A stretch of 64,000 nt of DNA from Octopus sinensis (GCF_006345805.1 NC_043014.1:14756001-14820000); one strand, 5' to 3'. Counted from the first letter of the stretch, positions 1-64,000 are shown. The notes: a model not told the origin generated them from the sequence alone. Translations and numbers: made by a program.

Positions 1-2013
1 GTGTGACACTTGTGTAGACCTGTTGAGGCAAGTGAAAATCAAATCAAATCAAATCAAACCAAATCAAAATAGATGAACATCAATGGAATTTGTATCTTTG
101 TGGTACCAGTACCGGTGGCACACAAGAAAACCATCCGAACGTGGCCGTAGCCAGTACCGCATCGACTGGCCTCCGTGCTGTGGGCACAACAAACACCATC
201 TGATCGTGGCCGTTCGCCAGCCTCATCTGGCACCTGTGTCGGTGGCACATAAAAACACCATCCGAAGACCGGCGACGTAGTCAGTCCACCTGTGCATACC
301 TTCCCTCTTATGACACTTGTGAAGACCTGTTGAGGCAAGTGTGTGACACTTGTGAAGACCTGTTGAGGCAGAGGCAAGTGTGTGACACTTTGTGAAGACC
401 TGTTGAGGCAGAGGCAAGTGTGTGACACTTGTGGAGACCTGTTGAGGCAAGTGTGTGACACGTGTGACACTTGTGAAGACCTGTTGAGGCAAGTGAAAAT
501 CAAACCAAATCAAAATAGATGAACATCAATGGAATTTGTATCTTTGTGGTTACAGTACCGGTGGCACACAAGAAAACCATCCGAACGTGGCCGTAGCCAG
601 TACCGCATCGACTGGCCTCCGTGCTGTGGGCACAACAAACACCATCTGATCGTGGCCGTTCGCCAGCCTCATCTGGCACCTGCGTCGGTGGCACATAAAA
701 ACACCATCCGAAGAACCGGCGACGTAGTCAGTCCACCTGTGCATACCTTCCTACTTATGACACTTGTGAAGACCTGTTGAGGCAAGTGTGTGACACTTGT
801 GTAGACCTGTTGAGGCAAGTGAAAATCAAATCAAATCAATCAAACCAAATCAAAATAGATGAACATCAATGGAATTTGTATCTTTGTGGTACCAGTACCG
901 GTGGCACACAAGAAAACCATCCGAACGTGGCCGTAGCCAGTACCGCATCAACTGGCCTCTGTGATGTGGGCACATAACAAACACCATCCGATCGTGGCCG
1001 TCCGCCAGCCTCATCTGGCACCTGTGTCGGTGGCACATAAAAACACCAACCGAAGACCCGGCAAGACTAGTCAGGCCATAACCCGTGGCCCCTACTTGGG
1101 ATGTAGTCAGTCCACCTGTGCATACCTTCCTTCCTTCTTGTGACACTTGTGAAGACCTGTGAAGACCTGTTGAGGCAAGTGAAAATCAAATCAAATCAAA
1201 TCAAAATAGATGAACATCAATGGAATTTTATCTTTGTGGTACCAGTGCCGGTGGCACACAAGAAAACCATCCGAACGTGGCCGTAGCCAGTACCGCATCG
1301 ACTGGCCTCCGTGCTGTGGGCACGTAAAAACACCATCCGATCGTGGCCGTTTGCCAGCCTCATCTGGCACCTGTGTCGGTGGCACATAAAAAGACCATCC
1401 GAAGACCCGGCAAGACTAGTCAGGCCATAACCCGTGGCCCCTACCTGGGACGTAGTCAGTCCACCTGTGCATACCTTCCTTCTTGTGACACTTGTGAAGA
1501 CCTGTTGAGGCAAGTGAAAATCAAATCAAAACAAATCAAAATAGATGAACATCAATGGAATTTGTATTTTGTGGTACCAGTGCCGGTGGCACACAAGAAA
1601 ATCATCCGAACGTGGCCGTAGCCAGTACCGCAGACTGGCCTCCGTGCTTTGGGGACGTAACAAACACCATCCGATCGTGGCCGTCCGCCAGCCTCATCTG
1701 GCACCTGTGTCGGTGGCACATAAAAACACCATCCGAGCGTGGCCGTCTGCCAGCCTCGTCTGGCACCTGTGTCGGTGGCACATAAAAACACCATCCGAGC
1801 GTGGCCGTTCGCCAGCCTCGTCTTGCACCTGTGTTGGTGGCACATAAAATCACCCACTACACTCTCGGAGTGGTTGGCGTTAGGAAGGGCATCCAGCTGT
1901 AGAAACACTGCCAGATCTGACTGGCCTGGTGCAGCCTTCGGGCTCCCCAGACCCCAGTTGAACCGTCCAACCCATGCTAGCATGGAAAACGGACGCTAAA
2001 TGATGATGATGAT
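1..2013 (+). repeat. Composite tandem array (~335-446-bp units with 21-32-bp and 61-bp subrepeats) ending in a (GAT)n-tailed retroelement 3' end; runs off the window start
   Basis: The anchor AAAATAGATGAACATCAATGG recurs at 66, 512, 852, 1203 and 1538. Terminal ...CCATGCTAGCATGGAAAACGGACGCTAAATGATGATGATGAT. Confidence 0.9.
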
Positions 2014-2014
2014 A

Positions 2015-2270
2015 TCACGTGGCCGACCAGACCATCAGATGTTGTTACACATCGCTGGTCACAATGTGTTCGCATTGTTTTAGCCTTCGAATGACGCCAC
2101 CCCGCTGCCTAAGCGAGCAGGCCAACAGACGAAAGAGTACAGCAGGGATCACCATCCCCTGCCGGAGCGTCGTGGAGCTTTTATAAACACACACAACGCC
2201 CGGTCTGGGAATCGAAACCGCGATCCTATGACCGCGAGTCCGCTGCCCTAACCACTGGGCCATTGCACCT
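2015..2270 (-). mobile_element. tRNA-derived SINE (related copies ~28472-28765 + and ~57800-58090 -)
   Basis: Minus-strand head GGTGCAATGGCCCAGTGGTTAGGGCAGCGG...GGTTTCGATTCCC, with A/B boxes. Confidence 0.75.
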
Positions 2271-2769
2271 TCATATATATATATATATATATATAATAAC
2301 AAATTAATAAATAAAACATATGCATATATACATACATATATGTACGTACCTACATCTACATGTATATATACATGCATATATGGGTACAGGACACCAAAAG
2401 AAACGTCGAACACAATGGAAAACGAAAACATAAACACAAAACCAAGGAAATGGACATTTTTCTTAAACAACGAAAAAATAGCGTACAGGACATACAACAC
2501 AAGGAAAATTCCCCTTCTTCAGCCGCCTCTGTTTCATCTAATCCGCGTTCGAAGATGTACAGAATAATCTGAGATAAATCACGAGAAACTGAAGAAGCAA
2601 CCTTAATGGATCTCAGATTCAAAATCTCATAATATCTGCTCCTTTTACTGATGTTTAAAAAACAATTTATACACTGCTCCAACTAAGTTACGTTTTAGTT
2701 GACTGGCAAAGAGAATAACATACCATATAATGTCTTTCTTGTCCAAAACTAAATATATATATATATATA

Positions 2770-3205
2770 GGCGCAGGAGTGGCTGTGGTAAGTAGCTTAC
2801 TTACTAACCACATGGTTCCGGGTTCAGTCTCACTGCGTAGCACCTTAGGCAAGTGTCTTCTACTATAGCCACGGGCCAACCAAAGCCTTGTGAGCGGATT
2901 TGGTAGACGGAAAATGAAAGAAGCCCGTCGTATATATGTGTGTATATATACACATATGTATGTGTGTGTGTGTGTGTGTGCGTGTGTGTGTATGTTTGTG
3001 TGTCTTTGTTTGTCACCACAAACATTGCTTGACAGCCGATGGTGGTGTGTTTACGTCCCCGTAACTTAGCGGTTCAGCAAAAGAGACCGATAGAATAAGT
3101 ACTAGGCTTACAAAGAATAAGTCCTGGGGTCGATTTGCTCGACTAAAGGCGGTGCTCTAGCATGGCCGCAGTCAAATCACTGAAACAAGTAAAAGAGTAA
3201 AAGAG
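2770..3205 (+). mobile_element. tRNA-derived SINE family A (~420 bp, central (TA)/(TG) tract, AAAAGAG tail)
   Basis: Head GGCGCAGGAGTGGCTGTGTGGTAAG...GGTTCAGTCCC. Further copies near 11338, 14725, 17187, 19188(-), 19697, 20205(-), 26955(-), 41560(-), 47419(-), 54797, 59982(-), 60910(-). Confidence 0.88.
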
Positions 3206-4649
3206 TATATGTGTATCATAAATTTATTTCTAATATAGGATAAAAATTTTTCAGAAATTTAACGAAGTAGCCAGCATATTAAAATACCTTTAAATTGAAA
3301 ATTATTTATTTATAATATGTATATAAATGTGTATGTATATATGTGTGTGTTTTCCCCCTCACCATCGCTTGACAACCGATGTTGGTTTGTTTATATCCCT
3401 GTATCTTAGCAGCTCAGCAAAAGATACTGATAGAATATGTACTAGGCCAACAAAGGATAAGTTCTGGGATCAATTTGTTCAACTTAAAGGTGATGCTCCA
3501 GCATGGCTGCATTCAAATGGCTGAGTAGTAGTAGTAGTAGATAACAGCAGGAACTAATAGTAGTAGTAGCAGCAGTGGTGGTGGTGGTGGTGGTGGTGGT
3601 GGTGGTGGTGGTGGTGGTAGTGGGAGTAAGAGGAGAAGAAAGAGAAGCAGCAGTGAGAGATAAAAGAGGAAAAGAGTAATGGGAGGGAAAGAGAGAGACA
3701 GTGTGGAGTGAGAAGAAGTAAAAAAAAAAAGGGAAAACACAAAAACAAAAGATTAAAAAATAAAAATAATTTACCAGCTTTGAAGTGTGGCAATGCTGGA
3801 GCAACCTCCTACTAAAGTTTCAGCCAATTAAATCAACCCTCAGTACTTACAAAGGTAGTACATTTTATAGATCTCTGTTTATTGAATGGCTAAGTCCATC
3901 TTTGGGAGAAACATAATACTCATATATTACCTGTGCTGGTGGCATGTAAAATGCACCATCCGCATGTGGCCGATGCCAGCACCGCCTTGATTGGCTTCTG
4001 CGCCGGTGGCACGTAAAAAGCACCAACCATTTGTGGCCGTTGCAAGCCTACCCTGGCACCTGTGCCAGTGGCATGTAAAAAGCACCCACTACACTCATGA
4101 AGTGGTTGGTGTTAGGAAGGGCATCCAGCTGTAGAAACACTGCCAGATCAGACTGGAACCTGGTACAGCCTCTTGGTTCCCAGACCCTGGTCGAGCCATC
4201 CAACCCATGCTAGCATGGAAAACGGACATTAAACGATGATGATGATGATGACGACGACATCTAAAAAACATGAAGTAATTCTGTTTGATGCAGCCATCTA
4301 CCTCTTACGTTGAATTGTTAATGAAATTGAATATTAATTATTTAGCTTGCAAGTCAACTTTGCCTTTCATCTATCAGGTTGGTAGGGGGGGGGGCGATAA
4401 AATAAGTACCAGTTCAGCATTGTGGGGAGAGAGTCGATGTAGTTGACTGATCACTGCCCCTAAAATTTCAGGCCCTGTGCCTTTAGTAGAAGGAATGTGG
4501 AGCTTTGTCAAACACCTGCTGTCACATGGACTGATCCGGTTATCAGCTGAGTCCATTGTCAAGATCACCTTCTTTTAGTCAACAGTTTTCCTCCGTCTGG
4601 TGGCTATGGCAAAGGAAGAACTGCTGCCCACCAGTATTTTTGTTCAAAG

Positions 4650-5160
4650 GATGGGTGAATGTGGCAAGGATGGCCCATGTCAATGGGGTTACTCTGAACA
4701 TTTGCTTGTAAACTGGAAGAGTTGAGGGGAGAAGCACCTGCTGTGGTGTACCTCACATCAAGATAAATAGTGCATGATCTTGCAGGTGGAGCCGAGTTAG
4801 AATTTTTCTCAGGTTGAGTAGCTTATTCCATTCAAGAAGTCTCTGAATAGGGGTTGTTTAAGGGTCATAAACAAAATACTCATTTTTACAAGGGTGAACT
4901 ATTTAAACCCCAAAGAATCCATCTCAACACATGGCTATGATTCTCCCCCACCACTCCTGCACATTCAGAGATGTACATGTTGTCAACCACTAAGGGACAT
5001 GCACAACTGGTTAAGGTCAAATAAGTGACAAGGAAATCTGCAGTACTGAGCAGAATATCATGACAAAACATGTACATGATAACACTTCCAATCAGTTAAG
5101 ATCTGAAGCCATAAGAACCACTGCCTGGTATTGCATCTGAGCACTTATTATCATTGATGT
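4650..5160 (+). repeat. Dispersed repeat, second copy at ~58520-58960
   Basis: Shared CTTGCAGGTGG..AGTTAGAATTTT.TCAGGTTGAGTAGC...CTCAACACATGGCTATGAT..TCCCCCAC block. Confidence 0.7.
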
Positions 5161-6121
5161 GAATCAAGTTCATTCTTATTTCTGGAAGTATGTGTAACAT
5201 TGGATATCCACAAGCTTTCTAAAGTCTTTCAAGTGCTTAAAACCCTCATGATAATTTTTCCTGTCCCTAAGAAGGCAAGAAGCTCTACAGGACATTCTAT
5301 TCCAACTTCCTTCAATCAATACTCTATACATTTACCCACAGTTCTTAATGCACCAATTATTAAAGGCACAACCTTTACAGTTTACACACTCCAAATTCTT
5401 GCAATTTCAAACTACTACTACTACTACTACAACTAGTACTACTACCATTACTACTACTGTTGGTATTAACTCTGAATATTACAGGAATCTGTATATGTAT
5501 AAGCTTTACACTTTTTCTAGTGTTTTTGCCCTAAAAAGGATATATTCACTTAGCTTTCCATGGTAACTTTGTCATAAAGCTGACATATATAATTGGAAAA
5601 AAACATTTTCTGTTAGAAACGCCTCCGAAAGAGGGTGTTTCCAAAGAGGAAATCTGCCAGTTTTGTAAAAAAAATTCTTTTCTATTTAAAAAGAAATTAA
5701 TGACAAAGAAAGTCCATCATTTTTATTCACAGTGGAAGGAGATAAGAAACAGCAATTTTGCGAACAGTGTGATAGTCATGATAACAAAAGACTTTGACAT
5801 GATTGCAACAACAGCTTCTATTGTTACGTTGACATTATTACAGGATAACAAAGGCAATACTGGCAACTGTAGTAGCAACAGCGACAATAACAACAGCAAC
5901 GATGATGATGAGGAAACTATAATGACAGGCATATCTTTTGCCACATCATGAACCAGTTAAAAATACACATGCTCAAAGGAAAGTCAGAAACAGCTAAAAC
6001 TTAACAGGAGTGATAATGTATTGTCTGAGATGATGTCATTTTCTGTTGAAGAACATTTTCATTGAAGAATATTCTCCACAAGTGTATAAGTCAGAGTGAC
6101 AGAAAGTTCCAGCACACGGAA

Positions 6122-6785
6122 AGGCGGCAACCTGGCAGAATTGTTAGCACGCCAGGCAAAATACTTAGCGGTATTTCATCTGCCGCTGCGTTTTGAGTTC
6201 AAATTCCGCTGAGGTCGACTTTGCCTTTCATCCTTTCGGGGTCTATTAAATAAGTACCAGTTACGCACTGGAGTCGATATAATCGACTTAATCCATTTGT
6301 CTGTTCTTGTTTGTTCTCTCTGTGTTTAGCCCCTTGTAGGTAGTAAAGAAATAAGTATTTCATCTACCATTATGTTCTGAGCTCAAATTCCGCCGTGGTT
6401 GACTTTGCCTTTCATCCTTTCAGGGTTGATAAATATATATTTCTTTACTGCCCACAAGGGGCTAAACATAGAAGGGACGAACAAGGACAGACAAAGGGAT
6501 TAAGTCGATTACATTGACCCCAGTGCGTAACTGGTACTTAATTTATCGACCCCGAAAGGATGAAAGGCAAAGTCGACCTCGGCGGATTTTGAACCCAGAA
6601 CACTTAACGGCAGACGAAATACGGCTAAGCATTTCGCCTGGCGTGCTAACGTTTCTGCCAGCTCGCCGCCCTTGATAAATATAAACCAGTTACGCACTGG
6701 GGTTGATGTAATCGACTTAATCCTTTTGTCTGTCCTTGTTTCTCCCCTCTATGTTTAGCCCCTTGTGGGCAATAAAGAAATAAGA
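6122..6785. mobile_element. Nested cluster of SINE family B (GGCGGCGAGCTGGCAGAA...GAGTTCAAATTCC...TAAAGAAATAAG)
   Basis: + copy at 6122-6355, partial + copy, - copy at ~6437-6672 inserted into it, and the remainder at ~6675-6785. Other copies at 26.3-26.95, 38.4, 42.9-43.2, 44.6-45.0, 52.4-52.8 and 55.8-56.2 kb. Confidence 0.82.
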
Positions 6786-7977
6786 AAGTTCCAGTACACA
6801 TCTCTTGCTGAGATCGAGAAATGTCCCAAAGAAGTTTGATCTTCTTTATTGCTAATCATCGTCCAGTTTTCTATGTTTGCTTACATTGGTTGGACAGAGT
6901 ATAGCAAGGCTGATTTTCTATGGTCAGATGCCCTTCCTGTTACCAACTCTAACCCGTTTCCAACTAAGGTGATATTTCCCCATGGCCAGACATGTTTTTG
7001 CAGAGTATTGGAAACAAATGACATTGCATCATCAGGTTAAATAATACCATGTAGTGCCAGCCACCTCAGTCTTCCTTGTTCTCCCCTTATATATTTAATG
7101 TACTTTAAGTCTGTCCAGTTCTTCATCTTATCCATCCGTCTAATTCTTGATCTTCCTCTTCTTCATTTCCTATTCAGTTTTCTTTCTAATAATTGACCGA
7201 AGGTGTGTGACTTAGTGGTCAGGGCAATTGGCTCATGGTTGTAAGGTTGTGAGTTTGATTCCTAATAAGGAGTGGTTGGAGATCATGCAGTCGTTAGCCT
7301 CAACTCGCTAGGCCTGGTTGGCATTTGTGGGAGATGCAGTATTGAGGATGAATGAAGCCAGCTCAACCCACCCCGGGTGAGTGCTGTCTCAAGTCAGGTC
7401 AAGTGTTTGATTCCTGGCAGCAAAAATGAGTCGTATTTGTAATTCAAAGGGCCAGCCTTGTCACATTCCATGTTACGCCGAATCTCCCTGAGAAATACAT
7501 TAAGGGGACACCTGTCTGTGGATTTAATTTCATAAGCAGGCTGTTCCGTTGATTGGATCAAATAAAACCTTCACTGTCATAAGTGACAGAGTGACAGTTA
7601 ACTGACTCTAAAGTCCATCGTTTGATTTTTCCTTTCCTAATTATGTACAATGTCTGATTAAAAAGTATGGGGGCTGTTGCCATGGTAATGGAGCTAATAT
7701 ATGCAGAGTGGAGCTGCTTGGCATGAATTGATCTTGAACTCAGCTGTGTATGCACACTAATTTGTAATATTCTCGCTTGATTCCATTGTTTATAGCATTG
7801 CTTGGAAGTAAAGTGTGTAGCGTGTGGTCATCTTGAAAAGAAGCTGCACAGGGGATATCCTTGATTGTGTCAACGAATGAGAAAACTTTTAGAAAACGGT
7901 CATGAGAGGTGATGAATTTTGGGTCTATGGGTATGGCCCTGAAATCAAGGATCAATGACCCGCCAACAAGATTCTAA

Positions 7978-8190
7978 GATGTTGAGGAAATGGAGGAGAA
8001 TGTGATGAGACAGCTGCTCGCTATCCTAAAAATGGAATTTCAGGAATGGTTTCATCAAAGGAAATGGAGCAGGATGAAGTGTGTGACTTCAAAATAGGAT
8101 TACTTCGAAGGAGATTAAATGCTAAATTGACATGTGTTGTAGCTTTCTTTTTATAGTACCAGATCTGATATTTTTTGATAGGATCTCATA
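7978..8190 (+). mobile_element. Mariner 3' end (transposase C-terminus plus TIR-like end), ~30 bp from the 8227 donor
   Basis: DVEEMEENVMRQLLAILKMEFQEWF...KCVTSK*DYFEGD*, then ...TTTTTTGATAGGATCTCATA. Confidence 0.72.
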
Positions 8191-8226
8191 TCTAAAATGT
8201 TAGAAAATAATATAAAAGACACTCAC

Positions 8227-8335
8227 TCTCTTTTGGTTTAGCAATCAACGCTTCAAAGGCTCTAGCTGAAGTGATCATCATTGGTTTCTGTGACATTATC
8301 ATCTGTTGGTCAATGGTATTATAGAAGTGAGCAAC
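8227..8335 (-). CDS. DYNC2H1: Dynein-2 heavy chain exon (109 nt, phase 0/1): VAHFYNTIDQQMIMSQKPMMITSARAFEALIAKPKE
   Basis: Not in the ORF track. Matches VAHFYNSIDQQMIQSQRPMML. Acceptor ttgttctcaacag, donor A/gtgagt. Confidence 0.94.
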
Positions 8336-9173
8336 CTGTTGAGAACAAGATAAAGAAATAAACAACTATAGAATTAAAAGAGATGTAGAATGATGACAAT
8401 CCTACATACACATAAACACATGCATCATCATCATCATCAACATCACTGTTGTCACCATTCTCTTAATTTCAGATTCTCCAGTAAAATGAAATGCTTATTT
8501 ATTTACAATGTTTTGACTTAATCATGCTTTATCTTGTAGCTTTCAGATTTCGATGATGACACTGTAGGGTAAGTGTTAGAGGCTGAATCAAGTCATCATC
8601 ATCATAATCATTGTTTAATGTCCGTTTTCCATGCTGGCATGGGTTGGACGGTTCGACCGGGGTCTGGGAAGCCAGGAGGCTGCTTCAGGCTCCAGTCTAA
8701 TCTGGCAGAGTTTCTACAGCTGGAGGCCCTTCCTAACGCCAACCACTCCATGAGTGTAGTGGGTGCTTTTTATGTGCCACCAGCACAAGTGCCAGGGCAG
8801 GCTGGTTAACAGCCATGATCAGTTGGTGCTTTTTTACAAGGGGCCAGAGGAGGCTGGCTAACGGCCATGATCGGTTGGTGCTTTTTATGTGTCACCAACA
8901 CGGATGCTAGTCAGGTGGCACTGGCATCAGCCATGTTCGGATGGTGCTTTTTACGTGCCACGAGCACAGGTATCTTAACTGCAATTTCCATTTGATTTTT
9001 ATTTTGATGTTGGTGTTGAGGCACTTGACTCAATAGGTCTGCTCAAGCACAGTGGGTCACTCTACGATCCAAGGTTAGCATAGCAGACCGTCCTGCAAGC
9101 CATGGACTGTGTGAGAATAAAACAGGTAGAATATTTGGGCCAGATATGGCCAGTTTAAATGTTAAAGGGTTAA

Positions 9174-9394
9174 CCCTTTTGTTACTGTATATATTTTGAA
9201 TGCTCGGTGTTTCTTTAAATTACTTTAAATATAACAAAGAATTTAGTAAAATAACTTAGTTATCATTCAGCTAGTGTTGGGAACATAAATTGTGACTAAG
9301 GTTTGGTGGAAGATTTTAATTCAAAACTTATGAAAATAAGACATTTGTAATACAGAGTCAAAGGCGATTTCAGTCGGGTTGGTAACGAAAGGGT
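9174..9394. mobile_element. 221-bp piggyBac-type MITE
   Basis: Same internal sequence; flanks TTAA and TTAT. Confidence 0.85.
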
Positions 9395-9936
9395 TATGTC
9401 CACTTTTCCATGCTTGCATGGCTCAGATGGAGTTTATTGAGGCAGATTTTCTATGCCCGGATGCTCTTCCTGTTGCCAACTCTCACCTGTTTCCAGGCAA
9501 GGTAATATTTCCTTGTGGACGGAAGACTGGAAATGAACAACATAGCTTGTATGATGGTGACACTCATTTATGAATCCCAGATGATGCTAAGACAATGATG
9601 AGAAAACACACAAATGCAAGCAGAGGGATTCAAAGGAGATTTCTACAATCATTCTAGAATTCTATTTACTCAGATACTTCTAGAAACATTCATTCTCATA
9701 CTTCTTTGTAGTCACTTGTACAGATGACCTCGGGTGCAGTTTTGATATGTGTGTGTGTGGATGTAACACCCTAACAATTCTACACATGACAATTTGGCGC
9801 AATGACGATTCTCTTGGATCGTTCTTCTCAAGATATCACTAAATGTACCAGCCTTCTCACAAATATTTGAAAGCATCTGCTCCATTGCTGATACTGCTGG
9901 CTGTGGCACATGACAATGCTCCATAACATCTTCCCA

Positions 9937-10220
9937 GTAGAGGCGCATGGCCTAGTGGTTAGAGCAGCGGACTCGCAGTTGAGGGATTGCAGGTTCGAAT
10001 CTCAGACTGGGCGACATGTGTGTTTATGAGCGAAACGCCTAAGCTCCACAAGGCTCCGGCAGAACTTCTGCTGACTCTTTCGCCACAATTTTCTCTCACT
10101 CTTTCCGCCTGCATCTTGCAGCTCACCTGCGATGGACCGGTGTCCAGTCCAGGTGAGGAACCTATACGCCAAGGAAACCGGGAAACCGGCCCTATGAGCC
10201 AAGCATCGCTCAAGAAGGAA
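9937..10220 (+). mobile_element. tRNA-derived SINE family C with a 15-bp target-site duplication
   Basis: A box TGGCCTAGTGGTTAG, B box GGTTCGAATC. TSD CATAACATCTTCCCA at 9922-9936 and 10221-10235. Confidence 0.9.
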
Positions 10221-11876
10221 CATAACATCTTCCCATAAACTTCCAGTAACATGGATACAGCCTTTGCATTTTGTCTTCAGTACAATGCCGAGACACTTTT
10301 CCATTTTGAAGTTTTCTATCTAAACGATAGAAAAATCCATTTAATAAAATGCGCTTGTGCCCCTTCTCTGATCAAATCTGCTCTATAGGGCTCCTTTTTT
10401 TATTTTTAAATTAGCAAATGTTTGTAACCAAAAGGAATCCTAAAAAGGGAAAAATACCATCCTAAGTTTGGAAAATAACAGTAATGAAATGGTATAGTTG
10501 TATAAATGGAGAAAACAGTTTTGAGACAATTAACAATTGAAAACGCTACCACTTATTCAATAGTTATTAGTGTTAACAGTCTAAAACATTACAACTTATT
10601 CATGAAGTTGAAAAGTTTAGAAATTTTGAAAACAAAATGAATTAAATTAAATTTTATATATGCATAAACACGTGTTGAATTGTCATGTGCGGAATTATCG
10701 GTTCACACTGTGTGTGTGTGTTCATGTGTGTGTATGAATGCGTGCATGCTTGATTGTATGTGTGTGATGTGTCTATGTGCTCGTGTGTGAGTGTGTATGC
10801 CTACACAATCACACATGCACACAGGGAACAATGGAAAGGGGGGGAAGAGTTAGGGTCAGTGGTCAGTGAGAAAGGAATGGACAGAATTGTGAAAGGGATG
10901 AAGTGTGTTGAGTAGTGGGGACAAGGTCCAGAGCTATCTCACGTTACAAGGACACATACGGACGGAAGGTGTAAGAGGAAGGAACACAAAACAGGTGGCA
11001 AGGATCCAGAATGAGTCACTGAAGGAAATAAAAGTGTGTGTTGGGGACACGTAATGTAATTGATAAGATTTTTCATTCTGCAATACATATTTCATTTACT
11101 ATTCTTATTTATTTTTAATTTTTAAGTAAACAAGCTCTGAATTAAAGTGAAAAATTAACAGGCAAATTCAAAGCAATTTAACAGAAAAGAAGTTGGATTA
11201 TCTAAATAAATTTGAAGTAGAAATAAACAACTTTTATGAACAAGCGAAAATTCATAAATCTAAAGAAATCTATGATAACTTAAAAGACTTCCAACATCAT
11301 ATTTAAATATTCCCAAACAGATTTAAAATTAGGGTTAGGCATAGAAGTGGCTGCGTGGTAAGTAGCTTGCTTATGAACCACATGGTTCCGGGTTCAGTCC
11401 CACTGCGTGGCACCTTGGGCAAATGTCTTCTTCTATAGCCTCGGGCCGACCAATGCCTTATGAGTGGATTTGGTAGATGGAAACTGAAAGAAGCCCGTCG
11501 TATATATGTATATGTATATATATGTATTTTTATGTGTATATGTTTGTGTGTCTGTGTTTGTCCCCCCAACATTGCTTGACAACTGATGCTGGTGTGTTTA
11601 CGTCCCTGTAACTTAGTGGTTCGGCAAAAGAGACAGATAGAATAAGTACTGGGCTTACAAAGAATAAGTCCTGGGGTCGATTTGCTCAACTAAAAAAAGG
11701 TAGTGCTCCAGCATGGCCACAGTCAAATGACTGAAAAGAGTAAAAGAGTAAAGACTTAGGGAATTAAACTAAGGAATGTTTAAAAGTAAAAAAAAAAAAA
11801 AAGAAAAAAACTAACAAGCAAAAACCTGAGAGGAGTGGAATGAGTTGAAATTTTATATTTAATGACACACACTTAC

Positions 11877-12066
11877 TTGCTCCAAAACGATTCCATGCCT
11901 GTAGAATTTCTTAGCAGTTTTTGCTGTTTCTTGAATATTTCTTGGGATTGTAAACCCGAGTGCTGAGAGCATTCGAACTTCTCGCAGAAGAGTGACCAGC
12001 CTCTCGTCGTAGTTCACTTTCAGTTTGTCACTTTTCAGTTCCATGATACAGCTGTTTATAGAAAGG
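11877..12066 (-). CDS. DYNC2H1: Dynein-2 heavy chain exon (190 nt, phase 2/0): LSINSCIMELKSDKLKVNYDERLVTLLREVRMLSALGFTIP...IVLEQ
   Basis: Strong match to YSDRLVILLREVRQLSALGFVIP (DHC_N1 region). Acceptor ttatgtttcag, donor CAA/gtaagt. Confidence 0.95.
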
Positions 12067-12842
12067 CTGAAACATAAGAGACAGAGATACATCATCATCA
12101 TCACCATCACCACCACCACCATCACCATCATCATTATCACCATTATTGTCACCACTACCACCACAACTCAAAGCATCCCCATTCTCACCCCCCCCCAACC
12201 ATTGCTCTCATTATCCATCACCACTACCACTGCCATCATCATCATCATCATCATCATCATCACAATCATTATATCAGGTCATTAAGAATGAAATGTCCGA
12301 TTTTCTTATGCACCAAGTTTGACAGTCGTTAACTTTAATGTTTTAACCTGACAATTAATGGTGTCTGATTATAGTGTGAGTTTTCTCTTACAAATCAACT
12401 TTTGTGAACCCATAGATAGATCAAAAATTCATGTTATTAATGAATATGAGTTCTGTCTTGGAAGCAATGCATCCCAGACAGCTCCAAACATCAACGAGGT
12501 GTTTAGTGAAGATGTGACGAATGAGCGCACTGTACACCGGTCTGGTGTCTTTACTTTTGAAAATCAGTCCTGTGGTAGACCTGAGACCAAGGTGGATAAT
12601 GATGAGCTGGAAACTGTAGTGGAAGCGGATACATCTCAAACTATTTTCTCTCCCTTGATGAAGGGTCCTGTTAAAACTGTAATTTCATTTAATCCCACAA
12701 AAAAAGAGCACCAACATATTCATATCCTACTTCCGTTTTTAGCACATTAAATGACCCCTTCTGCACCCTACAAAATATTACAGGCTTTTTTAGTTAGAGC
12801 TCATATATAACTTAATGAATAACACAATCAATAGAGCAATAC

Positions 12843-13018
12843 CTGAGGGGTTGACTACGGCTGTTGATCATATCTGACATTTGGCTAGACCAATCTTCAA
12901 AATGATCCTTGCGCCAGGACTTCAAATCATTCAGTGTTTCATTAGCATTTCTCTTGAAGGCTTCATAATTGCTCAAGTCATTTAACACAGCATTAGTCAT
13001 GTTTATGCTATCTTCCAC
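12843..13018 (-). CDS. DYNC2H1: Dynein-2 heavy chain exon (176 nt, phase 0/2): VEDSINMTNAVLNDLSNYEAF...FEDWSSQMSDMINSRSQPL
   Basis: Matches VDDTIKIAEALLSDL...EQFDDWSRDIQ. Acceptor tatttag, donor AG/gtatt. Confidence 0.9.
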
Positions 13019-13199
13019 CTAAATAAGATAGAGAGAGAGACAGAGACATAGCACATTAAAGATATTGTTGACATTATATGAGATTTATATAGTATCTAAA
13101 TAACAGAATTAGTAGATTGTTGAATAAAATGTCTTATGGTATTTAGTTACGTGCTTTTCCATTCTGAGCTCAAACCTTGCCCAGTTCAACTTAGCAAGG

Positions 13200-13660
13200 A
13201 AGTTTTGAAGGATGCAGTGCTCCAACAACTAACAACTGATGCCGGCAGTTTGTTCCATGCTTCAGCAACTCTTAGCATGAAAAAATGTTTCTGAAAGTCA
13301 TGGGAGCTTTAATGTTTCCTGACTTTGTAAACATGTTCACGGGTGTTAGACAGGTGGAGTTTGAAAAGGTGCTCAGAGTTATTGTTAGTAAGATGGTTAA
13401 TAATTTTATGGGTGTGTGCCATGTCAGCTGCCAGACGTCGGAGTTTCAATGTGTCCATGCCCAGGGAAGTTAGGCGTTCAGAATATGGCAAATGCCTGAT
13501 GGAGGGTATTCGCTTGGTTGCATGTCTCTGAACGGTTTCCAGACGATTAATATCCTGGGCAAGATAGGGGTTCTAGACCAGTGATGCAAATTCCAGGTGA
13601 GGCCACACCATAACTATATAAAGTTTCTCAGAGAGATTCAGCCTGATATAAGATGTAACA
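13200..13660 (-). mobile_element. CR1/L2-type LINE 3' fragment
   Basis: PYSERLTSLGMDTLKLRRLAADM..HKII...NTREHVYKVRK, typical of the CR1/L2 C-terminus. Confidence 0.75.
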
Positions 13661-13997
13661 AGGCTGGTCCCTTTGAAAAACAGGTACAACTCATTTTTGC
13701 CAGCTGAGTGGACTGAAGCAACGTAAAATAAAGTGTCTTGCTCAAGGACACTGTGTGTCACCAGGAGCTGAACTCATGACCTTACAATCGTAAGCTAAAT
13801 ACCCTAACTACTAAGCCGCATACCTCCATAGAGATATTTTACCCTAAACAGAAACAGCTGGAGCTACTCAGAGGTATTGCAAACACCTCTTCTGAATCCA
13901 TTACAATTTCAGAAAGCATTTTGATTCATTGGCCGGTATTTCAGGACCACAAGCGTTTTACTCTTAAACCTGTACACTTCACCCAAATGGCACATTG

Positions 13998-14299
13998 TGG
14001 AGGAACATGGCCTAGTGGTTTGAGCAGCGGACTCATGATCAAGGGATTGCAGGTTCGAATCTCAGACAGGGAGATGTGTGTGTTTATGAGTGAAACACAT
14101 AAGTTCCACGCAGCTCCAGCAGAAGGTAATGGCGAGCTTCTGCTGACTCTTTCGCCACAACTTTCACTCTTTCCTCCTACATCTTGCAGCACACCTGCGA
14201 CAGACCGGCGTCTCGTTCAGGTGGGGAGCCTATACGCCAAGGAAACCGGGAAACCTGCCCTTATGAGCCAGGCATGGCTCAAGAAGGAACAAACGAACA
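13998..14299 (+). mobile_element. SINE family C copy with a 13-bp TSD
   Basis: Aligns to 9937-10220. TSD AAATGGCACATTG at 13985-13997 and 14300-14312. Confidence 0.88.
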
Positions 14300-15194
14300 A
14301 AATGGCACATTGAGGACTGAATTAGTCTTCACCTGTGGAAGTGTTCCACCTGAAGTTTCTTGTCAACCACAGCCATTTTGAACCGATTTCAGCAGCAATG
14401 CTGAAATCTCTTTGATAGTTTTCTTCAGTTGTTTGGGTTTTCCAGACCCATCCTCTGCAAGAAACAGGGAACAGCACACCAGATTAGCTGGCAAACCACA
14501 ACAGGAAACTTCAATAGGGAATGAAGATTTATTCAGCTAAAACCATTCAAAGCAGTGCTCCAGCATGGCCACAGCCCATTGATTGGAACAATTAAAGGAT
14601 AAAAAAAAAAACTTAGACAACGACATCAAAAGTCTGTCTAATTGACTAAAACTTCAACAAATCCCTAACTGATGCTTTGATGTCCTATTTACACAAATGC
14701 AAAAAATAAAAAAACACATACAGAAGGTGCCAGTGTGGCTGTGTGGTAAGAAGCTTGCTTCCTAACCATATGGTTCTTGGTTCAGTCCCACTGTGTCGCA
14801 CCTTGAGTAAGCGTCTTCTACTGTAGTCTTGGGTTGACCAAAACTTTGTGAGTGGATTTGGTAGATGGAAACTGAAAGATGCCCAATGTATGTATGTGTG
14901 TATGTGTGTGTGTGTGTGAAGATGAGTGTGTGTCTTTGTTTCTCTCCCATTACTGCTTGACAAATGTTTGGTGTGTTACGTCCCCATAACTTAGCAGTTC
15001 GGCAAAAGCGACTGATAGAATAAGTACTAGGCTAAAGAAAAAAACAAATCTTGGAGGCCAATTTGTTCGACTAAAACCCTTTAAGGTGTTACCCCAGCAT
15101 GGCCACAGTCAAATGACTGAAACAAGTAAAAGAGTTAAAAAAAGAAACAAGAAACCCATGATGGGAAGCGTAAAAGAAAGAAGACCCAACTTAC

Positions 15195-15351
15195 CCTTGC
15201 CTCAAGCTGTCGTACATATATTATAACATTCACAATGTTTGGTAGGTTCTTACCCCTGGGAACATTTGGTTTGTCAACAGTATTAGTGCGAGCACTAAAG
15301 TCTTCATTGATTTGCTTGATGCTGCGAGTTAACTGTGCAAGGAGAGTTTCT
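15195..15351 (-). CDS. DYNC2H1: Dynein-2 heavy chain exon (157 nt, phase 2/0): (R)ETLLAQLTRSIKQINEDF...GKNLPNIVNVIIYVRQLEAR
   Basis: Matches RETLLARL...GKNLSEVVNSIVWVRQLE. Acceptor tattttcag, donor AGG/gtaagt. Confidence 0.92.
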
Positions 15352-15759
15352 CTGAAAATAAACACAGACTTAATTAGCCCTTTTGCATTCAAATTATTTT
15401 GTCAAATACCCTGCTTATTTATTCTTTTGTACCTTGGATCATAGGACAGCCTGCTGTGCTTAGCTTGGACTGTAGGGCAACCAGCTGTGCTTGAGGAGAC
15501 CTATTGAGTCAAGTACATCAACATCAAAATAAAAATCAAATGGAAATTGTAGTTGTGGTACCCATGTCAGTGGCACGTAAAAAGCACAATCCGAATGTGA
15601 CTGATGCCAGCGCTGCCTTCACTGGTTTCTGTGCTGGTGGCACATAAAAAGCACTAACTGATTGTGGCCATTGCCAGCTTCCTCTGGCCCCTGTGCCAGT
15701 GGTATGTAAAAAGCACCCACTACATTCACGGAGTGGTTGGCATTAGGAAGGGCATCCAG

Positions 15760-16797
15760 TCACCAAAAGTTTCTCTGACCCAGGGTAACATTATCTTATC
15801 CATCATTTCCACATAAATTTCACTGTTAACTTTGACACCAGCATCAATGAAGATTAACCCTTTCATTACCGTATTTATTTTGAGATGCTCTGCGTTTCTT
15901 TCAGTTACTTTAAATATAACAAAGAATTTAGTAAAACAACTTAGTTATCATTCAGCTAGTGTTAGGGACATAAATTGTGACTAAGGTTTGGTGGAAGATT
16001 TTAATTCAAAACTTATCAAAATAAAACATTTGTACTATAGAGCCAGAGCCTGTTTCAGCCAGGTTAGTAACGAAAGGGTTAAGGGAGACTTGGACCCATC
16101 AGATGAAACTACAGTCCACACCATGAGTAAAACTGGCATAAATGACCCCTGCTATTTTCAGGCAAGTCTCCTGCATTACATACACAAAGCCTGTCGTTCT
16201 ACCTGTTGGTAACTGCCTCCACAGTGAAAATCTTCTTGTCGAACCAGATCAACACTTTGTTACTGGTGCACTTCATCTCAGCTAACATGGTTTTATCCCT
16301 GTCGAGCTGCTTCTTCTTGGAAGCTGCTGAAATTAACCTCTTGCATGAAGTTAGCTTTAAACCCTCTTTAAAAATCCTGTGCATTGATGATTTTGAAATG
16401 TCAAGTGTTTTTGCAGTTTTTCTTGCACTTCTGTGGGGGATTTTGGTTCATTCACTTCTTCACAGCTTCAACAGTTTGTTTGGTACAAATTGATCATTTC
16501 CTGCCAGGAATTGAATTGCTAGTGATAGTAGCAGACTCCATATATCCTTTCCAGATACTGAACACTGTTTTACAGCACATATTCAACTATTTTGTGATGT
16601 CCTTGTTGCTCACTCAAGCTTTTTTTCAAGGTGACAATCTGGTCATGTTTTGCTTTCTACAGATGTTTCAATGAAACAATAGACGCATGAATAAAAGACA
16701 CATGCAAATCTTTATGTGAATGTAGATAATAATACCTGAACCGATATCCTTTAGGAAGAGTTTTAAACATGGGTAAATCTTTCTGGTACACCCTGTA
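15760..16797 (-). mobile_element. Decayed Tc1/mariner-superfamily (maT/DD37D-like) element interrupted by a MITE
   Basis: VLIWFDKKIFTVEAVTNR and MVWTVVSSDGSKSPLIFIDAGVKVNSEIY (after removing the MITE). End TACAGGGTGTACCAG at 16797. Subfamily assignment is tentative. Confidence 0.72.
15858..16078. mobile_element. 221-bp piggyBac-type MITE
   Basis: TTAA on both sides. Removal restores the Tc1-like reading frame. Confidence 0.9.
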
Positions 16798-17550
16798 TAA
16801 AGTCATAAATGACAGAAATACTTTGATAAAATTTTATTTAACGATGACAGAATTCTAATATCATGACAAATTGTTTTGTAACTTAAAAACATGTCAACAG
16901 ATTATATTATTATATTTAATAATAAATAAATTACAAGTCTGCATTAATGCAAAATGCAAAAAATCCTTCAAAATAATGCAGAATTTGAGCTACATCCACA
17001 GGTACAGACATGTAAGTAATTTATATATTATTAGACATAATGACATAAATTATTTACTTGTTTTTAAGCTACGAAACGATTTTCATATTTTTAGAATTTC
17101 GTGATATTAGAATTTTCTTATTGTTAAATAAAATTTCACCAAACTATTTCTCTGTCATTTATGACTTTTATATATATATATATATAGGCGCAGGAGTGGC
17201 TGTGTGGTAAGTAGCTTGCTTACTAACCACACGGTTCCGGGTTCATTCCCACTGCGTGGCACCTTGGGCAAGTGTCTTCTACTATAGCCTCGGGCCGACC
17301 AAAGTCTCGTGAGTGGATTTGGTAGACAGAAACTGAAAGAAGCCTGTCGTATATATGTATGTATATATATATATACATATGTATGTGTGTGTGTGTACAT
17401 GTTTATGTGTCTGTGTTTGTCCCCCCAACATCGCTTGACAACTGATGGTGGTGTGTTTACATCCCCGTAATTTAACGGTTAGAATAAGTCCTGAGGTAAT
17501 TTGCTCCAGCATGGCCACAGTCAAATGACTGAAACAAGTAAAAGAGTAAA

Positions 17551-17600
<50 letters not shown>

Positions 17601-18419
17601 TGTGTGGTGTGTGTGTGTGTGTGTGTGTGTGTGCATGTGTGTATGTATGTGTATATGTATGTCATTCAGTTTTATTTCAAGTTTTCTTGCCAATAGAGAA
17701 AGAGCTGGTTTCTAACCTTGATCCAAGGCTCCTTTATTGCAATTTCAACGTCAACAACAGAGTATTTTTGCATGTATGTATACGTGCAGATTTGTAATTT
17801 TATTTTTCTTTATGCATGTCTTCCTTTCATCGATGATATGTTGCAGTAGAGTTATGCAACTTCTTTGGGCATGTACTTAAGGTTATCAAACAAGGAATGC
17901 TGCGCTCAAGGAGCTGCCCTCCAAGTTTTATGAGGTTATCAGCCTCATGAATGCAAACTTGGTCAAGGGATGCACTTCGACACTTCTATGTAAGTGTGTA
18001 TGAGTGTGTGTGTGGTGTGTGTGTGTGTTTGTCCTCCACCACCACTTGACAACCGGTGTTGGTGTGTTTACATCCCTGTAACTTAGTGGTTCAGCAAAAG
18101 AGATTGAGAGAATACATACTAGGCATAAAAACAAGTACAGAGGTTCATTATCACAACAAAACCGTTCAAGGTGGTTCCTTAGCATTGGTGCAGTCCAATA
18201 AGTGAAAGAAGACAGAAGACTGTACTCCAATGATACCTCTATGTGGTAAATCGATTTGCAAGAAATAGCAGCTAAACTGTATTCCTTACCGTTTCAGGAA
18301 AGGGGAATGGACACACTGGGATAATGAAGTCCTTCACAGACTACGGATATAGAATGATCTCTGAGTATAGGACTGATGGAGAATTAGAATAAAACAGCAA
18401 ACAACAACAACAGCAATAG

Positions 18420-18950
18420 CAGCCTCACCACCACCACCAACTCCACCACTACCACTACCACCACCATTACCACTATTACTACAATCACAGCCACCACTAC
18501 TAACACCATCACCACTACTGTCGCCACCACTACTAACACCATTACCACTGACACCACTACTGCTACAACCACAGCTACCACCAACAACAACAACTCCACC
18601 ACCACCACCATTACTAACATCACTACTACTACAATCACAGTAACCCCTCCCACTACCACCATCGCCACTACTACTACTACTACAATTACAGCTACCACTG
18701 CCACTACAACTACAATTACCACTACAACTACAATTACCACTACTACTACAATTACAGCTACACTACCACTGCCACTACCACCATTGCCACCACCACTGAC
18801 ACCATTACTACTACAACCACAGCCACCACCACCACCAATACTACCACAGCCACCACTAATATTACCACCACCACTACCACCACTAACACCACCACTGCTA
18901 CTATCAGAGTCACTACCGCTACTACTACCAGCAACACCACTACTACACAG
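18420..18950. repeat. Degenerate (ACC/ACT)n trinucleotide array
   Basis: Direct inspection. Similar tracts at ~3525-3620, 12090-12280, 43330-43590 and 44120-44330. Confidence 0.9.
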
Positions 18951-19187
18951 CAACTCCTGCGCCTATTTGAAAAAAAAAAAATAAATGAATAAATATTTTA
19001 AAAAATAATAAATAATAGGAACAAAAATATTTTAAAATAATAATCAAATGTTTTAAAACAAATAACATTCAAAATATAAGTGAAGTTCTTAAAAAACAAT
19101 ATTTTTTAGAAAATGATAAAAGGTCAGAGTCTAATGTCTGGAACCAGCAAGAGAAGAAAGAAAAGAGGGAAAAATATATACTCTCTA

Positions 19188-19856
19188 CTCTTTACTCTTT
19201 TACTTGTTTCAGTCATTTGACTGCGGCCATGCTGGTGCACCGCCTTTAGTCGAGCAAATCGACCCCGGGACTTATTCTTTGTAAGCCCAGTACTTATTCT
19301 ATCGGTCTCTTTTTGCCGAACCACTAAGTGACGGGGACGTAAACACACCAGCATCGGTTGTCAAGCTATGCTAGGGGGACAAACACAGACACACAAACAC
19401 ACACACATACATATATATACATATATATGACAGGCTTCTTTCAGTTTCCGTCTACCAAATCCACTCACAAGGCATTGGTCGGCCTGGGGCTATAGCAGAA
19501 GACACTTGCCCAAGATGCCACGCAGTGGGACTGAACCCGGAACCATGTGGTTGGTTAGCAAGCTACTTACCACACAGCCACTCCTGTTAAATATTCTAAA
19601 TATTCTAAAATATATTTAAGAAATTTTAAATAAAATTATATTTTTTAAAATAAATAATATTTCAAAATGAATGCATATACATTTTTTAAAAAATGTAGGA
19701 GTGGCTGTGTGGTAAGTAGCTTGCTTACCAACCACATGGTTCCGGGTTCAGTCCCACTGTGTGGCACCTTGGGCAAATGTCTTCTAATTGAGCCTTGGGC
19801 TGACCAAAGCCTTGTGAGTAGATTTGGTAGACGGAAACTGAAAGAAGCCCGTCGTA

Positions 19857-19905
<49 letters not shown>

Positions 19906-20405
19906 ATGTGTGTGTGTTTGTGTTTCTGTGTTTGTCCCCCTAGCATTTCTTGACAACCGATGCTGGTGTGTTTATGTCCCCCGTCACTTAGCAGTTCAGC
20001 AAAAGAGACCTATAGAATAAGTACTGGGCTTACAAAGAATAAGTCCCAGGGTCAAGTTGCTTGATTAAAGTCAGTGCTCCAGCATGGCCGCAGTCAAATG
20101 ACTGAAACAAGTAAAAGAGAAAGAGATATGTGTAACTGTGAGCTTTGAAAACTCAGAAAAAACTCAGAAAAAACATAGCTTATTCGCTTCTTTATTCTTT
20201 TTATTCTGTTACTTGTTTCAGTCATTTGACTGCGGCCATGCTGGAGCACTGCCTTTAGTCGAGCAAATCGACCCCGGGACTTATTCTTTGTAAGCCCAGT
20301 ACTTATTCTATCAGTCTCTTTTGCCGAACCGCTAAGTGACGGGGACGTAAACACACCAGCATCGGTTGTCAAGCAATGCTAGGGGGAACAAACACAGACA
20401 TACAA

Positions 20406-20442
<37 letters not shown>

Positions 20443-20613
20443 CATATATATGACAGGCTTCTTTCAGTTTCCGTCTACCAAATCCACTCACAAGGCATTG
20501 GTTGGCCCGGGGCTATAGCAGAAGACACTTGCCCAAGATGCCACGCAGTGGGACTGAACCCGGAACCATGTGGTTGGTTAGCAAGCTACTTACCACACAG
20601 CCACTCCTGCGCC
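19188..20613. mobile_element. Three near-identical family-A SINEs in -,+,- orientation
   Basis: Copies at 19188-19586 (-), 19697-20125 (+) and ~20205-20613 (-). Confidence 0.88.
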
Positions 20614-21598
20614 TAACAGCTATATATAGCTTGTGTATCACATAGTTTCCTTGTCTTTCTGTTTTATTTTTGGTATTATAATACATGGAAAATGTGTTTA
20701 GTCTGATTTATTACAATTGCTATGTAAAAGTTCATTTGTCTTGAAAGCAATAACTAAATTCAAAAGTAACCTTTTAACTTTACTGGTGTATACTGTAAAA
20801 CGATGCACACATGTGTATAACACATAGTACTGATGATATGCTATGAAATTTCCCCAAAATATCTCTTGTATATAATATATAGTTTTTCTTACTGTTTTTT
20901 TTTTAGTATTATGATATATGAAAAACGTAATGTTTTTTCTAATTTATTATAATTGCTGTCTAAAAGTTCATGTGTCTTCATAACAATAGGTGTATTCAAA
21001 AGTAATCTTTGAACTTTATTGGTGTATGTTGTAAAAGTGTCTCTACAGTAAAGTAAATCTGTGAAAAGTCAATCATTATGAAAGAATGTAAAGACATAAT
21101 GCAGAATATGAATGTGCATATGCACACATACAGCTGGTGCACATGTACGCACATGATTGTGAACTCACACACACAGTCACTCTTCCTCCCCCTCTCACAT
21201 ACGTTGTCACTCACACCCATATGAAAATATAAATATAGATCCTGTAAACTAGGAAAGAGATCAGGCAGACAAACCTGAAGCAGGCCTGGAGTAGAGAGGG
21301 AATGTCTTGATGTGGTTGTGAATGGTGAAGAAAGGAAGTTTGATGGATCTAGCTGACTGACAGATTAATTGGCTGATTGATTGATTGATTGAATGACTGA
21401 GCAATTAACCAAACAACCAATTAGCCAAGTGGTTAAACGGTTAACTAATCGACTATAACAAAAAATGAAGTGAAACAAAACCAGTGTGTGTGTGTTTGTT
21501 CATTATTGACACAATGACCTTCCCAAGATACAAGAAAATATGTTTCAACACATGAGTTCATATCATGAATCTTGAAAAAACCAAACAAAAGAGTTTAA

Positions 21599-21800
21599 CC
21601 TTTTACCATTTAAACAGGCCAGATCTGATTCAAATATTCCACCTGTTATACGTTCAAACTTACTAGATCTGGCCTCTCACACCTACCCTACAATGTCCTA
21701 AAAATAAACACTGACTTCTTCCAAGACGATGCATGATTAATTCAAAACAATGTGATTAAATAAGCATTAAATTTCACCGAGTAATTTGAATGCTAAAGGG
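21599..21800. mobile_element. Second TTAA-flanked MITE family (related at ~55235-55466 and ~9105-9169)
   Basis: TTAA-CCTTTTACCATT...AATGCTAAAGGG-TTAA. Confidence 0.65.
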
Positions 21801-22214
21801 TTAAACACAATCATTATCTGATACTAACACATTTAACAATGGTTCATTATAATGAATACAATATTTCAGAAACATAAGTTTTAATTCTTGTTCTTTCAGC
21901 TTACATTTCTATCCCAATAATAATGATGTATAATCCTCATTGATTATTTATTAATTTAATCTCCACATTTACTAATCTAAGTAGTGTTTTTGGTAATTGT
22001 CATTTGTATTGAATGCTGGTGGTATTATTTCCAAAATATGTATTTCTGTCAGTTGGGTCAAACATGAAATATATTTTAGAATCATCTAACATTCCTGTGT
22101 AGGTGTAGACACTCAAAGCTATTCTGAGTTCGATTCCAGGCATTGACCTGAATAATAATAATAACATCGAAAAATACCTTAGAAATGAGAACCCAGGTTC
22201 GGAATTTCCCCCAA

Positions 22215-22260
22215 GACACCTGATGAAGGCTGGAGGGTATATCAGTTGAAATGTTGTTTT
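22215..22260 (+). ncRNA. Degenerate minimal hammerhead motif in a SINE-like repeat
   Basis: GACAC-CTGATGA-A-GGCTG-loop-CAGTT-GAAA-TGTT-GTTTT. Differs from the inferred consensus (CAGCC-GAAACGTT-GTGTT) mainly by C>T changes. Confidence 0.55.
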
Positions 22261-22799
22261 AACAACAAACAAGATGAGGACAAATATCTGTCAAATGTAA
22301 ATAATGTAAATAATGTACATCATTCTTCATCTCTTATATATATAACTGTATTATCTAATTGGTACGGAACCAACATTAGACTTCAATGGAGACCAAAGCC
22401 TTGTGAGTCGATTTGGTAGACGGAAACTGAAAGAAGCCCGTTGTATGAATATATATATATATGTGTATGTGTGTATTACTTCTAGGGTTACTCTTTTACT
22501 CTTTTACTTGTTTCAGTCATTTTGACTATGGCTATGCTGGAGCACCGCCTTTTAGTCGAGCAAATCGACTCCAGGACTTATTCTTTGGAAGCCTAGTACT
22601 TATTCTATTGGCCTCTTTGGCTGAACCGCTAAGTTACGGGGACATAAACCCACCAGCATTGGTTGTCAAGTGATGCTGGGGAGACAAATACAGACACACA
22701 AACATATACACACACATACATATATACGAAGGACTTCTTTCAGTTTCTGTCTACCAAATCCACTCACAAGGCGTAGAAGACACTTGCCCAAGGTGCCAT

Positions 22800-23075
22800 G
22801 CAGAGGGAATGATATGCGTGTGTGTGTGTGCCAGTGTGCATTCACGACATAGTGTAGGTGCCCTAATAGAAAAGTTGGACATAGGAAGCATCAAATATGG
22901 TGTGCAAGAGAGAAAACTGTGCTGGTATGGCCATGTGTTACATGTGTTACAGCTGTCTGAGGAACTGCCACACCCTAACTGTAGAAGGAACCTGTGGAAG
23001 AGGTAGACCCAGGAAGACATGGGATGAGGTGGTGAACCTTGACCTTTGAACATTGGGGCTCACCTAGGCAATGAC
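22800..23075 (+). mobile_element. RTE-like LINE 3' fragment
   Basis: RKLCWYGHVL... followed by RPRKTWDEVV in another frame. Confidence 0.65.
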
Positions 23076-23536
23076 AAGAGACAGGGACCTGGAAACTAAA
23101 GTGAGACCACAGCCACGCATGTCTGGCACTGTTAAGAATACTCCTGATGCTTCGGGCGATATGATATGCTTAAGAACACCTGTTGAGTCAAGTAAAACCA
23201 ATATCATAGGGGCCAGTGAACCCTGACTGACTCCCATGCCAGCGGCATGTAAAAAGCATCAACTGAACGTGGCCGATGCCAGTAACCCCAGACTGGCTCT
23301 TGTGCTAGTGGCATGTAAAAAGTACACCAGCACCTGTTGACAAACAGTGGTGGGGGACAAACACATACAGACACACATGTACATACATACATACATACAT
23401 ATATATCTTGTTTCATTTATATTTCCTAAGCGCCATACTAATACATTGTTGTTTGTATTCCACATGCCTTCGTCTTTTGTTTATTCCGTAAACCTGCCGT
23501 ATCTATTTCATAAAGCTTACCGTTATATAATATATA

Positions 23537-24628
23537 TCATCATCATCATCATCATCATCATTTAACGTCCGCTTTCCATGCTAGCATGGGTTGGACGGTT
23601 CAACTGGGGTCTGGGGAGCCCGAAAGCTGCACCAGTCCAGTCAGATCTGGCAGTGTTTCTACAGCTGGATGCCCTTCCTAACGCCAACCACTCCGAGAGT
23701 GTAGTGGGTGATTTTATGTGCCACCGACACAGGTGCCGACGAGGCTGGCAAACGGCCACGCTCGGATGGTGTTTTTATGTGCCACCGACACAGGTGCCAG
23801 ACGAGGCTGGCAGACGGCCACACTCGGATGGTATTTTATGTGCCACCGACACAGGTGCCAGATGAGGCTGGCAAACGGCCACGATCGGATGGTGTTTGTT
23901 ACGTGCCCACAGCACGGAGGCCGGTGCGGTGGGTTACTGGCTACGGCCACGTTCGGATGGTTCTCTTGTGGCCACGTGCCACCGGCACTGGTACCACAAA
24001 GATACAAATTCCATTGATGTTCATCTATTTTGATTTGTTTTGATTTTCACTTGCCTCAACAGGTCTTCAAAAGTGTCACAAGAAGGAAGGTATGCACAGG
24101 TGGACTGACTACGTCCCAGGTAGGGGCCACAGGTTATGGCCTGACTAGTCTTGCTGGGTCTTCGGATGGTGTTTTTATGTGCCACCGACACAGGTGCCAG
24201 ATGAGGCTGGCGAACGGCCACGATCGGATGGTGTTTGTTACGTGCCCACAGCACGGAGGCCAGTCGGTGCGGTACTGGCTACGGCCACGTTCGGATGGTT
24301 CTCTTGTGTGCCACGTGCCACCGGCACTGGTACCACAAAGATACAAATTCCATTGATGTTCATCTATTTTGATTTGTTTTGATTTTCCCTTGCCTCAACA
24401 GGTCTTCACAAGTGTCACAAGAAGGAAGGTATGCACGGGTGACTGATACGTCCCAGGTAGGGGCCACAGGTTATGGCCTGACTAGTCTTGCTGGGTCTTC
24501 GGATGTTTGTTTTTATGTGCACCGACACAGGTGCCAGATGAGGCTGGCGAACGGCCACGATCGGATGGTGTTTGTTCCGTGCCCACAGCACGGAGGCCAG
24601 TCGGTGCGGTACTGGCTACGGCCACGTT
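23537..24628 (-). repeat. Second copy of the composite array (reverse orientation), in (TA)n
   Basis: (CAT)n followed by TTTAACGTCCGCTTTCCATGCTAGC. Unit anchors ~339 bp apart (near 24010 and 24349). Confidence 0.9.
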
Positions 24629-24805
24629 CGGATGGTTACATATATATATACATATATATATATGTAAGTTGTATGTATGTGTATATATATATATATATAT
24701 AATAATATATATATATGTATGTATATATATATATGTATATCTATATAATATATTATATATATATATATCTATATAATGTATATGTATATATATGTATTAT
24801 ATATG

Positions 24806-24854
<49 letters not shown>

Positions 24855-25522
24855 GTATATATTATATATATTATATATATATATAATATATATATATATA
24901 TATAATTATATATATATATGTATATTATAATATATGTATATATATATATATGTATTATATATGTATATATATATGTGTATACACAACACACACACACACA
25001 CACACACACACACCACATGTATATGACTGGCTTCTTTCAGTTTTTGTCTACCAAATCCACTCACAAGGCCTGAGGCTATAGTAGAAGACACTTGCCCAAG
25101 GTGCCATGCAGTACAACTGAACCTGGAACCATGTGGTTGGGAAGCAAGCTTCTTACCACACAGCCACGCCTGAACTCATGATATCTTCATTACAGAATAA
25201 ACAATCCGTTCAAAAGTCATCTTTCCTGATAATCAGAATTGCTACTGAAGTACATATTAAGTGAGTGAGTCAGTCAGTGAGTAATTGCGATCAGCTTCAA
25301 TGTATTTATTTTCCATTATCAATTTGCTTAGTCAAATAATATACAGAGAATCACTCTTACTGTGGAAATATAAGATGTATTGTCTGTTTGAGTCATCTAT
25401 GTATATGCCAGCCTGCTGCCAACTAAATCACTGATGGTTCTTTTCCAAATAACACTGCTGTTAGGTGAATATTTCAATAAAGAAATTCAACTCATGATAG
25501 AATATTCCATGAGGTAAATATA

Positions 25523-26295
25523 TCATCATCATCATCATCATTGTTCGACCGTGGTCGAGACAATGGAATTTACCATGCTACGCCAGACTTCACGGTCCAT
25601 CATAGCATTACGGAGGTCCTGTTGCTGGATGCCTTATCCCTGGGATACATCAGGGTAGGAGAGTGTGCACCCTCTGGTATTGCGAGTAGATGGCTTCCAG
25701 AGGAGAAGAGTAGAAATTGTCTCGTTTTCAGCTCTACAACAATGTCCAGCAAACTGGACTCTCCTACCTTTCACAAGAGATGATACAGGTGGTAGTTTCC
25801 CATATATTTGCATTTTGGTTGGATGACGCTTCCACGAGAGATTTTGAGCTCTCATAAGGAGGTGAGTGTAGGTTCCATCCAACCACCGCTTAAGCTTCTT
25901 TGATAGCGTCCAGGTTTCTGAGCCATATAGTAGAATTGGTTCGACTGTGGCTTTGAAGATTTCAAGTTTAAAGTCTCTACTAAGATTTGATGACCAGATC
26001 TTATGCATATCATTACAGGCTGACCAGGCCATAACCTTTCTAGTTAGAAAATCTTTTTCAGATGATGAAGTTCCATCCAACCGCCTCTTAAGCTTCTTTG
26101 ATAACGTCCAGGTTTCTGAGCCATATAGTAGAATTGGTTCGACTGTGGCTTTGAAGATTTCAAGTTTGAAGTCTCTACTTAGATTTGATGACCAGATCTT
26201 ATGCATGTCATTACAGGCTGACCAGGTCATACCCTTTCTAGTTAGAAAATCTTTTCCAGATGATGATATGTTTGACCCAAGATATTTAGGAAACG
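25523..26295 (-). mobile_element. RTE-clade LINE 3' fragment with an internal 198-bp tandem duplication
   Basis: ORF 25634-26230 has ATVEPILLYGSETWTL...RRVQFAGHCCR, typical of the RTE ORF C-terminus. (CAT)n tail at ~25523. Confidence 0.85.
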
Positions 26296-27390
26296 ATAAG
26301 GTGGTGAGCTGGCAGAATTATTACTGTGTTACTGCTTAGTACCATTCGTCTGTCTTTATGTTCTGAGTTTGAATTTTGCTGAGGTCGACTTTGCTTTTCA
26401 TCCTTTTGGGGTCAATTAAAAAAGGAGCAGTTCAGAACTGCGGGTCAATGTAACTGAATTAGCCCCTTCCCCAAAATTGTTGGCCTTGTGCCAAAATTTG
26501 AAACCAGAAACAAAGCAATAGTCAGAGGTTTCAAATTATAATATTTAGCTCAGTCAGGGTGGTGAGCTATCAGAATTGTGACCACGACAGGCAAAATGCT
26601 TAGCAGTATTTCATCCATCTTTATGTTCAAAGTTTGAATTCCACCGAGGTCATTTTTGCCTTTCATCCTTTCAGGGTCAATAAATTAAGTACCAGTTGAG
26701 GTTGATGTAATCAGCATACCCATCTCCCAAAATTCCTGGCCTTTTACAGATATATGAAACAAATATTTAGCTCAGTAAGTTGGTGAGCTGTTAAAATCGT
26801 TACCATGCCAAGCAGTAGGTTGTCCGTCTTTACGTTCTGAGTTCAAATTATGACAAGGTTGACCTTGCTTTTCATCTTTTTGGGGTCAATAAAATAAGTA
26901 CCATTTGATCACTGCAGTCGATGTAATTGATCTACTCACTTCCCCAAAATTTACACTTTTACTTGTTTCAATCATTTGACTGCAGCCATGCTGGAGCACC
27001 GCCTTCAGTCGAGCAAATCGACCCCAGAACTTATTCTTTGTAAGCTTAGTGCTTATTCTATCAGTTTCTTCTGCTGAACCACTAAGTTACGGGGACATAA
27101 ACACACCAACATTGGTTGTCAAGCAATGTTGGGGGAGACAGAGACACACAAAGACACACACACACACATATATACATATACATATATACGACGGGCTTCT
27201 TTCAGTTTCCGTCTACTAAATCCACTCACAAGGCTTTGGTCGGCTCGAGGCTATAGTAGACGACACTTGCTCAAGGTGCCACACAGTGGGACTGAACCCG
27301 GAACCATGTGGTTGGTAAGCAAGCTACTTACCATACATCCACTACTGCGCCTGTTGCCAAAATTGTAAACCAATATATAGGAAACAAATT

Positions 27391-27436
<46 letters not shown>

Positions 27437-30400
27437 AACATATATATATATTTTATATTATTATTATTATTATTATATATATATATATAATACAATTGTT
27501 CGTTGTTTTCCACCTGCCTTCGTCTTTTGTTTATTTTCATAAAGCTTCCCGTTATATATATATATATATACATACATACACAAACATTTTTATTATTATT
27601 ATATATATGGGATATCAGTTATCCAATATACTGCTGGTTATGTACCCAAATACTAAATGTGAAATTGTAATATCCGTAAGTCGATGATCGAAATGAATTG
27701 GTTTCTCCATTTTCTTATTTGTATTATATATATATATATGACAAGAAATAATTTTTGCCTCTTTTTATGGAGACAAAAAGGTTTATAAGACTGCAAAAAA
27801 AAGAAGTGCTCGATTGAGACTGAGATAAAAAAAAAAAACATTGGTTAGAGAACAAACATTAAGTTCGAGTCAACAACTTTATATAACACCACGCTTTCAT
27901 ACATTTGATCATATATAAATATTACCATGGCCTTTAACATATAAAAAGAATACATATATAAGAAAACACAAATGCATATGCAAATAAAAATACAAATATG
28001 TATTTGTCTTCAAATATTCTCTGTATGCTATTACTGACCTGACCTTTAAGTACCTGATCCGCTGAAAGCATATTGCTCAGTGGTAGAGCATCAGGCTACA
28101 ATCATGAGATAGTGAGTTCATTTCCTAGACTGGGCTGTGTGTTGTGTATTTGAGCAAGACACTACACTTCACATTGCTGTAGTTCACTCATCTGTAGAGA
28201 TGAGTTGTGACATCAGTGATGCCAAGCTGTATCGGCCTTTGCCTTTCCCTTGGGTAACGTCAATGGCTTGGAGAGAGGAGGCTGGTATGCATGGACCACT
28301 GCTGATCGTCCATAAACAAACTTGCTCAAAGGGTAACTTTCTAAGTGCAATCCCATGGTCATTCATGACTAAAGAAAGTCTTACCCTTCACATTTTAACT
28401 GATTTGCTTGGATCCTGTAAATTTTTTGTATATGCACACACACACACACACAAATATATATATATGTGTGGAGGTGCAATGGCCCAGTGGTTAGGGCAGC
28501 AGACTCACGGTTGTAGGATCGTGGTTTTGATTCCCAGACCAGGCGCTGTGAGTGTTTATTGAGCGTAAACACCTAAAACTCCACGAGGCTCCGGCTTGGG
28601 CAATCCCTGCTGTACTCTTTCGCCACAACTTTCTTTCACTCTTTCTTCTGTTGGCCTGCTCGCTTAGCCAGTGGGGTGACATCATTTGAAGGCTAAAACA
28701 ATGCAAAGCGCATTGTGACCAGCAATGTGTGACAACATCTGATAGCCTGGTCGGTCACAGTGACATAAATATATATATATATATATTATATATATATATA
28801 ATATATATATACAGTTTCTGACAATCAAATTCACTCCCAAGGCACTGGTTGACTTGGCCAACATTACATGCAGTGAGACTGAACTTGAAACCACATGCAA
28901 GCCCTGCTTAGAATGTTATTCCTGTGCAAAGAAAAAGCCACAGAGAGCAAATGATTTCTCTCAAATGGCTAGCACTATTCTGGGTAGAGTAAGTTCTACT
29001 ACGTCGTTCTATGGTACAGAACTGTCCTTTGAAAGCACGGGAAGTACCCTCTGTCTTAAAAAATTCCCCTGGGTACTATATGCGAAGCCCAACTTCGCAT
29101 ATTCTTTTATTCTTTCACTTTTCAATCATTAGTAGTTCAGCAAAAGAGACCAATAGAATAAGTACTAGGCTTACAAAGAATAAGTCCTGGGGTCGATTTG
29201 CTTGACTAAAGGCGGTGCTCCAGCATGGCCACAGTCAAATGAGTGAGACAAGTAAAAGAGTAAAAGACTATAAAATATGGGAGGTTCAAATCAAAAGTCT
29301 CTCTGCACCAATACTCAACACTTATCTATGCTCCATTTCACCCTAGTTAAATCTTAATTGGGCCCCATAATGCAAATGAATGAACTATGCAAACATGTTG
29401 CCCTAAATATGACTTGGCTCTCTATTGGTTGTAACAATAAGAAGTGTCCCAGTTCATACAATCAACTAGACAGGCTGCTCATGAAATTAATGTGCAACTG
29501 TTTGAGTACTCTGCAGACACATGTACTCTTAATGTAGATCTCAGGGAGGTTCAGCATAAGATAAAATGAAACAAGTCTCGCCCTTTGAATTAGCATGGCT
29601 TAGTGGTTAAGGTGTTGAACTCATGATGGTATGGTTGTGGTTTCGATTCCTGGACTGGGCGATGCGTTATGTTCTTGAGCAAAGCACTTCATTTCACCTT
29701 GCTCCAGTCCACTCAGCTGGCAAAAGTGAGTAATGCTGTGATGGACTGGTGTCCCATCCTGCTGGGGAACACATAAGCCACTGAAACCGGGAAACCGGCC
29801 CTTATGAGCCTGGCATGGCTCGAGAAGGAAAGAACTCTGAATTAGAGGTACACTGCATTTCTGCAAGATGAGTGGACTGGAGCAGCAAGAAATAAAATAA
29901 AGTGTCTCGCTTAAGGACACAGTGTCCCTCCAGGAATCAAACTCATGACTTTCAGAGTGTAAGCCAAATATCTTTTTTTCTTTTGTGCCATAAAAAACAC
30001 CATCCGATCGTGACCGTTTGCCAGACTCGTCTGGCACATGTAGTGCTGCCCCGACTGGCCTCATGCCGGTGGCACATAAAAAGTACCATCCGTTCGTGGC
30101 CGTTGCCAGCCTTGCCTGGCCCTTGTGCCGGTGGCACATAAAAAGTACCATCCGATCGTGACTGTTTGTCAGACTCGTCTGGCACCTGTGCCGGTGGCAC
30201 GTAAAAAGCACCGTCTGATCATGGCCGTTGCCAGCCTCGCCTGGCCCTGGTGCCGGTGGCACGTAAAAAGCACCCACTACACTCATGGAGTGGTTGGCGT
30301 TAGGAAGGGCATCCAGCCGTAGAAACATTGCCAGATCAGACTGGGCCTGGTGCAGCCTTCGGGCTTCCCAGACCCCAGTTGAACCATCCAACCCATGCTA

Positions 30401-30850
30401 GCATGGAAAGCGGACGCTAAACGATGATGAGATGATGATGATGATTAAGCCATGTACCTTGAATGCCCTAAATATCATTACATTGCTATAAATTGATAAA
30501 CAGGAATACAGGAAAAAGAAAAATGAGGGTGAGCTGAGGGCAGAAAACAATGGTTCCAGTTCAGAAGCGACTAGAAGCATCTTTGCATTCATTCAACAGA
30601 ATTCAAAGCTAACTTTGGAAATCAGTTTAATAGGAATATAACAGATTCCGCCAGACTAAGTTCACCATATGAATGCTGCTGCCAATTCTGAATGAAAATA
30701 ACAACAATAGAACTGTTATCAAATCAATTTTATGATAATAGCAGAAAGTGTAGTTTAAGATAATAGCTGAAAGATTACTATCTTATGCAAACAAGATAAT
30801 TGGTCTTTCCTCTACAGAATCTCAGCTGGTAAAAAGCTGGTGTGTGTGTA

Positions 30851-30884
<34 letters not shown>

Positions 30885-31267
30885 CTCTCTCTCTTTGGGA
30901 GAGGCACAAGCACTTACACGCACTTATACACACACGGCAGTAACTTCCACCTACCGAATTCAATCACAAAGCTCCGGTCGGCTCGGGACTATAGTGGAAG
31001 ACACCTACCCAAAGTGCCACGCAGTGGGACTGAACCCAAAACCATATAGCTAGGAAGCAAGCTCCCTAATATATACATATATATATATATATACACATAC
31101 ATATATGCATACATATATATATATGTATATATATATATGTAATATATATATATACATACATATATATATACACATACATATATGCATACATATATATATA
31201 TACACATACATATATGCATACATATATATATATATACACATACATATATACATACATATATGCATAC

Positions 31268-31298
<31 letters not shown>

Positions 31299-31735
31299 AT
31301 AATAAATATTAGGGAATAAATCCAAATTTACAGGGCAAAAAAATCAGATTTAGATAAAATCAATTTTATAGTAAAATATTATAAAAATATATTAGAGACA
31401 AAACCACTATTTGCAAAGAAGTTCACTGAAGATTGTTGATCAAGACAAGAAACGATTGTAGTGGCGGTTTTTTTGACTATTTATTAAAATTTTATGTATT
31501 GATTAAGTCTTTCCTTGTTTGTTTTGCAAAATAGTGGTTTTGTCTCTAATAATTTTTATATATGTATATATATATATATATGTATATATATATGTATATA
31601 TATATATATGTATATATATATGTATATATATATATGTATATATATATATGTATATATATATTATATATGTATATATATATATATAATATATATTTATATA
31701 TCTATTATATATATGTATATTATATATATATATAT

Positions 31736-31769
<34 letters not shown>

Positions 31770-31806
31770 TGTATATAATATATATATTATATATATATAT
31801 ATATTG

Positions 31807-31861
<55 letters not shown>

Positions 31862-31938
31862 TTATATATAATATATATATACTAATATATATATACATAT
31901 ATATACATATACATATATATAAATATACATATATATAC

Positions 31939-31969
<31 letters not shown>

Positions 31970-31996
31970 CATATATAATATATATATATATATATA

Positions 31997-32043
<47 letters not shown>

Positions 32044-32304
32044 CATATATATATTATACATATATATATATACATATATATATATATCTATATATATATA
32101 TAATGTGAAATAGAAAATGAATAATCTTGTAGTGATTAATCAAAAGTTTAACGATACCTTGGTAGCAAAAATCACAGCAGTAAACAGCACGGGTTGAGGT
32201 ACAACCATATGGTGTTGCAACCGTGCGTTGGTGCGGATAATTGAAATTAAAATATTATTGTGAATGAGAAATGGAGCTGAACGCAGATTGAACAGGAATC
32301 GTTT

Positions 32305-32403
32305 TATTTCATTCTCACACTACACGTGTTTCGAAAGGCACAATTTACCAAAATCCGATTGAATAATGGGACCATATTGTGTCTTTCTCTTCAGGAAGAA
32401 ATA
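32305..32403 (-). ncRNA. Inverted copy of the same hammerhead, with 6 extra nt (GTGTGA) after the cleavage site
   Basis: Reverse complement reads TATTTCTTC-CTGAAGA-GAAAGACACAAT...ATTGTGCCTTTC-GAAAC-ACGT-GTA-gtgtga-GAATGAAATA. Confidence 0.7.
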
Positions 32404-33042
32404 GGAAATCATTGGAAAAAACAAAACAGAACAGAGGCGGAGCAAAACAAATCGAACTAGGCTCCTAAGAGCCCATGGCGAAACTGTTTATCAGTGTATG
32501 TTGAGAACCGGTGGCTGAAGAATTTAACGGGTCAGGCATCGGTCAATCATGTGGGTGAGGGTGTGTAGATGTTCTTTGTGACCGAGAATAAAGTTCTGAC
32601 TATTTAAGGAATATTGGATGTTTTATAAGGGGCGAGAAAATATCTACTTAGAGACGTGTGTGTGTATACTGTTCTATATATGTGTGTGCTGGCGTAGGGG
32701 TAGAAAACATTTTTTGTGTACGTGTGTGCGTTTGATCGTTCGGCTGTCAGTGGCTACTGCAGTGAGAACCGTTGGGTGGCAGAAAAAGAAAATATATATT
32801 ATGTTTTATGTGTGTGTGTGTTCCATCCAATATTCCTTAAATAGTCAGAACTTTATTCTCGGTCACAAAGAACATCTACACACCCTCACCCACATGATTG
32901 ACCGATGCCTGACCCGTTAAATTCTTCAGCCACCGGTTCTCAACATACACTGATAAACAGTTTCGCCATGGGCTCTTAGGAGCCTAGTTCGATTTGTTTT
33001 GCTCCGCCTCTGTTCTGTTTTTGTTTTTTCCAATGGATTTCC

Positions 33043-33135
33043 TATTTCTTCCTGAAGAGAAAGACACAATATGGTCCCATTATTCAATCGGATTTTGGTA
33101 AATTGTGCCTTTCGAAACACGTGTAGAATGAAATA
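33043..33135 (+). ncRNA. Type I hammerhead ribozyme motif in a Penelope-like terminal repeat
   Basis: Stem I TATTTCTTC/GAA(T)GAAATA; core CTGAAGA at 33052-33058; stem II GAAAGACACAAT/ATTGTGCCTTTC; GAAA at 33114-33117; stem III AC-ACGT-GT; predicted cleavage after GTA (33125). Confidence 0.85.
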
Positions 33136-33816
33136 AAACGATTTCTGTTCAATCTGCGTTCAGCTCCATTTCTTCAATTCACCAATTATATATATATATA
33201 GATATATATATATACATACATATATATATATGTACATACATACATATATATATATGTATGTGTATATATGTATATATATATATTTATATATTATATACAT
33301 CATCATCATCATCGTTTAGCATCCGTTTTCCATGCTAGCATGGGTTGGACTATGTATGTATGTGTGTATGTATGTATGTATGTATGTGCATGAGTGTGTG
33401 TGTGTGTATAAATACACACAATACATGCAAAATGTACACATATATCTTTTATCATCAACTTCATAACTCCTCATAAGAATTTAACAGAGGAAAAGCAATA
33501 TTGATCCAGTGATATGTTGTTGATTTATAAGACAAAAATGTCAATTTAATAACAAGACAGAAAAAAAAATGACACATAAAAAACAAAAACAAATGGAAAT
33601 TAGAAGCCGCGACCATGAAAATGAATAAATTACACAATGTGATATGATTGTGAAGCCAATGAGAAAATCCAACAGTACTGGAATCAAATAGAGACTTATA
33701 ATATTAAAGAGATGGAACGGTGTTAGAGTTAGTTAACTTCACTTGGGGTAATTAGAAATTATGGGTTATGCTAGATAAAAAAAATAATAATGAAAAATGC
33801 AATAATAGGACTTTAC

Positions 33817-33890
33817 CGTTGTGAGAGCATCTCCTTGCTGATTGCAGGCCTCTTAATCAGTTCTTTGTAATGGTGGAATTCCCATAGAAG
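33817..33890 (-). CDS. DYNC2H1: Dynein-2 heavy chain exon (74 nt, phase 0/2): LLWEFHHYKELIKRPAISKEMLSQ(R)
   Basis: Not in the ORF track; found by reading the minus strand. Acceptor cttcttaatgcag, donor CG/gtaaag. Matches the KYKELVKRPTISKELMLER segment, and its phase fits the next exon (CG+A = Arg). Confidence 0.92.
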
Positions 33891-34005
33891 CTGCATTAAG
33901 AAGTAAATAATTTCATTGATTAATATCCATATGTAATATATAATATATATATATATAATATATATATATATGTATATATATAATATATATGTATATATAT
34001 ATATA

Positions 34006-35510
34006 TCATCATCATCATCATCATCATTTAGCGTCCGTTTTCCATGCTAGCATGGGTTGGACGGTTCAAATGGGGTCTGGGGAGCCCGAAGGGCTGCACC
34101 AGGCCAGTCAGATCTGGCAGTGTTTCTACAGCTGGATGCCCTTCCTAACGCCAACCACTCCGAGAGTGTAGTGGGTGATTTTATGTGCCACCGACAAGGG
34201 TGCCAGACGAGGCTGGCGAACGGCCACGCTCGGATGGTGTTTTTATGTGCCACCGACACAGGTGCCAGACGGCTGGCAGACGGCCACGCTCGGATGGTGT
34301 TTTATGTGCCACCGACACAGGTGCCAGATGAGGCTGGCAGGTGCCAGACGAGGCTGGCAGACGGCCACGCTCGGATGGTGTTTTTATGTGCCACCGACAC
34401 AGGTGCCAGATGAGGCTGGCGGACGGCCACGATCGGATGGTGTTTGTTACGTCCCCAAGCACGGAGGCCAGTCTATGCGGTACTGGCTACGGCCACGTTC
34501 GGATGATTTCTTCTGTGTGCCACCGGCACTGGTACACAAAGATACAAATTCCATTTATGCTATCTATTTTGATTGTTTTGATTTGATTTGATTTTCACTT
34601 GCCTCAACAGGTCTTCACAAGTGTCACTTGCCTCAACAGGTCTTCACAAGTGTCACAAGAAGGAAGGTATGCACAGGTGGACTGTCTACGTCCGGGTCTT
34701 CGGATGGTGTCTTTTATGTGCCACCGACACAGTGCCAGATGTGGCTGGCGAACGGCCACGATCGGATGGTTTTCTTGTTGCCACCGGTACTGGAACCACA
34801 AAGATACAAATTCCATTGATGTTCATCTATTTGATTTGGTTTGATTTTCACTTGCCTCAACAGGTCTTCACAAGTGTCACGCGTGTCCTTGTGTGCCACC
34901 GGTACTGAACCACAAAGATACAAATTCCATTGATGTTCATCTATTTGATTTGGTTGATTTTCACTTGCCTCAACAGTCTTCACAAGTGTCACGCGTGTCA
35001 ACACACTTGCCTCAACAGGTCTCCACAAGTGTCACACACTTGCCTCTGCCTCAACAGGTCTTCACAAAGTGTGTCACACACTGCCTCTGCCTCAACAGGT
35101 CTTCACAAGTGTCATAAGAGGAAGGTATGCACAGGTGGACTGACTACGTCGCCGGGTCTTTGGATGGTGTTTTTATGTGCCACCGACACAGGTGCCAGGT
35201 GAGGCTGGCGAACGGCCACGATCAGATGGTGTTTGTTGTGTGCCACCAGCACGGAGGCCAGTCGATGCGGTACCAGCTACGGCCACTTCGGATGGTTTTC
35301 TTGTGTGCCACCGGTACTGGAACCACAAAGATACAAATTCCATTGATATTCATCTATTTTGATTGGTTTGATTTTTGATTTTTGATTTTCACTTGCCTCA
35401 ACAGGTCTTCACAAGTGTCACACACTTGCCTCAACAGGTCTTCACAAGTGTCATAAGAGGGAGGTATGCACAGGTGGACTGACTACGTCGCCGGGTCTTC
35501 GGATGGTGTC
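34006..35510 (-). repeat. Third copy of the composite array (reverse orientation), in (TA)n
   Basis: Same (CAT)n end and the same subunits, with irregular internal duplications and deletions. Confidence 0.9.
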
Positions 35511-35513
35511 ATG

Positions 35514-35549
<36 letters not shown>

Positions 35550-35669
35550 TGTATATATATTATATGTATATATATATATGTATATATATATATAGGTATG
35601 TATATATATATAGGTATGTATATATATATATAGGTATGTATATATATATAGGTATGTATATATATTATG

Positions 35670-35700
<31 letters not shown>

Positions 35701-35846
35701 GTATGTATATATATATATATGTATAATATATATATGTATATATGTATATATATATAATATGTATATATATATATATGTATATATATATGTATATATATAT
35801 GTATATATATAGTAATATATATGTATATATATATGTATATGTAATA

Positions 35847-35889
<43 letters not shown>

Positions 35890-36071
35890 GTATATATATA
35901 TGTATTATGTATATATATATGTATATATATATATATATATATATGTATTATATTAGTTATATATATGTATATGTATATATATATGTATATATAAGTTATA
36001 TATATATGTATATATATGTATATGTATATATATATGTAATATATATGATATATATATGTATATATATATAG

Positions 36072-36109
<38 letters not shown>

Positions 36110-36191
36110 TATTATGTATATATATATATATGTATATATTATGTATATATGTATATGTATATAATATATTATATGTAAATATGTATATATG

Positions 36192-36225
<34 letters not shown>

Positions 36226-36732
36226 TGTATAATATATATGTATGTATATATATATATATTATATATATTATATGTATGTATATATATATATGATTATATA
36301 TATATATGTATATATATATATGTATATTATATATAATGTATAGATATATGTATATATATATATATGTATATAATATGATATATATATATGTATTATATAT
36401 GTATTATATATCTATATATATATTATATATGTATTATATATTATATATATATATATATATATAGGTATGTATATATATATATATATGTATATAATATATA
36501 TATGTATAGTATATATATGTATATATATATTATGTAATATATATATAGATATATATATGTATATATATATATTAGGTATGTATATATATATAGGTATGTA
36601 TATATATATAGGTAGGTATTATATATATATATGTATATCTAATAGGTATGTATATATATATATATGTATATATATAATATATATATATAGGTATGTATAT
36701 ATATATATAGGTATGTATATATATATATATGT

Positions 36733-36763
<31 letters not shown>

Positions 36764-36769
36764 TGTATG

Positions 36770-36867
<98 letters not shown>

Positions 36868-36937
36868 GTATATATATATATATGTATATATATATGTATA
36901 TAATATATATGTATATATATATATATGTATATATATG

Positions 36938-36978
<41 letters not shown>

Positions 36979-37060
36979 GATATAATATATATATATATGT
37001 ATATATGTATATATATCTATATATATATATATATAATATATATATTATTATATACATACA
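35511..37060. repeat. Compound (TA)n/(TATG)n microsatellite, ~1.5 kb
   Basis: Direct inspection. Similar arrays at ~24630-25000, 31070-31310 and 31560-32103. Confidence 0.95.
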
Positions 37061-37376
37061 CACACATATAGCAAATAAGAAAATGGAGGAGAACAAGAGG
37101 TGGTTCATCAACTTTTGGACATTAAAATGTTAACTTATTTATTTATTTATTAAGCTGATAATTATAATAACATACATACATGTAGCATATTAGTAATATA
37201 TAAGGATACCAGTAATTATTATAAGAAAACATGAATATAAATACACACACACACACACATATATATATATTTGTTGCTATTGGGCAAAAGTGTCACAAGT
37301 CCAAAGCGTTTTTTTTTTCAGAAAACATAAAAACGCATACCTTAGGAATGAGAACACAGGTTTGAAATTTCCCCAA

Positions 37377-37413
37377 GACACCTGATGAAGTCTGGAGGAT
37401 ATATCAGCCGAAA
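37377..37413 (+). ncRNA. Truncated copy of the 22.2-kb hammerhead family (3' half deleted)
   Basis: GACAC-CTGATGA-AGTCTG-loop-CAGCC-GAAA is joined directly to TGAGGACAAATATC. Flanks align with 22177-22306. Confidence 0.5.
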
Positions 37414-37798
37414 TGAGGACAAATATCCGTAAATGTAAATAATGTAAAAAATTAATGTAAAAACAGTTTCACCATTCCATTTCTTTTCATGTTAGTAACA
37501 GTTTCAGCTTAACATTAATACTTTGTCGGATGCATAAAATCGTAACTCCATGCATTTATATTTTCAGTCAGAAATATTTTTGCAAAACTGTCGTATGTGG
37601 GACTTACTACGCTTTTGAAAAATGCTAAACAGTTGTTCTACACTTTGACAATTTTCATATCTTGGCATCTGAAGCAGCTGGAGATACGATAGTTTGACCA
37701 AAAGAACAAGCTGTTGCAAGCAGAATTAGATACTAAAAGAAATGCATTCGGCGAAATTCGGACATCGACATTTTAACATAATAGCAATGATATGTATG

Positions 37799-37845
<47 letters not shown>

Positions 37846-38050
37846 AAATAAGGGGTAAAATTAATTAATTCATTAATAATTAATAATTTTACCAAGTAGT
37901 TCAGCATGTTAAAAGAAACATTATCAGTAAACTTAAACAAAAATTTTTATAATTATGAGTATAATTATAATTTCGGTATGTGGTGAAGCAAATGTTTTGC
38001 TGAACCCTAATTATAATTATACTCATAATTATAAAAATTTTATATATATG

Positions 38051-38092
<42 letters not shown>

Positions 38093-38771
38093 TACACACA
38101 CATGTATATATACACAAATATGGGGCAATAAATGTAAATATATTTTAAAGATCATCAACATAATCAACACTATCACCACTTCTACCATCATCACCAACAT
38201 CATCATCTGCACCAAGCGACCTGCACAAGCATTCAACTTTAACCTGGTTTGTGGCTGCAGCTTCCATGCTCACCACGGTACCCTCTTACTCACCCTCCTC
38301 TGCCTTCTATCATCATCATCATCTTAGTCATCTTAGTCATTAACATCATCAATGATAGTAATAATAATCCTTTATACTAAAGGCACAAGGCCTGAAATTT
38401 AGGGAGAGGTGACTAGTCAATCACATAGAGTTCAGTGTTTCACTGGTACTTAATTTATTGACGGCGAAAGGATGAAAGGCAAAAATGGACCCCAGCAGAA
38501 TTTGAACCCAGAACATAAGGACAGACAAAATGCTACTAAGCACTTTGCCTGGTGTGCTAATGGTTCTGCCAGTTTGCCATCTTAATAATAATAATATAAT
38601 AATAATAATAATAATAATGTCTACTTACCTGTGCTTGCAAGTGTCAAATGAGGTTCAGTGAGGTTGATTTTTCTGCAGTCTGACACCTGTTTCTAAACCA
38701 AGTAATATTTTCCCAGAGTCTGTCAGGTTATATCAACTCCTATCAATTGCTGCACCTTGATAGATGCTTAA

Positions 38772-38992
38772 CCCTTTCGTAACCATATTTATTTTGAAAT
38801 GCTCTGTGTTTCTTTCAATTGATTTTAAATATAACAAAGAATTTAGTAAAATAACTCAGTTATCATTATGCTAGTGTTAGGACCATAAATTGTGATTAAG
38901 GTGTGCTGGAAGATTTTAATTCAGAACTTATGAAAACAAGACGTTTGTACTACAGAGCAGAAGTGGTTTCAGCCGGGTTGGTATCGAAAGGG
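38772..38992. mobile_element. 221-bp piggyBac-type MITE
   Basis: Same internal sequence; flanks TTAA and CTAA. Confidence 0.85.
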
Positions 38993-39799
38993 CTAAAGTA
39001 AATTTTTATCTATTTAAAATTTTTTTACATGTACATGTGTTTTTGAGTGATACTGATGTCTTTTTCATAAATATAGTCTTTCCAGGATTTTTTCTTAACT
39101 TTTTCATTAACATATTTTTTGTCTTTTACTAGATGATGATGATGATGATGATGACAAGAATAGGATGGGCTCTATGACATCAGCTTTTTCCCGTCTGAAG
39201 ACATGCATTTCATACTACTAAATACTTTGTTGCAAAGTGGAAGTGGAACCTATTGTCAGTCAAACAGACTGAGGCAAGCAGAGTTATTTACCATTGTCAA
39301 AAGCACAACTTTAATGATTGTAATGATAGCAAAGCCTGAATTCTTAACCAATTAAAGCATAAACTAACAAACGAACCACCTCCTCATTCTAATGTTAACG
39401 TAAATATAATTGCTGATTATTTGCAAGGAAAGTATAAACTTTACAAATGAAATGGTTTTTGGTCTGTCTTTTTTTTTTTCTTTTTGACCCAATTAAAACT
39501 GCTGCCTTTAATAAGCTACAGTTTTAATTGGACCAAAACACTGAAGGCAAACACTAGTGCCAGTTTTTTTTTGTTTTTTTTTGTTTTTTTTCAATAGATT
39601 TTATTTCAATTTCTACTGTTTATTAAAAATATAATTGTACATTTGAATCATCATCATCATCATCATATGCAAAACAAATAATACATTTTATATATGATAT
39701 TTACCACATGATGCACCTCATTGTAATGATGTCTTATTATTATTATTATTATTATTATTATCATTATTATCTTTATTTGTATTTCGCTTGTCAATACAT

Positions 39800-40454
39800 C
39801 ACGAGTTCAAATTCTGCTGAGGTCGACTCAGCATTTCATCCGTTTGGGGTCGATAAACTAAGTACCAGTGAAACACTGGGGTCAATGTAATCGAATAGTC
39901 CACTTCCCACAAATTCCAGGCCTTCTGCCTTTAGCAGAAATGATAATTATTATCATTATTGTTGTTGCTGCTGCTGCTGCTGTTGTTTTTGTTGTAGTTG
40001 TTGGTCTTATTATCATCATCATCATCATCATTATTATTATTATATTCAAATTCCGCCGAGGTTGGCTTTGCCTTTCATCCTTTCAGGGTTGATAAAACAA
40101 GTACCAGTTGAATACCTAGGGTCAATGTAATTGATTTATTCCCCTCTCCCCAATTCCAGGACTTGTGTCTATAGCAGAAAGGATTATTATTTTTATTATC
40201 ATTATTATTATTATTATCATTATCATTGTTGTTGTTGTTAAGGCGGCGAGCTGGTAGAATTGTTAGCCTGCCAGGTGAAATGCTTAGCGGTATTTCACCT
40301 GTCTTTACGTTCTGAGTTCAAATTCCACCGAGGTCGACTTATCCTTTCAGCAGGGTGGGGGGTGATAAAATTAGTCCCAGTTATGCACTGGGGTTGATGT
40401 AATTGACTTAATTCCTTCCCTCAAATTTCAGGCCTTGTGCTTCCAGTAGAAAGG

Positions 40455-40491
<37 letters not shown>

Positions 40492-40995
40492 TATTATTAT
40501 TATTACTATTATAAAGGCAGTGAGCAGGCAGAATTGTTAGCACACAGAGTGAAGTGCTTCATCATATTTTATTTGTCTTTATGTTCCGCATTCCAATTTC
40601 GTCAGGTTCAACTTTACCTTTCATCCTTTGGGTGGGGGGGTGGGGGTTGATAAATCAAGTATCAGTGAAACACTGGGGTCAATGTAATCGACTAGCCCCC
40701 TCCTCCAAATTTCAGGCCTTATGCCTTTAGTAGAAAGGATTGTTGTTGTTGTTGGTATTATTATTATTATTGTTATTATTAAGGCATCAAGCAGGTAAGA
40801 TTGTCATGACACCAGACAAAATGCTTAACAGTATTTCTTCCAGCTCTTTATGTTCTGAGATCAAATGCCACCAAGATCAACTTTGCCTTTCATCCTTTCA
40901 GGGTTGACAAAATAAATAGCAGTTGAGAAATGAGGTTGATGTAAACAACTAGCTCCCTGCCGCAAAATATTAGGCCTTGTGCTTATTGTAGAGAG
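39800..40995 (+). mobile_element. Head-to-tail run of about five family-B SINE copies separated by (ATT)/(GTT)n
   Basis: Repeated GAGTTCAAATTCC...TTTGCCTTTCATCCTTT...GGGGTCAATGTAATCGAC blocks. Confidence 0.8.
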
Positions 40996-41299
40996 AACTT
41001 GCAACCACATCATTGCAAAATGATCTCCTTAACCACATAGCCAAGCCTGCACCTATATGGAAACTTTCAGTACTTTACAATTTTTTTTTTTCTATTTCCT
41101 TGCTTTTCGGGTTATCATTGTAATTGTACCCCGAGCCATTTCTTTTCTTTTTAAAACCTTTCAGTCTTTCACCTATCATTTGTTTTAATCATCAGACTGT
41201 GGCCATGCTGGGGCACCACTTTGAAGAATTTTTAGTGGAAGAAATCAACCCGACAACTTATTTTTGTTTTTTTTTAAAGTCTGGTACTTATTCTGTCAT

Positions 41300-41560
41300 G
41301 GAGACACGTGGCTTAGTGGTTAGGGTGTCAGCATCATGATCGTAAGATTGTGGTTTCGATTCCTGGACCAGGCAACGCGTTGTGTTCTTGAGCAAAACAC
41401 TTCATTTCCCGTTGCTCCAGTCCACTCAGCTAGCAAAAATGAGTAACGCTGTGATAGACTGGCGTCCCGTCCAGCTGGGGAACCCATACACCATTGAAAC
41501 TGGGAAACTGGGCCCATGAGCCTGGCTAGGCTTTAAAAAGGGCGCATTTATTTATTTTAT
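41300..41560 (+). mobile_element. tRNA-derived SINE family D inserted into a family-A copy (related: ~28075-28385, ~29592-29835, ~47020-47320)
   Basis: Head GGAGACACGTGGCTTAGTGGTTAGGG...GGTTTCGATTCC. Family-A sequence resumes on both sides. Confidence 0.72.
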
Positions 41561-44143
41561 TATTCTTTCAGTCTATTTTGCCAAACAGCTAGGTTACAGG
41601 GACATAAACACACCAACACATGTTGTCAAAAGGTGGTGGGGGACAAACACAGGCACAAATACATACACACACACACACACATATATATGATGAACTTCCT
41701 TCAGATTTTGGCTACCAAATCCACTCACAAGGCTTTGGTCAATCTGAGGCTATAAAAGACACTTGCCCAAGGTGCCACAAAGTGAGATTGAAACAAGAAC
41801 CATGTGGTTGGGAAGCAAGCTTCTTACCTGCACTTATGTACAAAATATTTTTCTACCGTACCAATTCCTTTTAATTACCATTAGAAAACAAAATATTGAA
41901 TAAAATTTATCTTGTCTGAAGAACTGATTACGAATTAATTTTTTTTTTTCTTTTTTCAATTTACATAATATAATTAATAACACAAAAACAAAACAATGTA
42001 AATTTAATTGTTTTAATTATAAAATTATTTTGACTAAACGAAAAAAAAAAAATTAAAACATTTACTTATTTCTTGAAAGTAATTTCTGAAATTTATTCTT
42101 TAGGAAAAAAATTTATTTAAGAAAATGCATTTGAGTGAGCTCTAAAAACATTGTTTAACATGTGTGTGTGTGTATGTGAGTTTGTGTACATGCATATGTA
42201 CGTACGTACATACATACATATATATATAAATACACACATACATACATATACTGACTACTTATTGAGGCAATCATGCCTCAATTTGATAAATACTTCTGCT
42301 AGGTCTGTGTAGGCCATCATGTCAGCAACAGCTGTTTAAAGGGATTTTTTTCCCCAAATAATTCATCAGTGAAAAGCTAGTTCTTCTGAACTGTTTCTTG
42401 TTCTGACAGAAATGTGTTCTAACAAAACCTTGACTTGCATACATAATAGACTTTCCCATTTATTTTCAAGGAACAACTGTTCCAGTTGTATAATCAATGG
42501 AGCCAATTATTCCTTATGTCAGAATTTAAGTGGCTGAGTGTTCCATAGATATTTGTACTTTTAATATAATGTGATGTGATCCTTGTTCAGAGTCGACATG
42601 ACACTGTATGTGATCAGGTTGGCCTTAGAATTACAGCTACTGCTCAAGTGCATCAAAGAGGCCTTCATCAAATATTTTCTACCAAATTTTACTCATAAGG
42701 CAGGAGTGTGTAGTTAGAAGTTTGATCCCCAACCACATGGTTGTGGGTTCAGTCCTACTGCATAGCACCTTGTGCAAGTGTCTTCTATGACCAAAGCCTT
42801 ATGAGTAGATTTGGCAGACAGAAACTGAAAGAAGCCTGTCGTATGTATATATATATATAAATGCTTAGCAGTATTTCATCTGCCGTTACGTTGTGAGTTC
42901 AAATTCCGCTGAGGTCAACTTTGCCTTTCATCCTTTCGGGGTCAATAAATTAAGTACCAGTTATGCATTGGGGTCAATATAATCGACTTAATCCGTTTGT
43001 CTTTGTTTGTTCACTCTGTGTTTAGCCCCTTGTGGGTAGTAAAGAAATAGGTATTTCGTCTGCCACTATGTTCTGAGTTCAAATTCTACCAAGGTCGACT
43101 TTGCCTTTCATCCTTTCGGGATCGATTAAATAAGTACCAGTTATGCACTGGGGTCGATATAATCAACTTAATCCATTTGTCTGTCCTTGTTAGTCCTCTC
43201 TGTATGTAGCCCCTTGTGGGCAGTAAAGAAATAAGATGTATTTTTTTTCTTGGTTGACAGCAAGTTGAGGGAGGTTGGGCTGTTATTTTTTGCATATTGA
43301 ATGTCTGTGTAAAGACTGTCTTGTTGACTTGATGATGTCAATGATAATGATCATGGAGACAATGAAGATGACGATAATGATGATGACAATGATAATGATT
43401 GGATAACAATGAAAATGTGATATAAATGATGATGGAAAGGATGATGATGAAGACAACAGTGATACCAATGATGATGATGATGATGATGAAATATAATTGT
43501 AATATAAAGGACGATGACACGGATAATGATGATGGAAGATGATGATGACGATGATGACAGCAATGACAATGAAAATGATGAAGACGACACAGAAAACAAT
43601 AAGTTTATAACAGGATGTTACAAATCAAAAAAAAAAAAGAAAGAAATTAAAAACAAAAAAGAACAAAAGAGAAAAATTAAAAGAAAAATGGAACAAAAAA
43701 AAAATTCCTCTGAGCTTGATTCTATTTCTTTTCCTTGCATTATCCTACATTTTCTACCCACATGGCGCCATTCTTTACAGCAAAACACAAAAGATCTCAT
43801 CTTGGCAACAATAAGAATCACTCTAGTACTTCCTTTTATGCCTATGCTGAGACAATCATTTGTTGAGCGAGAGACAGAGGCAAACACTTCCGACTTGAAC
43901 GACAGAACGTAACCAATTCACATCACATTCCATTTTCACAAGATCAAGTGCTCAGCCTACAGCTTCAAACCAAAGCCGGAAGACGAGAAGACTACAAGTC
44001 TTCAGTCTGGTTTCTTGTCACAGACTTCCCACACTCTACGTCTGTCGTTATGTCATTCAAACAGACAAGTCTGGAGCATCAAGTGACAGGCAGACTATAA
44101 CAGAGGCAATTCCATGAAAACGGTAGTAGTAGTAGTAGTAGTT

Positions 44144-44209
<66 letters not shown>

Positions 44210-45485
44210 TTGGCAGTGGCGATGTTGCTGGTAATGGTGGTAGTAGCACCAGCAGCAACAATAGTAGTAGTTGTGGTAATGGAGGTGTTGTTAATGATAC
44301 TAGTAGTAGTTGTAGTAGTAGTAGCAGCAATTTAACCCCAGTTTAGCCCAGACAGAACAGATTTATGATCAAAGACATTCAAGCCATGACAGCCCCATTT
44401 AAAACTTTATTTTTACACACAGTTTATGTAAAACTACATCTAATATATCTATATTTCCTTCCTGAGTAGGGTTGATATCTGAGGTAAATTTGGTTACTAT
44501 TTCTAATGGTTCAAGCACTGACATAAAAGTTTGCTCTTCAGAGACTCAAATGTAAAAAACTATTGTTGTTTAGCAAGATGCGTCATATATAGGTGGCAAG
44601 CTGGCAGAAATGTTAGCATGCCAGGCGAAATGCTTAGCGGTATTTCATTTGCTGTTACATTCTGAATTCAAATTCTGCCGAGGTTGACTTTGCCTTTCAT
44701 CCTTTTGGGCGTTGATTAAATAAGTACCAGTTACGCACTGAAGTCGATATAATTGACTTAATCCGTTTGTCTGTCTTTGTTTGTCCCCTCTGTGTGTAGC
44801 CCCTTGTGGGCAGTAAAGAAATAGGTATTTCGTCTGCCATTACATTCTGAGTTTAAATTCTGCTGAGGTCAACTTTGCCTTTCATCCTTCGGGATTGATA
44901 AATTAAGTGCCAGTTGTGTACTGGGGTCGATGTAATCGACTTAATCTCTTTGTCTGTCCTTGTTTGTCCCCTCTATGTTTAGCCCCCTGTGGGCAGTAAA
45001 GAAATAAGATGTGTCATATAATTACCTTATAATTAAAAGCACCTGTGCAGTACCACATAAAAGCACCTGTGCAGTACCACATAAAAGCACCTAGCACACT
45101 TTGTAAAGTAAATGGTGTTATGAGGGGTAACCAACAGTAGGAACCATGCCAAATCAGACTGGAGTCTGGTGCAACTCCCCCAGCTCTGTTCAAACTGTCC
45201 AACCCATGACGGCATGGACAACGGATATATGATGATGATGATGATGATTTATCTATAACTTGCTTTGGTCATTGGACAGCGGCCATGCTGGCGTACCACC
45301 TTGAAGGCTCCATGACAAATCAGACAACTGGAGCCGGTCAAACTGCCTGACCCATGTCAGCATGGACAATGGATATTAAATGACTCACTGAGGGTTGATC
45401 AGGGGAACAACAACAACAGTAGCAACAACAACAACAACAACAACAATCAATGGCAAGAACAACAATAATAAAATATTCTAATTAC

Positions 45486-45734
45486 CTGTTGTAAGTTTCC
45501 TTCCACATCTTGAATGTGGCGTTTCAGGACAGAGGCTACTTTCTGCTCGATGGGGGACAGCACTCGGTTGAACTGTACCACTGCAGCGTCCCAAAGTGGT
45601 TTGGTGAACGGATTGTAGAGAATGGGGTTAAGACCAGTAAACGACCGGAATACCTGCGACATGTTCAGTTCCTGTTGCTCCTGGGAAGTGAGCAAGTGCG
45701 TCAGTTGTTCATGGATTGAACGAAGAGTCAGGAC
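45486..45734 (-). CDS. DYNC2H1: Dynein-2 heavy chain internal exon (249 nt, phase 0/0): VLTLRSIHEQLTHLL...HIQDVEGNLQQ
   Basis: Peptide resembles the vertebrate DYNC2H1 tail segment (VLAIRTIHE...FTGLNPVQYNPYTEPLWKAAVSQY...), recalled from memory. Acceptor ctgcag (AG at 45736-45735), donor CAG/gtaat. Confidence 0.93.
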
Positions 45735-45791
45735 CTGCAGATATATGTAGTATATACATGTGTTACTTGTGCTGTACTGAAACTTAAGGGA

Positions 45792-46295
45792 TGCGGACAG
45801 TTGCATACATGTGTATAGATGTAGACACCTGCATACATGTATATAGATATAGACAGTGGCATACATGTATATAGATATAGACAGTGGCATACAAGTATAT
45901 AGATGTACACAGCTGTATACATGTGTTTAGATGTAAACAATTGCACACATATGTATACATGTAGACAGTTTCAGACATGTGTATACATGCAGACATCTGC
46001 ATACATGTATATAGATATAGACAGTGGCATACATGTATATATGTGTATAGATGTAGATAGTTGCACACAAGTGTATACATGTGTATAGATGTAGATAGTT
46101 GCATACATGTATATACATGTAGACAGTTGCATACATGCGTATATATGTAGACAGTTGCATACATATGTAAACATGTAGACAGCTGCATACATATGTATAC
46201 ATGTAGACAGCTGCATACATGTGTATACACGTAGACAGCTGCATACATGTAGACAGTTGCACACATGTGTATAGATGTAGACAGCTGCATACACA
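45792..46295. repeat. Degenerate ~28-bp minisatellite (GTAGACAGTTGCATACATGTGTATAGAT-like) next to an exon acceptor
   Basis: AGACAGTGGC recurs at 45851 and 45879 (period 28). Confidence 0.8.
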
Positions 46296-49200
46296 AATGC
46301 TGATCACTTAAGGTGGATGGAATTTGTGGAACATGGAGACCCGGGAACACATGGGACAAAATATTGAAGGCTGATCTTTGACCCTTATGAAAGAGATGAC
46401 TAAATGACTGAGATATTTGGCACCTTGCTGTACTCAAGAAGACCCATCCACTGCAGCAAAATTTATACCAGTGCTGGTGCCACATAAAAAGCACTCATGC
46501 TGGTGCCATGTTGAAAATAATGGTGCTGGTGCCACATAAAAAGTACCAAGTGCATTCTGTGGAGTGGTTGGCATTAGGAAGGGTACCCAGTCATAGAAAC
46601 CATGTCAGAACAGATGACGGGAGCCTGGTGCGACACTGGCCTTACTGGCTCCAGTAAAACCATCCAGCTTATGCCAGCATGGAAAACAGACGTTAAATGA
46701 TGATGGCAATAATTATGATGATGATGGCAATAATTATGATGATGATGTAGTTTTGTGCCAGTGATGAGGCATTAGAGTATGAATAGAGGGAGAGAAACAG
46801 GTGTCTTACAGAAAAGGAGATGCAAGGCTTCCTCAGTTGGAGAGGGTGAGAGAGAGAGACAGAGAAAGATGGTGAAGATGTAACATGGTACACATTTAAG
46901 TTATAGGTATGTTCTTTTTTTTCTTTCATTTTTAAGTTTTTACATAAACCTGCTGTGTCTGATGCAGCTGTATTAAGGTAAAGGTAAAGTTACCTTCCTG
47001 AGTCTTGAATCATACGGTGATGAGTCCAACACCCTAACCACTAAGCCACGTGCCTCCACAAAAAGGTAAAGTTACCTTTTCAAGTCATACAAACTCAGAA
47101 GGGCCGGTTTCCCACTTTCATGGCGTATAAATGCTCCACCTGGACCGAACTCCAGTCTGTTGTGAGATCACTTATTATTTGCCAGCTGAGTGGCCTGGGA
47201 GCAATGTGAAATGAAGTGTTTTGCTCAAGAGTACAATGTATCGCTCTCAGGCCAGGAATTGAAACCACAATCTTAGGGTCTTGAGTCCAACATCCAAACC
47301 ACTAAGCCACTCAACTCCACAATGTGTCTGTATTACAAATGGGACACTGAGTGCTATGGGTCAGGAAACCAAATGAGCAAAAGCCTGCGAGGCACAATAC
47401 AGCAACTGTGTTTTTTTTCTTTTACTTGTTTTAGTAATTTGATTGCTGCCATGCTGGAGCACTGCATTTAGTCAAGCAAATTGACCCCAGGACTTGTTCT
47501 TTGTAGGCCTAGTACTTCTTTTGTCAATCTCTTTTGCTGAGCCACTAAGTTATGGAGACATTGGTTGTCAAGCAACGGTGGGGGACAACACACACACACA
47601 CACACACATATGTATATACATGATGGGCTTCTTTCAGTTTCCGTCTACCAAATCCATTCACAAGGCTTTAGTCGGCCCGAAGCTATAGTGGAAAACACTT
47701 GCCCAAGGTGTCACGCAGTGGGACTGAACCCAGAACCATGTGGTTGGTAAGCAAGCTTCTTACCACACAGCCACTCCTGCAACCATAAATTATTAAAAAC
47801 GAGTCGAAGACATCACAGTCAGTTAGCACAAACTTAAAAAACAATTACAGTATGTCGGAAGTTTGGTGGGGGGGGGTATCCCATCATCTCATAACAAATC
47901 CTTCCTAAGCATACATATCCTATGCTTGATAAATGTTTTACATTATTTAATGACTGTGCTACCTTTAAGAAACATTTTTTTTTTTTCCAATTATCTAAAT
48001 GAAAAATCCCCCTTGAAAGAATGAAGGAAGGTTAACAAACTTTCAACTGCCTGTAAGCTATTTGCAATGAGTGGATGACAATACTATTAGGCTGACCAAA
48101 GCTTTGTGAGTGGATTTGGCAGACAGAAACTGAAAGAAGCCCGTCATCGTCGTTGTTGTTGTCTTCATCGCCGCCGCCACCACCACCATCATTGTTTAAC
48201 GTCTGCCTTCCATGCTGGCATGGGTTACATGTTTGACAGGAGTTGGCTAGGCAGAAGACTGCACCAGACTTCTGTGTCTGTCTTAGCAGGGTTTTTACAG
48301 CTGGATGCCCTTCCAAACAATGATCACCCTGCAGAGTGAATTGAGTACCTTTTAAGTGGCACCAACACAGGAGAGGTCATGTTTTGGCACGGTTTTTTAG
48401 ACCTGGATGCTCTTCCAAATGCCAACCACTTCACAGTGTGGACTAGATGCTTTTTATGTGGCACCAATACTGGCAGGGTCACCAATTAACTTGCAAGACA
48501 AGGAATTTTGAGAGGGGAGGAGGCATTAGAAGAGGTGATCTTGTGTCAGATGATGAAAGATCAGAACATGACAGAGAGGCAGAAACAGGTATCTAGCTGT
48601 AGAGGGGGTAATGGTTACCAGGCAGAAGTTGGAAGGTCTGACAGGAGCTGGCAAAGCCAGGGACCACACCTCATTCTATTGTCTGTTCTGGCATGGTTCC
48701 TACAGCTGGATGCCCTTCCTTATACCAACTACTTTACAGTGTGTACTGGGTGCTTTTCACATGACCCCCATCATCAGTACTTTTTATGTGGTACCAGCAC
48801 CTGTGCCTTTTGCATGGTACCAATAGCCTGTGTGTGTGTGTATGTACCCTCCTCTCGATATCATGTGATAATTATCAACAAGTATTGCTATCACACAAGC
48901 ATTGTTTGTTTCCAGTCTTCCATGTAAAACATATTGGGTAATGGGGAAAAATTACCTTGCTTAGGAAAAGGTGAAGATTAGCAACAGGAAGGGCATCCAA
49001 CCTTAGAAAATCTGCCTCAATAAATTCCATCTGGCTTATGCTAGTATGGAAAAGTGGACGTTACATGATAATCATGATGATGGTGATGATAATGAAACGA
49101 ATTAAAATATATTTTATTTTATACAGAATCACAAGGAAAGACATTCTTTAGACATAGCATACATTTACACTCCACAGTATGAGAGGAATAAAGAGTAGCT

Positions 49201-50327
49201 ATACTTATATACATATTTAATCTTTAGAACTTAAGAAGTAGAAAATAGCTATGCATGTATGCATATTTAATATATAACACCTGAGAAACTATAGTGTTAC
49301 ATACATATACACATAAGCACACAGCCACCAACAACACTACCTACTACCAATATCATCATCATCATTTTACTTCCCGTTTCCATGCCAGTATGGGTTAGAT
49401 GATCACCACTGTCAAAGTCAGAACATTCAAAGATACTGCTTGTCTAAATGGTTCGAGTTTTTTTAATTTCTGGATTAGGTACCATGTAAAAAGCACCCAT
49501 GCTGGTGCCATGTACAAAGCATGTGTGCTGATACCAAGTATAAGCACCTGGTGCTGGTGCCATGTAAAAAGCTCCCATACAGGTGGCACATAAAAGCACC
49601 TGTGTTGTTCGCTGCATAAACCCAGTATACTTTGTAAAGCGATTGGCATTAGGAAAAGCATCCAGCCATAGAAACCATACCAAAACTGACATTTGGAGCC
49701 TAGTGCAGCTCTCTGGCTTGCCAGATCCTGCCAAACTGTCCAACCCATGCCTGCATGGAAAATAGATGTTAAATGATGATGATGAGGAGGAGGAGGAGGA
49801 AGATCTACAGCTGGATACCCTTCCTAACACCAATCATTTTATGGAATGAATAGGGGGCATCAGTGCTGGGGTGGTTTTTGTGCCCTCAGCAAGACTAAAA
49901 GGTCCTCTTATCCCACACTTTAATTGGGTAGCCATATCCTCAACAAGACTAAAGATTAAAGAGTACTTTCAATCCCATATTTCCACTCACTTGCTAACCA
50001 CTTTACAGAATGATAGGCATGAGTAATAAAGGTATGAATAATAAGTGACAAGATTGATGGGTGATAGGGGCATTCCATATTTTGAGACACATACATTCAA
50101 GAACTGAGCAATGATGGAAGGCAACGTGACCCAACATGATGAATAGTGCCAGAATGATTGAGTTTAAAGGAGTAAGAGTATTATAGCAGTCAGAGTGATG
50201 ACTGACAGGAAAAATATGTATCAACGTACAGTCATAGGACACAAACCCATATCCCTCAAAGACTGTAGCTGAGTGCTTTACCATTAAGCTAAACTGCCCT
50301 AATTTCATTTAAGGTTGTGGGAAACCA

Positions 50328-50957
50328 CTAACAATCCTTTCTTTTGCTTTTTTTACATTTAGCGTAACAGTTCGTTTCCGCCGTAATGAGTTCAAATAGA
50401 CTCATCGGAAAAAGTAAAAAGAAATAGTCTATCACTTTACTCTCCTTGGAAAGTCTGTGGCTTGGTCCAGTTTCTTCAGAAAAATCACCGAAAGAAACAG
50501 TTTTTAAATTTTCACTCCATTCAGGTACCAATTCATTTTCTTTATCGCTGTCGGAGCTCTCGGATTCACTGTTTTCACTTTCGGAAATTGAAACATCAGA
50601 TTCATTATCAAATACCACGTGCTTTTTTTTTTTCAGTCATAGAGTTAAATTTATGAAAGTCTTCAGTAGAAAATCCTTCAAATTCTGACTTGCTGCTTGA
50701 TATAATGAAATTCGTATCCATTTTTTGTCAGAATTACAAATTTTGAAAACACAATAGGAACAAATTTCGGAAAAAAATCTCCCAAAATTCACGGAATTAA
50801 AATTACACTTCAATCGTAGTACAAAACTGTAGATGAACTGTTTACGAAGTATAATCACGTGTTTTCACGAATGTACTAAAGAGATTTGCTCTGATATTCT
50901 CATTTAAATATGAATAGGTAAATACGGGCGGGTTTGGGCGGTTTGGTAACGAAAGGG
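50328..50957 (-). mobile_element. piggyBac 5' end with a PGBD4-like transposase N-terminal fragment
   Basis: Minus-strand TTAA-CCCTTTCGTTACC terminus (TTAA at 50958-50961). ORF 50328-50618 has an acidic/Ser N-terminus and DYFFLLFP..LFELITAETNCYA. Confidence 0.78.
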
Positions 50958-51419
50958 TTAATTGTATCCTACAATACATTTCAACACTTCCAGTAAAAGA
51001 ACAAATATGTGTTTGTTTACATTTACACACACATGGTTGTTCTATAAAGCTAAAGTATGTTTTTCAGCATCTGATTTGATGGATGAATTTGTCAGCAGGC
51101 AGTTTAGCTTAATGGTAAAGCACTCAGCTACAGTCTTTGAGGTATATGGGTTTGTGTCCTATGACTGGTCGTTGATACATATTTTTCCATTTTGTCAGGG
51201 TAGTTTACCCAGTATTTTTGTTGTTCTAATGGCAACTCTGCGTTTGAAAAAATATCATCTTCTTATTTGTATCATACAATACAAAAAGATTTTTTTGTTT
51301 GTTTACTTTTATACACATTTTTTTTCTGCCTTTAACCCTCCGAAGGCGAGTATAGCCCACTTATAGTTGAATTCCATGTTGCATAATTTTTCACTTCTGT
51401 CCTTATACTCTGCCATGAA

Positions 51420-51850
51420 TGTCCCCCATTCTCTGGTTCCTTTTGTGTTGATCTACGCTACGAATTCTTAGGCCTACCTCTCTTTCTATATCCATCCGGA
51501 TTCCACTGTAAAGCACTTTTCGCTACATTTGGTGTTTCTTTTCTAATTGTGCTACCAATCCACTTCCACTTTTTTTTAAATATTTGCTCCCTAATCGAAA
51601 CTTGATTTGTTCTTTGCCATAGCTCCATATTGCTTGTGTTCGGGCCATCTAATTTTAAGTATACTACGCAAGCATCTGTTGATGAATGATTGTATTTGCT
51701 TATTTGACTTAACTGTTGTTTGCCATGTCTCAGCCCCATACAATAGCACCACTTTTACGTTAGTGTTAAAAATTCTTATTTTGTTCTTTATTGAAATTAC
51801 ACTTGTGCTCCATACTTTTTTTTTTACACACATATGGAAATTTAACTTCT
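51420..51850 (-). mobile_element. RTE-clade LINE fragment (frameshifted)
   Basis: KIRIFNTNVKVVLLYGAETW...FINRCLRSILKIRWP and KWKWIGSTIRK...ALQWNPDGYRKRGRPK. Confidence 0.82.
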
Positions 51851-52963
51851 TGGTAAGAGAATACTCCCAAGCCACAAGATAAGATTCAATAAGACTTATC
51901 CAACCCATACCAGCATGGAAAAGCAAATGTAAAAACAATGATAACACTGAAGAATCCTAAGGCACCATCTGCACGGATAAACTATAAGTGTGAACATGTT
52001 TAACACACAGTGGTGCAATGTTTGTGGTGTGAAAAAAAAACAGTGTCAGTTGATGATTAATATTTTATTTTCCCAGTGAGTACAGCAAATGTAGGTTTTT
52101 ATTTCCTCATCCATGTCTTTTCATTCCCCTTCAACATTCTGATGCACTTGCAGTGAATATGCTAACACCTGAATAAACTTCTGTTTACCATGAGGATAGC
52201 ATCTCAAAATCATTTAATTAGTAAACCATCCTACGCCAACAAATATACATTTCTGTATATTATACCTTAAAACTGCAGCAAACTATAAGAGAAGCCACAT
52301 TTGCACTAATGATACTTAAAAGAAATAGAAACCTATGAAGTGTTGTTTCCTTATTTGCAGTAAGGAAAAAATTTATTAGAGAATTAATTAATATTACAAG
52401 ATGGCTAAAAATGGTGACCTGGCAGAATTGTTATCATGGTGGGCAAAATGTTTAGCACAGTGTATCATCCATCTTTACATTCTGAGTTAAAATTCCACAG
52501 GGACTGACTTTGCATTTTATCCTTTAGGGGTCAATAAAATAAGTACCATTTGGGCATTTGGTCAATGTAATCAACTTACCCCTCCTCCAAGATTGCTGAC
52601 CTTGGTGCCAAAATTTGAAACCAATATTATAAAGATGGCAAGCTGGCAGAATTGTTAGCACATTGGACAAAATATTTAGAGGAATTTCTTCCAGATTTTT
52701 ACATTCTGAGCTCATATCTCACCAAGGTCAACTTTGTCTTTCATCTCTTCAGAGTTGATAAAATAAAGTTCCAGTTAAGTGCTGGGGTCAATGTAATCAA
52801 ATTGCCCCTTTCCCTAAATATAATTACTGACCTTGGACTCTGCAATGGACTGGCATCCTGTTCAGAGAAAATATCAAGATCTTGATTGCTTATATGCCAT
52901 GGAAACTGAGTAACTGGTCTTATGAGTCCTAGGGCTCAAGAAAAAAACATATTTCTCAACACC

Positions 52964-54067
52964 TACAAGGTGGTATCAAAAGGTTCACAGACTAGTATAT
53001 TTGTTGGCGTAGGATGGTTTACTAATTAAATGATTTTGAGATGCTATCCTCATGGTAAACAGAAGTTTATTCAGGTGTTAGCATATTCACAGCAAGTGCA
53101 TCAGAATGTTGAAGGGGAATGAAAAGACATGGATGAGGAAATAAAAACCTACATTTGCTGTACTCACTGGAAAAATAAAATATTAATCATCAACTGACAC
53201 TGTTTAATAAAAAATAACTTATTTACCTAAGTTTGAATATCATCTCCTTTGAAATAGTTACCTTGCACAGCAATACATAGGTCCCAGTGTTCCTCCCACT
53301 TTAGGAATCCAGCCTGGAAGTTATTTTCTGTAGGAGAGTCGAGAACCTCCTGCAATTTGCTCTAGATCTTGACAGCAGTAATAAAATGGCTATCTTTGAG
53401 GTGCATTTTCGTCTTGGGGTCAAGAGAGAAGTTCACAGGTGCTAAATCTGGTGAATAGTGCAGGTGTGCGAGCGACACCATGTTGTTTTTTTGGCAAGAA
53501 ATTCATGAGTGAGGAGAACCCAATTCTCCGTGTTCCACAGATCCAGTACTTTCATCACAATGTCCTCCCTCAAATGGTTCACAACATCACAGTAGATGTC
53601 TTGACTGATGGTCTGGCCCTGGGGGGGGGGGGTGAATTCTCAATGCACAAAACCACCTTTCTGGGGGTGATGATTGTGGCATGTCTTCCAGATCGCTCAT
53701 CTTCTTCTGGGGATGTTCTTCCGCTTTCGAAGTGCCTGTGCCACTCAAAGCATTGTATTTGACCCATTGCCTCATTGCCATAACCTTGCCAAATCATGCT
53801 TAATGTCTCCGTAGCAAACTTCCCAAGTTTTACACAAAATTTCACATTGGCTCCTGGTTCTAACTTCCTGTCCATGACAAAATTGCAGACTTTTTTTTGC
53901 GATCCCAAAAACACAGATTTCACAACTTGTGAAGTAAACACAGCCATGTCACTTGGCACACTGCTTCATGAAGGTCACTGCAAGCTCTCACTGCACACAC
54001 AACTATGTGCTGCTATATGTTGGTGTGCTACAGAACTAGTTCAGGTACTTTTTGATACCATCTCGTA
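52964..54067 (-). mobile_element. Internally deleted mariner transposon with ~33-bp TIRs and TA ends
   Basis: TIRs TACAAGGTGGTATCAAAAGGTTCACAGACTAGT and TACGAGATGGTATCAAAAAGTACCTGAACTAGT. Transposase remnants ANVKFCVKLGKFATET...FEWHRHFESGRTSPEEDERSGR and DLAPVNF...WDLCIAVQGNYFKGD. Confidence 0.9.
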
Positions 54068-55886
54068 TTTGACAGCTCACACCATTTGAGCGTGATCATT
54101 ACCTGTGTTACCCTCTGACATTTGTGCTGGTGGCACGTGAACAAAACATTTGAGCAAGGTCGTTGCCAGTGCCGCTGGACTGACTCCTATGCAGGTGGCA
54201 CATAAAAAAAAACACCATTTGAGCGTGGCTGTTGCCAGTACCACCTGACTGGCCCTCATGCCAGTGGCACGTAACAGTACCCACTACACTCTCAGAGTGG
54301 TTGACGTTAGGAAGGGCATCCAGCTGTAGAAACTCTGCCAGATCAGATTGGAGTCTGGTGTAGCCATCTGGTTCACCAGACCTCAGTCAAATCGTCCAAC
54401 CCATGGCAGCATGGAAAGCGGACATTAAACGATGATGAGATGATGATGACCACCTTTTGATTATGTCATTCATGAAAAAAATAACTCAACAGGCAATGTG
54501 GGAGCTGTTCTACAAAGCACATCATTCCAAATGACAACTCGAGTCATATGTAAGTGATCCTTTTTGCTTCAATTTCTTCACACCAATGGGGTATAGTGGC
54601 ACCAATGCAATGCCTCATTCTGATTTACATACTTTCATATGATACTCAATAGGATTCCTACCTTAAAATTCCAAAACTTTAACCCTTTTGTTGAAGAACA
54701 ATGTCTTTCAATTAATTTTTTAAATAATTAAGAATTTAGTAAAATAACCCTGTTGTAACAAAGCAACTGTTTGGAACATAAATTAACAAATTAATAGGCG
54801 CAGCAGTTGCTGTGTGGTAAGTAGCTTGCTTACCAACTACATGGTTCCGGGTTCAGTCCCACTGCGTGGCACCTTGGGCAAGTGTCTTCTACAATAGCCT
54901 CGGGCCGACCAAAGTCTTGTGAGTGAATTTAGTAGATAGAAACTGAAAGAAGCCCATCGTATATATATGTATGTGTGTGTATATATTTGTGTGTCTGTGT
55001 TTGCCCCCCCCCCCCCAACATCAGTTGACAACCGATGCTGGTGTGTTTATGTCCCCATAACTTAGCGGTTCGGCAAAAGAGACCGATAGAATAAGTACTA
55101 GGCTTACAAAGAATAAGTCCTGGGGTTGATTTGCTCGACTAAAGGTGGTGCTCCAGCATGGCCACAGTCAAATGACTGAAACAAGTAAAAGAGGAAGTCT
55201 TAATAGTAAACTTTAATTCATTATCATCTAAACCCATTAACATTTAAATGGGCCATATCTGGCCTCTCACACCTATCCTACACTGCCATTCTAAAAATTA
55301 GCAATTGCATCATCAAAAGCTCAAAGCTATGAGACAGTGTGTAATTAATTCAAAAGAACGTGTTTTCTTAGTGATCCTTCTTGCACCCACTCTATTTTGT
55401 AACATATAGCAAAGAACTTGTTGTTGATAACATTAAATTAAGGCCCCATCTGAAATAATAAAGGGTTAAAACAGGAAGTTTGTGCTATAAAACTAAGAGC
55501 AGTCTCAGGCAAGTTGGTATGAAATGGGTTAACAAAACTAGTAGTTCAAATCAAGAAAATACAGTAATGTGTAGACTTAGGAAAAAGTAGCATTATTTCT
55601 ATGTTACTTTTGCTACATGAAATTAGTACCCTTTACTTAAAACCCATTATAGTAACTTGCTCTTTATATTAAAAATGCAAAACCGTACTCCCTTAATTTT
55701 TATCATAGACAGCATCACATAGACTCAATGAAATTACCATAGAATTCTATTTTCCAGTGTTAACACTTGTAAATTTTTTATTTCTTTACTGCCCACAAGG
55801 GGCTACACACAGAGGGGACGAATAAGGACAGACAAACAGATTAAATTGATTATATCAACCCCAATGCGTAACTGGTACTTATTTAA

Positions 55887-56107
55887 CCCTTTTGTTACTG
55901 TATTTATTTTGAGATGCTCTGTGTTTCTTTTAATTAATTTGAAATATAATAAAGAATTTAATAAAATAACTTAGTTATCATTCAGCTAGTTTTAGGAACA
56001 TAAATTGTGTCTAAGCTTTGGTGGAAGATTTTAATTCAAAACTTTTGAAAACAAGACATTTGTATTTAGAGCCAGAGCTGGTTTCAGCCGGGTTGGTAAT
56101 GAAAGGG
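55887..56107. mobile_element. 221-bp piggyBac-type MITE with TTAA duplication, inserted into a family-B SINE
   Basis: TTAA at 55883-55886 and 56108-56111; CCCTTT...AAAGGG termini. Removal restores the SINE. Confidence 0.9.
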
Positions 56108-56850
56108 TTAATCTACCCTGAAAGGACGAAGGGCAAAGTCAACCTTGGCGGAATTTGAACTCAGAACGTAGCAGCAGACGAAAAACCACTAAGTATTTCT
56201 CACAGAGTGCTAACATTTCTGCCAGCTCGCAACCTTAAATTTCTGCAAATTGTAAATTTGTGACTGTTTTCTTAGTCATCCTTCCAGCACCTACTCTATT
56301 TTTGGTAACTTATAGCAGAGCGACCCATTGCTGATGACATTAAATTAAGGCCCCCATCAAACATACACTGGGGAATATTCCCCCTTAATTGTTAGAAAAA
56401 AAAAAAAAAAGAAGAATGAAACAAATTCAAGTCATACATTGACTGTTAACATTGTGCTTTGATGAGGTTGTTTTTATTATTTCTTTCTCTATGCCATATT
56501 TTACTCCAGCATCTTAATACTCCACAGAATTCATATTATTAAATCATTTATATGTTTATATTATGATGTATTAGTAGTCATTTTTTAATGTATTTTATGA
56601 GTTTTTATGTGCTACATGTTTTTATATATTTTATGTTTTTATGCATTAATGTGGGAAAAAGAAAAAACTGAATATAACGCAATACATAATCCATAACCAA
56701 ACACACACACAGCAAACCGTTTTATTGCTGCTGGAAATTCCTCGTAATTAGGTTCTACGTGGAGTGTGAAAGAAAATATAGTTTTAGAAAAACGAATACA
56801 TGATATATTCAGTGACGTTCTGAGAAAAAAAAACAAAAACAAAAATGATA

Positions 56851-56890
<40 letters not shown>

Positions 56891-57631
56891 CTCATAAGCA
56901 GATATTAAAAATGACAAATAAATAATATCATTTTTATGTTTGAGTGTTATGCGAATGAGTGTTGTTTGTCACCAGTGATGGAGCAGGTGTATTTTACTTG
57001 ATAGACTAATAATGAGGTAGTTAATATGTAGGGAAAAAGATAGATAGAGAGAGAGAAAGGGGGGCAGAGAGCAAGAGGGGGAGGTGTTTTGTACCTTATT
57101 TTCTTTGTGTGATCTCGCACGGTGCACTTTAATGTAGTCTAATTTTCTTATATAAATTGTGACTGTCTTTAGTACACTTGTGTTAATGACATGTCACCCA
57201 CCCACATATAAGTGTACATATATATATATATATATGTATGCATATATGTGTGTATATATATGTGTGTGTGTGTGTGTAAATAATTAAGAGAAATAACCCC
57301 TATTAAGTAATTCAATAGTGAAGGACATTATCTATATTATATAGAAAAAACTTTAAATATACTATAATATGATTTTTAGAATAATATTTATAATAGTATA
57401 TCGAAATTTTTTTTCTATATAATATAGATAATGTCTTTCACTATTGAATTGCTTATTAGAGGTTATTTCTCTTAATTATATACATATATTATATATTGTG
57501 AAATTTGATTTGGAATTGCTAAATTGAATTTTTCCCTTTAAGTTTGGAATTATATTCCCTACAATTATTATTAATAATAGATCGTTAGCCACTACACACA
57601 TTTTTTTTCTCTCCTTGTTTTTTCTGTGTAC

Positions 57632-57667
57632 CTTTCTGTAGAAGAGCGTAGGCTCGAAACGTAAAAG
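57632..57667 (+). ncRNA. Hammerhead-like motif with a non-canonical core (CTGTAGA, A6>U)
   Basis: CTTT-CTGTAGA-A-GAGC-GTAG-GCTC-GAAA-CGTA-AAAG. Confidence 0.45.
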
Positions 57668-58488
57668 ACTTTTTCTATTCCTGAGCGTTATACAAATACA
57701 TCTGTTTGTTTTGTACACCACCTGTCTTCCTCTTTTGTTTTTTTCATAAACTTTCCCTATATATATATATATTTTCCTTTTTTTTTTTGCCCTTTTCAAG
57801 CCTAGCCAGGCTCATGGTCCCGGTTTCCCGGTTCCTGTGGCGTATGTGTCCCCCCCCCCCAGCTGGGCGGGATGCCAGTCCATTGCAGCGTTACTCAAGA
57901 AACAGGAAGAGAGAGTGAGAGAAAGTGGGGCGAAAGAGTACAACAGGGGTCACCACCACCCCTGCTCGAGCCTCGTAGAACTTTTAAATGTTTTCGCTCA
58001 ATAAACACACACAACGCCCGATCTGGGAATCGAAACCGCGATCCTCCGATCGCAAGTCCGCTGCCCTAACCACTGGGCCATTACATCTCCACACACATAT
58101 ATATATGTGTGTGGGAAAAGGTTGAGTTCTATTTCATCCTTTACTTTGGAGGGTTCCAAAGGTCGATTTCTAATAAAGATTTTCATATTTCGTTGGTAGC
58201 TTATTGGTGTAAGATTTTTGGGAATATGAAATTATTACATGAATATGGTATGTGATAAGAATTTATGGAAAGGTATCCCATAGAAACTCAACAAACTGTT
58301 AATGATGGAGAAGAGAAGATGTTGAAATTTTAAAAAAGAATTTTTAATACATGCATATGATCGTTTCGAACAGCAATATTACCATGTAAATACATGGTAG
58401 AATAATTAGAAATTAATTAAATTAAATCTAATTAATTACATATTACTGTTCTTTTCAGTGCAAAAAAGAATACATCAAAAAATTATTA

Positions 58489-58519
<31 letters not shown>

Positions 58520-58958
58520 ATTTAAAAGTGAGAGAGCAGTTCATACCATCAAAGTGACACTGGGGTAAAATATACGAAGCCCAATATACCCATCATGACT
58601 ACCCATCTGATAAGGGTACGCCAGGCACATGCATCACAACCATATGTGCGCGACATGATGATCTCATATCAAGATAAACAGCACATGACCTTGCAGGTGG
58701 GGCCCAGTTAGAATTTTCTTCAGGTTGAGTAGCCCATCCCACTCAAAAGGTCCCTGAATAAGGGTTGTTTAAGGATGTTGAAAGAACCACCCATGTTTCC
58801 TGAGGTGAATTATTCAAACCCCAAAGAATCCCTCTCAACACATGGCTATGATGCTCCCCCACTACTTCTGCTCGTGATCAGAGATGCACATATCGTCAGC
58901 CACTAAGGGACATGCTCAACTTCTTAAGGTCAAACAACTGACAAGCAAATCTGTGGTA

Positions 58959-58998
<40 letters not shown>

Positions 58999-60715
58999 GA
59001 AGAGTTGATGGAGGAAATAGCAAATAACATATTCAGATAAACATATTTTATCCTTATGAATGATCAAGAGCATATCAAAATAAAAGTGTTGTTGAGACTA
59101 GTTGTGACAAAACTAAAACTGATACACCTAACAGTTATTTGAAAATATAAGTGAAAGAAACATTTCCTCTATATAAAAATAAGTAGTTATGTAATATACA
59201 CTCAAAATAAAGCATTTATCATAGGCAGTAAGATAGAGATGTCCAATGGGATATCATAGTTATATTTGAATTAGGATATGACTTGACAGTTATAAGTGAA
59301 ATAAAAGTAATATAAGGTATGGTGTATATTTAAAGAAGTTATTTTTAAGGATAAAGAAATTTTTTGTGCGAGAATAAAAAATAAAAAAATAGTTAATATA
59401 GTTTTTATTAGGCTACTTGAATGCAAAATGGAAAAATTTTTTTAGTGTAAAAATTTATATTCATTTGTGTGAATTAAATATAAGATAAAGAGATAAAAAT
59501 AGAAGTATAGATGTTAATATTACAGAATTAAAATAGTAAATACTTGCTGTGGCTAAAAATATTGAAAAAAAACCGTTCCAGGAAAATGAAAGGCATTATA
59601 CACACACACACACACACACACACATATGCACATTAATATCAAGCAGTAAAGATGAGTACTCAACACCTCATTGGTAGAAAAATATTCTTTATTTGTGGAT
59701 TAACAAGGTCACCACTGGTTTCAGGCAGAGAGAAATCTCTCAACAATTATCAAGCCAGTCATATGGAACATTGGTATTCGCCTCCTTTTTGGATGAGAAT
59801 ATTCATCTCATCCAAGACAGATATGAGTAGCAATGTTCCCATGTGACAGGCTTGATAATTGCTGAGATTTCTCTTAGCATGAAACCGATGGTGGCCTTGT
59901 TAAAACACAAACAAAGAGCATGTATATATATCAATTAAAAGCAATGATACAGTATTTTGTTTTGCAATTATCATATACTGTTCTTTTACTCTTTTATTCT
60001 TTTACTTGTTTCAGTCACTTAACTGCAACCATGCTGGAGCACTGCCTTAAAGGGTTTTAGTCGAAGAAATCAACCCTAGGACTTGTTCTTTGTAAGTCTA
60101 GCATGTCTAATACTTATTCTATCAGTTCTCTTTTGCTAAACCACTAAGTTACGAGGAAATAAACACACCAGCATCAGCTGTGAAGCAATGGCAGAGAGAC
60201 AAATGCAGACACACACACACACATATATATATAGATATATGTACACATACACAACAAGCTTCTTTCAATTTCCATCACTCACAAGGCTTTGGTTGGCCTG
60301 ATGCTATAGAAGACACTTGGCCAAGGTGCCATGCAGTGGGACTGAACCTAGAACCATATGGTTGGAAAGCAAACTTCTTACCACACAGCCACGCCTACTA
60401 CTACGTATATCAATGGTTTACAAGTTAATATTGTGCTTTTTGTGTTAGTAGTACAAAGTTCTCATTCCTAAGTTTATCTCTACAGATTTTCCACTGAATT
60501 CAAAGCCAGTATTAAAAGTTACAACATTACGTACATGTCTACCTTGTATCGTATTGTTCACATACACATATTCATATATGGATCATCATAACTTTCAGTG
60601 ATGGCTCTGGATTCTATAGAATACCTGTAGAAATTAACTTAAAAATGAGAACAGACACACACACACACATATATATATCTGTAAATGTAATATGTGACAA
60701 TTATTCGGTAGCCAT

Positions 60716-60776
60716 GATAAAACTCCGAGTTTCGGATGCCGAGGTGGAAATCCCCACTGCCATCTCTTCAGTTATC
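60716..60776 (-). ncRNA. Type I hammerhead ribozyme motif (different family)
   Basis: Minus strand: GATAA-CTGAAGA-GATG..hairpin..CATC(C)-GAAA-CT-CGG-AG-TT-TTATC. Stem I is a perfect 5 bp, stem III is 3 bp, and the cleavage triplet is GTT. Confidence 0.78.
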
Positions 60777-61155
60777 CGGCCATCACAAAAGTGCTATGGA
60801 AAATGACTATTATACAAAGGGAAATTACTGTGTGATTGACCGTTATTAAGTCAAAAGAGCTATTCAAATGACCGCTAAGTAAGGGGAGGGAGTAATATAT
60901 ATATACATATCCTTTATTCTTTTACTTGTTTCAATCATTTGACTCTAGCCATGCTGGAGTACATCCTTGAAGGGTTTTAGTCGAACAAATCGACCCCAGG
61001 ACTTATTTTTAAAGCTTAGTACTTATTCTATTGGACTCTTTTGCTGAACCACTAAAATTACAGGGATGTAAACACACCAACACTGGTTGTCAAGTGGTGA
61101 TGATTGGCAAACACAGACACAAACATACACACACTCACACATATACATATATATA

Positions 61156-61360
61156 TATGAGGTGGTATCAAAAAGTTACCAGACTACTCCTGTAGATGGC
61201 AGCACAGAGTTGCATACACAGTGACATCTAGTGGTAACCTTCACGAGGCAGTGTGTTGAGGGACATCACTGTGTTTACTTCGCAGGTTGTAAAATTTGTA
61301 TTTTTGTGATCACATGTATGCTGTAGTCTGCGATTTTGTCATGGACAGAAACAAAGAGCC
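61156..61360 (+). mobile_element. 5' end of the same mariner family
   Basis: TATGAGGTGGTATCAAAAAGTTACCAGACT... aligns with the reverse complement of 53875-54067. Confidence 0.75.
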
Positions 61361-62009
61361 TTTTTTGCAGCCTACCCTTGTCTATTTCCAAGCAATGTAA
61401 CATCTCTTACTCCATGGCTGGACATGCTATCGTGCAAGTTTAGAAATGAAGGACACATTCTGTATGACACAGGTTTACGATATGTCAAGACAAAGTGATA
61501 CAGACACATACAAATATGAAAAGTCGGGATTACAAAAGAGGCTTTGAAGCTCCAATAGAGCAATAGGGTGATACTCAAGCACTCAGCTGTGAGTGCTTTG
61601 CATCTTATAGCAGAAACAGCTGGAAGCTATTGCAGTTCATAACATAATTGTTTATTCCTTTGTTATCCCAATTTCTTATTATTACCCTGTTTTGATACAT
61701 GTATATTGAATTCTAACACCAATTTATTAATATTGCAATGCCTAAATGAAATATATATATATATATCAAAATAAGCTAGAAGGATATCCAGAGGATATCC
61801 TAGTTGCTTATTTTGATTTTAATCACAATTAATCACCTTATTTTGAAATTGTATGGATAATACCGTACTAAATTCTGGTGCCTCAACTTAAGTACCATAT
61901 TCATCTGAATCAAAATTTATATTACATATATATATATGCTTGAATATTTTTATTAATGTTTAGCAGAAGTAACAGTGTGATCCAAGTTCTAAGTGTTTCA
62001 TGCATTGGC

Positions 62010-62046
<37 letters not shown>

Positions 62047-62048
<2 letters not shown>

Positions 62049-62243
62049 ATTGCAGGTGGCACGTAAAAAGCACCCACTACACTCACGGAGTGGTTGGCGT
62101 TAGAAAGGGCATCCAGCTGTAGAAACATTGCCAGATAAGACTGGAGTCTGGTGCAGCCTTCTGGCTTCCCAGATCCCCGGTCGAACCGTCCAACCCATGC
62201 TAGCATGGAGAGCGGACGTTAAACGATGATGATGATGATGATA
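62047..62243 (+). mobile_element. Short (GAT)n-tailed retroelement 3' end inside (TA)n; similar copies at ~3930, 8594(-), 15445, 23090, 29970, 45050, 46440, 48190(-), 49380, 54070
   Basis: GCACCCACTACACTC..GGAGTGGTTGGCGTTAG.AAGGGCATCCAGCTGTAGAAAC...CCATGCTAGCATGGA.AGCGGACGTTAAACGATGATGAT. Confidence 0.85.
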
Positions 62244-63480
62244 TATATATGCACCCTGGTGTTACCTGGGTGCTGAGACTTACAGCCACATTGTATTATT
62301 TGTTTCTTTCTTATGGGCAGAATCACCACACGATGAGTATGAAGCAAACAACTCTTCTTTATAAACATGTTTTTCACTCATTTTCTGAGAAACAACACTG
62401 CAGTTTCCACAACCAAACTCAGTCACTATTCTGTGGTTGACCTAGGGTTATAGTAGAAAACATTTGCCCAAGGTACCATGCAGAGGACAGTCATTCTTGC
62501 ACCTAATATGTGTGTGTGTGTGTGTTTACATTTCTTGTTAAATTGAGTATTGTGTCTGACAAAGATGCCTCCCTTAACTAAAGACCTCAAGATTGTGCAA
62601 CCTGACCTCATTTTCAAGGTTATTTTTGTAGTAAAAAAGAGTTATTGTGCAAAAAACATACTTTATTTGGTAGCCGAAAGATTACTGAATCTTTTGATAC
62701 CTCATACATCAAAATCAGCAACTCAGTCTTTGAATCCATAAGGAACATATGCACACACACATACACACACACACAAACTGTTTTATATATTAAATTAAGA
62801 TATGTATGTATAAGTATATATACATGTACATATATAATATATATACATATAGATATAAATAATACACATACATAAATATATATATATTTATATGTATGCA
62901 TGTATATAGGTATGCATATGTGTGTGTGTGTGTGTGTGTGTGTACGTGTGTGTGCAAGTTATATATATATATATATACAGACCTTCTGCCTAGAGTAGAA
63001 AAGAATATATATATGCTTATATGTATGTGTGTGTATGTGTATATGTGTGTTTGTATGCATATATATATATATAAATGTGAAACTGGCTTTTACATATAGA
63101 TGCACATATACAGACTTATGAATGCATATATATGTGTGTGTGCGTATGTGTAGAGAGCAAGAAAATGAGAAAGATTTAATTATCCACATCTTCATATATA
63201 ACACACAAACACAAGCACAAATGCCATATAAAAACAGACTACAGACAACAACCGAAAGAAAAAAACAGAAAAACCACGACAGCTACAGGATAAATATGAT
63301 TGCAGAAAAGTGAAGAAATTATTGGAGGTTCCGCAGAGATTAAGACAGAAATATCAACCAGCTGATACACATATTTATAGTCACATGTTTGTGTGAGAGA
63401 AACAGGTGATCTGGTAGAGTTTCCTATCTACAGATGATGCTTTGAAGTCTTTACTCAAATTTACTCTGAATGAAACATTA

Positions 63481-64000
63481 CTGGATGGGGTGTGTAGCTC
63501 AGAGATCAGGGTGTCTCTCTAGGCTGTGTCACTTCTCTGCATTGGTACTGGACAGGGTGTGTAGCTCAGAGATCAGGATGTCTCTCTAGGTCGTGTCACG
63601 TCTCTGCATTGGTACTGGACAGGGTGTGTATCTCAGAGATCAGGGTGTCTCTCTAGGTTGTGTCACTTCTCTGCATTGGTACTGGACAGGGTGTGTAGCT
63701 CAGAGATCAGGGTGTCTCTCTAGGTTGTGTCACTTCTCTGCATTGGTACTGGACAGGGTGTGTATCTCAGAGATCAGGGTGTCTCTCTAGGTTGTGTCAC
63801 TTCTCTGCATTGGTACTGGACAGGGTGTGTAGCTCAGAGATCAGGGTGTCTCTCTAGGCTGTGTCACTTCTCTGCAGTGGTACTGGACAGGGTGTGTAGC
63901 TCAGAGATCAGGGTGTCTCTCTAGGCTGTGTCACTTCTCTGCATTGGTACTAGACAGGGTGTGTAGCTCAGAGATCAGGGTGTCTCTCTAGGTTGTGTCA
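63481..64000. repeat. 67-bp tandem repeat, ~7.8 copies, open at the window end
   Basis: Unit starts at 63481, 63548, 63615 and so on; copies are near-identical. Confidence 0.95.

What the first reader, a model, noticed from the sequence alone, without database searches (positions are those of the whole stretch)
60711..60781. Second, unrelated hammerhead on the sense strand of the presumed upstream DYNC2H1 intron
Seen: minus-strand GATAA/TTATC stem I (extendable through GCC/GGC), intact CUGAAGA and GAAA, a stem II hairpin (GATG/CATC with one extra C, plus GTGGGGA/TTTCCAC), a 3-bp stem III and a GUU triplet. It lies in a CpG-retaining ~230-bp insert between (CA/TA)n runs. Inferred: the first ~330 aa of DYNC2H1 are absent from the window, so this region is probably intronic and the ribozyme would be transcribed within the pre-mRNA. 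It has no adjacent antisense copy, so it could cut the intron co-transcriptionally.
Basis: partly seen in the sequence, partly recalled or inferred. Interest (0 to 1): 0.8.

Follow-up and report, generated by a model that had tools for sequence, protein, structure and literature searches.

The report
Hammerhead-like motif inside an octopus repeat
The hammerhead-ribozyme-like sequence is really there, but it sits inside a 217-base mobile-element copy that also occurs at an unrelated place in the Octopus bimaculoides genome, so it is most likely transposon cargo lying in a dynein gene intron and not a ribozyme evolved to cut that intron.

Summary
A type-I hammerhead descriptor finds this site only. 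It is expected by chance about 0.002 times per 64-kb window, which is still roughly 70 times per octopus-sized genome. The motif misses the strict consensus: an extra C lies between helix II and G12. No Rfam hammerhead model matches it. Helix III is 3 bp, and a conserved hairpin (UCCGA/UCGGA) competes with the core.

The "insert" is a discrete 217-nt element (60894..60678) followed by a (TA)n(TG)n run. A second copy, 83% identical, with the same 5' end and the same (TA)n tail, lies beside an unrelated GPCR gene in O. bimaculoides. Between the copies the core and helices I (inner), II (base) and III are identical. Distal helix II differs at 10 of 22 positions yet can still pair. There is no two-sided compensatory change, and the 3' tail beyond the motif is equally conserved.

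The anatomy fits the hammerheads of Penelope-like elements and their retrozyme derivatives. The site is on the sense strand, about 15 kb upstream of the DYNC2H1 exon for residues ~350-416, so it is probably intronic. Cleavage is untested and, for a lone copy, probably weak or absent. This is a new member of a known kind, of low to moderate interest.

The parts
60678..60894 (-). 217-nt dispersed repeat element (5' UUACUCCCUCCCC ... AUUUACAG 3') that carries the hammerhead-like motif in its 3' third
   Evidence: blastn and MAFFT against O. bimaculoides locus L014 13343-13566: 83-86% identity, sharp shared 5' boundary, shared 3' end. There is no second copy in the window.
60711..60780 (-). Type-I hammerhead-like motif (helix I open; helices II and III closed)
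   Evidence: Sequence read; the only descriptor hit in the window; no Rfam hammerhead hit.
60765..60771 (-). CUGAAGA box (C3-A9)
   Evidence: identical in the O. bimaculoides copy.
60735..60764 (-). Helix II: GAUG/CAUC base plus an imperfect distal hairpin; the distal 22 nt differ at 10 positions from the other copy
   Evidence: The O. bimaculoides copy forms UCGAGG/CCUCGA. In the same register the window copy forms U.G, G-C, G.U, G-C, G-C.
60734..60734 (-). Extra C between C11.1 and G12, a departure from the hammerhead consensus that is present in both copies
   Evidence: The strict descriptor fails because of it.
60730..60733 (-). GAAA box (G12, A13, A14, A15.1)
60722..60730 (-). Helix III/loop 3, ACUCGGAGU: 3 bp plus a triloop, palindromic apart from the central base. 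It is also the 3' arm of the competing hairpin UCCGA-AAC-UCGGA (60736..60724).
60720..60721 (-). Predicted scissile bond, 3' of U17 (60721), before U1.1 (60720)
   Evidence: Follows from standard hammerhead numbering applied to the sequence. Not tested.
60650..60677 (-). (AU)n(GU)n microsatellite directly after the element's 3' end. The O. bimaculoides copy has an (AU)n-rich run at the same place.
45450..45656 (-). Nearest recognisable DYNC2H1 exon downstream of the motif (human residues ~350-416); approximate limits of the aligned peptide
   Evidence: PDB 6rla chain residues 556-622, E 1.7e-16; ORF.

Best explanation
The motif is the hammerhead module of a short (217-nt) non-autonomous retroelement family of octopus genomes. 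One solitary copy landed, in sense orientation, beside or within a (TA)n tract inside a long DYNC2H1 intron. The build is that of the type-I hammerheads carried near the 3' ends of Penelope-like elements and of their retrozyme derivatives. Helix I is short and open, helix II is long and variable, and helix III is very short and palindromic, so it is stable only when two copies pair. By analogy with published work, such a hammerhead would process multimeric element transcripts. Here it is a lone fossil copy with an extra C at the helix II/G12 junction, and it has lost CpGs in distal helix II. I therefore expect little or no self-cleavage of the DYNC2H1 pre-mRNA and no host function. Shown: the motif, the element boundaries, the second copy, the pattern of conservation and the strand. 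Inferred: retroelement mechanism, kinship with Penelope-like elements, low activity and intronic position.
For: The element is a discrete unit with a paralogue at an unrelated locus, 1.5 kb downstream of a 7tm_2 receptor gene on O. bimaculoides CM046609.1. Both copies end in AUUUACAG followed by a (TA)n-rich microsatellite. (TA)n is a preferred target of Penelope-like elements, and their hammerheads lie near the 3' end (PMC8557442). Substitutions between the copies: 5' part 23/115, hammerhead core plus helices I, II-base and III 2/48 (both in outer helix I), distal helix II 10/22, 3' tail 2/32. Fisher p is 0.005 for the hammerhead-essential positions against the rest. All 21 pairs form in the O. 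bimaculoides copy and 20 in the window copy. A long helix II, a 4-5 bp helix I, a palindromic helix III, mostly single scattered copies and poor in-vitro activity of single motifs are the published traits of animal Penelope-element hammerheads (PMC4209133). Retrozyme monomers are dispersed, and about 43% are intronic in Xenopus (bioRxiv 10.64898/2026.07.22.740005). Cephalopod genomes hold Penelope elements and hundreds of Hammerhead_1 hits (PMC6962438). Chance expectation is about 0.002 per window.
Against: Only two copies could be obtained, so family size and type are unproven. No double compensatory change supports any helix. The 3' tail outside the motif is as conserved as the core, so the conservation is not specific to the hammerhead. 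No Rfam hammerhead model matches either copy, even at E<=10 in a 300-900-nt search. The extra nucleotide is on the 3' strand (11.1/12), not between A9 and G10.1 as in published Penelope-element hammerheads. No Penelope reverse-transcriptase or GIY-YIG remnant and no tandem partner lies nearby. The O. bimaculoides copy is not flanked by (TA)n on its 5' side.
Confidence: 0.6

Rival explanations
1. Chance look-alike: the repeat never encoded a ribozyme. The CUGAAGA and GAAA boxes and the surrounding complementarity arise by accident around an ordinary conserved hairpin (UCCGA-AAC-UCGGA) in the 3' region of a transposon.
For: The strict consensus is not met because of the extra C. No Rfam hammerhead hit. 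The hammerhead fold is 3-7 kcal/mol less stable than alternatives, with an equilibrium fraction of about 2e-3 (window) and 6e-6 (O. bimaculoides). There are no compensatory changes. The neighbouring 3' tail is just as conserved. About 70 such relaxed-descriptor hits are expected by chance in a 2.7-Gb genome, which matters if the first stage screened many windows.
Against: Expectation per window is only 0.0017. All 11 invariant core nucleotides, A15.1-U16.1, a non-G at 17 and three helices in the right order are present and unchanged between copies that differ at 17% of positions. The one hypervariable stretch is exactly the part of a hammerhead that is free to vary, and it keeps its pairing potential. 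The context (short retroelement, (TA)n, 3'-terminal position, palindromic helix III) is the known home of animal type-I hammerheads.
Confidence: 0.27
2. One reading: an active intronic ribozyme that cleaves nascent DYNC2H1 pre-mRNA co-transcriptionally, with a regulatory effect on the gene.
For: Sense-strand position, about 15 kb upstream of the exon for residues ~350-416, with no upstream exon detected in the window. The core is intact. Conserved intronic hammerheads (HH9, HH10) are known in amniotes (cited in PMC7229834).
Against: The same element lies at an unrelated locus, outside that gene's single coding exon and on the opposite strand, so the motif was not shaped at this locus. It is a single copy with a 3-bp helix III, an extra C and decayed CpGs in helix II. 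Single motifs of this type showed no detectable cleavage in vitro (PMC4209133). From general knowledge: ribozyme cleavage inside an intron need not disturb splicing, because the exons stay tethered to the polymerase. Retrozymes are depleted from introns, which suggests active copies there are selected against.
Confidence: 0.08

Closest known systems
Hammerheads of Penelope-like elements (min-HHR / palindromic helix III variants; Cervera & de la Pena 2014, PMC4209133)
   Same: Type-I topology, 5-bp helix I, long and variable helix II with a G-C pair at its base, and a short palindromic helix III/loop 3. The motif lies near the 3' end of a retroelement next to (TA)n. Copies are mostly solitary and scattered, and the core carries one extra unpaired nucleotide at the helix II junction.
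   Different: The extra nucleotide is on the 3' strand (between 11.1 and G12), not between A9 and G10.1. Helix III is 3 bp plus a triloop, rather than absent or 1-2 bp. No homology to a Penelope pLTR or ORF could be tested or seen. The element is only 217 nt with a fixed 5' end.
Animal non-LTR retrozymes (Cervera & de la Pena 2020, PMC7229834; Li, Clavereau & Pollet 2026 preprint)
   Same: A short (about 170-400 nt) non-coding unit with one type-I hammerhead. Monomeric derivatives are dispersed through genomes, many of them in introns. They are thought to be mobilised by Penelope-like elements.
   Different: No tandem repeat here. The unit is not bounded by the cleavage site, which lies 42-43 nt from the 3' end. 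The predicted RNA is not unusually structured (z +1.25 and -1.22).
Schistosoma Sm-alpha and related short interspersed elements / satellite DNAs with hammerheads (Rfam Hammerhead_1, RF00163)
   Same: A short dispersed repeat carrying a type-I hammerhead with a weak helix III.
   Different: No RF00163 match at E<=10. No tRNA-like or other pol III head detected in the element.
Conserved intronic hammerheads HH9/HH10 of amniotes (RF02275, RF02277)
   Same: Sense-strand position in an intron of a protein-coding gene.
   Different: Those are single-locus elements conserved across orthologous introns. This one is a repeat copy, with no match to those models and no evidence of orthologous conservation.

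Membership tests
Hammerhead ribozyme, type I | Conserved box C3-U4-G5-A6-N7-G8-A9 | tested here: met
   CUGAAGA at 60771..60765; identical in the second copy.
Hammerhead ribozyme, type I | Conserved G12-A13-A14 directly following helix II (C11.1 adjacent to G12, G10.1-C11.1 pair) | tested here: not met
   GAA is present, but one extra C (60734) separates CAUC from G12. The strict descriptor gives no hit. A G-C pair can close helix II if a C is bulged. Tolerance of a bulge on this strand is not known to me.
Hammerhead ribozyme, type I | A15.1-U16.1 pair and a non-G nucleotide at position 17 | tested here: met
   A60730-U60722 and U60721.
Hammerhead ribozyme, type I | Three helices around the core, helix I open-ended | tested here: met
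   Helix I is 5 bp plus 3 bp. Helix II is 4 bp plus a distal hairpin. Helix III is 3 bp plus the triloop CGG. Helix III is thermodynamically marginal.
Hammerhead ribozyme, type I | Match to a curated covariance model (RF00163, RF02275, RF02277, RF00008, RF02276) | tested here: not met
   No hammerhead family was listed at gathering score, at E<=10 on 901 nt, or on the second copy. It was also absent from the 150 best-scoring of the 186 whole-window matches at E<=5; the 36 lower-scoring ones were not shown.
Hammerhead ribozyme, type I | Covariation supporting the helices | tested here: inconclusive
   With two sequences only: 0 two-sided changes, 3 one-sided wobble changes and 1 broken pair.
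Hammerhead ribozyme, type I | Site-specific self-cleavage giving 2',3'-cyclic phosphate and 5'-OH ends | not testable with these tools
   Needs transcription and cleavage assays or end-specific RNA sequencing.
Penelope-like element hammerhead / retrozyme derivative | Hammerhead near the 3' end of a retroelement unit, with insertion at (TA)n or other microsatellites | tested here: met
   The motif ends about 33 nt, and the predicted cut lies 42-43 nt, before the element's 3' end. A (TA)n run follows in both copies, and in the window copy one also precedes it. The criterion comes from PMC8557442.
Penelope-like element hammerhead / retrozyme derivative | Unpaired nucleotide between A9 and G10.1 | tested here: not met
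   A9 is followed directly by G10.1. The unpaired nucleotide is on the opposite strand. The criterion comes from PMC4209133.
Penelope-like element hammerhead / retrozyme derivative | Palindromic positions 15.x-16.x / loop 3 (dimer-competent helix III) and an enlarged helix II | tested here: met
   ACUCGGAGU against its reverse complement ACUCCGAGU is palindromic except for the central base. Helix II spans 30 nt.
Penelope-like element hammerhead / retrozyme derivative | Sequence homology to a pLTR, or linkage to an RT / GIY-YIG ORF; or a tandem array (retrozyme) | tested here: not met
   No second copy or array in 86 kb. The only transposon ORFs seen nearby are mariner-, RTE- and piggyBac-like. 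Homology to curated Penelope consensus sequences could not be tested, because no repeat library or octopus genome search was available.
Conserved host intronic ribozyme (HH9/HH10 type) | Presence in the orthologous intron across species | not testable with these tools
   No DNA-level search of cephalopod genomes was available. The one relative found is paralogous.

The most novel reading that the evidence does not exclude
The 217-nt unit is an undescribed cephalopod retrozyme-like family whose hammerhead works with a bulged C between C11.1 and G12, a core-junction variant not reported so far. Sense-oriented intronic copies such as this one would then nick host pre-mRNAs, or release small circular or linear RNAs from introns.
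Probability: 0.12. Interest if true: 0.55.

Novelty: new member of a known kind. Interest (0 to 1): 0.25.

Why it matters
If the reading is right, this is one more case of a rule already established for animals: type-I hammerheads are cargo of Penelope-related retroelements, and solitary copies litter introns without being host ribozymes. That guards against over-reading intronic hammerhead hits. What is modestly new is an apparently uncatalogued octopus element family, and a core-junction variant (extra C between 11.1 and 12) kept in both copies. If that variant is active, it would widen the sequence descriptors used to find hammerheads. The finding also exposes an annotation artefact in an O. 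bimaculoides gene model.

Tried and rejected
1. Rfam at gathering and at permissive E-values, on the window and on the second copy, gave no hammerhead hit.

2. One metagenome scan with CTGANGAGATGN{15,30}CATCCGAAAC gave 13 hits. All are unrelated sequences, about the number expected by chance.

3. Scans of bacterial/archaeal genomes and of viral contigs with a 24-mer from the conserved 3' half gave 0 hits.

4. Protein searches with DYNC2H1 exon peptides, to name the species and reach orthologous loci, gave no close relatives.

5. Exact look-ups of window ORFs next to the motif found nothing on record. P0004 itself was also not on record.

6. An HMMER search of 1.84 billion representative proteins with the antisense translation of the motif gave one spurious repeat protein.

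7. A covariance model built from the two copies found no further copy in the window or in L014.

8. A rod-like, viroid- or retrozyme-like fold of the whole element was rejected (z +1.25 and -1.22).

9. Dimer cofolding gave no clear double-hammerhead structure.

10. The repeated CUGAUGA...GAAA stretches at 22220-22251 and 37382-37413 were considered as Penelope-type minimal hammerheads and rejected: G at position 17, and no helix I found by the descriptor.

11. A tRNA, 5S or 7SL head that would make the element a classical SINE was not found.

Full report
**Observation**

The minus strand from 60780 to 60711 reads GCCGGAUAA CUGAAGA GAUG GCAGUGGGGAUUUCCACCUCGG CAUC C GAAA CUCGGAGU U|UUAUCAUGGC.
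- Helix I is GAUAA/UUAUC, extended by GCC/GGC across a small internal loop.
- The CUGAAGA and GAAA boxes are intact.
- Helix II has a GAUG/CAUC base and a distal hairpin.
- One extra C lies between helix II and G12.
- Helix III is 3 bp (ACU/AGU) closed by CGG.
- GUU precedes the predicted cut between 60721 and 60720.

**Is it more than chance?**

I wrote a descriptor: helix I >=5 bp, CUGANGA, helix II >=4 bp, 0 or 1 inserted nucleotide, GAAA, helix III >=3 bp including A15.1-U16.1, and position 17 not G.
- It hits this site and nothing else in the window. None of 300 dinucleotide shuffles gave a hit. A looser scan for minimal hammerheads also found only this site.
- In 76 Mb of first-order Markov sequence there were 0 strict hits and 2 hits with the insertion. 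That is about 0.0017 per window and roughly 70 per 2.7-Gb genome.
- So the motif is improbable in one window. It is not improbable if a whole genome was screened.
- With no insertion allowed, the real site fails.

**Tests against known models, and folding**

- No Rfam hammerhead family reaches its gathering score. None appears at E<=10 in a 901-nt search. None is among the 150 best-scoring whole-window matches at E<=5; 36 lower-scoring matches were not listed. None appears for the second copy.
- The 81-nt stretch does not fold unusually well (z -0.5).
- The hammerhead secondary structure scores -11.3 kcal/mol. The best structure containing helices I, II-base and III scores -15.8. The unconstrained minimum is -18.9. 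For the O. bimaculoides copy the values are -11.3, -12.2 and -19.0.
- The main competitor is a perfect 5-bp hairpin, UCCGA-AAC-UCGGA. It uses the extra C, G12, A13 and the helix III strand, and it is conserved in both copies.
- Nearest-neighbour energies ignore tertiary contacts, so this argues for a weak monomeric ribozyme, not an impossible one.

**What the 'insert' is**

blastn of the region against the window shows that only the microsatellite flanks and the neighbouring repeats recur; the core does not. The flanks are:
- a very abundant repeat family, with copies at 59990-60396 and 60910-61160 and more than 20 in the window;
- a palindromic element at 60457-60654.

A six-frame translation of 60688-60897 found one protein. 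It is UniProt A0A0L8HW34 of Octopus bimaculoides, and its last ~40 residues match the antisense translation of the motif. Its cluster mate XP_014768921.1 maps to chromosome CM046609.1, which gave locus L014.

L014 13343-13566 aligns with window 60895-60671 at 86% identity. The alignment shows a unit of 217 columns:
- It has the same sharp 5' end in both copies (UUACUCCCUCCCC).
- It has the same 3' end (AUUUACAG).
- A (TA)n-rich microsatellite follows in both copies.
- The flanks are otherwise unrelated, and the host gene there is a 7tm_2 receptor.

The element is therefore a dispersed repeat, and octopus is the likely source of the window.

**Pattern of change between the two copies**

| Segment | Differences |
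|---|---|
| 5' part | 23 / 115 |
| Boxes plus helices I, II-base and III | 2 / 48 |
| Distal helix II | 10 / 22 |
| 3' tail beyond the motif | 2 / 32 |

- Both changes in the 48 hammerhead-essential positions lie in the outer part of helix I. One keeps pairing as a G.U pair.
- Fisher p is 0.005 for the hammerhead-essential positions against the rest, and 0.03 when distal helix II is left out.
- The O. bimaculoides copy forms a clean UCGAGG/CCUCGA distal stem. In the same register the window copy keeps five of the six pairs, two of them as G.U.
- Four of the ten distal differences are CpG to TpG or CpA changes in the window copy.
- CpG observed/expected is 1.43 in the O. bimaculoides copy, 0.79 in the window copy and 0.47 in the window as a whole.
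- There is no two-sided compensatory change. The non-hammerhead 3' tail is equally conserved.

The data are therefore compatible with constraint on a ribozyme, but they do not prove it.

**Comparison with the literature**

- Cervera and de la Pena (PMC4209133) describe the hammerheads of animal Penelope-like elements. They are type I with a 4-5 bp helix I, an enlarged and variable helix II and a conserved G10.1-C11.1 pair. They carry one unpaired nucleotide at the helix II junction, between positions 9 and 10.1. Positions 15-16 and loop 3 are palindromic. Most copies are solitary, and single motifs show no detectable activity.
- Craig et al. (PMC8557442) place these hammerheads near the 3' ends of the elements and report (TA)n as a preferred target.
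[quoted passage not shown] They find dispersed monomers, about 43% of them intronic in Xenopus.
- The giant squid genome has Penelope elements and 235 Hammerhead_1 hits (PMC6962438).

The present motif shares the build and the context. It differs in three ways. The extra nucleotide is on the other strand of the junction. No link to a Penelope sequence could be tested. No tandem partner is present. The element has no detectable pol III head and no unusually stable overall fold.

**Gene context**

- The peptide encoded at ~45.5 kb on the minus strand matches human DYNC2H1 at chain residues 556-622 of PDB 6rla. After subtracting the ~206-residue tag, that is residues ~350-416.
- The exons at 15.2 and 12.0 kb match later residues. 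The gene therefore runs from high to low coordinates on the minus strand.
- Unique minus-strand ORFs between 45.9 and 64 kb match only a mariner transposase.

The motif is thus on the sense strand, about 15 kb upstream of that exon, and is most simply intronic. The poorly conserved N-terminal exons could have been missed, and the 5' end of the gene is outside the window.

**Verdict**

The interpretation as a dedicated co-transcriptional intron cutter is not supported.
- Most likely (about 0.6): a passenger copy of a short hammerhead-bearing retroelement of the Penelope/retrozyme kind, with weak or no activity as a monomer.
- Next (about 0.27): an accidental look-alike within a transposon.
- Least likely (about 0.08): a working host ribozyme.

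Cleavage assays and a genome-wide census of the family would settle it.

Noticed in passing
L014 13320-13469 (O. bimaculoides CM046609.1); UniProt A0A0L8HW34: The last ~40-50 residues of this predicted 472-aa octopus protein (...IYIYTYISVNIICDNYSVAMIKLRVSD...) are a translation of a (TA)n microsatellite plus the antisense strand of the hammerhead-bearing repeat, 1.5 kb downstream of the single-exon gene. The RefSeq model XP_014768921.1 (615 aa) lacks this tail, so it is probably an annotation artefact.
   Followed up: partly
window 60457-60654: A ~200-bp palindromic, MITE-like element immediately downstream of the microsatellite. It is self-complementary (67% over 202 nt) and gives sub-threshold matches to plant microRNA precursor models on both strands.
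   Followed up: no
window 59990-60396, 60910-61160 and more than 20 other places (e.g. 26950-27342, 19190-19585, 20200-20608): A very abundant short repeat built as a ~250-bp part, an internal (TG)n(TA)n microsatellite, then a ~90-bp part. It accounts for many of the microsatellites in the window, and one copy abuts the 5' end of the hammerhead-bearing element.
   Followed up: partly
window 22150-22330 (+) and 37310-37490 (+): Two copies of another repeat containing CUGAUGA-A-GGCUG...CAGYY-GAAA. It looks like hammerhead boxes with an extra A after A9, but has G at position 17 and no helix I, so it fails the descriptors. It may be what inflates the CUGANGA...GAAA count (12 observed against 3.1 expected).
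   Followed up: partly
window 50227-50297 (-) and 51098-51170 (+): Two tRNA-like sequences in inverted orientation (Rfam tRNA 30.8 and 28.3 bits) lie within longer inverted repeats (ORFs 50003-50308 and 50962-51366 share ...FSLMVKHSATVFE.YGFVSYD...). They flank a piggyBac-like N-terminal ORF (50331-50636).
   Followed up: no
window 53230-53965 (-): A mariner-type transposase remnant (weak PDB match to Mos1 transposase, E 0.006), broken across frames.
   Followed up: no
window 19512-19770: A strong perfect-palindrome element that matches the same plant microRNA precursor model on both strands (83.7 and 76 bits, below threshold). It is probably another MITE-like inverted repeat.
   Followed up: no
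window ~31000-37100: About 6 kb dominated by degenerate (TA)n/(TATG)n-type simple repeats, interrupted by copies of a GC-richer repeat (34050-35400).
   Followed up: no
window 60784-60788 with 60694-60698 (-): A possible long-range helix enclosing the motif: UGUGA (upstream) with UCACA (downstream). In the O. bimaculoides copy the central U-A is replaced by C-G, the only two-sided change seen, but a neighbouring pair is broken. It was read by eye from alignment A1 and was not part of the modelled structure.
   Followed up: no
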